Below are positions 1-64,000 of a stretch of DNA of 64,000 nucleotides, one piece after another. Both the position numbers and the translations under genes were made by a program. The notes beneath the pieces are model-generated. The model did no database searches and was not told the DNA's origin. It saw nothing but the letters and a program-made list of their open reading frames with translations. This DNA comes from Trichosphaerium sp. ATCC 40318 (lineage: Eukaryota > Protista > Tubulinea). The stretch is taken from contig JALMLS010000353.1 in the NCBI GenBank assembly GCA_038496445.1, forward strand, positions 186,001 through 250,000, read 5' to 3'. The first letter of the stretch is position 1; the number at the start of each line of letters is the position of its first letter.

Positions 1-178
1 ATGTACTAAGAAAATAAACAGCAAAACATGAAACCTCGCTTAGCAAGCCATAACTTAACGTTTCTTTAACAGCCGAGGCACTCTACAACCTTTTTGCTGT
101 CTTCAACAGGTAGCTTTCATCTATGGCATCTCACAATATAAGAGTAAAACAATAGGTTACGCCTCAAGACATGAATTT

Positions 179-1860
179 TTATTTTTTTTTAGTTGGCGCT
201 GCAGCTACAGGTTTCTTTCCTTTACGTCGTGATTTTGATTTTTCTCCATGAGTACTACAAGAATTAGGATGTTCTTGAGGATGTGTCATGTATTGTTTCA
301 TCATAATCGAGTTAAAGCTATTCTTCCCTTCGCATGCTATCCTTTTCTTAAGAGCTTTAACACCAATAGCTCTTGTGAACCTTCCTGCGTTTATTCGGAC
401 AGATGCTACAAATGCTTTATATAAAAGATCAGCTGAAACATCTGGTGTGATATCTTCTTCTTTTTCTACTTCTTGCCACCTGTTTACAAGCGTAGAAATT
501 TCATCTGTTCGGGCACTTGAGGTGAAGAGGGTCAATACTCAAAAACAAAGAAAAAGTGAGTGGTAAAAAAAAAATTGTTTTTCTCGATAATATAAACCGG
601 CATTCATGTCCACATAGCATACATCAACACCCATAGTAATACTGAATAATATGAAAGCAATTTTTTTTTGTAAAAAATCAACTCACAGGGCGAGGAGAAA
701 GGTTGAAAAAAAAGACAAAAAAAACAATGTGTTTGTAAAACTCGAGCTAACAAACACGTACTTGACCTTGCCGTATATGCTTAACAGCTCTATTCTTCTC
801 TTATCAGATTCTGCATTAGTTTCTTTACATATACCAGCGGTACAATTGCATTCATGCTTGAACCTTTCTTTGGCTTGCACAAGTCTTCCTGCACGTGGCT
901 TAAGTGGCATGAAATAAGCGATTGTAAGCTCTTCTCCTTCCTCAATTGGTCTAAGCGCACGAAGGAACATATGATTTTTTTTTCTATCCCAAGCTTGATA
1001 ACAATTTGGTACACAAGAGTGATTAATACGAGAAGCATCTAAACAATAATTAAACACGTGACAACCAAAAAAAAGGGAGTTAGCTAAAAATAATTTCAAA
1101 AAAAACTGTTCAAGTGACAGCGTCTACGCTGAACGTCTTTGTTAAAAATAGTATTTTTTTATGCGTACACAAGAAGAGGCCATTGGCCTTTGTATCCAAT
1201 GTTCTGACTGTAATCTGGTTCGACATAAATACACCTTGAATGGATTTTTTTCCCAGATCTTTTTCATGTACATCCATTAAATCCTTTGCTTGTTTACTAC
1301 CCGGCTTCCCTTTTAGATTCAGTCTAAACTCTTCTCTAATAATTTTCCCTAATTCTGCAGGTCTTGTTGATGCCATAGCAAGCATAATAGACTAGAAAAG
1401 AAGACCATCAGGATGATAAAAACAAAACCAAAAAAAATTTCAGGCTTTTTGCAAAATTACAAAAAATTGAGGTTTTAAACGTACAGGTGACTCTCTCATA
1501 ATAACATCGCTCTGTGAGATAGCTTCCTTTGCGAACATGCCAAGGCCGTGTATTTCAGACTTTTTAATCACCCAAGGCTTTAAAAGTTATTTAGACGCGT
1601 TTTTTATGCATAGACCGTTGTACGAGCGTATTGCAAGCTTAGGTACGTGATGAGCGTACCCCAAATTCTTGAGCAGTTGGGCTGGCTGTTATTTCAATTG
1701 GCTTTTCCTCTTTAACCTCAGCTACTTCCCCAGCCTTTTCACCGACTATTGCTGTTGGATCAGCCTCGTCAGTAACATTTTTTGCTGTATCTTGTTCTAC
1801 TACTACGTTATCTGCCTCGGTAGTTTCTTCCTTAGCTTCTGCGGCTTCTGTGGCTAAAAA
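179..1860 (-). CDS. SET-domain (SMYD-like) lysine methyltransferase, multi-exon, acidic N-terminus; start codon unresolved
   Basis: Spliced exons give SEIHGLGMFAKEAI (SET-N), ASRINHSCVPNC, ALRPIEEGEELTIAY and post-SET ECNCTAGIC; Lys-rich C-terminus in ORF 179..535. Confidence 0.85.
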
Positions 1861-2104
1861 TCTGCGATTTGAGAAAACTATAGCGTTTAATTAGCCTCCT
1901 GACTGCCGTGGTTGATTATTATGGCGTTTTGCTTATTAGTAAGGAAATATAACCAGAACGTGCCTGTTGTGCGCTTTGCGACCGGTATGCGCGATTTTTG
2001 GGTTAATGGAGCGCGTAAGCCGAGGCGTGATGAACGTAATACGAACATGGCGTTTATGACATTCTTTGACCTTTTTTTGATTTTAGCAACGACTGCAGCA
2101 TACA

Positions 2105-4458
2105 ATGAGCGCTGCAACTACTACCTTTCGTGTTGTGGGCAGCAGTTACACTTCACCGCAAAAACACGTACAATGCGATATAAACAAGCGAAGAGAGTTA
2201 CTGAAGCTTGTATGCGCTCTATTATATTATTTATAAAATATTGTCGTTAATACTAAGCGTAGACTGAGAAATCTCTTCGTATTCGCTCTCCAAAAGAATG
2301 GTATGGAGTCCGTTTCCAAGATTTAATAAATGTTGGAGCAAGCGTCATTCTAGAGTACATCTAACCTCATTTTTACCTTTGCTTACGCGTACAAAGTCAC
2401 TACGAATACTCTATTTGCGATTTTATGGAAGAAATGTATCCAAACGAGAACTGGCTTCCTTGGAAATTTGGTGCGTCTAAAATACCATTATTAGTTTATA
2501 TGCCAATTGGTAAACAACCCTAACAGGTCTTTCTGCCAGAAAGTCAAGAACCAGGCTTGTGGGAAAACCAAAAAGTAGTCCAAAAATTTCTACACTACGT
2601 ACGGCTTTGTCTCTGCAGTAGTGTCCCCATGTTGAGATAGTATTCTAGATGACTAGAAAGTACAATGTGAATGAGCCTGAAGATTGGTATACCATAAGTA
2701 GAAGCGAGTTTATGGAAGAAGGAGGTGAAGGACTATTAAGGCAAGTTCTTTATTTTAGAGCTCTGTTCTTTTCCCCTTTTGGTGTTGTCTAACTCTCATA
2801 GTTTCTACAATGGTTCGCTAAGTAAATTTCTAGAGGAGCAATATCCTAACGTAAATTGGGTCCCATACAGATTTGGTACGCGTTCCGTCTACTTTTCTAA
2901 CGAAAGAAGGCTCGTTTTTTTTATCACGTGACTACAAAGTTGTTTTTCAAGTGTCGGTATTCTCAAGTAATTACGTCGCTTATAATTGTATAGTAAAAGC
3001 ACCACAAAGTTACTGGCTGGAAGCAGACAACCATTTGGGGTACATACGCCTTGTACGTAAAACATAGCATTCCTATTTTATTCTTGTTTTTTTCTGATTA
3101 CTTTTAAATGTAGCTAGAAGAACGCTTAGGTATAAAAGAAGTAAACGACTGGTATAAAATAATAAACGAAGACGTCAGGAAGTACAATGGCAGTGGGTTC
3201 CTTGGGTACTATACCATTACAAGTGGTGTTGTTTTACACTATTACTTTTACTCCAAAAACCTTAACTTCACTTCGAAACATTATTAGATTGCTTTCTTTT
3301 CTTTTAACTTAAACTTCATATTCCTTCTTTAATTAGCATTACACTGCAGTTATAGTCTTGCAGATGTTTAAGTTGTTGTTCTTATTTATAATCCGTTAGT
3401 ATATTTGGAAACTCGGTGCAAAATATGTTGAAGGTATTCTACCCTGAAATAGAGTGGATGCCTGGAAACTTTGGTATTATAACTCAATTAAAGAAAACGC
3501 TTGAAGCTAAAGTATCTCTTAATGTAGCAAAAAGGGCACAGGGTTTTTGGGAAGACAAAGAAAATCAACTATCTATGCTACGTAAGGTACAAATGGTTTT
3601 TTGTTGTAGATGTAAGCATTTGCTTTTGTGGTATAGTCCCTACTTTGTTGGGTATATTTATCAGTATGTATGATTCTAATTAATGGCTTTAGATAGAAAA
3701 AAATAATTCTATAACAGATCCAAGACAGTGGGTGACAGTAACATACACTCAAGTTCGAGCAGCTGGTGGATCTGGGCTCATAAAGTATACTGAAAAATTG
3801 AAGTTTGTGTTTTATTAACAAAGCTGGTGTAGTAAACTTGGTGGTGTTAAAGAACTTGCAGAAACATTACACCCAGATATATCTTGGTCATATAAGGATT
3901 TTGGTATGTATTATTACTCCTTTTCTTTGTTTTTTAGTCACGACTGTTTGAAGCAAGCTATTTTTTTTTTGGCAATTTGTTTTGACTTAGTTTTGATGTT
4001 AACGTCTAATTTTGTATAGCTGGTGTAAGATCTAAGTATTGGAACGACGTAGAAAACCGCAAAAACTTTCTACGTAGTGTTGAAAAAGCGCTAAAAATTG
4101 AGACAACCTATGACTGGTTTCGTGTTTCAGGAAGACAACTTGGGCAATACTTTGGACCTGGGATATCTATGTATTGGCCAGGAATACTCATTAATACCTA
4201 CCCAGAAGAACAATGGATGAAAAAAGCTTTTCTAAGACAAAGCGCTAGATACAAGCGATCAGAACAGAGGTAAGATATCATCAGCAATATCTGTTGCTTG
4301 CATTACTGTTTTTTGTTCAATCAGTTTGAGAACATTTTTTTGTTTTTTCTGATAGTTTTTTTAGGGTACTGATTCACTTGCTCCTAAAACTGTTTGGGAC
4401 GAATTGTGTATTAGTTCCAGCATCACAAGATGTTCACTCTATAATTGGAGAGAAATAG
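2105..4458 (+). CDS. DWY-repeat protein 1 (about 5 x ~70-aa repeats), ends just inside the nuclease-like domain
   Basis: Exons encode KEWYGV, EDWYTI, NDWYKI, RQWVTV and YDWFRV, with YPxxxW(xPxxF) elements and (F/Y/L)W-x(3-4)-N linkers; last exon VLIHLLLKLFG...EK* ends at 4458. Confidence 0.75.
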
Positions 4459-4700
4459 AGCACATAATCAACAGGTGAATTGATACATAGACAAGAAACT
4501 CATTTATGGCCACCATGAGCTGAACTCAGTTGGTACAGGATGTGTCGTCATAGCTCCAGGATGGTGTACACTGCTTCTGCATTCGGGGCATAACAATAAG
4601 ACAATCTATTGCAGGGAACAACAGTAATGAGGTACAGTATAACAAAGAAACAGCAGAGTCAAGTAAGTAATAAAGAATTAACATAAAACAGAATTATGTT

Positions 4701-5425
4701 TTAATGGTACATTTCTCTGTAACTGACAGTCTTCCCTGTTTTCATTTCAATCTCGCCATTGTCATACACAAACGATGAAAGCTTTGCTTCATTGACTTTA
4801 ACATGTGTTTCATTATTGATAGAGTAAGCAGTCGTCGTAGTAACATAAGAAGATCCGCTATACTCTCCTTGGTTGGAAGCCTGAGAAATGCGTAAAACAG
4901 ACCTTCTCAAGACATCTCTGTTACCGTTCCAAGCCCATAGATCATAGGTATGTATAAGATCAACATATGTATGATTGTAGAATGAGTCCACAAGCCATGG
5001 ATTTCCTGTATGAAGCATTTTTTCAGTTTGGTTGATTGTTACTGTAAAGTTAGATATTTCTGTCTTGTATGGTGTACTAGAGCAGTTTACGCAGTGTTTA
5101 GGGAAAGCGAACATACACCGCTGATGTTTTGGACAATCGTTGTCTGTATCGCAGTGTTCTAAAGGGAGGATAGGGTCGCACTCGTAAAAAATTGATTTCA
5201 CGTTGTATAAGTCACAAGAGTTTTGTATGACGTAATTAACGTTTAAATCGCCACCATACCTTGTGTTTTGGTTAGTATAGGGTGTTACGGCTTTGTTTAA
5301 AGGCACCATTGATCATTTTCTTTAAAAGACATGTCAACACAGTCTTCTTCTCTAGAGGTTGTTTGCTCAGTACTAAAAACACATAAACCCAAAAGGAGCA
5401 GTATCCACGTGGATCGCATTGCCAT
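4701..5425 (-). CDS. Secreted Cys-containing protein with a 1-nt frameshift near 5300 (pseudogene or sequence error)
   Basis: Signal peptide MAMRSTWILLLLGLCVFS from 5425 runs to NDQWCL*; removing one base gives WCLNKAVTPY in frame with ORF 4701..5309 (CDTDNDCPKHQRC). Confidence 0.6.
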
Positions 5426-5555
5426 TTTTAATGTTTTTGTGTAAAAAAACAAGTACTGAAATATTTCGGACAAAACATCCAGTCAAGTCTCATTTATCCA
5501 CGATTTCCAACTCCATTCATCACACGTATAGATAATGGCAAAAAATTAAGCAAGT

Positions 5556-7978
5556 ATGAATAGTGCTGTTGGTATCAAACCACTACCTGGAGTTCACACA
5601 GGCTGAGTCTGGGCAAAACTTGCATAATAACGATTTGAATTGGAGAAGCAGTCCTCAGAATTTTCGAAGTGGCTTCATTAAAGGCGAAGCGTACAAGCGT
5701 CTAAGTATCTGCAATGTCAACGTAAGTATCGATCGCAGTAGTTTCCCTTTCAGAAAAGGAATAAAAACTCCGCTGAACCACAAACTCATTTTGATTTTCA
5801 TAGCAACAACACGTGATATTTTCAACCAAACAGTATGGGTACAGGGGCGTCAAAAGATTTAAAGAGATTGGTTCCTTACGCAAAGAACCAATATCCACAC
5901 CTAGAAAAGCTGAAAAATAGCATGCTAATAACAGGTACTGATTGGAAACCTTCTTTTAAGCCAAAATACCGCCAAACACCTCACAAATGTTTTAGATTAC
6001 ACAAAACCAGATAATCCTATTGTTTACGCAAATGGTACGCTTAATAGCGGCTTTTAGTTATGCCGAAAGGTTTGTTCGCTTTTATACAATCAATTTATGG
6101 TGACGTCGTAGATGACTTTGAGCGTCTTACTCTATACCCGAAGGAAGAGATTGTTGGAAAGAACTGTAGGTTTTTACAGGTGAGCTAACGGTTTTTTCTC
6201 TCTTTCGGAGCGTGTCTAAATACCACGAAAGGGACGTCACACAAGTAAAGATAGCGTAGAGTTAATCAGAGATGCCATAAAAAACGCAATAAGGAGAGAT
6301 ATTGTGCGATAAAAAAAAAACTTCTTCACTTGTTAAGAGTATTCTTATGTCGCTACTAGGTTCTTCTTAACTATCGTAAGGATGGAATGCCATTTTGGAA
6401 TAATTTTGGTATAATGCCTCTTCGCGCCGGTATGTTAAAGCTCCTGCTAAATTAGACGATATCACGTGATATCTATATTACGTTTTTCAGTTCGAAATTC
6501 GCGTAACCATATTTTTTATACTTCCAATTGGTTTCACTCCATTTAGACCCTACGGATGACTCTAAAGTAACGCACTTTATTGGTATACAACGTGATATAA
6601 CTCCTATAAAACAAGCAAATAGAGAGCTACATAAGTGGACCTCTGTTGAAGTAGCTCTTTGGGCAGGTAATTAACACTACAAACAAAATAATATCTTACT
6701 ATGAAATTAGAAACTCTAGATCTTTGGGAGTACGCTCTACTATTCATAGATCATAATGTGACCGGAAGGAAACTTATAACTATGAGTACGCAATAACCTC
6801 TAATTTTTCTACTAACTGGTAGCACGCTAGCCGTTGGCAACTTCAAATTTGATATTGGAATGCCACCTAAAGTTGCTCAGTCATTTCATAAGCATGTCGA
6901 GTCTGTACGTACTAATAAAACCTTTTGATCTTCTCTTACTGATTTTAAAATAGCTTGTAAAGAAAACCGAGCAAGGTACTGTGTTAAGTGTTAAAGGAAC
7001 TTCGATACTGATGTAATCTCAAAGGAAAGTCTATTGTATTTAAGACAAGAAAACAAGGTGCGTATATCTTATGTACTTGTTACTTTCTTATCTCGTTCTT
7101 TCCAATAGCTAGGTTTGTGGCTAAAGCATTCTATGAAGATCAACGACGTGTTTTTTTTGTGTTAGAACATGATACTCTAGCTGCGATTACTAAACGGTAA
7201 GTGTTCCCTTCATTTGAAATGCTGCCATTTTAACATTCTTCAAAAGGATACGCACAGTGTTCCCTGGTAAATTTATAACCCAGGAGGTGGTTTTATCATG
7301 GAATAATGGTAAAAAACAGGTTGTTCTAGAAGATGACAACGATGTTGCTAACGCAATGTGCGTAGAATGTTCTCAAAATGTTATATTTCAATTCTCAACT
7401 AAAACCCCATGTTGATATCACTAACGCTCACTTATTTATTTAGCCAAGCCACTAATAAATCCACTACAATGCACTTATTTGTTAGTAGACGAAAAGCTAA
7501 TATCTCTTTACCTGATCTTGAACTAAGTAAGCTATAAAACAAATCCGTTTTTAACATTATTAGTTGCAGATGTCGAAGTTGCTGTTTGTCTCATCAATGA
7601 AGATAATCGCATATTTTTTGTAAATCATAAACTATGTGCTTTAACAGGGTAATGATATCTCATTATCATTGCCTCAATAACTGATTTAATCCCTTAGATA
7701 CTCAAGGAAGGAATTGATGCAAAAAGATTTCTCAATAATATGCAAAAGAAAACTTGAAAAAACTCATGCTCCAGAAGGTAAATACAATGTCTTACAAGGC
7801 ATAAAGCTGTTAATTAACTTATAAATATTGTATAGAATACTATGAGAAGATAAAGGTTAAAGGCAGAAACGAAAAATTAAGGGTAATTTCAACGCATAAA
7901 CATTTAACAGACAAGAACATTTTTATATGGACTGCAATTCGTATCCCAAATCGTAACACAGATAACTATAGTTTATAA
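5556..7978 (+). CDS. LOV photoreceptor with LOV-SAM-PB1-PAS architecture; start approximate
   Basis: Spliced: ITDYTKPDNPIVYAN, EEIVGKNCRFLQG, LNYRKDGMPFWN, FIGIQRDIT (LOV); KWTSVEVALWA..LWEYALLFIDHNVTGRKL (SAM); KAFYEDQRR...VVLEDDNDV (PB1); AVCLINEDNRIFFVNHKLCALTGYSRKEL (PAS). Confidence 0.85.
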
Positions 7979-8315
7979 GAATAAAAACAAAACAAAAATT
8001 ACATAAAACCGGTTATGACATTCGAGTTTACTAGATGTCTTTTCAAGCCTTTGTATTTTTTCTTACCAACCCTCGAGTCTGCATCCTTGCCAGGACCAAA
8101 CATAAAGTGTATTTTCGTACCTGAATACCCACAGAAGTATCAAAGTTCCATAACCTCTTTGTTAACCTATAAGACATGAAGAAAGGTACTTTGTTAAGTC
8201 ACAAGCGAGAAATTTGAAAGAAGTTTGTTGACCAGATTTACAAGAATTATGTAGTATACACTCGCAAACCTACAAGTTCGCGCTCAACAACTCATTTAGA
8301 GAATATTAACCGGAG

Positions 8316-9065
8316 ATGACTCACAACCCCGTTAAATCGTCGCATTCTCTCTTATTATGTCTCCCAATGGAACTACAGCTTGATATTATCGAGTTAGACG
8401 CTGAAATACGTATAAAATGGCCATTGTTATCAAAACACACTGCAACAACAACGAGGTTCGATACAGACCTTGAAAAACACGGAAAGTGGGTTATATATCA
8501 AGTTTACAAGTCATACATAAAGCTGCGCCATGAACAGTGGAACCATGGGAAACAACATGGAGAGTGCAAAAAGTGGTATTTGAGTGGACAATTAAAGAGT
8601 TTATATCATTATGTCAATGGTAAGCTTGAAGGAGAGCATAAGAGTTGGAATGAACAGAATCACATGATAATTCATTGCTCTTATCTTAATGATCTTCCTC
8701 ATGGAGAGTACACAAAGTGGGATATCAACGGAAACCTGGAGTATACCTTTAAGTATGTAAAAGGTAAAAAAGAAGGAGTGTTTAAGAGCTGGTACAAAGG
8801 TGGAGAATTGAGTGCTACATGGTATTATGTTAATGATACGCTAGAAGGAGATTATAGCCAGTGGTATCAACAAGGTCAGCTGGAGATTCATGGCAAGTAT
8901 GTTAATGGGAAAAAAGAAGGAATGTGTAAAATGTGGTATAGAACAGGCCAAATTAGGCTTCAATGCAATTATATTAATGGTGTACGTGAAGGAGAACACA
9001 AACAGTGGGATATCCATGGACAAGTGAAGGTAGATATGTACAAAAGCGGTAGGAAAGTATCATGA
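8316..9065 (+). CDS. Intronless F-box-like + MORN-variant repeat protein
   Basis: LLCLPMELQLDII at the N-terminus, then repeated YxNGxxEGxxKxWYxxG units; single exon. Confidence 0.8.
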   Translation: MTHNPVKSSHSLLLCLPMELQLDIIELDAEIRIKWPLLSKHTATTTRFDTDLEKHGKWVIYQVYKSYIKLRHEQWNHGKQHGECKKWYLSGQLKSLYHYVNGKLEGEHKSWNEQNHMIIHCSYLNDLPHGEYTKWDINGNLEYTFKYVKGKKEGVFKSWYKGGELSATWYYVNDTLEGDYSQWYQQGQLEIHGKYVNGKKEGMCKMWYRTGQIRLQCNYINGVREGEHKQWDIHGQVKVDMYKSGRKVS

Positions 9066-9383
9066 TAGTTAGAGTTATTCACTAGTCTACTCTTCTATCA
9101 ACAACCAAAGGTGCTCAACTTTAGACAATGTTGGGAGGAAGAAGAATTGCCTTGTGGCTCTATTGCAGCGCCAAGCATTTGTTATCAGTTATACCCGATA
9201 GTAAATGCTTTGCTTCATTGACTTATGTAAGTTCATTAATAGCATAATGTGACTTCCCGCCTGTCAGTATAAGTACAAAAAGACATACAATATCAACACT
9301 GTTTTATTCTTTTTGAAAACCATTTTTTGATATTCTTACTCCATTAATACAATTATTTGTTGTCTTTTGAGATGGTTTTAGTG

Positions 9384-10875
9384 CTACCATACATAACCTG
9401 AAGATCTTGTATCTGTTTCTTCTCTATTTGTATGATCTGAAAAGTCTTGTAAAGGTATGGAATTCCTTCTACAAAAACAGCAACAAATGCGTTCAATAAA
9501 ATCTAGATACCTTAAATAACAAAATTACTGTAATGCAAAGAAGTGTATTTGGTAACATACGAATCTCTTATGGCTGGTGTAAATACTACGTATAACATGC
9601 CATTTGCAAATCCTTGCAATGGATCACATATTCCCTAATATCCATTACCCAAAGAGTAAGCACATAGACGAGGAGCAACATAAAAATAAAAAAAAGTACC
9701 TGTAATAAGATAAGCCAAAAGAACACATGAGGGTACTGTAACTCGTATAAGGGATTAATAAATTGTACAATCTAGTCCTCCATAAGACAATAAAGTTATC
9801 ATTTTGTTAGTATCGCACCCTATGTATAGATCCTGGCGTTGTCACTAGAATGAAGACAATTGGAACAAATAAAAGTTTTCTTGTTATTTTTAGTTTTTTA
9901 AGACTATGTGCTTGCATCCAAGAAGCGTTTAATCCTATTTTCTTATGTAGTTCATAACGTGTTAACAAGTAAAATATAAGCGTAAATATCCAACAGAACC
10001 ACATAGGTCCATAAACAGTCAATATACGATAAGCACGCCATCCTTTGTTTGGAACTGAATCATCGCAAGCAGGAATAAAACACCTGAAGTTGAAAACAAA
10101 CTCAGTCTTCAATTAACTTGCATGTTTCGTACCATGGAATTTGATCACCCATTCTACCGAACTTGTGGTTTGCTGAAGTGATTATAGCGAGTATAATAGG
10201 ATATATCGTTGATAAGGTGTACATTCCATACAAGAAATATCTGCCTTTGTCTATTCCCCATTTTGTTGTCACATATAAATGACCAGCAATAGCCACTATT
10301 TAGGAGTGTAAGCCTCGGTTAGTTTCCTACTAAAATTACTTGTCAAGAATAATGAGGCGCATGTTCCTGTCATCGAAATTATTGCTTGAACTTGACAACT
10401 GTTTGGTATAAACTCAAAAAAATGTAAGATAATTGATTACTTCAAAAATGGTAGTACTCACTGTCATCAAGTACCCGAAAGCAACTACCAAATCTGCAAA
10501 ACTTAACATAAAATTATACGATGACAGAGGATGCTACGTTGTCATGACCTTATAAACATACCTGAGAACCACAAGAGCCTAAACTATGTCAAAGAAAACA
10601 AGTGCAGCAAGTACCCAAACAAATTGCTTTTCGTACCCGTCTTGTTTCAGTTCTATTTTGTTTGAACATCCAAGAAAAGAGAATTAAGCTCGATCCGAAC
10701 ACCGACAGGCAGCTAGTATATCACTAGATTAAATACAAAGAAACGCAAAAGAAAAATACTTCGTACGCTGCTATAATGGTGACCAAAGCGACAACAGCCC
10801 TCGAACCTGTGCGTAAAACTAATGAATGATAGTAAAACTTTACACCGTACCAATCTCGTTTGATATAGCAGCCAT
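9384..10875 (-). CDS. cAMP-receptor-like (CAR/Crl/GCR1-type) 7TM GPCR
   Basis: Spliced exons: IFMLSFADL (TM2), CQVQA (TM3), PW|CFI (ECL2), YGPMW (TM5), KLLFVPIVFILVTTPGSIHR (TM6), PLQGFANGMLY (TM7). Confidence 0.85.
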
Positions 10876-11086
10876 TGACGTAGGAACTAGAATAGGGTTA
10901 CTACACAAGTATTCATCCATCCCTCCCAGGTTTTTTCTTCTCGCGAACTTTGACACGTGATTTTTTTTAAGTCTGGGAACATTAAGCCATTTCACAACCT
11001 TTTGAGGATGAAACCGTTTAACAATTTCGTCTAAGTGACGTCTCGTTGTTTAAGACAGGTCATTCTCAGTGTTCCAACAGAAAGTA

Positions 11087-13438
11087 ATGTATCACAGGGC
11101 TACTGTAAGCATTGTATATTATCTTATTACATTACAGATAAGTCTATTAATTAACTGTACCAGCGCGCAGGTAAGAAACAATTAGTTTATTTTAAAATTT
11201 AATTAATCAGCCAGGTTTATCTTTTAAAATGCCCTACTTCGCCGAGTGAATCTACAGAGGTAGGGATCATAAACCACACTTATTTGATTGATTATTCGCT
11301 TCTCGGTTCAAGGCTGTACGGAAACAATTATAATAACAGCAAGAAAATTCCAACAAGTTTTTCATTCCGAATGTAGGATAAACTTCGAATTTCGAACAGT
11401 AGGCCCAGCCGGTCATTTCTATGACTACCGAGTTGGTGATATGTCAGGAAGTACAAATGAATCCAGATTTCGTATATTCGGTAGCGAATGCCAGAGATAT
11501 AACGAAGGACTTTGTTTTGTGAGTACTAACAAATTTAAGTAAAATTTTAGACAACTTTACTGTATCCATGTCTGACGGAATGGGACATACTTCTTCCATT
11601 CAAGTTTACGCACCACAATGCCCATCACGTAAGTCAATATCGAAGACAGCATTATTCTAATATGCAACAGAGCACTTTTTAAACGCCGAGTGGGATGATT
11701 CGTTTTTTGCACGTGATAGGCGCATTTCATGATCTAATTTTAATCAAGGACAATAATTCAGAGCTAGAACTAAAACCACATGGCCAAGTAACTCATGAAC
11801 CGTCTGGCTTACACTTTCAGGTATCATTAAAATAATATTGATTTAAATTAATTGTCAAAGTAGGGTGGCTATGCATCTCTAAATAGCTCTAATCCTCTCC
11901 GTAATAATCTTACTGCAATGACTGTAGCTATGTGGATTTATCCAGGTGCTCCTAAGAGAACTGTAAAACTATGAGGGCTGACTATTGAACCAAGAATCAT
12001 TCGATGGTGAACAAGTATTATTTGAAAATTATGATAGCGAAACATATATCTCTATTGTATTACAAAGTGCGTCGTTAATTTTAAACAATCAAAAGGTACC
12101 TAACTTCCTTAAGATCCTAGCGCAATATATATGAAAGTAGAATACTACAATGTAGCAAATAGGGAACCTACCACTCAGATATCACCCATTCCAACCAGTA
12201 CTCAACTTTTTATAAAAACCACATATTTCTTAACTTGTAAAAGATGCATGGACACATGTGGCCATGTCTGTATATTCACTAGTGGACCAGATACCTGACA
12301 CCACTGGCATATTCCTATACATAAACGGAACACGTTATGAACAAGTGGGAAGAAATAGATTCATTAAAACATCAGCTAACGCAGATATAATTCTGGGCGC
12401 AAACGGTATTGGAGATTCATCCTTTAAAGGTTCATTTATTGCTTTTTTGAACTTGCTAATTATCTAAGGATATATGAAAGGTATTAAATTGTTCTCTTGT
12501 AGCTTACCCCAAGAAAGTATAGAAGAGCTAGTTCGAGGAGGCAAGTGTTGAGTTTTCTTCTGGCGCAAGGTTTTTCTCATTTTATTCTCAAAGGTCCTTA
12601 CACATTACCACCACCTTCTACACCAGCACAATGTTTTGGATTCGCTGGAATATGCATTGACGGAGACTTTATTGTTTTCAACGATACTGTACTAGCAGAC
12701 GTTATATACATACAAGGTACCACTGTTTTTTGATTTAAAGTAAGTATATATGTTTAACCAATGCCTCTAGGAGATCTGACTGTGAACAGTGGTACTTTAT
12801 TGCGTTTGCAAAATGCGACTATACGTGTTGAAGGATGTGTTAATCTGTTTGGAGATCTAGATATAGATACAGTAGCTGAAACTACTACAGTCCTTCAATG
12901 GGAAGGTAAAGCAATTTTTCTCGAAAGCCTTGAACTTTACATGTTTTTGTTTGCAGGTGAAAACTGTACTCTTAATTTCACACGTAATAAGGATCCATGT
13001 AATACCCAAGAACAATATTATGAAGTGACAGGTATCAATACATTTGTAAAAAGGCCAATGTGCTTATTACGTTTTTTTTCCATCAAGGAAATAGTTTGAT
13101 TGCTGTTGTCGGGTTTACAACAAGTTGTGGTTCCTATGATATATGGATACCTATTGTACGTACTTAACATTACATTTCACAAACAACGATAGTGTTTTCA
13201 AAGAAGACTTGTCAGCTTGTCTTAAAAAATAACTAGGTTTTTTTTTAAGCTGATTATTTAGGTATGCTCTATCAGCGTAGCTGTAGTTCTTATCATTCTT
13301 ATCACGATTATTATTTTGTCTGTTTATTCTCGTGATACTAGAGAGCGTTTCCTCCCTTTTAGACGTTCTGTAAGACTGCATCGGTCTGCTGCAACTGTGG
13401 TTACGTCAAAAAATAATAAACAAACCTTGAATTGTTAG
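11087..13438 (+). CDS. Secreted type-I membrane protein with LamG/ConA-like jellyroll, tandem copy 1
   Basis: Signal peptide, MTVAMWIYP, WTHVA, LYING, IILGA...SFKGYM motifs, C-terminal TM followed by YSRDTRERFLPFRRS. Confidence 0.75.
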
Positions 13439-14058
13439 GTTCTCTGTTCTAATCCAGTTGGTATTTGCAAACAACATCTCATATTGTTCATGAAACTAGT
13501 CGCGATGGTTTGATATCAATGGTAGTGTACAATAGTTTACAGCTAACTCTAATTTATACGACACTAGTCAAATTGTGAAATCAGACGGCTGCAACAACTA
13601 AAACACATGTATAGAAAACAGTTGTCATCAAAATCACGTGATCTAAGATACTTGTGTTGTTTAGAATCCCACAATGTTGTACTACTTTTTACTTCAGATA
13701 GAATTTTAATCTTTATAGCGTTATATCCAATAATGTCATGAACAATAGAAGCAAATAAATGGGCAGGTCTGACAAGCCGCAAGCCGCGATTTGTGGTTTG
13801 TGACGCAAGATGTGCTAATATCTCGTAGGTAACCTGACCAACTTCTCACTTGTAATGTTAGTGCTATAGCGCTTTAAAGACCAACAATGTCTTGTATTAC
13901 AAACAACACGTGGCTTTACTATTAAGTCGTTGTTTAGAAGGTAATTGACTTACAAAGCCTTTTTTTAGCGTTTAAAGCAAGTACGTTGTAGGTGCTACTC
14001 GTTTGATGAGCTAAATGAAATTTAGGTAGTTGTTAATCACTAGCGCCACAGAAATCGA

Positions 14059-16494
14059 ATGTATCACAGGGACTGTTTTAGCGTTGTGTATTATTATTTT
14101 GCAGTACAGGTAGTACTCCTTATGTTAATAAATTGTACTAGCGGACAGGTAACATTAAAAAAACTGTTCACGTGGCGAAAATTAATACTAAATGTCTGTT
14201 TCAGTCCAGTCAGTTGTATCTGTATAAATGCGCTGCTGGAACGTTTAGAAGGGTACAGTTGATGAACCAACCAGAGTATTTAATTGATTATTCACGCATT
14301 GGCTCATCAAGGTTCGTATTCTTTGTACAAAACAACTTTTCTAACAATTACTTTTTGAAGGATAAACTTTGAACTTGAACTACAAGGCCAACAGTATAGG
14401 CCACCATATATTTTCACAATCGATGGAAAAGACCGACGGCAAGAAGAAGCGCCATACCGTATGTATGGCGACGACAATTGCGAGAATATACCCAGCGGTA
14501 CTTATTTCTTGAAGTTCTAAAAATAAGCAAAGCGTAGGTAATTATACTTTATCAGTAGTTGATATCAATAAAGATGTCACCACCTCTATCAAACTACACA
14601 TTCCACAATGCCCATCAGGTACTGTACTATCTTTTTGTTAATACTAACATAAGTAGACCACTTTCTTGAAGCCTTATGGAGTAATACGTTTGAAGTAAGT
14701 AATGGATTAAACAATCAAAGATAACACGATCCAGGATGATAAAAATGGAATATCGCTAATGCATGATGGCGATGTTTTCGCAGATTGGAAAGGGTTGCAC
14801 TTTCAGGTAATACATGGAATAGATTAAGTCTTACAATTAAGTAGGGTGGCTATGCATCTCTTTCTGCTAGTAACCCGCTCCGTGAAAGCCTTGGAGCTTT
14901 GACTATAATGATGTGGATTCATCCGGGTACCTAGTTTATTAAAAAGAAATACAAAAAGTCCTTACACAATGGAGAATCCCTTGAAGGCGACCAGTACATA
15001 TTTACGAACGGTGATCGTCATGACGACTACATATCTGTAATGCTAGGAGGTAAGTTTTTTTTGTATCGAACAATTTGTCTTACTGTTAACAAGATGGTCT
15101 CAAGTCTATCCACGTATCTGTTGCAAATTATAAAGGTGCATCTTCAGTAGATGTTCCAGTAGGTAAGAACAATAAAAACCAAGAGTCTTTTCAGGAAAGA
15201 TCATCATAGTTCTGATTCGCTTTTTACAAAAAGGTAAATGGACACATGTGGCGTTAGTTGTACACTCTATTTGGGACTATATTACAAACACCAATAATTT
15301 TTATTTGTACATAAATGGAGAATCTCGCTTGCTTACTAGACCAATCCCGAATGGGTACATTCAAACATCACCAAATGCTGAAATTACGTTGGGCGCTGAC
15401 AGTAATGGCGATTCAAGTTTTAAAGGTAACTTGATTAATTGCTATTGTTTCCCTGGCTCATGGTATTCCAGGTTGGATGACTGATGTTCGTATATTCTCG
15501 TGTAGCTTATCTAGAGAATCTATACATAACTTTAGTAACGAGAGTATGATTACAAGGTCTTTTACACTATTTTTTTCTTATTTTTTTCTCGAAAGTTCCT
15601 TCGTTTGTACCTTCGCCAACACCATACCCGTGTGCGGAGGGAATATGCATAGATCAAGATTTATTGGTTATCAATGATACTGTTCTCACAAATACCATAT
15701 TCATACAAGGTGAGACATTTATTTTAGTTGTTTTATTTATAAACGTGTAGGTGATCTTATTGTACAAAATGGTTCAATATTGCGTTTGAGTGATGCAATG
15801 ATACGTGTCACAGGATGTGTTAATATTATCGGAGGTTTAGAAATAGATCAAGTAGATGAAACAACTGAAGTGCTCCACTGGGATGGTACAGAAATCGAAC
15901 ATGTCAAAAGAAATGGAACTAACTTTTGCTGTTTATTTTAGGCAAAAACTGCACTCTCAATTTCGAGCCAGAACAAGCACCATGTGGTATTACTCAACAA
16001 ACGTATAGAGTTTCTGGTACCCAGGATTTTTTACTTTTAAAACAAGAAACAGGACGACAATTACATATTATTGTCCTATTTTTTACAAAATGTTCTGCTT
16101 ATGCTTCTTGAAGAAACAGGATTGACTGCTGTTATCGGGTTATCAACAAGTTGCAGTTCAGATAACATTTGGATGCCAATAGTGCGTATCTCGCAAGCGT
16201 TAAAACAATTCCTTATCTACATCAACACTTTTGCAATTTTGTCTTGAGCGTTCGTTTGTGCCCAAAGACATTACTGCATTTTTACAGTACTTTTTGTGCA
16301 AGCATTAATTGTTTTAGGTAAGCGCTATCAGTGTTGGAGTTGTACTTATTATTCTTGTCACGATTGTAATCGTTTTCTTTTATTCTCGTGATACTAGAGA
16401 GCGTTTTCTACCTTTTAGGCGTTCTGTAAGATTACATCGGTCAACCAGTATTGCTATTGGTGCTACAAGGATTAATAAAAAACCCGAGATATAA
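14059..16494 (+). CDS. Secreted type-I membrane protein with LamG/ConA-like jellyroll, tandem copy 2
   Basis: Paralogous to 11087-13438 (MYHR start, LTIMMWIHP, WTHVA, LYING, ITLGA, identical YSRDTRERFLPFRRSVRLHRS tail) with shared intron positions. Confidence 0.75.
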
Positions 16495-16890
16495 CTTACA
16501 AAGCAGCTTTACATTATTCTTTATTACTTCACATCAACTTTCAACTTACACGTTGCTAAATCGCTATAGAACTCGAGCTCAGTCCCTTAGGGACTACCAA
16601 GATATTACTTGAATGTTGTACATTTGTGTACTTTGTAGAAAAAAAAGGCTTCAAAATAGAAAGCCTCAAAAACTTATTCAAGTACTTGTGAATAAAAAAG
16701 TCTAGCATATTGTTTCCTACAATGCCAATAATAGGAACAATCCCTCGCAATATTTAGCTTGTAGCATAAAACTAACTGATCATCAAGCAAACAAAATAAT
16801 TTCCTGAATGGGATTGGATGTACATGGATCCTAAATATGTGCTACCAGGTACGCACTTTACCCAGGATTTATGGTAAAACGCTTATTCTC

Positions 16891-16899
16891 AAAAAAAAA
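16891..16899 (-). terminator. Putative Pol III oligo-T terminator of the candidate ncRNA
   Basis: T9 on the minus strand, 2 nt after the 3' strand of the closing stem. Confidence 0.5.
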
Positions 16900-17210
16900 G
16901 AGAAGGAGAGTGTCGAGATTATGGTGGAGGTTGTTTTAGATGATGACGCATTTGCGTCTTAAGTCAGCATCGCTTGAACATTCCTCCCAAAGGAAGGAAC
17001 ACTCGCAGTGTAATCGTTAAATCTTCTCTAAGGCTGGACTTCTGCCCACACCTTATGGCCAGATCAGCCAGGGTCATAGTGTTGGTCTATTCCCAACAGC
17101 CACTTAGTCTTTCCCAAGTGTCAACCAGTCTTTCCTGGCCGTCCCTCTGTCTTTCCAGAGCGTCATCCTGTCTTTCCAAGCTGTCATTTACCACCAAGTG
17201 GCTCTCCTTC
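16891..17210 (-). ncRNA. Candidate ~310-nt structured ncRNA (Pol III-like) with five tandem GAAAGA-type loop hairpins; family unassigned
   Basis: GC-richer island; 5' GAAGGAGAG pairs with 3' CUCUCCUUC, followed by a U9 tract; covarying hairpin stems with a conserved loop; G-U pairs favour the minus strand. Confidence 0.7.
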
Positions 17211-17976
17211 AGTATAAAATGCTTCAAAAACGGTTTTAATGATAGTCAAAAACTCGGAAGAAAAAACTATGGTTCAAAAAGGATGCAATTTTCTGGCATT
17301 CGGAATAAAAATGAGAATATATTAATGACGCACCAGCAAACCTAAACCAACTCTTTGTTTTTTACACAGCTTTACATTAAGTGAATGCCACGTTGGCATT
17401 TCTTTTTTTAGTTTCTATTAAATGTACGCATTCTACACATGCTTATAGGTTATACCATGCCGTTAAATGGAAATGTAGAGCGTGAAAGCACATATAAACT
17501 CGTTCCTTTAAATAAGCGCCTTGAGCGCTGGTTCATGATGCCTCGGTCTCGCCAAACGTACATCAAGCTCCCTTTAGGTGGCAACAGAAGTTATATACGT
17601 TGGACAGTAGTTATTGGCTGAAAGTGGATTGCGCTCTTAAATCAAGCACCAATACTCTAGTTGCCGTTATATACGCGCTAACATTCTTCTTGTTACAGCT
17701 ATTCGCTGTTTGGACCGCTTTCAGAGCAAAAACGTGCAACCAAAATGCATCACGCACACATGTGTAAGGATATCCATAGTGATACCTTCCAGTTCGATAA
17801 CAACTTGTAGCCAGCTATTGTTTAACATAACATTGTGGTTAAAAAACGCAAGGAAAAGATTGGCGGAACCATAAGGCAAGAAAGGTATTTAAATAAAATA
17901 AGCCAATTTATTGCTAAGACATGAATTGCAACGTTTTATTGTGTTTCTATTGATATAGAAACTACTAAACGTCATG

Positions 17977-19253
17977 CTAAAGGAGTACACAAGTTTGATT
18001 CTGATGCTCAGCCAAGTAAAAGTTCCCTGCAACTGGCAGCTGGTACTTATACGTGTGAAGGAAAGAGCGAAGTTTCCAACGTAACCTACCAACATGACTA
18101 GAACTTTGAGTCCTTTCAAGTTCATCTGATATACTATCTGGTTGCTCAAAAAGCAAAAAAACATATCTATGTGGACCTGATAATATAAAAAAAGTGAGAA
18201 AACAAAGAACTTGTGTCAAAAAAAAAATCATGTGGCAATAAAAATAAACAATCTCAATGGACTTTACCTGTTCCAGAAGGAGGTGAGTCTTCCAGATAAG
18301 GTGCGATATGTTTTCCTTTAGTCACATCGCCACCAGGGATATCAATAACAAGCCAGTGCTTTCTAAAAAAAAAGATTAAAACTTATTTTTTTCCAACGCC
18401 TTGAAAATACTGTTCTAAGCGAAACAAACGTAAAGGTCTTTAATGTGGGGAAAAAAACACAGTCATATCTGAATGAATAGAGACTGTACAACCTTCCTGA
18501 TAAAACAACTTTAGTCAATCTTATGCACGTACACTGGACCCAAGAAACCGTTGCGTGTTGGAGCGTCAGGATCAATTTTCATCAAAGTATACGTTTTATC
18601 AGCAACCGCTCCAGAAAAGCTAACAGAAGGCTGCTGAGTAGTTTGATCTACAGTTAATTTCACCCCTGGAGTAACAGAAACATCTCCAAAAGTAACCTTA
18701 CAGAAAACGTTACGTTTTCTGAACACGTGCGAGTAAACAAAAACGTACTTCAAGCTGGTTTAGCGGTACACTGGGAATTAAATCCTTTACGATGCCGTGG
18801 CGTACCTTACATCACTTTTAGACAAATAAACCGACTTTTCCAAATAATAAAAGCGCTTACAAAAGTATCCATCATCACTGCTGGTGCTCTTTGTTCTCCT
18901 TCTTCTTTTTCCGCTTGAATTTCGTTCAGCTCAATTTTTTCACTTTGTACTTCTTCAGTTTCATCTTCACGCGCCGTATTTGTTACAGCAAGGCTTGTAG
19001 GAGACTCATTGTCATCATTTTCGTTGTCTGCTTCTTTTTCAACGTCTTCTTTATCCTCAGTCTCTGATATCGCTGTTTTTGGCTCTATTGGTGCTTCTGT
19101 TGGCTCTTCGGCCTCTTGTGTAACAGGTTCATCTTCTTTATCTTCGACAGGATCCTTTTGCTCTTGCTCTACTTCTTCATCTTTAACTTCTTCTGTATCT
19201 ACATCATCTGGTGCTTTTGTATCTTCAACAGATACGTTGTCAGGGTCGTCCAT
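17977..19253 (-). CDS. PEBP/RKIP-family protein with acidic N-terminal extension and C-terminal CaaX (CVLL)
   Basis: YTLMKIDPDAP, KHWLVIDIPG, PPSGTG|PHRYVFLLFEQ, PVAGNFY; terminal TCVLL*. Confidence 0.9.
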
Positions 19254-19689
19254 GATTAGCAATTGGATACTTATCCAAATACACAAGCTTTAAGCGAGCT
19301 GGGCTTATTTATTGTACATTTCGTGATTATTCTAGTTTGGTACCAGTGTTATGTTCCAACATATGCACTAAAGCACTTTGCCCTTGTATTAAGCTCGCTG
19401 AAATCATTGCATAGTACTGGACTGGCGCCATTGCCATTAAGCATTTCTTAGGTTTGGTACAAGGCTTCTTTGTTTGCAGAGCTTCAACCTTTAGTAGGTT
19501 TTTGTGATTCTTTGGTACTAATTTGCAGCTACTGACTAAGGCAACGTCTCCATGACTAATCTGAAAACCTATGTTATTTTAACTTGGTAGCGTTTGTTTA
19601 CGGACATACTTCGTCTAAGCGTTGTACGGTTTTTCACCTTATGTCGTATTTTCATGCGCGTGTGTTGAATGGTTGCTACAGCACATGTT

Positions 19690-21951
19690 CTATTTAAATA
19701 AAGTACTCAAATTGCAATAAAGCAGGCTAACAAGCAATCAATAATGAACGTGTAATAAATGAATCTAAGTTACCGTTGGTTAGAGCGACGATAAGCTGAA
19801 TAGCTGTCAAACTTTGAAAAATCCCAGTCGTGTTGTGGAAACACTCTTGTGAGGACTTGTGGCCATTGGTTTATAAAGCTTTTTGATCCAATAGCAGCTA
19901 ATTGATCTCCAGATACACGTATCCAATCTGCTGGTTTGTCAACATAGAGTTTCGTTGCAGCTTCATTAAGGAACTTCTTCACATTCGAGACATCCTCCCA
20001 GAACTTGTAAGGAGTACGTACTACACAATGGTAAATGCATGTAATACTCAATGTGTGTGGTACCTCCATCACCCCAGAAACGCCAATCAAATGTAGGGTA
20101 TTGGGTTTCAAGGAAATTACGGAGAGAACATCCATGAGTTCTTTCAAGATAAACGAAGTTAGACAGCTATACTAGTAATGGCACTTATACCTTAAGAAAT
20201 ATGATGACTGCTCACTTATAGTTTTAGTAGGTACGCTTAACCAATCAGAAACAGAAGTAATAGAATGCTGTTGACAAAACTATCATAACATTAGAGGTAA
20301 GATTAAAGCTTATACGAAAAAAACTTACATCATTTAAGAATTCGGCTTGGTGTTCTTCTGTTGCCCAGAAACCGTTTGGTACTTTTCCTAAAAGTTCATT
20401 GGTATTCTACAACACATCTATCCAAGACCACGCACTAAACTTCCATAGCTTCCACCGGACTTAAGCATTGTAAGAGAAAGAAAAAAAACACTTCACATAC
20501 CTTCAGGATACAACTCAGTTACCAAGCTATATGTTGACTTGTGCTTGCTAACAATAGGTTAAATAACTAATGCACATACTAAATGTGCTAACGCACTTGA
20601 ATAAATATTTTCCAGATTCATGCTTGAAAGTCTCTATTGACACAGTGTACCAATCGCTGATTGTAAATATACGTAAATCTGCTTCAAACTATAGAAAAGT
20701 TAAAGTTTGTTGGCTCAATTGACGTTCAAACCTTATCAACAAACTCCTTTACAACACTTGGCTGTATGGTATCATGTGATACTGAAGATTCTAATAACTT
20801 AGTAAACATATACGTTCACATATTAGGAGCGTACTGAACTTCCAACAGAGCCACTTGTGATCAGGATAGAAATACTGAAGGAGTATTTGCAAGTTATTGC
20901 CAAAGTGCCTATTCACTTGTAAGGTATCTAGAAGCGATATGGAGGTAATGTACATCAATACAGTAGGTGTATTTCCATATTGTAAATCTTTAAGCTCTAC
21001 GTTATACCAATCATTAAGCGTTGATATACGCAACAGTTTCTCCAACTAAATAATTGTTGTAAATACAAAGCCTTTTGTAGTAAAATGTACAGACCTTTCG
21101 CATAAATGTGGCTGAGTCACTGCCCTTCCCCCAAAAATGCTTAGGTAGGTCTCCTATACAATATTAGCGCTGTATAAATCCCAAAATAGTTACCAAAGCG
21201 CCATGATACCCAATTGAAGTCTGGATAAACTGATTCCAAGAAAGTTTGAAGACTAGAGTTGTTGTACCTACCATTGGTCATTGATGTCGCAAATGCACTA
21301 ATAGTCCGTACGTCATTAATGTATTTCCTCCATTTTCTCGTACATGAGAAGCACGCAACGTATACCATTGTTCTATCTCAGTAATGTCGAATTTTTCTTC
21401 AATCTGTGCATGTGTTAAAATACTTTAGTACAAAAACGCTAAAGCGCACGTGTCTGACAACACCAACAACATTATCTTCATTCCCAGTCCAATGCCTAAG
21501 CTTAACATTCTCTATGAGAACAGTTAGATTAAACAAGAGCGCTACTAAAGGCAATACGCACTAAATTTTCTTGAATCCCAAATGTGGTCAGGATACATTG
21601 ATGTTATCATACGTTGTACTGACGAGTTGTAGTACGATGTCAGGACTGATGAACCTCCAGCGCGTTGAACCTGACGCGCTGTAACGCTGTACCAATCATT
21701 TCTGGTGTGTTGTGAGTATCATTCATTGTAAACCGTTTACAAATAATTTTGACGCAATGACAGTATGATTAAGAGACTTACAATGTATTGATGCCTATTT
21801 CAGCTTCGATCTAATACAAGTTGGTCAAATAGATGTTACATCACTCGATTACCTTTACAAACAGCTCTCGTTGATTACTTTTGCTATGCCAATGGCCACG
21901 AGGCGGTTTAGCCACGATTTTGTTATTAACATGTCGTGAAAGTGTACGCAT
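19690..21951 (-). CDS. DWY-repeat protein 2 (about 6 repeats), stops just inside the nuclease-like domain
   Basis: DWYSV, QWYTL, DWYNV, DWYTV, DWLSV, DWIRV with YP/FP..W..W.F elements; ends YRRSNQR|LLYCNLSTLFK*. Confidence 0.75.
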
Positions 21952-22037
21952 TGTGTAACGCACTGCTTTGTTAGAATAACAACGTTAATTGCTCGCTGAT
22001 TGTGTCTTGATTAAGTCAACATCAGTTCAAAAACCAC

Positions 22038-23134
22038 ATGGAGGACGACTCTTCTTCTCTCAAGAAAAGGCTACGAGAGGTTGGCTCGAAGCTAGGTCCA
22101 GATTCAAATAAACGTCAAAAATTAGACAAAGATGATCCAACAGCTAAACCACCAGAGCCTGATGAAGGCTGGCTCAAAAATACAAAGTATACATACAGTT
22201 TTGAGGACATGCGCAACAAAAGAGAAGAGGAGTTATTAAAACGATTAAACGGCAAACTCAACGGGTACATTAGAGTAGGGTAGATCAACGTAGATACTAA
22301 CAATGAGAATTAGAATTGCTAAAGCAAAACAAACTGTAGTGCCAGCAACGGAAGAAAAAAAGGCGTCAACACCAGCACCAATAGAAGATATTGAGTTAGC
22401 AGAGAAACTTGTCAAAGAACAAGAAAAAAAACGACGTGTAAGAGTTTATATTAACGTATAAATCACGTATACGCTTACACACCCTCTAGTCTACTCTATC
22501 CGGTATGATACATAAGCGTCAGAAGGAAGAAGAAAGATTAAACAATCTGCTCAAAAAAGGCAAAGAAGAGTACGTTCTCACAGCTTATAAGCGCAACATG
22601 CGCGTAAATAACCCTATTGTGATTCATTTGATTAACATAATGAAGTATGGACTACTTGGCTGCACGCAAGCGTAGGCAATGGGAAGAGTCTGCTCAGATA
22701 AAGAAGGAGCAAGAAGAATACGAAAAAAAATGGGTAAGAAGGCGCTCAAGACGTGATTTTTACGACATGTCAAAGACATTTCTTTAGAAATATTGATGTC
22801 TTATAGGCCGATAAGAAGGCTAGAGAGGAAGAACTGAAAAAAGAGAAGGAAGAGAAAGAAAAGAAGGAAAAGGAGCGTAAAGCAAAAGAAGAAGAGGCTA
22901 TTAAGAAGTACGTCAAGAGCCTGAACATTTTGTTTGTTTTTTTGTCAGAGAAAATTACTTTGTTGACTTCACTTCAGGGAGATGAGTAAATACGCAAGTT
23001 ATGATAAGGATAAGCTCAGAGGTTTATCTGTTAAGCAACTTAAACTATACGCAAAGGCTATTGGTGCTGACTTATCTCGTGTTGTTGAAAAGATGGATCT
23101 TGTTGAAGCCATTATTACCAAACGAGATGCTTGA
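22038..23134 (+). CDS. Charged coiled-coil protein with C-terminal SAP/HeH-like helical motif
   Basis: E/K/R-rich exons; last exon LRGLSVKQLKLYAKAIGADLSRVVEKMDLVEAI. Confidence 0.55.
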
Positions 23135-23437
23135 AAAAAAAAAAAAAAACAAAGACTGCAATAAATAACTGGAAAGGTCATGTATTCTAGAGGCGTAAGG
23201 TGCCCAGTAAACTGCGTTTAAAAAATAAGTGGTCGTATTTATTAATGTTCTACGAAACTGAGCGTTCATCAGTTACGACAGTAACCATAGGTTGTGACGC
23301 TCGGCTCTAACGATTCATGTCACCGAGAAATGTCGTTGACTAATTAACTTAAATAGTCCTATACTGTCTCAAAATGCGATGGCAAGGAAGTAGAGTATGC
23401 GCTTGTTCTAGAAACTCGAACAGTAGAAGCCTGCGAC

Positions 23438-26205
23438 ATGTGTACTGTATTTTTACAATGGAAAAAATGTAATAAGCTTCGTTTTGGCGTAAACACGCAC
23501 AATCCAACAATAGTACGCATGTTTTGTATGAAAATGTAAATTGCTGAAAATGTTTACAATTAGCGGTTTAAACGTTTTTCTTCAACAATCCAACGCACGA
23601 ATGACGCAAAAGAAGTCCCAAAAAACGTTTTCGCAACACTTTCGTCAAGACTGAAACTAAAAACGCTTGACGAATGGTATAACGTCTCTAAACTCGATTT
23701 ATACCGAGCTGGTAAAACGTTGGCACTCACTGTACTAAAAAGGTTACAAATCAATAAAAACCGTTTAATACTTATCTAACAACAAACCAGATACGATAAC
23801 TCAGTACCTCTAGTGGTTGTAGACCTCTACCCTCAAGGCAACTGGAAATATTGGGAATTTACGTCAGTTTCTTATTGTCGTTACGTATCACACTAAATTT
23901 CGCTATAGAGATCCTCCATGGCATATCAGTAAATGTTGCAAGGTTTTCTTTGATTCTCTTGGTGAGCACCTGGAGTACAAACACTTAGATGAATGGTACA
24001 ACATCACAACTGAAGATATTTTCGGGTTTGGAGGAAAAAACCTTATGCTTACCAAGTAAGTCTCCTTTTTAGTCAGGCGCGCTTAACATTGCATCCAAGA
24101 TATAAAGGATCTCCTTATATTGCATTATCAACGCTGTATCCTAGTCACAAGTGGCATCCATGGCAATTCAAGTACTAGTTTCTACAAAAAATAGTCAAAA
24201 AATATTGTGTTTATAAAACCTGATAACGGTGTCTATAGAAACCTTACAGATATTTGGGATGATTGGCTCAACGTAAAGTACATATTTTAAATGCTCTTTT
24301 ACAAAGAAATGAAGATAAAATCCACTGTAATCTAACTATAAAAAGGCAATGGTTTGATGAACTGGGAAGAAAGTTTGAGGTTTATCAATTATCAGATTGG
24401 TACAATGTTACTGAAACTGACGTTGCCAATTATGCTGGTACAAGTATAACGATAGCTCTTAAATCAAGCAGATTACATACTATACTTAAAAAAGTATATC
24501 CTAAATTCAAATGGACAACGTCTTTCTTTGCGTGCGAAAGTAAAAAAAGCGGAAGATACTAAGAAAAAAATAGGAAAAGCGACAACCAACCAGGACATAA
24601 GATGCTAATGTATATAGACGCTATAGGCGCAAAATTAAATTTAAAGCATCTAGATGACTGGCATAACGTATCACACGCAGATTTGACAAAGAGTGGAGGT
24701 CTTCTATTAATCCAAACAAAGTAAGAATTTTATCGTTCTCAAGCTTGTCTTACCATTTGCTTCACTGCTAATTTGTTTTTTTTTCAGATTCGATGGTTCG
24801 CTTTATGCAGCCTTATACACAGTATATCCAAAGTATCCTTGGAAGATATGGAAGTTCAGGTAGGAACAGAAATTGCCACTGATGAAAAAGTGTTGCTAAC
24901 TAAAAACTAAGAAAACCACGACATTTTTGGGACGACATGACCCATCAAAGAAAGTTCTTTGACGCAATTGGAGTTGATTTAGGTACGTATCTATAGCATC
25001 TTCATAGAAATTTAATTTTCTTAAATACTGTGCTAGGTATAAGCCAACTTGATGAATGGTATAAAATCGGTTACAAGGAACTTCTACCGTATCACATTCT
25101 TGGTCTTTTGAATCACCAGTACACATACTTTAAAGGAAGTTTACTTAGTTCTTCTTAGATACCAAGGGTGTGTTTCTAGAGCAATAATGTATATATTCCC
25201 TGAGAAGGATTGGGACGTAAAACGGTTCAAGTATGTAAAAGAAGAAAAAAAAAAAAGGAGTAACTGCATATTTATATATCATTAGGCGACTTCCTAGAGG
25301 ATACTATAATCAGGAAGAAAATGTTTTAGACAGCTTGAGTAGTTTATCTGCAAGTCTCAGCTTGACAAAGGCAGAGCAATGGTAACATATTGAACAAGAC
25401 AGATATGTTGAGCTTACAACTTTTAGGTATTGTGTGTCACGTGCACAATTCGATAATCACGGTGTTTCTTCAGTTATAGATTCGCCCTATTGGCCTTCCA
25501 TATTACAAAAAATCCATCCCGAGTTCAAATGGGATTGGTCTTTACTGCGTCAAAGAGATAAACGTGCAAGCCAAAGGTAGTTAAAACATCCGCTAAATTA
25601 CTTTTGCTGTTCCTAATTCGTTGTTCAATAGATGGCTTGGCTATGTCATCCGTACTGTATTCCCTGAGTATAAAGTTATGGAAGAACATAGAATTAAACG
25701 TGGCATAAGCTTGGATATTTATGTACCTGAGATGAACTTGGCTTTTGAATATCAAGGTATTTCATAATGTTATTAAATCACTTTTAGTGTTTAACCATTT
25801 TTATAAGGTGAACAACATTATCATGATTTATATGATCACTCTATAAAGTATGATACATTAGATAAGTTAAAGAAACGGATATGTGGCGATCTAGGTACGT
25901 TCTACTAATGCTTTTGTTTTGAAACGAAAAAAACCCTCACTAAATTTTTCTTGAAGGAGTGACAGTCATTGCAATCCCGTATTGGTGGAACGGAGACATA
26001 GATAGTATAAAGGCTACAATTGTACATTTTAGGTAACTCTTTGATTTATCTACACGTCATAAATAGTAACAACTTTACTAGGCCGGATATTAACTTTAAA
26101 ACAAGAGCTAAACCTCTACTACTTGCACCAACAAATAAGTTCTTTGTTCAAGAGAAGGTTATAGCTGATCAAATGATGAGCGATGCAATTCAACTTGTAA
26201 AATAA
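23438..26205 (+). CDS. DWY-repeat protein 3 (about 6 repeats) with C-terminal RAP/DUF559-like PD-(D/E)XK-fold domain
   Basis: EWYNV, EWYNI, DWYNV, DWHNV, EWYKI, QW|YCV repeats; C-terminus MEEH..ISLDIYVPEMNLAFEYQG|EQHY...DKLKKRICGDLG|VTVIAIPYWWNG. Confidence 0.8.
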
Positions 26206-26471
26206 ACTAACCTACACCGATTTATCGCTGGTTCACCAACACCACATTACCGTTGTATCTTGGAATTCGTTTCTAGTCAACTTCGTTGTCAAATTGGGCT
26301 AAGCGCACGTGGCCACAGGAGAAACAACTCTAGAGCTAGAGAGACTTAAGGCAGTCAACGGGTTCCCATTATCCCGTGAAATTATACAACTTCCTTTCCT
26401 TGCTAAGCGCACGAGGCGTATTGGTGGTATTTGGCTATAAATCTGTTCATTACCTACCACAAACAAATACA

Positions 26472-27422
26472 ATGAACAAAAACAGCGATTTCTTCAATGA
26501 GATACCTGTCGAGGTTATTGTTCTTATTCTACAATTCGTACCTAAGCTATCTATGTTTTCAGTACTACGTACATCCAAATTATTATCCACTATTACAAAA
26601 CAGCACTTTGGACATGTAAACAAGGGGATCATTGTGCTAAAGACGAAAAAAAAGTTAAGAAAGCTGATAAAGAAAGCTCCACATTTGATCTCAACAAAAA
26701 CACTTTCTATTTATTACAAAATCAGGAAAACATCAGATTTAAAGTATCTACAAGGTGCTTATGCACTAAGACTGTACAGGAGAGTCAGCAGTATTGTCGA
26801 TTTTACAAACTTTAAAGTTGTTGATAGTATAAGCTTTGCTAATTGCGAAGTGACTGATGATCATCTTAAACAACTTGCAGGTATACATAAGCTAAGTTGT
26901 CGTGCATGTACATATATTACAGATGATGGGATTAAACCTTTAGCTGGTATTCACACAATCGATCTATGCTTTTGTCAAAGGATTACAGATGAAGGCATTA
27001 AGGCTTTAGCTGGTGTCCATGAAATATATTTACAGAGTTGCAAAGGTATCACAGATGAAGGTGTTAAAGCGCTAGCTGGCGTTCATACCATTGATCTTTC
27101 AAGGACAAACATTACAGATGATGGTGTAACAGCCTTGGCTGGTGTTCACGAAATAAAGCTATATAATTGCAAAGGTATCACAGATGAAGGTGTTAAAGCA
27201 TTAGCTGGTGTTCATACCATTGATCTTTCAAGTACAAACATTACAGATGATAGTCTAAAAGCCTTGGCTGGTGTTTGCAGAATTACTATATGTGGTAATC
27301 AACAAATTACAACCGAAGGCATAGAAGCTTTGGCTGGTGCTCGTTTGGTTGATGCATTCAATTGTCCCCAACTTAGGCGCAGTAAAATTAAGCCACATAA
27401 TGGATGTGAATTGATTCTTTAG
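26472..27422 (+). CDS. Intronless F-box + leucine-rich repeat protein
   Basis: FNEIPVEVIVLILQFV F-box; repeats LAGVHxIxLxx(C)xxITDxGVxA; single exon. Confidence 0.85.
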   Translation: MNKNSDFFNEIPVEVIVLILQFVPKLSMFSVLRTSKLLSTITKQHFGHVNKGIIVLKTKKKLRKLIKKAPHLISTKTLSIYYKIRKTSDLKYLQGAYALRLYRRVSSIVDFTNFKVVDSISFANCEVTDDHLKQLAGIHKLSCRACTYITDDGIKPLAGIHTIDLCFCQRITDEGIKALAGVHEIYLQSCKGITDEGVKALAGVHTIDLSRTNITDDGVTALAGVHEIKLYNCKGITDEGVKALAGVHTIDLSSTNITDDSLKALAGVCRITICGNQQITTEGIEALAGARLVDAFNCPQLRRSKIKPHNGCELIL

Positions 27423-28311
27423 AGCTACTTGTTTTGATTGACAAAACTCAAGACCAGACAGTAATGTAGAGTTGTTAGAAATAAAATTATAGAGTTCCTA
27501 ATCATGTTTTTTTTTTCTCATACCCATCACTATCACAATACACCACCACATTTAATGTCATTGCATATACCATAAGCTTCCATACTAGATACAGCCCTAC
27601 TACACCAAATTCCAACAAACTGTGTCACACTCAGTAGAATGTTTGTATGTTTCCTTTGCTTTGTCTAACTCCTCGCTTCACAAATCTCATAGTCATTAAT
27701 CAATGTTAAAGAACTCAATTGTATCATCAATGCAAAGCAACATTGCAGCGTGATAAAGAAAAATAAAATACACTGTGGAGCTGTAAAGCGTTTTATTGTG
27801 TTACCTTATTTTCGCTAAAATTAGTGTTTTGTGAAATGCCCAAAACAGTACAAAACCCACGATAAGTAAAGTAAAACATGTTATCATGGGTAAAAGCAAA
27901 GTGAGTTATACCTACATGTGGCCAAGTGGCAATAAATACGTTGGTGAAACATGGCAAGCGTGAGACAATGGACAATTTACATGTACAAATGGTGATTGGC
28001 TAAACATATTGGTACTGGACAAATGGCTGCACACTTCAAACATAGATCGTAATGCAAAGGAGAAATAACAACAGTACCAACACTCGATCTTGTAGCCGCT
28101 TTGAATTGGTATTCTCAATGGATTGTAGTACGTTTTTGGAGGTTTCAAGTTGTCGCACTTTGACAGGTTGCTTTGTTTCTAGGACATGTTACCACCAGCG
28201 AATCCAGAGATAGGAACGAAAGGAACACGTGTTATGTTGAACAGTTGAACATACTTTTTAAAAAGGGTACTTCAATAATTTCATTCTATCTGAATAGTAG
28301 ACACTCTTTGC

Positions 28312-28836
28312 AATGCCCTTCCATTAGGAATAAGCAATATTCATATTCATTGTCCTGTATGCTATATTCACTATTCATTCATGAATATTCACTGGATGCA
28401 GCTTTTGATTTTGTAACGCTTAGGACACTGTCACTCCACTTGATTTCCAACATATCAAAGCCAACAGTTTTCCTAACACAAATTGGTTTATTTTATGCAG
28501 TACTGGAAACCGGCCGCTCACAAATCCTGATGGTTTAGTTTGGTGCCAAAAAAAGCAATATTCGTCACCTGCTCGTAAAACACCATAGAAACCTACCGAC
28601 AGCAGATTGTCGTCCATAGAGAACTACTGTTGCTGGTTTTTAACTAATAACTCACGAACGCTATCAAAGTTGTGGTGTGAGATTTGTGGCCGTAAGAATC
28701 AACAAGCCAACTTGCAAACTTCTCTACCGTTTACTGTTGGGCAACATAGTATGAAATAATGAATTTTATTACATGAATATTAGTGAATTGGCTGTATTTG
28801 AATATTCATAGTATTCATTCATAACGGAAGGGCATT
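28312..28836. mobile_element. MITE-like non-autonomous DNA transposon remnant
   Basis: Terminal inverted repeats AATGCCCTTCCATTA / TAACGGAAGGGCATT (1 mismatch); clustered subterminal TATTCA/TGAATA motifs at both ends; no clear TSD. Confidence 0.6.
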
Positions 28837-29362
28837 AATCTTAGCATCTTTTTATACCAACAATCAATTGGTTGACACCAAGAGTGCAAGCGATCAAAGC
28901 ATGTTGGCAAGTCTGTCCGTTTGTAGAGATTCAAACTGCATAAACAGTACGTGGTACATTACAATACCTAATCAGTTGTTTCTACATGTTGTGTTTAAAA
29001 TCCAAAACTAAGGTACTCCCATATAATAACACAGATTGATAATGTGATCTAGAGAAGTATTGTCCATTTCACATAACATACATTGATCGCTTAAGGACAA
29101 AGATGAACAAACGAACAACATGCCTTATTTAACAAACGTGCTTAAACAGTTAATTTTGACGCTTCTTTAAGATTGATATCGTTTTACTTTCTGTGACTGG
29201 CATGAATCAAGGAAAATAATGCAAATTCACGTAAAATTATTATCAAAACAAAGACTCTCAAATAAAGACTCTGTCAAGAATGCAAGAGCAAATGAACGCA
29301 AAACGTAAAGTACTATTTTGCTTACCCCACCCTTACTAACAACACTATAGACTAATTATAAA

Positions 29363-30169
29363 ATGGCTCTTTATACAAACCTCTTAGACCTACCTATAGA
29401 GCTACAACTTTGTATTATGGAAAAAGACGTTTCAGCGTATTTAAAATGGCCAATATTGTCTAAAACAGCAGCGACAAGTACAAGGTTTGATTATAACTTG
29501 AAAAAACATGGAAAATGGCTTAGAAAAACAACAAGATTTCTGTTTGACCGTAAAGAACGATTCACTTTAACATCAAGGTTTATGTATCAACAGTATTGGA
29601 ATCATGGTGTAATAGAAGGACAGCATAAACGTTGGGATTTTTATGGTACTTTAACTGAAGAGTTTTACATTGTTGATGACAAGCTTGAAGGAGAATACAA
29701 GTTATTCCACGCGTACTGTGGTAATTTAAAAGAGCATTGTTATTATGTCAAAGGTTTAAAACATGGAGAATACAAGTCATTCTACAAGGGCAGTGGTAAA
29801 TTAAAAGAGCAGTGTTATTATGTCAACGGTTTAAAACATGGAGAATATAAGTTATGGAAGCTATCTGACGGGATTTGGGAGCATAGGCATTATGTTAATG
29901 GTAAGCTTGATGGAGAGTTTAAGAGTTGGCATTGGTACCGCCATGGTGATGGTAGTCCTATAGTTCGTGTTCATTGTCACTACGCTAATGGTAAAAAGAA
30001 TGGAGAGTGTAAATTGTGGTATTATGATGGTAACTTGATGGAGCATTTGCATTACGTTGATGGTATAAAACAAGGCGAAATGAAGAAGTGGAATCGTGAT
30101 GGTGAATTAGTTGTACATTGTTTTTACAATAATGATCAAGTCATAGAATATGCAGTACATGATGAATAA
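29363..30169 (+). CDS. Intronless F-box-like + MORN-variant repeat protein, paralog of 8316..9065
   Basis: LLDLPIELQLCIM...KWPILSK..ATSTRFD..LKKHGKW matches the first copy; MORN-like YVxGxKHGEYK repeats. Confidence 0.8.
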   Translation: MALYTNLLDLPIELQLCIMEKDVSAYLKWPILSKTAATSTRFDYNLKKHGKWLRKTTRFLFDRKERFTLTSRFMYQQYWNHGVIEGQHKRWDFYGTLTEEFYIVDDKLEGEYKLFHAYCGNLKEHCYYVKGLKHGEYKSFYKGSGKLKEQCYYVNGLKHGEYKLWKLSDGIWEHRHYVNGKLDGEFKSWHWYRHGDGSPIVRVHCHYANGKKNGECKLWYYDGNLMEHLHYVDGIKQGEMKKWNRDGELVVHCFYNNDQVIEYAVHDE

Positions 30170-31062
30170 CTATACTGCAGCACAGAATAGCTAATTGGTA
30201 ATCGCATATTGCAAGCGTCCACTGTTACCTGTTGGGATGATTCAAAGAATAAAGGAAAATGATAGTATAGACTATTGAAGATGTCAAAGTGCAAATAAAA
30301 ATGGACAACAGATTAACACGTGGTGCTTGAGTTTATTGTACCACACCTCATAGCCAGAATTATAGTCCACGTTTTTAAATGGAAATACTATGTAAACAAC
30401 AGCTATTGATTGTATTATCGGCTACTAATAATCGAGTCAGTTTGTTGTGAGAGTCACAATAAATACATTTTCTGGTATTTGTCTTGTAAATTTTATCTAC
30501 AACTTGCAAACCAAGCAACATGTAGATATGAGTACAATTAAAAAAACCCAATTGATTGAATCAAATTGGAAAAGCCTTTTGTATTTTCTTTCATTAAGAA
30601 ACCAACGCTGCGTTGAGCTCACCCATTGCGTGATATCTAAAAAACGGGTAAGCCCAAAATGGTCCATTTTGTTTTTTCAAATTGAATTGAACGCAATGAG
30701 AGTTGTAACCCTACAGGCTCTGGTTTACAGGTTTGAAAAAGGCGTGTTAAGGTGGGTGCTAACGTTTAAAGTTTTTTGGCATATTTAATCGTTATTTCTC
30801 CTTTGAAAGTATCTTACGCCGTTTTCTACGCGTAGAAAAGTCGTATGAGAATAGTTAACAATATATTGTTGTGGTGCTTCACGTGAATCATTATCCCGTT
30901 ACAATTATAGTTTTAACAAAATACTAGATATATCTACTACCTTATCACAACATTTTTATTCCAAAAGCCTTTCACCAAAGGTCACATTTTGCAAAAAAAA
31001 TTAGAAGAAATTCGCAAAAAAAGCATAAACCGCCAACACCTCATCAACAAAGCAACTTCTCA

Positions 31063-32227
31063 ATGGCATCTTTTGGTGGAGCGCCTAAATGCTACGTATG
31101 CTCTAAAAGCGTTTATCCACAAGAGAAAATAACGATAGGAAAAAAAGAATTCCACAAACAATGCTTAAAATGTAACGTTTGTAAGAGAAGCTTGAAGGCA
31201 AATAACTACGTCCATTATGGAGGATTTTTTTATTGTGAGCCACACTATACGAGTATTCTTGCTAAAGGTACTGGATTCAATAGCTTCTCTGAGGATGTTA
31301 ACGAAGGACCTATAACGACAATCACTGATGATGCCTATTTACATATTTTTCGGTTTTTGGATAGAAAACACGTGGCTTTGATGAAACTCATCTCGTGGAG
31401 ACTCCACAACGTAAGCGCTACTGTTGATAGGGTATATCCACAAAAAGTGGATATTCTCCTAGCAAAAACGTCAAGAAATCACGTGCTCAGCTTAAAATGG
31501 AAACTATCGCGTGATATCAATACGAGGCTTGAAACGAAGTTTCATGTTAAAATAGTTAAACATCCTTCTTTCGGAGGAGAAGTTTTAAAAACACCTCTTG
31601 TTGTTGATACTTTGAAAGAAAAACAAGAGCTTGATATTAATATTAAGAGTCTAAGTGATCATAAATACCAAGTGCCTTTTGATTTATGGATCGTGGCTAC
31701 GAATAAAAACGGTTACGAAACATTGTCAGAAAAGAAAAGTTTATTTTTGATCGCATCTGGACACAAACACCCTGTTGGTTGCTTTGACGGCCAGGCGCTA
31801 TTGTGGATGGCAGATGGATCTCTAAAGAAAGCTAAGGACGTAGCCGTTGGCGACTCGGTTATGACAGGAAGCTTTGATACTCAGAGAGTTGTCAAAGTTC
31901 AAGCAATTGACGAGCTAACAGCAAAAAGAATGGTTTATTTGGACGATTTCTGGATTACAAGAGGTCATCCCGTTTTAAAAAATGGCGAATGGCATGCACG
32001 TTATTATTTGTAATTTACTAACGAGCTATAGGTATCGCCCAGACGAGATAGCGGAAGCCACTACCCGCGTTGCTGATGGACTGTACAACTTCGTTTTAGC
32101 AGATGAACACTCAGTTTTAGTTGGAGAGAAAAAACTCGTTTGCTGTACTCTTGGAAAGTACTGTGGTCCACGGCTTGAAGCTATGTACCCGAACCAAAAC
32201 AAATTGTACGGTCCCACACAATGTTAG
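31063..32227 (+). CDS. LIM - F-box-like - FN3-like - Hint (Vint-type) protein; one GC-AG intron at 31992-32031
   Basis: CxxC..FHxxCxxCxxC..CxxH LIM; ITDDAYLHIFRFLD; GCFDG...DVAVGDSV...ITRGHPV...EW|YRP...LYNFVL...CCTLG. Confidence 0.8.
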
Positions 32228-32461
32228 CCAAATAAACGGTATTTATAGTTAGTAATGTGTCATAAAAACGAATATTGTAAACTATTCAATGCGTACCACA
32301 TACAAAAGCAAACTCGCTAGCGTTCGTAACAAGCCTTTCACAGGCACAATGCTACATAGACACAATAACTAAAAGTCGGGCACAAAACGAGAGGTTAAAA
32401 GACATAAGTGAAACAAGACATTTTATAGCTGGTAAAATTGGTTTATTTGGCAAGAGATTAT

Positions 32462-34201
<1,740 letters not shown>

Positions 34202-34632
34202 GATAAATTTAAGTTGACAGTAGGTGTTGCAATTAGTGGAGCAGAACGAAAAAGAAAGAAAACAGAAATAACGAAATTTCCGCCTTAACAGCTATCCACC
34301 AATGAGAATCGACTATTTCATTCCTTAAACACTATTTAGGTTCACAACCGAATTTAAGAAAATTTTTAGAACGAATGGGAGTATTGGCTGCACGTCGTTG
34401 GTGATCTATTGCGTGTTTTATGCGTTTTTGAAGCTTTGCGTAGCCCATTCTACAACATTTGCACAATCGTTATTTACATGCGTTTTACGGCACTCAACCG
34501 CGTTAAGAAGCTCCCTGCGTATGTTTTTTCAAACTCCTTGCCATTTTCACAAAATTATTTTGTTATTTTCCATCAAAAAAATTGTCATACGTTTCAAACT
34601 ACACATACAACTACATACACCAAAGTAGAATT

Positions 34633-37600
34633 CTATTTTACACCAGACAAATTATCTCTTAGTACTTCCAATGCGCTTAGTACGCGCGAGCAAGTTTGCG
34701 CAGCGGCCAAGTATCTCCTCCACGCCTAATAATCATTTATTTCAACGTTTCCGTTTTAAAATCTCAAAACATTTGTTTTTCTCACCTTTGCCATACTTTT
34801 CCACTGCTTTGAGCGATTATTTGCTGATAGTAACGACGACTCCAGCGTTTGCAATAAATCACGTAAAACTTCAATTTCAGTGGCTTTCTCCACTAAACGC
34901 CTAAACTGAGCCAATCTAAAACCCTACACAACTCAATTAACGTTTTTAAAGCAAATTATAGTTACAAACCTTCGTAAACACGCAACGTGGAATCTGCGAA
35001 CACAACAGGATTATTTCCTCTTGTACACTCTCCAAAAGTAAGTTATTGGCTTCTTCGAGCTCGCAAATCGCTGTTTTGTAGAGTAAGTAGATGAGCGAGT
35101 GGGTAGACGGAGAAATACGCACGTCTCTCTTCATTATCAATACCGAAATGAAGCTTAAATAGATTATTGGATACGTCAGTACCACTAGACGACTCTCGGC
35201 GCGATTTAACTTGAGGTTGGCTATCAGATAACCTCTTTTGTTTTTGTGCAGAATCATTTTTAGCGCCTCGTTTTGGTTGTCTACGAGCGGGCTGTGAGCG
35301 CCTTTTTTCTCTTCTAATAGCCTCTTTAGCGAAAACAAATACGAAAGTAGACATTTCCGTTTCTTTCCGTTTTTTTTGGTACGTACGATCTTCTCTTCGT
35401 TTTATTGTCGTTTACGCCATTACCATTATCAGAATCACCCTCTGGGTTGTTTTCTTGTTTTTCCTGATTTTCTTTTGCGACCTAATAATGTAAACGTTGG
35501 CTACAAAAAGCTAAAAGGGTTTACGTACCAACAGTGGAGAATCTGGGAACTGATCCACTAACTCTACAAGTTTTCTCTTCAAATCATCTTCTCTTACGCC
35601 ATCAATATTTAGGGCATTCACAAATTCGCTCATCTAAACAACGGTAAGAAAAAAGAACTAGAGTTTTACGCAAAAGATAAAAATTTGAACATCCGTTGGA
35701 CGTTCATAATTTTCTTCTGAATTGCTTCGAGGTACTTACTTGTTCCTCGCTCTCACATATCCACCAAGAAGGCTCTTGTTCATGATCTGAGATTTCAGGT
35801 CTTTGTAACAACACTACATTTTGTACATCGCTCAACCACCTAGCAAAAAATCGTATTAGAGGTACGTTCTATCAAAAAGTAACAGTTTTCTGGAAGATAA
35901 AGTTTCTGTTTTGTTCTTCACGTACCACAAACGTTGGAAGTGACGATCATGCCCTAGTGGTGGCGTACGTACACATGGTGTTTGTTTAGCTACAATGGCT
36001 TTATTCTTTTTAATCTAAACGAACATCTTAGTTTTCTTTGTTTTTTGTTTGGTGGGAAAATTGATTGCGTACTCGTTCTGTTAGTGCTCTTTCACTTCGC
36101 TTAAGGGATCTTTCATCTGTCTTCTCCTTTGGTTTCGAAGATACAGAACTATCTTCATCATCAGAGATAACAGACTCACTCTAAAAAAAGAAATGCGTGA
36201 GCAATGGAAAAAATTCAATAAACGCAAAAAAAGTATTTACTTCTGCTTCTTGTTCTGTTGTTGTATCGCCAATACCGCTTATTTGTTTGAGAAGCTTTGT
36301 TTTTTTCTTTAGATCAGCTGTATCACGTCTAAGATTCTTGTGACTTTGATCAAGAGATGACATTGTATTTCCCATGCATTTTCTAATTAACAACTCTATT
36401 AGAAAATTGCCAACGCGAGGAAAAAAGGCAGTGTATCATGGTATCCAGCTAACGTTGCAGGTTTTTTTTAACAGTGAAGATTGCAACTTATATTTAAAAG
36501 GGTAAGTACCTGAACTCGTCGGTGCTCATAAACTTGTTTGTTAAAAATTCAAGCAACTCCAGCTTTTCATCATAAGAAAGCTCCTCGTATTCGTTGAATT
36601 CTAAGCGGTCTACAACATCTTCATTCTCCCAGTCTTCTGATTGTTGCAAATACTAAATAAAATAATGTCAAAAAAAACTCAAACAAAGCTCTTCTCAAAT
36701 CATACCATGCGCATCAGTTCTGGCCATGTTTTTTCTGTGATAGGTATAACATCAAGTGGTATAATTTCTGCATCATCAGCAATTTTCTAGTAAACAGTAA
36801 GCAAATAAAAAATTTATGATCAAAAAACATACCAACTCTCCTTGTTTTGCGTCTATGACAAACTCTAATAGCGAAGAAAATAATTCATTACGTGAAGTAC
36901 GTAGTGTTAAATCATCAACTTCACATAACATCTCATGAAGCTCCAATAAAGTAAAGTCTGGAAAGTCATCGAAGATCTTGTATTTCTGAAGAAACAGTCA
37001 ATAAATGAAATTTGTCATAATTTTTATTAATACGTACGCCTTTAAATGTTTGTACAAACTTCCATATCATGAATAAACGAGGAAATTTGGAGCCTATGCG
37101 CTCGTGGAGCGGAGAAAAAATATCACGTTGAGGTTCAACGTTTGGTAGTGTAAGATCTTCCACACACTCTCTAGGAGGTATTTTCACAACTAGGATGTGT
37201 TTATACAATAAACATCAAGAACAAAAATGTTGTTTTGAAAAATCTGAAATTTCTATCACGTGAGTGACGCAGGTAAATTTTTTTGTTTCGTTAGGTTACC
37301 TTTTTTACGTTTAGTTCTACTACTTCCAGTACTTCTATTCCGTATCCTTGGTGGGTGCTTTCGTTGGCTTATTCTCACTTTAGCGCGTAATTCTTTCTCA
37401 AGCTCTTTTTCAGCACGCCTGATATCACGTTCAAGTTCTCTTTCTCTTCTGTTTTTCTCCTTTTGCCTTTCCTTCAATAAACGCTTCATAATACGTTCTC
37501 GCTCATTCCTAAAGCGAGAAATAAGTAAAAATTCCGCTTGGCTTTGAGATAAGAAAAACCAGCGTACTGAATGACACGTATCCGTTGCAACTCTTTTTTT

Positions 37601-39231
37601 GTGATATTCTTCGGTCCTTGTACAGGTGGTCGACGCCTGCGCGGTTTCGGTGCTTTTGGTTTGGGTGGCTGATTTTCAACGGTGGTAGCTGGTTCCTTCT
37701 TCGATTCTACTTTTCTCTTCTTTGTTGGTGGCTTTTTTTCTTGTACACTTCGCACTGTATTCTTAGATGGAGCTTTACGTTTTTTTTGTGGTTGAACAAA
37801 ATCTTCCATAGAGTCATCGCTATCAACTTCAGCCGAAGCTTCTTTATCAGAGTCTGCAGGAGGCGGAACATATATTTGAGGACTTGGCTTTGTATTTGTG
37901 GATTGTGGTTGTATTGGTTGATGTTGAACTTTTTGTTCTTGTGGCGTCTTAATAAATAACAGTTAGAAAAAATGGTGGTCAAAAATGGCAAGTAAAATCA
38001 TCAATAATTTTTTTTTTGTAAATGTACGATAGGGTTCAATACAGAGCGTCTTTTGTGATGCGAAAATCGTACAGATGGGTGTGTTTGATCTACGTTATTC
38101 ATTTGTCGGCTCTAAGGAAGGGAATGTTATGACATGACACTTCTATATTTAAATATATTTGTTTTTTTACTACACGTACTCTTAGTACTTGTACTAATTG
38201 TTGAAAAAATGGTGCTTTACTGACTAGAGTATCATGTTCAAACTGAGCTATAATATGTGGAAGTACACGTCCATCAATTACATGACATTCTAGTACTTTA
38301 CCATGAAACTTGGCGTCAAGCTAGAGAAGATGGTGAAAATCTAATTAATTATTATTTTAGTTCACGCGTAGCGTACGTGTTTCAAAAAATCTTGGTATGT
38401 TACGTTATGAGACGTAAGGCAGAGTTGTTGTAACACGAAGCAGATATGAAAAATGAGTTTTGTAGTCTTAAAGCTTGGTTCAAATTGTGGCGATGGTTCA
38501 ATGAGGTGATACCAAGCGTAGTCAGTCCTAACCTAAAACAAGCGAGTAAACAAAAAGGCCGTATTAGGAGTATTTAAGGCAACATTTTGAGGTTAAGCTT
38601 GTACCATTATCGACATCGGCGAAAATTGGATTGCCCATTCCTTTACAATAACGCGTACGCGAATTCTATTGTTAGTAAGGTATTGTGGAGCACCGTCTGC
38701 AAATGGAGTTAATAAATACTGCTTTTTTGTAGAATAGGCGTTACTTTGTCGGGTTATGTGTACTACGTCTGCTGAGCACGCCAATGAGTGATTGTATGTA
38801 TAAGCAAGAGACTCTAGAGGAACAGCTACACTTTCTCCATCTACAGCATCATCGTAGAAATAAAATGTATCTAGGTTACGAATTGCAATACCATCTTCTG
38901 TTACCTGAGAGCTTTAGAATACCACTTATGGCTAGTACATAATTTTTCGAAAAATTATTAACATAAAAAAAGTCGTTGCGTACTGCTTCGTTAAATAGTG
39001 GGCTTACGTCCACTTCGCTCCCAATGCCTGTAGGTTGAAGTGGTTCTAATAAGGTCAATAAATTACATAAAACCAAAAGAGTTGGTTATTGAGAATTATC
39101 AAGCAATATTTGGGGTCGAATGAGTGGCACTCAACGCTATTTTGAAACGAATGATTCAAAATGAGAACAGAAAACGGCTACAATATTACATTACCTCCTA
39201 GAATGTCTCCAAATGGAAAGGAGTCTTGCAT
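34633..39231 (-). CDS. Chromatin protein: RFTS (DNMT1-RFD-like) + DDT + WHIM1 + WSD/WHIM2-3
   Basis: IVKEWAIQF..DYAWYHLIEPSPQFEPSF (RFTS-like); LFMIWKFVQTFK..FTLLELHEML (DDT); TWPELMR..YEELSYDEKLELLEFL (WHIM1); PPLGHDRHFQRLW and ALNIDGVREDDLKRKL (WSD); the linking exon is open into ORF 37486..37809. Confidence 0.7.
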
Positions 39232-39436
39232 AGCGAGTATTCTCGTTGTTGGCGGGGACTTTGTTTCAAAGGGCAGTGTACTGACCAATCCCCGCGTCAA
39301 TAGCACTTGCAGCAAACAATTGGGTGCAACGACTTAATTGTCAGTGTTTTCTGCTTGTACTGATCTCAGTTGACTAATTGCGTAGAAAAGTTGGGTGTTA
39401 TAATTTTAGCAATTACAGCACTACAACGCTCCAACC

Positions 39437-40888
39437 ATGTCTGATCTCTTCAATAAATTAAAAGCGAACGTTCACGGTGCCTATGTTAAGACTGCGTCGA
39501 GTGTCATGGGCACTTTGACAGACGAGACCAAATTCGTTCAAGAAGGTGTTTTGACGCCTGACCAGGTATGTAAACGTACTGGAGTCACGTAATAGTTATA
39601 AACCTCACTATTAACGTAGTTTGTGGCTGCTGGGGATTTGCTAGTACGTAACTGCGGGACGTGGTCATGGTAAGTGTTAGCTAGTTCATTTTAATGGCTA
39701 GAGCGGTTTATAATAACCCACGTTCTATTTCAACAAATTGTTCCTAAAATTCAAAGATGCACTCCTAATTATTATACCAAGGGAGTCTGGAGATGCTAAA
39801 CGACGCGTTGGGTATATGCCCGAGAACAAACAGTTTTTGATCACCAGAAATGGTGCGTTATGGGTTCTACAAACCGCTGCATAATTTATGATACACGAAC
39901 TACCATTTATTTTTACTCATCGAATAAACGGCAATTCACCCACTAACATTACTCAAAAAGTGCCTTGCAGAGAGTTTGACCTCGACACAGTTGAGAACAA
40001 GATAGTTGAAGACGACTGGACAGCTGTGACATACACTGATGAACATAAAACTGGTGAGGAGGATAATATCGTTGATGTTGAAGACAAGGTAAAATACAAC
40101 CAGTGCAGGCAGCCTAGAGCATTTCTTGTTGTTTTTTTTCGTGCCAATAGGCGTCAAAAAACTGTCCCTTTGTCAAAAGGCTGACATCTTATCTCCAGAA
40201 TGCGAATGAGCCAGATGATGATGAAGATGAGGACGATGATGATAGTGACATTCCAGACATGGAAGATTGGGAGGGCGCAGACAACCTCGTTGTATGTCTT
40301 TCATTAAGTTATTTTTTTGAGTTTTGCTCATAATCCTTAAGGAAGCTGACCCAGCGCTTGCTGAACCTACAACAGACGGAAACTCTATCATTAAAATGCG
40401 AACATATGATATAACAATTACATACGACAAGTACTACCAAACACCTAAGGTTTGGCTGTTTGGTTATGACGAAGTGCGTTACCTGCAACCTCAGTTATCT
40501 CAGAGTATTATTATTGATTTTAAAGCTTACAATATTACTTTTTTGTAGAACAGACAACCTCTGTCATCAAAAGCCATTTTCAAAGACATCAGCGTAGATC
40601 ACGCTAAAAAGACAGTTACAATGGATGCTCATCCACACTTGGGTGTTCAGTTTGCATACATTCACCCTTGCAAGTACGTTTCAGTTCGTAGAGATTATTT
40701 ATATGTACTAATTACGTTAAAGGCATGCCAGTGTAATGAAAAAGATGATACAGAGCTCAATTGACGCTGGAAATGACCCGCGTGTAGATCAATACCTTAT
40801 TTTGTTTTTGAAGTTCTTGGCTGTTGTTATGCCTAATATCGAGTATGATTACACCGTAGAAGTAAACACGAAGGATGGTAACAAGTAA
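39437..40888 (+). CDS. ATG3: Autophagy E2-like enzyme Atg3
   Basis: [54 protein letters not shown], catalytic [23 protein letters not shown]. Confidence 0.97.
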
Positions 40889-41064
40889 TTTTTTCTAAAA
40901 AATATTGTAAACGCTCCAGAGCAGCTGGTAGTCGCATGTAAATCAAATACACTTTCACGTAGAGTTTAAACACGTGTAATTCGGGCTTTTTCTTTTTTTC
41001 TGTTAAGTTTCTGAGATTGCTGGCTTAATTCTGGGACTAGTTTTTCGTTGTACACGGGCTAAGC

Positions 41065-41895
41065 ATGGAAATAAAGTACAAACCGCAGAGCGCTATTGAT
41101 TTTGTAACGAAATACTATGAAGAGACGCGATTCTTTAAAAGAAGTGCGTGTTTTAAGCCGTTGATACCCTAGAGCATATGATGAGATGATTTAGCGTGTT
41201 TATTAATAAATGAATAGCTACGGAAGGTAGAAACGAGGATCAATACGTCCATAGACACTCTAACGGGTAATTCTAGTATTTTGCGATCACTAACTACCAA
41301 ATTAAAGGTGTTAGTTTACATACACATCAAAACTCATTAAGATATTATTATTTAGCGTCTGTGTCATTGGCATTGCTCAAAACCACGATATAGTACAAAA
41401 CAAGAAAAAAATTCAAAAAATAGATTACGTAGCTGGAGCCAAAAAAAAAGTTTCAGGAAAGAGAAAGCGGGTACGGAAAGCGTCAATCATTGCGACTTGC
41501 GCCAACAATTTTTTTTCTGTAGGGAGGTTTAAAGACAACACCTGGTACTAAAGTTTGTACAATCACGTGTCACGATGGATCAACATATGATGTTGTTGGA
41601 CCTATATACGCACCTGTTATTGAGGTTAATAAGCAATTTGATAAGAATCCTAACTTGGTAGTTGAGAAAGTAAGTTAACTCTTGTTTTTGTGTTGAACTT
41701 TTTTTTTTGCAATTATTCTAGTGTTAACTATGTTGTTTTAAGCCATACACTGATGGGTTTATTGCTATTTTATTACCTGGTAAAAATAATAAGAGCTTTC
41801 AAAAGTTAATATCAAAGGACGAGTATGTGAATGGAAAAGTTGAATCAGAAGAAAACAAGAATGAGATAGAAGACACAAAAATGAAGGATGCCTAA
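41065..41895 (+). CDS. ABITRAM: ABITRAM/FAM206A (Simiate) homolog, single-hybrid-motif fold
   Basis: EDQYVHRHSNGVCVIGIAQNH, KVSGKRKAGG, VIEVNKQFDKNPNLVVEKPYTDGFIAILLP. Confidence 0.85.
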
Positions 41896-42273
41896 CAACT
41901 AAAAAACGCCAGTTACAAAGATGCTCTCATTCATCCTTCTACTAAGCAATATAAAATTCGAATGATGGAAAATTGTTGTATAAATGTACAAACTTACTAT
42001 GGGTATGAGGATATTGAGAGATGTTGTTAAATCATTAAATTGTAGCAAAGTTTATTGTACACTGTATACTCTTTAATGAGAACAAATACGAGTCTTTGAG
42101 TTGAGTCAGGTTAATGTATACAATGCAAAACATCCATTCTTTTATGTATTGTTTGCCCTTTAAACTTTGGCATGTAGCTTAACATGGCAAATAGCAACCA
42201 ATACGAGGCATTACTTCCGTTATTGTTATACCTGTGAAGCTTGTAATATTGGTGTGTTTATTGTGTATGTCGT

Positions 42274-43310
42274 TTACAAATGGAGGTTTAACAATGCTAA
42301 ACAAGAAACGAAAAACAGAAGGCTCACAGAAGTCAACTTTTTGGATAGAGAAGTTGGTGCTTCAGTTGGAGCTTCAGTTGGAGCTAACGTTGTAGGAGGT
42401 AAAGTTGGAGGTAACGTGGTAGGAGGCTGTGGGATAAAGCTGAATACTGCGGCTAACGTAGTTTTTGAAACTAGACCAGGCATTGAGAAACTATAAAAAA
42501 AAGGTTATACTTTGGGAAGTGAGTGCTACTTTTATATGTACCTGAATGATGTTGAATTGAATGTAATATTGGTGACAGGAATGGTAAAATTGGAAGAAAC
42601 TAAAGAAAAGCCTTGCAATAAATGTTAGGGAAATGACAAGCAAATGATGGCTCTAATCTAAGCCAACAAGAGTAAAATGAAAAAAAGGCTAATTTTCTGG
42701 AAGTGACAAGCAAGTGATGGCTATTTCCTTAAGGAAAATTTGTACTGAGTATTTGGCTTGCGCATGTGCCAATAAGTTTTTTGCTATTAGATTATTGTGT
42801 TTATTTGATACTAATAACACAAGTAAAAAGGCAACTGTACGACGATAGGTATTTGGATAAAAATCAAGTCAAATTTCAGATAGCAAAAAAAAAAAAAACA
42901 AAGAAAAGCGGCGCCAGTAAAAAATGTGTACCTTCAATAACTGGTTGTTCCATCACGCACACCATTTTCAATGAGTTAATTGTAATGTTATTTTTGAACT
43001 CAGAGCGATATTCAAGGGAGTTAGAGGTAAAATCAAGAACAAAGGCTGCGGATGTGGTAACTCGGCTTAAATACTCTATAATTGTATCATTAACGATAAA
43101 ATCAGGGTTATATGGCTGCATAGAGTCTTTTAAAAATTGTAAACCACTCTTTGTGTCTTCTACTGTACAAGCTCCTCTATCGCCTTCACCTGGAACACGG
43201 TTAATTTCTAAGCAACACTGCTCGCTAAAAAGAAGTGCTTGCGTGTTTAACTTACTTAGTGATAGTGTCAAGGCAAACATGGTACACAAACATAAAAGAG
43301 CTTTAATCAT
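42274..43310 (-). CDS. Secreted surface glycoprotein with Pro/Thr stalk and hydrophobic (GPI-like) C-terminus
   Basis: Signal MIKALLCLCTMFALTLS; PPTTLPPTLPPTTLAPTEAPTEAPT; terminal SLLFFVSCLALLNLHL*. Confidence 0.7.
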
Positions 43311-44059
43311 TGCGAAATACAGCACTTTTTGACCAATTAGTGAATCAAATACAAAATGTTCCACTTTCAATTTTGGTGTCTTGCATAACTGCCTGTTCAA
43401 TAGTTAAAAAAAAACATGGGTTAAATCAGGATAGCCATGAAAGCGTGTGCAAAGGCGTCAATCGCAAAAGAAAATTCGTCTAATTTCTAATCTCACGTGC
43501 TCCCTACAAGTGTAAACTGCAATTATCTTGTAAGTTTTTTCTAGATCATCTTTGGCACATGCTGTACCAATCTACGCATCAAAACAGTTGGCTTAAGAGG
43601 CATGTCAGTAAAAGTAGAATTGTAGTGAAGTTATCACCTTTACAAGAACCCAGCGCTACCATACAAAGACCTATGAGCTAGTTCGTAATTTTTCAAAGTA
43701 GACCAGCTGTACAAGAATTAATGCCCATCATTTGTTCCTTCATTTGTGTAAAAACAGTCAATGGAAGACAACTGCAGTATTAACTCTATATATCTTGCAC
43801 CAACGGATTTTGTTGGTGTTTCCGTGCAACAAGCGTTAAAATACTATCACGATAACCACAGAAGAGTTTGGTGCAATTACATTTGAACAACACAAATCGT
43901 TCATAAAACAGCTTAAGAGTATCTTAATCGTATCAAATGCAACTCTCAAAAAACAATTAGACCATTATCTCTTCAAACAGAGGGTTACTAGTGCAAATAG
44001 GCCTAATCAGCATGAAACAGATACAAAACCACTCAAAATACGACAAAAACAGATAGCAA

Positions 44060-45012
44060 CAACATTCTTGGTTTTCCACATGAAATTATTTCGAATATTC
44101 TTCATTTCGCAGAGGAAAAATCAATGTTTTCTGTTGCTCAATCATGTCATCTTATGTCTGATATCATTCATGATATTTTTGGTTATAATAAAGTCTATAT
44201 ATCACGTGTGACTGATATTTTAAATATTAGACAATACGGGTATTATGGACAACTCTGAAATAATAATGTGAAATGAAAGGTACTGCCATAGTTTCACTGT
44301 TGTCTGGTTGTAGAAATATCAGGGTTGTACGTGCAATGCAGTTTGAAATAAATGGTCATGATCTCAAAGAGATCTCAGGCGTTCGCACAAACGACTTGGA
44401 AGATGTGAACATATTACAGACGAGGGTATAAGGAGCCTTGCTGGCGTTTATAGCATTTTTCTTAACAATACCTCAGTAACAGATGAAGGAGTCATAGCTT
44501 TGAAAGGTGCCCATACTATTGATCTTAGTAAAACTGTAGTTACAGATGAAGGTATTGCAGCACTCAAAGGAGCTCATTCTATCAACCTCAACCACACTGG
44601 AGTAACAGACAAGGGTATTAAATCACTAGCCGGCGTACATAAGATTTTTCTTAACAATACCTCAGTCAAAGGCATAAAAGCACTCAAAGGAGTTCATTCT
44701 ATCAGCCTCAATAACACTTCAGTAACAGATGAAGGTATAAAAGCGCTCAAAGGTGTTCACAAGATATTCCTTAACAATACCTCAGTCACAGACAAAGGCA
44801 TAAAAGCACTCAAAGGAGTTCATTCTATCAGCCTCAATAACACTTCAGTAACAAATGAAGGCGTTGAAGTGCTTAAATTATCTGGGCTACATAGTATTTA
44901 TCTTCGTAAAACAAATGTGAATGCGAAATATATACTCTTATTATCAGATGCTGGTGCATGTAGCTACTTAGAAGCTCCTAGTCGAGTGTTAATAAAATTA
45001 TGTAACTTTTGA
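44060..45012 (+). pseudogene. Degenerate F-box + LRR paralog of 26472..27422
   Basis: ILGFPHEIISNILHF..SMFSV F-box followed by in-frame stops (~44255-44290) and a frameshift (~44400) before intact LKGVHxIxLNNTSVTDxGIKA repeats. Confidence 0.7.
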
Positions 45013-46053
45013 ATTCAGGCATGAAACTACACTACATACTCATACGCTATAGAAACCGTCAAATACCAAAGTGTTATAATGTAGCGAATGAAATGTACAA
45101 GGCCTACAAACGCACTGATTGAATATCTAAAACATTGAAACTACTGACAAAAAGGTAAGGACACTTTTGAGTTAACAGTAGAACATCACGTGTTAAAAGG
45201 TTTTGAGACGCCTGCTAAATTCGTTCTAACGTTATTGAGTGATAATACCTTGGCCATTCCTACCGTCATCTACCAACCCAAGACAACCAAACATGTTCCA
45301 ACCGAAAAGAAATTCCGATCTTACTTGTATCAAAGGATGGAAGACAGAGCTAATCACAGCTCCTCTTACCATTATTCAGTTTTGGACTTTTTAGTGTCGA
45401 ATCTTAATAAATTCAGTGCTACCCGATAGCAATTGGACGGTAGATGCCTCATTTATTATGAGCTTGCGTGTTGGGTTAGGGTTCAGCGATTAAAGTTTGG
45501 TACCGTGCAGGTAGTAGAGTAAGGTTACACGTAAGATAGTTATAATTTAAAGTACTAGTTGTAAACCGAAAATATCCTTCTCAACAAGATCGTAATATGT
45601 CAACCGAATCCGGTACAATATTTGGCCGTTTGGTTCACAAGGTAGTTGGGTTATTGTGTAAGATAGTAACAAGTTAAAGTATCACGTGTATGATTATTGA
45701 ATCATTGGTATCGAAAAATTTAATATCAAGAATAACCACAGTGCCATAAACGCCACTAGTACCTACACGCGCCTCTACCTCAATGACCCACCTTAAAAGG
45801 GACAGTGATTTTAGTTCCTTTTAGTAATTAAGTTAGTGTAATTACTGGGTTTTTTTGTCAACGTCTTGGCACGTATGATACCCGAAATTGCATTTTTTGT
45901 TATGAAGCCACAACATGGGGGACAATACGTTCGTCTTTATAAACATATAACGTTGAAGACCCACAAACTTTGATGTGAAGTTTTATTTTTTGGGTATTTT
46001 ACCGGGTAACAATGGATTGTAATCTCGTGATTCAATATAACTTTCTTCCTCCC

Positions 46054-48855
46054 ATGTGTACAACAACTACACCAATCATCTTTCTGATTATCATTATTTG
46101 TTTATGCTACGAGTCATTGGGAAATGTTTGTGACCCTTCATTCTCGTGTTCATCTTATGACGACTGCAAGACGCAGGTAATAAACAACGCCATAAGAAAT
46201 TGGAAGGTTGACTCTCTTTTTTCAAGAGTGCCAATGAGAGGTACAGATGCCTCAATGGTAAGTGCGTACCCCCGGACTGCGATAATTGCCTAGAACACCA
46301 AGCATGCATTCAAGGGATTTGCGCTGATAAGATTACAGTACCGACTGGTTCTAGGTGTAACAATAGGTACAGCCACGTTTTTTTAGATTTAATCAACATT
46401 TCTGTGATTACATTACTAACAACATAGCTATATTTGCGCTGAAGGGGATAAATGCCATTGTGAGCCAAGAGGATCAGGAATTTGTAATTGTAGAACGCTC
46501 TCTCGTATTGGAGAATCATGTGAACAGTACGTACATACAATATTTCAAATTTGCCTAGCTAATCTGTTGTTAAAGAGGTATTGATTGTGAGTTTAGTCTT
46601 ACCTGTAATTCCGGTATGTGCGCAGAAATAATTACACAAGAAAAAGTTGGAGCTAATTGCACGTCTAATGCCTTGTTTCGAACAAATTTGGTACGTCAAA
46701 TCAATGTCCCTTTCTTATATTAATATGGTCATGTTAAACAGAAAGTGTTTCAATGTAATTATGTGGCACTTTACTGTGATCAAGGAACACTTACCTGTCA
46801 ATATAAACAAAGTTGTATTGGTGATTCATGTTCTAGCAATGGTGAATGCCTTACTGGAATGTGCGTTGAAGGAACTTGCCGCAGTTTTGATAAAAAGATT
46901 GGGGAATCCTGTGATCAATTCTTCGAGTGTCAATCACAAAACTGTACTGATTCCAAATGTGTTGGCATGGTACGAACACGGTAGCAACCATTTTTGCCAA
47001 GTATGACTTTTGTCACTTAGGATTGCTCACATTTATCGTGCGAACCCCAAGAAGAGTGTTTCCAGTTAAACCCAGCCAAAGAGTTTGTTTGTGGTGATCC
47101 TGAGAGATCATGTGATAGTTCAACAGAATATTGGAACTTTGAAACTAAGAGATGTGTTAGCAAGAAAACAGATGTACGCACAGCCATGAACCGTTACTTA
47201 GCTTATATGTATGTAGTTACAGCAATGTGGTAATAGTGAACAGTGTGAATCAAATATTTGCGCAGGAATATATCCAGATAAAGTTTGTTTCGGCAAAACA
47301 CCATTCTCCTTGGTATGTTCAGTTGTTCAATACACATTTTCTCATTGTTTGTTGCAAAAGGGTGAACGTTGTGTTACAGACCAACCACAAAATGACAATT
47401 GCGAGAAGGGTAAGCTATGTGTAATAACAATGTTGTATTAATCAAACCCATAAAGAATTGAGATGTATCAGCAACAATGCCACAAAGTATGCTTTTGGAA
47501 CATGTCAACAACCTTTAGCTGCAGTACGTTTAATTAATTCTACCAACTCGTACTTCTCTTATGATCTAATATTAGAATGACACATGTTTCCGATACTTTG
47601 AATGCGGGGATAGTGCTACTTGTGAATCTGGAACTTGTGTACCACGTTTAAGATATGTAAGAATTTTTGCTTTACTACTGTCCAGTGTTTAATTACTTTG
47701 CGTTAACACATCTTATAGGGCGATTCTTGTGATGCGTCATACATACTAGATAACTCTCAGGATACTTGTGGATTTGGTTTAGGATGTTTTTGTGATGGTA
47801 CTACCGGTACATGCTAAAAAAACCCCTCCGAGATCCATACACCTTTTTTGTTGATTTCTTCAAAACAGGTGGAAAGTGTTTATTTGACAGCTCTGATCGT
47901 GGAGTAAAATACGTTCCTAAGTATGAAACAGATGATCATTATTTCCCCCCTGTACTGTATAAAAATTGCGAGAGTGTTGTGGAAAAGGTACTGTGAATAA
48001 TAGCAACTATTTTGTTTACATATAATTTCCTTTTTTTTTCTCAATAATCCGAACAAATCAATGACTTTCCACGCAGTACTTTACTTTTTGGATTTACAGA
48101 AAGTAATATGGACTATCAGCTGATTTTCTGTGTAGCTAAGAAAGACGAAATGTTTTACAATGATAGCCACAGAATTAGAGGGCTTTCGAAAACGCATTGG
48201 AGATACTTTTCCACAAGATTGCCGAAATGCATTTGCTGAGCTATCTTGTTGTTTACTATGCACTTATGATGGTCCTCACACAAATATCGTTACTGGTGGA
48301 GGTGGTGCAGACAAAAGTATGGCCGAAGTGCTGGAATTAGCTAGAGCAATACAACTTGGTGGAATACCAGGAGGAAGACCAGATGTACGTACTAATAGTT
48401 GCTCAGTTTGATTTTTGGTAATGTGTTTATACTTAGATGTCCTTGAATTGTGCTGCTAATGGTGGTAAAGGAGAATTAATATTTCCAACAGTGTGCCCTT
48501 CAGGAGATAAAAGTGTGAGTTTTCTTGTTTGTTTCTCTGTAAACAACAGATGACCGTTTTTTGTTTTAATACACATGTTAGGTATGGTCTTCAACAATTG
48601 CTCAAGTTAAAGATTTTGTCAAATGTAATGAATATGTTGTACGTTTTGACTCATTTTTATATTGTTACACGTGATAGCCCACAAACAGTTTTATTGATTT
48701 TTTTGTTAACATAGACGCCTCCACCTGTTTCTTCACCTAGTCAAACGTCAGAACCTGGCACTACCTCATCCCCATCAAGTTCTTCTTCATATGTATTCTG
48801 CAGTTCATTGGCTGTTACTCTAATATGTATGTTGTCGCTTCTTTTGTTGTTGTAA
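46054..48855 (+). CDS. Cys-rich secreted, probably GPI-anchored surface protein, copy A
   Basis: Signal MCTTTTPIIFLIIIICLCYESLG; many GxxCxxxxxCxxxxC modules; Ser/Pro stalk and terminal LAVTLICMLSLLLLL*. Confidence 0.8.
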
Positions 48856-49689
48856 GACATGGGTGTTTTGTCTAAGCCAATAAAGTGTGTAGCCCTTTTA
48901 CTTGTGTGTATTGTCTAAGTAGAGTTTGGAAATAATCTAAGCAGTGTGGAGCAAAATACATATCACGCACTGCAAGTGGTAACGACAGAAAACTGAAGGA
49001 TTCATGACTATTGCGCAATTGTGGTTACGGCATGTGCTTACAGCTAACTCTGAAGGTTTGTTACATGTTTAACACCTGAGCTACATTCAAGCGAGCAAAT
49101 CACTCGTGTGTGATGTTCAAAGGCAAAAAGTAGGTGATGGCTTGTATCCTGCAACCTGGGCTGTAAAAAGTCTTTACGGCTACATCCGCGATCACTTGGG
49201 TATACTATTACTGGTGTTGGGATTTGGTGATTATATTTCGTATTATCTAATCCGGCAAAATATTCGGCCGTTTGGTTCACAAGGTAGTCGGGTTACAGTG
49301 TAAGATAGTAACAAGTTAAAGTATCACGTGTATGATTATTAAACGTATAAACAAAATTATTACAATAGCACAAAAAAAAGCACACATCAATGACTACATA
49401 GCGTGTTTTATATGCCGCTACAGACTCCTCTACTTGAATAATCAACCACATTGATTAGTTCCTTTTAGTAGTTCTGAAGATTGACTTTTTCTATCAACGT
49501 CTTGGAACGTTATGAGATACCCGACTTTTCATTTTTCACGATTCAATCAGGCATTGTATTTCGCTACAACATGGAAATACATACTACCAATACCCAAAAC
49601 TTTTTATGATGTGAAGTTTTATTTGTTGGGTATTTACCGGGTAACAATGGATTGTAATCTAGTGATTCAATATAACTTTCTTTCTACCC

Positions 49690-52389
49690 ATGTGTACAAC
49701 AACTACACCAATCATCTTTCTGATTATCATTCTTTGTTTATGCTACGAGTCATTGGGAAATGTTTGTGACCCTTCATTCTCGTGTTCATCTTATGACGAA
49801 TGCAAGACGCAGGTAACGAAGTAGACAACAGATCCTTAAATGTTTGTTCATAGGATTGTACCGTCTAACTTTCTGTTCAGAGTGCTACCGAGAGGTACAG
49901 ATGCCTCAATGGTAAATGCGTGCCCCCGGACTGTGGTAATTGCCTAGAACACCAAGCATGCATTCAAGGGAGTTGCGTCGATAAAATTACAGTACCGACT
50001 GGTTCTAGGTGTAATAAAAGGTACCACCACGTGTTCTTTTATGTTGTCAGCATTTCGGTGATCATTACTAACAACACCTATAGCCACATATGCGAGGAAT
50101 CTGGTACTTGCATTTGCGAGGCAAAAAGATCAAACGATTGTTTTTGTGTTAACCAACGTGCTGGAGAAAATTGTGAAAAGTACGTAAAAAAAAATGTGAA
50201 AAAACTGCTAAAGAACTTTGTTTTAAGATCCTATCATTGTGAGTTTGGCCTTGAGTGCAGTGACAATAAATGCCGAGAATCAATTATACAACAAAATGTA
50301 GGAGATAAATGTGAACTAGATGCAGTTGATTCTTTTTCAGTACGTTAAATACATTCGGCTGTTGGTGCTCATTTAATCGTATAGAAAGTTTATGTTTGTA
50401 ATCCGGCGGCACTTTACTGTGATCGCGGAACACGTACTTGTCAATATAAAAAAATATGTATTGGTGATTCATGTGCTAGCGATGACGAATGCCTTACTGG
50501 ATACTGTTTTGGAGGAAAATGTGCTCGCAACGGCCTAAAGATTGGAGAAGCTTGCCTAGATTTGCGAGAGTGTCAATCAAGAAACTGTACTGATTCCAAA
50601 TGCGCTGGCATGGTACGTTGTGTAGCATTACTGTTTCATCGTGAGACTTATATAGCGTATAGGATTGCTCTCTATTATCTTGTGAACCTCAAAAAGAGTG
50701 TTTCCAGGTAAACGCTATAGAGTTTGTTTGTGGTGATTCTGCGGGATCATGTGATAGTTCAACAGAATATTGGAACTCTGAAACTAAGAGATGTGCTAGC
50801 AAGAAAGCAGATGTATGCACAGCCATGACCCATTGTTTTACTTTAATTTTCGCGATTAGTTGGAATGGTGTTTTTGATAAACAGTGTGAATCAAATATTT
50901 GCGCGGGAATATATCCAGATAAAGTTTGTTTTGGCAAAACACCATTCTCCTTGGTATGTTCAGTTGTTCAATACACATTTTCTCATTGTTTGTTGCAAAA
51001 GGGTGAACGTTGTGTTACAGACCAACCACAAAATGACAATTGCGAGAAGGGTAAGCTATGTGTAATAACAATGTTGTATTGATCAAACCCATACAACAAT
51101 GGCACAAAGTATGCTTTTGGAACATGTCAACAACCTTTAACTGCAGTACGTTTAATTAATTCTACCAACTCGTACTTCTCTTATGATCTAATATTAGAAT
51201 GACACGTGTTTCCGAAACTCTGAATGTGAGGATAATGCTACTTGTGAATCTGAAACTTGTGTACTACCTTTGGGTTATGTACGAACTAGTTGCCTTGTAA
51301 TTGTTCAATGCTAAGTACGGCTTGTAGGGCGATTCTTGTGATGCTTCAGCTGGGGATACTTGTGGAGTTGGATTAGGATGTTTTTGTGATGGCTCAAGTG
51401 GTACGCCTGTTAAGAAACACTTATGCCTCAAAGCCTGAGAGCATTTGTCGTATTAGTTTTTCTGACATTTTGCCAAAAAAGCTGGAAAGTGTCAGTTGGA
51501 CAGCTCTGGTGGTGAGGCTCCCTTCGTTCCGGAAAGACCTCGTGACAGTGATGATCATTATTTTTCTGATGCCATTTTGGTACATTGCAACAGTACTTAC
51601 CAAAGGGTACCAAGTCTGAACTACACAATCCACTGACGGTCGATGTAGCTAAGAAAGAAAAAATGCAATAGCCACGTATCGGCAATGTTCGCAACAGTAT
51701 TCGGAGGAGAAAGACTCATTGGAGATGCTGTTCCGGAAGATTGCCGTAGTGCACTTGCTGAGATATCTTGTTGTTTACTATGCACTTATGATGGTCCTCA
51801 CACAAATATCGTTACTGGTAGTGGGCAAGGACATAAAAGTATGTCAGAAGTATTGGAATTAGCAAGAGCAGTTAGTCTTGCTGCAATACCTGGAGCTAGA
51901 CCAGATGTATGTACCATTCTTTTGTTGATTTCTCAGTTTGGTTTTTGGGTTTATATTTACGTATTTATACTTAGATATCCTTGAATTGTGCTGCTAATGG
52001 TGGTAAGGAGAATTAATATTTCCAAAAGTGTGCCCTTCAGGAGATAAAAGTGTGAGTTTTCTTGTTTGTTTCTCTGTAAAAAACAGATGAACGGTTGTTG
52101 TTTTAATTCACATGTAGGTATGGTCTTCAACAATTGCTCAAGTTAAAAATAATATCAAATGTAATGAGTTTGTTGTACGTTTTGACTCATTTTTATATTG
52201 TTACACGTGATAGCCCACAAACAGTTTTATTGATTTTTTTGTTAAACATAGACGCCTCCACCTGTTTCTTCACCTAGTCAAATGTCAGAACCTGGCACTA
52301 CCTCGTCCCCAAGTTCTTCAACATCAGTATTGTACAGTTCATTGGCTGTTACTCTAATATGTATGTTGTCGCTTCTTTTGTTGTTGTAA
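49690..52389 (+). CDS. Cys-rich surface protein, copy B, probably disrupted
   Basis: Paralog of copy A; lacks ~19 nt including a splice acceptor (~51090) and has a 1-nt deletion (GGTAAGGAG vs GGTAAAGGAG, ~52005). Confidence 0.65.
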
Positions 52390-52540
52390 GACAAAGTGGT
52401 TCATCTTAGCCAATAAAGTGTTTGGCCCTTTAGAAATCGTAGTGTGAGCTCAATAACTATTAGCAGCTAATGAGAAAGACATTCAAAAGCAAACCAACTG
52501 TTTAGAACATATCAAGGAGTATATCATATTTGTTTATTTC

Positions 52541-54379
52541 TTAATGTACAGCAGCAAGTATTGCCATTGCGCCTACAGATACTGTAACAAGTCCGGCAAT
52601 GTACTGATAAAATAGTAAAGCAGATACGCCATCTGCCATGTTCCCGTGTATTGTTGCCATTACAACAACGCCTATAGCAGTGGGTGTGCCTATGTTTGAT
52701 CAGTATTTTGGCTGTTCACAAAAGAACGAAGTTTTCAGATGTAATTTCAATAAAACCTGACATACATCCTTCAAGCATTAGAACAACTAGCATTATGTTA
52801 TCATATGCAAACAATCCAATAACTTTATGTGCAATGAAATAAACGATACCAAAGGTAAAGATAGCAGGCATGATAATTAACTTAATAAAAGTTGCAATGC
52901 TTAACCATTTCAAAGAAACCTCCTTTGTTGGTGGTCCCTAACAAATCTGTGGTTATCAACTGTGACAATGTTAGTCTAATAGTACGTACATAAGCTATTT
53001 TACTTCCTAATATAATCATTGAAAACGGTACAAGACAGCTACCTATCATCTTGCAAGCCTTTGTAATAAAACTTAAAGGAGGTGTTCCCTTTATATAACT
53101 GCTTTCATGAAATAGAGCCCTAAGTTGAGGTACACAGCCAATAAAAACAGCTTTCGCATATTAGTGTATAGCCATTATTGACAACTTACCAATCACACCT
53201 ACATATATTGGCGGTGTAAGCATACTCCAAACTATTTTAGCATATCTAGCAATGTATTCCATCACGCCTTTTTTTCCCTCTGTTGATATTTGTGCGCCTT
53301 CCTCAGGATCAATTTCATCTTCATCTATTTCTATAATATCATTATCATCATTTTGCATGAGTACATCCATTTCAGTGTCTTTCATAATGCCCGTGATGCC
53401 ATTTGAACCTTGGGTGGTATCATCCTATTTAGAACAATTATTGGGTGACTATTCGAAGGCCAAAACTACTAACAGTATTGATTACCGTACCTTTCTTTTT
53501 GCTAGTAGGTTATAACCAATCAACCACCTCGGAAATTGCATAAAAATTGTAATCAACAGAATGTACGACACAGCCGTAACCTTTTTCGTGGTAGTATAAG
53601 TATTTTCTTATTTTTTTCGTATTTATCATTGATTCTCTAAAGGAAATACCTGGAGTGTCTCAGTGGATTCTTTGGCATCTGATTGAAACAACTAAAGTAG
53701 TGGAATGAGTGTAAGAGATAGTAAAAACCAGAAAACCGCTATGAACGCAACATTTGATGCAGACAAGATCACCGGTAAGTAAAAAAGACAAACGGGTTGA
53801 AGAAGTACTTGGGGTGATTTATCAATGAGTGATGACATGTACGCCAAAACCATACTCGTTGAATTCGAAAAAGCGAGAACACACATCATGAAACGTCTAA
53901 GAGATGTAGATGTACAACAAACTCTGCAAAAAAAATAAGAAAAAAATAGTCCGTCGAAAATTCCATGTAAAGCAAGAACGCAGCTATTTCCATACTTTGT
54001 GATTGTATAGCCAATTAGAAGCCCAAAAGCAATGTACAAGTAAGGAAATACAATAGTAGGCCAGTATGTAACCAATTTTGAAAGCGTTACAGCCTCAGAA
54101 ACTGCAAACAATCAGTATGTTTGAGAATATAAAAAGTAAGCGTTGGCGTACCTCTGGCGAACAGTAATGCGGGCATTATAAGCGATTTAATGAGTTTTGA
54201 TATGTCTTTCACCGAGTTATCGCTTAAAACGCCTGTTCTAACCATAAATACGCCTAGTTTGAGTTAAAAACGCGTAAGCAATAGCCAGTATCACATTTAG
54301 ACTCACCTGCACCAACTAGGCAACATATTTCGCCGGTAGCCGCTAAAGACGATAGTACTATGCCCTTGACGCTCGCCAT
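52541..54379 (-). CDS. Auxin-efflux-carrier/PILS-type membrane transporter (Mem_trans family)
   Basis: ISKLIKSLIMPALLF, AFSNSTSM, central acidic loop, TPPIYVG, VPFSMIILG, KLIIMPA, C|TPTA, LFYQY. Confidence 0.88.
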
Positions 54380-54771
54380 AGTCCCAAAAGAAATAACTAA
54401 CTTAACCCAGAAAAAATCATGTGACAACTCATGAGATTCACTTGCTGTTCAGATAATGGGGAGGCCGATAATATGCAACACTTATCAAGAACAAAGTACC
54501 AAATAAATTGTATAATAAAAGTCCCTCAATGTATTAAAGTACAAGCAAACTATTATCTACAAGGAGTGAACTACCGAGTTTTTTTTAAAGCATTTATTGA
54601 CGCCGTTTATTATTCCCAAAAGATTTATTTTTATCATCGGTTGTATATACCACTCCACGTGATTATAAACAAAATAAATAGCATAAAAGGATCCTGCAGT
54701 AGTTGAATAACGTTAGCAATGACATTGATAAATAAAAATTTTGGACGAACCAGTTTTTTTATGCAATAAGG

Positions 54772-57138
54772 CTACGGGCGTAAGGACGAACTTTTTTAAT
54801 GAGTGCCTCAAAAAACAAGTCACACATAGCAGGTGGTACGCCAAGTCTCATTAATCGTTTACCACGTTTAGTCCATTTCTCAGAGTTCTCTGTATCAAGC
54901 CTGAAAAAGAAAACAATTAGCATGATAATTCGTGTTCAACTACTCCTTAAAAAAAACGCCTGAATTCTTGGAATGTTATTGTACATAACATAGTATGCTG
55001 TATATATACTACGATCATATACATATTCATATCAGTTTGAATACAAGCGTGGAAAAAACAAACGAAGATGAATAGAAAAAAAACCATAAAAGAAAAAAAG
55101 GTCCACAAAAAAAGTTGACGTACGCTGCCAGCACAAGGCTTTCGAAGCAAGCCTGTCCAGGCCATCCTTCAGCAGGTCTATAAGATGCTGTATCATATAA
55201 TTCTTGCATCTTCTTAAACCAGTATATCATCATAGCCTTGTTTCCTCTGCTTGACAGCATAGCAAGTCGAATAATTTTCTTCTCAATGATACCTCCGTCA
55301 ATAACACGTCTTGCTAAGTTTAAGGATTCCTTAAGCTCTTCTGTACTGTTAATATCGATTCCTCTTTGTAACTTGGCATCCAGGTTATGATACATACTCT
55401 CAACCTTAGCGAACAATTCAAAGTTCTCTGGGAAATCTTCATTAGTACATCTAGAGCACTTACAAGTGAAGCTTCTTTGAGACAATCCTCGACGTCTTTC
55501 AGTAACAAACGCGTCTCTAAGAGTATAAGTAACATAAATCTCCTCTCCTTTCTTAATATCACGTGCAGCCATAGCTGTAAAGACATTACCAACTGAAAAC
55601 GTCCAAATATTTGGGTAACAGCTATGATTGAATAAACTAAAGTAATAATAAAGAGCGGTGAGTGTCGACTCATCTTCTCTTTCGAATTCATCCATACTAA
55701 GCCCAAAAGAACAAGTAGATACAACATTCCTAATATGTTGCCCTAGAGAGTGATCTTGAGAAGCTTCATCCATATCAGAAGTAGAAAGGTCCAATAATTT
55801 TTGTGTAACAAGCTCATCGTTGTTCGCAAGTTGAAGTAATTTCTTACATAGTTCGTTATGTTGTGGATCAGTATACCGTTCAACAACACCATACTCTACC
55901 CTACTAGCTGACTCACTACTTCCAATAACGCTTGCAAGAGCTTGCTCAACAAGGATGACAGTTCCGGTCTCGATATCCTCTGTAGCAATAATACCTTTTC
56001 CTCGAACTGTTCCTTCGGTTGTAACTTTGATTTTCTTCGACATGAATGTGGCTACCTTATCTAAATTTCTTCGTCTTCTACCATAACAAGTCTCAAAGAA
56101 ATAATTCCAGTCATACTTACACTCCTCGCTTTCTAGAATGAATTGTTTTGCAATGACTAATTTAGATTTTGCGAGCGGACATCTTTCGAAGTATTCAACT
56201 GCTTCCCTGTAACATTCCATATTTAGTAACGCCATACCTGCGCGATAAATACTCTTGTTATGATTAGGATCAATAGAAAGAGCCTTTTTAGCGTCTTCAA
56301 GAGCATTCTTCCATAAACCAAGCGAAAGATGTGCTTGACTTCGATTTGAATATAAAATCACATGATTTTTATCAATCGACAGTCCCTTCGTATAACACTC
56401 TACTGCCTTATCCCAACGCTTCTCCTTTACATAATTATTACCTCTTGACTTCCATCCATCCGCTGTATTGGTATGAAAAGGTTTGTGCCACGAGGTTCCC
56501 TTCAAGGCATCGTCGCTTTCGTCAAGAAAAACAATGTTTTTAGGGTTATCGCATCGGATCAAAAGATTCCAACCGCTAGCCGCAATCTTCAAGTAAGGTA
56601 GTTTCCAAGCTATAATACGCCCAGTGGAGAACTGAGAAACGTCTGGAGCATTATATACGCATCCTACCATGACGTTGCCTGCGAGGTCCTCTATTCCGAA
56701 AGTAAAACCTACAAGCTCTACGGTACACGTAATAATACGGCATAAGAGGTAGTTTTCGCGTTTAAAAAGCTTGATACCCATCAGATCTACCTGTGTCATT
56801 TTTTCTAGAGGCGTTTTGCACTGCTTTTCGGTAGTATCGAACTTGCCGAGGTCGTTAATAGCGTGAGGACGTGAGCTTTTCCTTTTTGTTTTTTCCATGA
56901 TGTCAATCATCTGGGACTTGTCGGAACAGCAACACCCACGCGCATGGGCCAAAAGTAGCTGTGATAGAGCTGGATTTGTCTCGCTAAACTGTTCCATTTC
57001 GTTATTTACCTCAGAGAGCGCTCTACTGTTTACAGATACTTCTTCGGTGTTGGGGTACGATTCATTAATTAATCTCGTATTTTCCTGCAAGAGACCGGCT
57101 CTCTTTGTCAGAAACTGTAATAACTGCATCATTTCCAT
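54772..57138 (-). CDS. TPR + SET domain protein (one intron near the 3' end)
   Basis: WKSRGNNYVKEKRWDKAVECYTKG TPRs; RGKGIIATEDI, SLFNHSCYPN, GEEIYVTY, FTCKCSRC; spliced tail ends SSSLRP* at 54772. Confidence 0.9.
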
Positions 57139-58249
57139 CTTTCGAGGTCAACGCGTTAGCCGCAGCGTTTATTTATTGTTTCAGATTTAGTTTGACTGCT
57201 TAATGCTTTAACGGTAGCACCCCTAGACTCTACAGTTCTCCGACCAATTTTTTAAAAAGCTAAGTACACGCTGTTGTAAAAAAATATCCAGAAGTCTAAC
57301 GCAACTTGTTTGCGTAGTTATGATGTTTCTAGTTGTTAACGGACGCCTTTCTGAGTATTCTCAAGAATACCACTGAAATTCAAAGAAAAATAATAGCAGT
57401 ACTGGGCAGAACCTCAACTGCCTCTGTGACATAGTACAATGATACTGCAAAACAGTATGTATGCATCACCAGCAAGAGCTATTGGATGAGACTTTATACC
57501 ATTAGTAGTGAACACAACTTGTTTTATTCATATCAAGGAGTACACCAACGTAGCCGCCTACAGAAACAATTCGGATATTCCTAAACAATTAGCAACATTT
57601 TGGTATTCCACGTGTCAAAAAATTAGTACCTGTTCTACAGGAATACATTAGAGTTGAAACGTCACTTGTAGGTTCAGTAACTTCAAAGTAAATATAACCA
57701 TGTGATAACTGCTGTATGTACTATTCTAATCACCATGATAGAAAACCCAACATGATGCACATACACTCTATGTAGTGAATACCTTGTGACATCTCGCCCT
57801 TAACAAGCACATTGAAGTGGCCTTATGATGAGTCAATGTAGTTAGAGAAGTAAAAAACATTTGGCTCGGCCATCTTGTTTCAAAATATGCATTGTTGAAA
57901 AAACTCCTGCGAAAATTTTTGGCAAAAGACTTTTCTTGAATGTGGTATGATTCATTTTTAGTCGTTCAACAATCACCACAACATGTCTTCCAAGAAACAG
58001 TACGACTCATTTTGAATACAAAGTACTATGTACCTTAGAATTGCACAAAGATAGTTGGGCTCGAAACCCAAAAGTTAATCAGCAAATTTACTTCTTTTTA
58101 GATCTACAGAGCGGGGTTACATTCCATCAACTGACGAAGACGAATTGATGAAATGCAAAAAAAGCACTGTTTGATCTCTGGGAACGGTATTACAACAGAC
58201 TTACAACTACAGACACCGAACTATTCAAAGAACCGGTGCTAGAATATAA

Positions 58250-59085
58250 GTTTAAAAAAAAACGATGTCGCTGTTGAGATCATTGAACTGGTGAATCACT
58301 TGTGTGTTAACTAGCCACTAGTGTATTAATATCAGGTAATCTAACTTACTTTATCAATCAAGATGCAAGGAAAAGTCTATCTCAAACTCGTGCGTTAACA
58401 AAACGTTTGTCTTGTGGCTTTACGGTTATCAGTCTAACCACAAGTAGAAGCTTTTCTGCATCCAGGGCTAAGCGGTCGCGACCAAAGTATGTTTAAAGCC
58501 AGTATCCTTTACTAATTTCCCACAGGAGTCTATGAAAACAATGAAATCTTACAGAAATACTCTGTCAGGTATTTGGGAATATTAAAAGAAGTATGCTAAC
58601 AACTTATGTCACGGGTACTAAATCAATTCCTGCAATAAATACTCACTAATTGTCTTTGTAGAAGGTTGTCAATGGAACACTAATGCTTGAGCTGTATCCT
58701 AGAGCCGTACATCTTACATTGGAGGTGCTGTGAAACCAGGAACAAAAAGGAGTATGAAGGTTCTCTTCTCGCACCAAATCATGTGATAAAAACCTACACG
58801 AACAAAGAACAAGTTTTCCTTCATACTGCTTCTGATGACCTTGAAGTACTTATTAGACTACTTCACTAAAATCACCTGAGCGAGGAATACCAGATCAAAA
58901 TAGGCAAAGCCTTCCAGGCATGGAAAGAATGTGCTGAGAAGCCAGATAAAAGTATAGCTGATTTACTAAAACTCAACACACTTGTAGAAGCTTTTCGCCA
59001 AGACGTTCCACAGCCTTACAAGAAAATGTTAGATTATGCTAGGAACCTTAACTATGAAGCCATCAAAGAGGCTTTAACACATTAA
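58250..59085 (+). pseudogene. Degenerate protein-kinase-like remnant (FunK1/Crinkler- or CK1-like C-lobe)
   Basis: Fragments YEGSLLAPNHV..HTASDDLEVL and MLDYARNLNYEAIKEAL, broken by stops and frameshifts; catalytic loop not found. Confidence 0.35.
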
Positions 59086-59299
59086 TGTCAACCAAGTTGT
59101 AACGGCCACTGGTTATTTAGTGTAATGTCACAGTATCAAATGAAGTACATTGGCACGAACATGAAGCTATCTGAGTGTGTAAATGTTTCAATAAGTCAAA
59201 TACATCCATTATCTTTACTCACAGTCTATGTAATCTTTGATCGTCTTATACAATATGTCAAGTTTGTAGAGTGGCAATACTTGACATACTTTGTACACT

Positions 59300-60957
59300 A
59301 CACGTATTCTGTTGACACCCAGTCGGTTATAATCTGACGATTAAGAATCAAGTGATTAAAATTACATTGTAGCCATGTATGGAAGTATGAACTTGAGGCC
59401 TTTAGCGGTAAGTTGCTTTCACAATCCATATGAAGTACATCGAGTTCAAAATATTCCCTTTTTTACACAAGACTAAAATGATTTTGCACACAAATCATAA
59501 TTTATAAAGTAAATATGTTAACTATCTTACAAGGTAACTATTGTACATAAATGCAATGTGCAAGCGATTAAACTATTCACTACGGAACTTGTTCTTCTTA
59601 CCAAAATACACCAAACGCTTTTCAACCCATACCACAAGCGAAGCAAGGTTCCCTGTTGTTAAGTATTAGTGGTTTAGAACTAAAGTTAAGAATTAATACA
59701 TACATCCAAACTATATATGGCATTTCCCATGGTAAATTATGTGTCTGCAAAGGTGTTAGAATATTCAAAAAAAAAGCCAGTAAACATACAGTTATTTTCC
59801 CATTTTGGTACATATATTCGTCGTCTTCTCTTTCCTCATCTAGCCATGCCACACGCATTGCGTATTTAAAAGAAATCTTAGAAGTGTCCTTTTGATTGAG
59901 GTACCACCTTAGTGAAATTTCTAGAACCTTGACAAAGACATTAACTCACTCGATTCATTTGTCTTTTTTGGGAAATTGATAAACAAACACGCACTTCTTT
60001 GAATGGAATGTCCTTCTTTTTCTGTACCTCTGGTATGTTATCTTTGCCAAATTTCACACATTTTGCATTTAAAGTACTGTCATAGTTCGTGAATATCTGT
60101 CGAGTAGGAAGGGTGTTCCTCAAGGTATTCTTTTCCTTGTTACTTGGTTTGTAGCTAAGCACCATAGTTTCGAAGTCTTCTCTGTATCTACTGACATAAT
60201 TGTGATTAATATTGAGTACAATTGCCGCATCTCCACAAATACGCTGTGTGATACTTATTCCAAGTTAATAAGAAAAAAACAAATAAAAAAAGTGATCAAA
60301 AGGTACTTTTCGCAGTAATTCTCACGTGTGTCCATGTCCCATATTTGAACAAGACGTTGTATGCCATCAACTTCAATCACAGCATTGTATATGGACTATT
60401 GCAGCTGTTAATTTATTTATGGCTACCTCCTACTTCATTCTTGTTTCTTACCCACATTTTTCTTTGTTCTTCTTTTTCTTCAAAGACATTATTAAAAATA
60501 CTCCTTATATTCATTCTCTCTGTTGTTGTATTGTACAACACTATTTTAGGAATATCACGTGTCTTTAATTTCAAGCTTGCCAAAAGCTATTAAAAGCGCA
60601 CAAAGTTACACAAAGAAAGATAGATTAACAATGGTTTGTCAGTACCATTTTAATAACTGAAAGCGACGAGTCTGGTAGCTCTGATGCGGTTTTGGGCAAG
60701 CAGTACTTCCGTAGGCAATATGTAGATCCAAAGACATTCTTAAACGATTTGTTAATCATTTCTACGGCGTTTTAGGCCAAACTACATTAAAAAATACGTC
60801 TACCGCTTTTAAAGACTTCATAGGGCGTCATGAATTGTGCGATGTCGTATAACACATCTTCTGGGAGTTTGTCGACGTATGAAGGCTTAAAACGTGCCAC
60901 AGTATTTCCTAAGCGTTATGAGCATGTATCTCATAGCATAATTTGTTTCTAACCCAT
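59300..60957 (-). CDS. Multi-exon F-box protein, possible N-myristoylation (MGNTVA); 3' end approximate
   Basis: YVDKLPEDVLYDIAQFMTPYEVFKS|EMINKSF F-box-like; further spliced exons to ~59300. Confidence 0.55.
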
Positions 60958-61913
60958 GCTTCCTCCCTTTGAGCAAGTGCAAGACTTTTTTTTGAAAGCT
61001 CACTTAGGCTAATTTTCTTGAACTGACTTTTCGCTAGCAAACATAGAATGCGCATATTAAGGGTAAACAGAACGGCTTTATTAGGTTAGCTACAGGCTCA
61101 CAGCTCCAGTAACAAAGCCCCAGTATCTGTAATAAAGATGCAAAGCCTATATAAATAAAATATTTTAATACTTAGATCACATTTGATTTTGGTCTGTAAT
61201 GCGAGCAAGCCTTGTGTTTTTTCAAAGATTATGATGTGGCAAGAATGTAACATAAAAGATGTGTAGATATCTAAGATATCTAGGAGTTGACCTGTAATAA
61301 CGCTATTAGCGAAACGTTAAGCTACTCAAAAAGATAACTCCCAATTAGTAGCAAGCACGTGACTTTCTGCTCCTGCAATCACACAAAGTACTCTGTAAGG
61401 ATAAATCAACAAGCTAATTTGTGTACTCCAGGGTTGCCTGTGTTCACCAGCAATCTCGAAAAACTAGCTTTAGCGCTAACAAAAAAGGTCGTTACTTCAG
61501 GTCAAAACCTACATAAACTACGTGATTCCTAAGTATCTAGATAGTTCTAAAACCCACTTCATATGGTACAGCTATACAGAGGTACATACCTGGGCAGAAT
61601 GCATCTTTACCTGTGAATAGACAATAAACGTTGCACTCTCGTTTAAGGTTAAAGCTATCTTTAGCAAGTTTATCTTACTTTGAGTAACAAGCTGTATGTT
61701 CACCGGTGCTGCATGTTCACCCGAACCGCCATGTTTACCCGGATAGGTTCACCTGGAGAAGGGTCTCGATTACGTGATCATCGCATCAAGGATAGTAAGG
61801 TTCACTGAAGTGACTTCCTTACACAGCTTGGGAAAAAAAAAGCCAAAACGGAATCTGTAAAACGTCAAATATGGTCTTCATTCTTATTAATCAACACTCT
61901 AACTTGTTAGATC

Positions 61914-63097
61914 ATGGCTGAACCACCCAAGTGCGCGTTGCCTCATTGTAATAAACCCTGCTGGACAAATGCAGGAGTTGTTCATGACTATTGTGGTCGA
62001 ACGCACGCTCTTGAAGGTAGAAACGGTGCTGTACAAAAGCCTCATGGTAAGTGCCATATTTGCAAGTACAGAGGATGTGATAAAGCGGTTTATTTCGAAA
62101 GAGGTACAAAATAGCAGTAAAATACCCCATCACGCACGTATTAACATCGTAGGTCGTGTACACGACTTTTGCAGCAGGCGCCACGCAGAAATGGCTATGC
62201 AGAATAACGAATGGCCTCCGCCTTCCTGTATGGACTACACTAAAATGTGCGCACTTCCCGGGTGCAAAAAGGCAGTATTCTTCGATGAGGCACGCCAAAT
62301 ATCTTACGACTATTGTGGACGCACCCACTCCATGAGAGCCAACGAAAGAGGCTTGTTGCCATCGAGACAAGGCTATGAGCGGTGTTTCAAAGGTACACCT
62401 CTCAGAGAGCGTCAAATGGGCCTAAACCTCATCCAAATAATGTCACTTAATACTCTATTGGCTAGGTGACAACTACACGCTATCAGTTATGACGAATAGA
62501 CATCCTAAATACGAAAACATCAAATATCAGTTTATCTCCAAGTGGAAAAAGAGAGAAACCAACCCTTATGGTACTGTTAGAGTCCAGCGCATACTACAGA
62601 TAGACCCAAGCCCTGAACGTATTGAAGTATTCAAGAAAATGACCAAAATGTTGGGAGGAGAAGATACCGTCGAAAGAAGGTTCCATGGCACTTCTAGCTT
62701 ATGTGATATTGGTATCAGACTCAATGCGAAGCCTTGTAATAGCCAAGACTGCTGTATCTGCAATATTTGTAGAATAGGCTTTAAACTAACGCAAGGAAAG
62801 CCGTTTCAGCGTTATGGATCTGCCTTGTACTTTTCTTCTGTTTCTGGAAAGTCTAATGATTATGCTAATAAATCAGAGAGGATAATAGGAGGAAAGAGGT
62901 GGAGGTGTATGTTCCTTTGTAAGGTTATAACAGGGAGAGTATTTAAAACAAAGGATAATGGTGAACACTTTACTGGACCTCCTAAAGGCTTTAATTCTGT
63001 TCTTGGAGAAGTTGGTCATGTGCTTAACTATGACGAACTAGTTGTTTATGATCCTAAGCAAGTTTTACCTTCTTATTTGATTGTATACACAATGTAG
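61914..63097 (+). CDS. PARP-like ADP-ribosyltransferase with three N-terminal C-x4-C...C-x3-H zinc fingers
   Basis: Fingers CALPHC..HDYCGRTH, CKYRGC..HDFCSRRH, CALPGC..YDYCGRTH; RRFHGTS, YGSALYFS..KSNDY, MFLCKVITG, YDELVVYD (H-Y-E triad). Confidence 0.88.
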
Positions 63098-64000
63098 TAC
63101 CTCATATTGGGTATTGTAATTAAGCAATAAAAACTAGTTTATATCACTGACGTGAGTAGAGTAAATTTAAATACTCTCGAGGTCGCACTTCCCGCTGTAA
63201 ATGTGGTATTTTATACTTTACGATGTCTGTCCGAGCCACCAAATGCAAGTGTTAAACCATTCATTAAGGTATGTAGCACGTGATACTCGTTGCTCACAGT
63301 AGCTATCTGGATTACCAGATTTGCCATCTTTGGTAATATTACGTTACTCAAGAGGTTGTTTGACATGTTATTAAATAAATACTTCACTGTCGGCATTCAT
63401 TTTTAGTTCACTGAGTTCAAATACAGAATTGTTTCTTTAAAAGATCAGAATTTCAGCAGAACAGCTGTAGACGCTACCAGTTTTAACCCGAACCCAGAAT
63501 CGACGCAAGGAAATGCGTATAAGTACAAACATTTTAATCGGTGGTTTTTTATTCGCTGAGTAAGTAAAGTCAAGAATGCGCTACACAATACGTGGCTGAC
63601 ACCAGGTATCGTAAAAACTATCGTTTCAAAAAGTATGAAAGTCTCCAATAGTGCTAAAGTAGTAAATAGAGATTTATGAATCTAAAGTACTACGAGGTAG
63701 CATCAAAGAGGTACAAATCAAGTACAGAAAAAAAGAGCAGATATTCTGTACTTGCAATTGAAATCTCGCAGTTTTCACCAGTTTCTGAAGCTTTTAAGAA
63801 CACTGCATTGTGAGCACCTCATCATTCGATATAACAGTCATGAATACAGCATCTCCTATATCAAGTTCATACGATCAACAGGGAGTATACATCTCAAAGT
63901 CTCATTTGCAAAAGAAATTGAATAAAAGCAAGCGTACGCCATTTCTACGCTACAACTAAATTTCCTCTACCTAATATCCGTCGATTTAACCATCGCGTGA

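Follow-up and report, generated by a model that had tools for sequence, protein, structure and literature searches.

An abundant structured amoeba RNA carries a tandem GAAAGA-loop hairpin module that recurs in bacterial tmRNAs, phages, RNA viruses and retrotransposons

In the MAT2A 3'UTR hairpins recognized by METTL16 and in lambda boxB bound by the N peptide, a protein reads a purine-rich loop that is carried on short hairpins of free stem sequence and present in several copies. Neither system is known to span more than one domain of life. RNA elements common to bacteria and eukaryotes are very rare; they comprise the TPP riboswitch, small self-cleaving ribozymes and, in experiments, the IGR IRES. 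Nor do we know of any described IRES class that consists of tandem hairpins with identical loops. In bacteria, to which CsrA is confined, the CsrB/RsmZ sponges present a loop with the sequence A(N)GGA. Here we describe an RNA encoded in the window (the whole 64-kb stretch of amoeba DNA that was analysed), which may be likened to these sponges by analogy: both could be described as abundant non-coding RNAs in which many short hairpins with varied stems offer one loop motif for multivalent binding.

This resemblance is functional only. The amoeba loop is GAAAGA, with its first G paired and a G-C closure; unlike CsrB/RsmZ, the amoeba array has a fixed UG-A-C junction, a 21-nt register and a eukaryotic host, and its hairpin recurs inside tmRNA, mRNA and viral leaders. 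Membership among CsrB/RsmZ-type sponges was rejected, given that the loop is not A(N)GGA and that CsrA is not eukaryotic. The loops of MAT2A (UACAGAGAA) and boxB (GAAAA or GAAGA) likewise differ from that of the amoeba module, whose single-nucleotide junction is absent from both systems. The identical hairpin unit is found in Acidimicrobiia tmRNA (RF00023), in three copies with 19-20 nt spacing and UGAC junctions. The module is the only thing that tmRNA and the window RNA have in common; identity as a tmRNA was rejected, since RF00023 has no match in the window and the RNA has neither a tRNA-like domain nor a tag reading frame.

The minus strand of the locus encodes a discrete, abundant, structured RNA about 290 nt long, with the following features:

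16911 to 17200, minus strand: mature abundant RNA, 5' end at about 17200 and 3' end at 16911 or 16912 (RNA contigs and fold).
17191 to 17196, minus strand: 5' strand of terminal helix P1, UGGUGG, predicted in the MFE and centroid folds.
17080 to 17183, minus strand: five-hairpin array, with hairpins at 17183-17164, 17162-17143, 17141-17122, 17120-17101 and 17099-17080.
16945 to 17070, minus strand: 3' domain, with hairpins predicted in the MFE fold at 17070-17056, 17055-17029, 17004-16976 and 16958-16945.
16922 to 16927, minus strand: 3' strand of terminal helix P1, CCACCA, predicted in the MFE and centroid folds.

In the RNA runs, high-depth contigs from this locus are confined to 16911-17200. 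The contig of run X7 spans exactly these positions at a depth of 127, with Illumina adapters flush on either side; that of run X11 meets an adapter at 16911 and reaches a depth of 2457, and that of run X9 covers 16924-17154. The bins flanking the RNA are 0 in all three runs. The adapters abutting the contigs at 16911 and 17200, together with the high depth, indicate a discrete RNA of about 290 nt that is abundant in terms of contig depth rather than molecule count, contigs from which cap status and polymerase are not readable. The original prediction, made from the sequence before these RNA runs were consulted, had called for a discrete minus-strand transcript of ~310 nt. Such a transcript is present, with adapters at both ends, but it is about 290 nt long and lacks the outer stem and U9 that the larger size had included.

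The minus strand of the locus folds at -107.4 kcal/mol (z -3.2), compared with -89 kcal/mol (z -1.9) for the plus strand, and the 290-mer folds at -94.9 kcal/mol (z -3.4), a value equalled by 0 of 200 shuffles. The minus strand, favoured earlier on account of its G-U pairs, is thus also the better folded one, and in all contexts outside the amoeba RNA, GGAAAGAC is the loop sequence on the strand that is sense for the tmRNA, tRNA or ORF. The proposed long-range pairing of UGGUGG (17196-17191) with CCACCA (16927-16922) is recovered in both the MFE and the centroid fold. A second proposed pairing, GAUGACGC/GCGUCAUC, appears in neither, its strands being used by the array or by local hairpins, while the additional hairpins suggested for the 3' half are predicted at four sites in 16945-17070 of the MFE fold. 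A BLAST comparison of the whole amoeba RNA with 120 fetched loci gave similarity in the array only, and the 3' half had no homologue. Since no orthologue of the whole RNA was found, the 3' domain and the terminal helix are predictions only.

Rfam searches of the whole window at gathering score, and of the locus (16500-17600) at E<=10, returned two chance-level matches, both outside the RNA, in agreement with the earlier view that it could not be assigned to a known family. RNase P or MRP RNA in a highly derived form had been offered as one identity, and the amoeba RNA does share with these a similar size and helix-closed ends, as well as two short strands, GAAGUCC and GACUUAAG, which by eye look like the P4 strands CR-I and CR-V. 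We nevertheless regard this identity as extremely improbable. RNaseP_nuc, RNase_MRP and their relatives gave no match even at E<=10, and five hairpins stand in place of the single P3, with no P3-like helix-loop-helix. The P4-like helix that had been suggested, AAGUC(C)AGC/GCUGACUU, is absent from the MFE and centroid folds; in both, the candidate P4 strands are mutually unpaired and fold locally, the first of them in a clean 11-bp hairpin. The strand GAAGUCCAGC lies in a local 11-bp hairpin and is unpaired with the other P4 candidate in folds from a tool that cannot predict pseudoknots. Telomerase RNA was rejected as there is no template-like run, box C/D and H/ACA RNAs as the boxes are not in the right places, and 7SK, U3 and Y RNA on their known signatures; none of these had an Rfam match.

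The most regular part of the RNA is its array. Five tandem hairpins with GAAAGA-type loops had been noted here at a period of ~20 nt, and they are indeed present, though longer and more regular than described. Each is 20 nt long, with a 6-7 bp stem, a G-C closure and a GAAAGA loop (GAAUAGA in the fifth), and the single-nucleotide linkers at 17163, 17142, 17121 and 17100 (A, A, A and G, respectively) give an exact 21-nt period. The accompanying observation that the stems vary yet still pair, while the loop is kept, extends well beyond this locus, as the hairpin unit with compensating stems recurs in many unrelated RNAs. We define the GGAAAGAC module as at least three tandem hairpins with a G-C-closed GAAAGA loop and free 5-7 bp stems, joined through a conserved UG-A-C junction that results in a spacing of 19-22 nt. 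By this definition the amoeba array, with five units at 21-nt spacing, is a member. It is also the sole match in the 64-kb window (17169-17099, 63.5 bits, E 1.7e-13) of covariance model R1, which was built from 41 arrays of other origin with the window left out.

Among 283 fetched loci, 88 hairpin-type arrays were found. Two loci retrieved by the pattern scan, L040, from a human-gut metagenome, and L011, entered the pooled repeat screen and BLAST databases only. Pairing at stem positions 1-3 is seen in 89-95% of 212 distinct units, compared with 38-53% after shuffling, and all six pair types occur. Double compensatory changes are seen at 8 of 11 predicted pairs, and the UGAC junction is at least 90% conserved in alignment A1 although it was absent from the search pattern. 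The constancy of the loop is in part a product of the searches, which used exact GGAAAGAC as the pattern; independent evidence comes only from the stems, the junction and the controls. As controls, three permuted loops, GAGAAGAC, GGAAGAAC and GAAAGGAC, were sought in viral contigs and yielded nothing but exact tandem repeats of a single stem sequence, whereas GGAAAGAC in viral contigs is accompanied by three or four different stem sequences at 9 of 43 loci. The module is therefore specific and goes beyond general A/G-rich tandem repetition.

The array is a modular RNA element without an Rfam family and was previously uncatalogued. In 20 array-bearing loci, Rfam detected only tRNA and tmRNA at gathering score, and no family covered the arrays; in four further array loci searched at E<=1, the matches besides tRNA and tmRNA were two sub-threshold ones, located away from the arrays. 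A blastn search of a cultured-phage collection with two array leaders gave no match. In the literature, including the 2025 tmRNA database paper, we found no description of the module, and the sole lead was an identity with 23S rRNA.

This lead concerns positions 2056-2063 (E. coli numbering), which are identical to GGAAAGAC and contain the A2058 macrolide/Erm site. The loop might accordingly mimic rRNA and be read by a methyltransferase of the KsgA/Erm/Dim1 type or by a similar enzyme or factor, and the KsgA/Dim1 family is universal. The 8-mer is contained in the 23S 2054-2068 sequence as quoted in the literature (PMC12887398), and small hairpin-like RNAs carrying the 23S 2058 segment are Erm substrates (PMC7449152). 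However, a given 8-mer is expected in 16S plus 23S rRNA by chance at ~7%, the 23S segment is no hairpin loop within the ribosome, and no linkage of the arrays to a methyltransferase was seen. Eukaryotic cytoplasmic rRNA, moreover, has G at position 2058. Such mimicry appears highly improbable.

The module occurs in bacterial and phage sequences as well as in eukaryote-type RNA viruses and retrotransposons, nearly always within or next to translation RNAs or just before start codons. Nearly all of the 46 arrays within ARAGORN-called tmRNA genes are from Acidimicrobiia, and they occupy the PK3 position. In phage-like contigs, arrays precede tRNA genes by 20-120 nt; others are found directly upstream of phage scaffold-like and major-head genes, in the 5'UTRs, and one rRNA operon leader has an array ~400 nt upstream of the 16S gene. 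In a picorna-like virus, an 880-nt 5'UTR has the array at its end, with 17 nt between the array and the polyprotein AUG, while a tombus-like virus has one array in its 5'UTR, with the AUG immediately after the last hairpin. Elements of the RVT_1/zf-RVT type, 45% identical to one another, carry arrays 15-23 nt before the AUG. An ORF of at least 80 aa starts no more than 120 nt downstream of 11 of the 38 non-tmRNA arrays, versus 1 of 38 on the antisense side. The arrays of loci L282 and L257 and of the RVT_1 elements, at the 3' end of the 5'UTR and 0-23 nt before the AUG, stand where initiation elements of viral IRES/5'UTR type are placed.

Arrays just 5' of start codons, including that of the tombus-like virus, where the AUG also directly follows the last hairpin, bring to mind a small mRNA, in which the amoeba array would be an IRES-like leader and the AUG at 17077 would start a 37-residue peptide:

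16964 to 17077, minus strand: 37-codon ORF, AUG 2 nt after hairpin 5; probably a chance frame.

The frame is open from 17077 to 16964, but 37 open codons after a given AUG are expected by chance at ~17%, and this AUG falls within AUGAC, a motif that recurs at the junctions. In the predicted fold, the 'coding' part lies tightly folded inside the terminal helix, and the sole variant seen, at 17071, would change Leu to Met. We consider the small mRNA improbable and the window RNA most likely non-coding, in which it differs from the viral leaders, whose array activity is itself putative.

The 5'UTRs of the RVT_1/zf-RVT family carry 4-10 hairpins of the module, and at least one family member is located on a longer AT-rich scaffold of eukaryotic appearance, as judged by eye. 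The amoeba array could thus have been copied from such a 5'UTR and be one of many dispersed copies of a retrotransposon-derived or SINE-like repeat. This origin is very unlikely: the similarity to RVT_1 elements is confined to the array, the amoeba RNA has its own discrete ends and a very high level, and the 64-kb window contains a single copy and no RT element or homologue. The repeat in the flanks of the RNA locus is inverted rather than direct.

The array might also act as an autonomous structural module, a robust, locally folding, purine-looped spacer that has no specific partner and serves either to stabilise RNAs or to block nucleases, helicases or misfolding; the amoeba RNA would then build a stable 5' body from five units. 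In tmRNA a pseudoknot gives way to the array at the PK3 position, which is known to tolerate substitution, and many arrays are near transcript 5' ends. All-purine loops, in addition, would be unable to mispair with most sequences. A spacer would not, however, need a loop and junction kept across domains, and permuted loops do not form such arrays. In the picorna-like virus, ~800 nt separate the array from the 5' end and 17 nt separate it from the AUG, a layout that speaks against protection of the 5' end. We think the spacer unlikely, if conceivable.

The occurrence of the module beside translation RNAs and start codons led us to read the amoeba RNA as a module-bearing multivalent display platform (a scaffold, sponge or decoy), probably linked to translation, a reading to which we give about even confidence. 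The display of one loop in several copies, already conjectured in the original prediction, fits the conserved loop and the covarying stems. The 5' domain is a five-unit copy of the GAAAGA-loop module, and in the proposed model its five loops, held out from the folded body, would bind several copies of one loop-reading partner. From the sharing of the module across contexts we infer a common partner, possibly the ribosome; most likely it would be either the small ribosomal subunit or some translation-linked factor, which viral and retrotransposon leaders would recruit as well. A single ribosome-recruiting function explains the contexts incompletely, because tRNA and rRNA leaders and the tmRNA-internal site are not initiation sites, and a partner common to bacteria and eukaryotes is not obvious. 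The short 16S stretch of locus L197 contains no 7- or 8-mer antisense to the loop, and we found no protein family that accompanies the arrays.

As a separate observation, an RNA-binding protein (phrog_850/DUF7788) adjoins the L047 array; it was found neither in the other fetched loci nor in the window.

More ambitiously than the display platform, and only tentatively, the array could be a universal element for docking ribosomes or translation factors in both domains, a doubtful proposal at present. It would give phages, picorna-like and tombus-like viruses and retrotransposons a minimal, modular entry site that is independent of both cap and Shine-Dalgarno sequence, it would let Acidimicrobiia tmRNA hold on to the ribosome, and the amoeba RNA would be a decoy that competes with invaders for the site, or a regulator of the amoeba's own ribosomes. 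If the module proves to be what it appears, it is an RNA element both short and portable, constant in loop and junction, which cellular stable RNAs, phages, a large retrotransposon family and two unrelated lineages of eukaryote-type RNA viruses have each taken up independently. The arrays 15-23 nt before viral and retroelement start codons, in uncapped RNAs, would then yield a directly testable hypothesis on initiation without a cap. The amoeba itself gains a new small RNA of high abundance, and in annotation a covariance model of the array could be used to flag the leaders of uncultured viruses as well as a tmRNA variant that current models align poorly.

Sequences around the mature RNA bear on its biogenesis:

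17234 to 17274, minus strand: upstream region with a TATA-like ATTAAAA (17240-17234) and AACCATAG (17274-17267), both picked out by eye from the sequence.
17202 to 17210, minus strand: 5' arm of a 9-bp stem that flanks the mature RNA and lies outside it (I13, an inverted repeat with 100% complementarity).
16902 to 16910, minus strand: 3' arm of the same stem (inverted repeat I13), outside the mature RNA.
16891 to 16899, minus strand: T9 run, 12 nt past the mature 3' end and crossed by the X1 contig 16519-17215.
16519 to 17215, minus strand: longer transcript, precursor or read-through (run X1, 701-nt contig, depth 13.6).

The closing stem 17210-17202/16910-16902 and the U9 that follows it are located exactly where they had been predicted, though both fall outside the expressed RNA. 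The ends of the mature-RNA contigs, 17200 and 16911, coincide with the inner foot of the stem, which is probably a precursor or processing stem; in the proposed pathway, the ~290-nt RNA would be excised at this foot from a longer transcript. The 701-nt contig of run X1 is taken to be RNA because the other contig of that run is spliced. An AATAAA at 16525-16520 adjoins its end, which suggests a longer polyadenylated precursor. The T9 at 16899-16891 is a possible Pol III terminator, as judged from its sequence. The Pol III-type origin suggested for the RNA keeps this T9 in its favour but is made doubtful by the mature 3' end at 16911 and by the longer transcript, which reads through T9 toward the AATAAA. 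Upstream, AACCATAG is a possible DUSE-type snRNA promoter element, its match to the motif consensus being judged by eye. It lies ~55-60 nt upstream of 17215, and the DUSE is positioned ~60 nt upstream of the start site (PMC7919456).

The five tandem hairpins put forward in the original prediction are present on the minus strand and are more regular than described there. Each unit is 20 nt long, with a 6–7 bp stem, a G-C closing pair and a GAAAGA loop (GAAUAGA in the fifth). Because one-nucleotide linkers (A, A, A and G) part the 20-nt hairpins, GGAAAGAC recurs with a period of exactly 21 nt. The proposed outer stem was located as a perfect 9-bp inverted repeat (17210-17202 / 16910-16902, minus strand); it encloses UGGUGG (17196-17191) and CCACCA (16927-16922), which can pair with each other. 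The hairpins and the T run listed below were read from the sequence, and the two upstream elements were picked out by eye.

17274-17267, minus strand: AACCATAG, ~60 nt upstream of 17215
17240-17234, minus strand: TATA-like ATTAAAA, upstream of the small RNA
17183-17164, minus strand: hairpin 1
17162-17143, minus strand: hairpin 2
17141-17122, minus strand: hairpin 3
17120-17101, minus strand: hairpin 4
17099-17080, minus strand: hairpin 5
16899-16891, minus strand: T9 run, 3' of the outer stem

The position of AACCATAG matches that of the DUSE element, which sits ~60 nt upstream in dictyostelid small-RNA genes (PMC7919456).

The stretch is present, in whole or in part, in twenty public sequencing runs from eight studies; eight of the runs are recorded as RNA, and four were compared over positions 15400-18700. 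Three of these four lack spliced neighbours, and in them the contigs were confined to the small RNA, with all flanking bins at zero: X7 (16911-17200, depth 127), X9 (16924-17154, depth 79) and X11 (16911-17139, depth 2457). Illumina adapter sequence abuts the X7 contig at both ends and the X11 contig at 16911; since many fragments stop exactly at these junctions, 16911 and 17200 are natural molecule ends to within one base. Both lie at the inner foot of the outer stem. The mature RNA is ~290 nt long, without the 9-bp stem and the T run, so that the discreteness of the predicted ~310-nt RNA was confirmed while its length was not. Across the RNA, the four runs depart from the window at one base only: at 17071, X7, a metagenome RNA run, has G>T in plus-strand terms (C>A in the transcript).

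The fourth run, X1, is RNA, because contigs of the neighbouring PEBP-like gene are correctly spliced there. In X1 a 701-nt contig, 16519-17215, extends through the stem and T9 and stops beside AATAAA (16525-16520). The most economical interpretation is that the 290-mer is cut from a longer transcript, primary or read-through and probably polyadenylated. This weakens the earlier Pol III-type label, as far as contigs, which carry no readout of cap, polymerase or stoichiometry, can speak to it.

Folding gave -107.4 kcal/mol (z -3.2) for the minus strand, compared with -89 kcal/mol (z -1.9) for the plus strand. The mature 290-mer alone reached -94.9 kcal/mol (z -3.4), equalled by none of 200 shuffles. 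Two proposed elements, the long-range pairing GAUGACGC/GCGUCAUC and a 'P4-like' helix, are absent from the MFE and centroid folds, where the array or local hairpins take up their strands; the fold of the 3' domain is a prediction from this one sequence. Rfam 15, run over the whole window at gathering score, assigned no family, and no match covered the small RNA even at E<=10, leaving the suggested kinship with RNase P/MRP unsupported. No tRNA-like domain, correctly placed C/D or H/ACA boxes or telomere-template run is visible in it. The amoeba RNA exists as an abundant molecule with defined ends, whose five hairpins keep their loop and junction while their stems drift, and the case for its expression and structure is strong.

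The hairpin array was then treated as a module and sought elsewhere as three GGAAAGAC motifs, 9-17 nt apart in metagenome contigs and 9-14 nt apart in the genome and viral scans. At least 120 metagenome loci, at least 120 prokaryotic genome loci and 43 viral loci were recovered, many of them plain tandem repeats. At least 88 were hairpin-type arrays, in which half or more of the loops are flanked by at least three complementary bases and the stem usually differs from unit to unit. Among the 212 distinct units, pairing at stem positions 1-3 runs at 89-95% against 38-53% with shuffled partners, and all six pair types occur at each position; as the set was chosen for pairing, these figures are descriptive and do not amount to proof. 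The UGAC junction gives independent support: it was absent from the search pattern and is at least 90% conserved in A1, which aligns 41 non-redundant three-hairpin arrays of other origin. Here U and G end one stem, A is the sole unpaired linker and C opens the next stem. Of the 11 pairs that RNAalifold predicts for A1, 8 show double compensatory changes, and a covariance model built from A1, with the window left out, returned a single match in the window (17169-17099, 63.5 bits, E 1.7e-13).

The junction also bears on the possibility that the amoeba RNA is a small mRNA, its AUG at 17077, two nucleotides past hairpin 5, opening a 37-codon frame. That frame belongs to a recurrent AUGAC junction, sits in tightly folded RNA and is no longer than expected by chance, making a coding role possible but very unlikely.

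Permuted-loop controls (GAGAAGAC, GGAAGAAC and GAAAGGAC) gave 'hairpin-type' arrays only as exact tandem repeats of a single stem sequence, unlike GGAAAGAC, for which nine viral loci combine three or four distinct stems. Three copies of GGAAGAAC were unexpectedly common in viral contigs (L312-L431; at least 120 loci), often spanning 47-50 nt in total, with flanks that are not hairpin-like. Variant loops within arrays (GGAGAGAC, GGAUAGAC, GGAAGAGAC and GGAAUAGAC) suggest a loop core of GGA...AGAC; loop invariance is partly a product of the exact search pattern. The segment identical to the loop is 23S rRNA 2056-2063, containing the A2058 Erm/macrolide site (PMC12887398), and small hairpin-like RNAs carrying it are Erm substrates (PMC7449152). 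Matches of eight bases to rRNA are not uncommon, however, and we give rRNA mimicry very little weight.

Among the matches listed, where proportions of contexts in the metagenome and genome scans are not frequencies, 46 arrays fall within genes that ARAGORN calls as tmRNA, with tags such as ANKQFALAA; five of these genes were checked against Rfam RF00023. Their record titles are almost all of class Acidimicrobiia. The array in these genes always has three hairpins and replaces the segment between PK2 and PK4, so taking over the PK3 position. Against the Rfam tmRNA model this stretch is aligned only by way of a local gap, at a posterior probability of about 0.3. In a second context, on AT-rich phage-like contigs, the array lies 20-120 nt upstream, on the same strand, of a tRNA gene opening or within a cluster.

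L003 1820-1866; also L001, L013, L103, L107 and 40 further loci: tmRNA genes, three GGAAAGAC hairpins for PK3
L047, L079, L067, L100, L236, L245 (IMG/VR contig): arrays at tRNA clusters

Phage-type genes occur on L047 and L100. Beside the array and tRNA cluster, L047 also encodes a 680-aa protein (4251-6293) with matches to phrog_850 'RNA-binding protein' and to Pfam DUF7788; none of the other fetched loci was found to carry it.

Leaders of rRNA operons in Pseudophaeobacter sp. EL27 carry 5-6 hairpins (L197 7167-7262; L127 147-263), with the 16S 27F site ~400 nt further downstream in L197 and both copies lying at contig ends. The IMG/VR phage contigs L261 and L241 have the array immediately ahead of the genes for phrog_13908 (scaffold-like) and the major head protein phrog_1357; array and spacing of L261 recur in L270 and L272. 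In a Chloroflexota MAG the array is followed by AGGAGG and ATG. Another IMG/VR contig, L264, has six hairpins (170-339) followed at ~345-560 by a stretch that, by eye, resembles a tRNA-like acceptor/T-arm minihelix (GGGGAGU ... GGUUCGAAUCC ... ACUCCCC), called by neither ARAGORN nor Rfam.

Arrays also precede the reading frames of RNA viruses. L282, a 9.5-kb picorna-like contig with RNA helicase, 3C protease and RdRP_1, carries four hairpins (794-863) at the 3' end of its 880-nt 5'UTR, ending 17 nt before the polyprotein AUG (ORF 881-6466); a 6-codon upstream ORF overlaps the gap between array and AUG. In L257 (= L112), a 4.4-kb tombus-like virus (RdRP_3 E 2e-73), the array is in the 5'UTR and the AUG immediately follows the last hairpin.

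Another group comprises ~4.3-kb retrotransposon-like elements encoding a ~1200-aa protein with RVT_1 and zf-RVT, of which >240 relatives were found; Pfam detected no AP-endonuclease domain in these proteins. Among the loci read, L049, L084, L074, L052, L070, L118 and L454 carry 2-10 hairpins. Where measured (L049, L052, L074 and L084), 15-23 nt separate the last loop from the ATG, even though L049 and L084 are only 45% identical. The array is absent from the more distant members L455 and L456. Nearly all family members (P0001-P0120 among them) come from contigs just 3-5 kb long, L074 and L118 contain head-to-tail copies, and one member is in NCBI assembly GCA_024449935.1. Gene content points to a eukaryotic host for the viral and retroelement contigs. 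That the amoeba RNA is itself a retroelement-derived repeat is possible but very unlikely; the 64-kb window holds one array copy and no RT. Among the matches listed, an ORF of at least 80 aa starts within 120 nt downstream of 11 of 38 non-tmRNA arrays, compared with 1 of 38 antisense.

The module is common to unrelated RNAs of bacteria, phages, eukaryote-type RNA viruses and retroelements, which, with the five hairpins, bears out the earlier claim that the loop is kept while stems differ. No Rfam family and no published description of it were found, most subscription-journal papers lying outside the search, so that an earlier description is possible. A kept loop on a free stem, in 3-10 copies, would be the hallmark of a site read by something, and the one-nucleotide linkers and UG-A-C junction suggest that neighbouring hairpins are held in a fixed geometry, as in cooperative binding or a compact side-by-side fold. 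A structural or stabilising module with no partner would suit the tmRNA context. This is at odds with the conserved loop and junction and with the internal, AUG-proximal array of L282, and we consider it unlikely.

The contexts appear to share the translation apparatus: tmRNA, tRNA and rRNA precursors, the phage genes with the heaviest translation, and the final 15-25 nt ahead of the AUG in RNAs unable to depend on a cap. A stack of 4-10 stable hairpins would obstruct scanning by the 40S subunit, and the viral and retroelement leaders therefore point to internal ribosome entry just 3' of the array. From these shared contexts and AUG-proximal arrays we therefore favour, with low confidence as to the partner, a docking element for the small subunit or a translation factor; no loop-reading partner was found for the array, and the tRNA and rRNA leaders do not fit neatly. 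The amoeba RNA would then be a five-valent platform (scaffold, sponge or decoy) for the same partner as the viral and retroelement arrays.

The PEBP-like gene (17893-18753, minus strand; DPDAPTR motif in ORF 18511-18753) has GT..AG introns at 18175-18265 and 18363-18532, confirmed by the X1 spliced contig; the small RNA gene follows in the same orientation, ~680 nt beyond the end of the PEBP-like transcript. Directly upstream of the PEBP-like gene is a 159-aa ORF (18807-19286, minus strand) of acidic, Asp/Glu-rich, low-complexity sequence.
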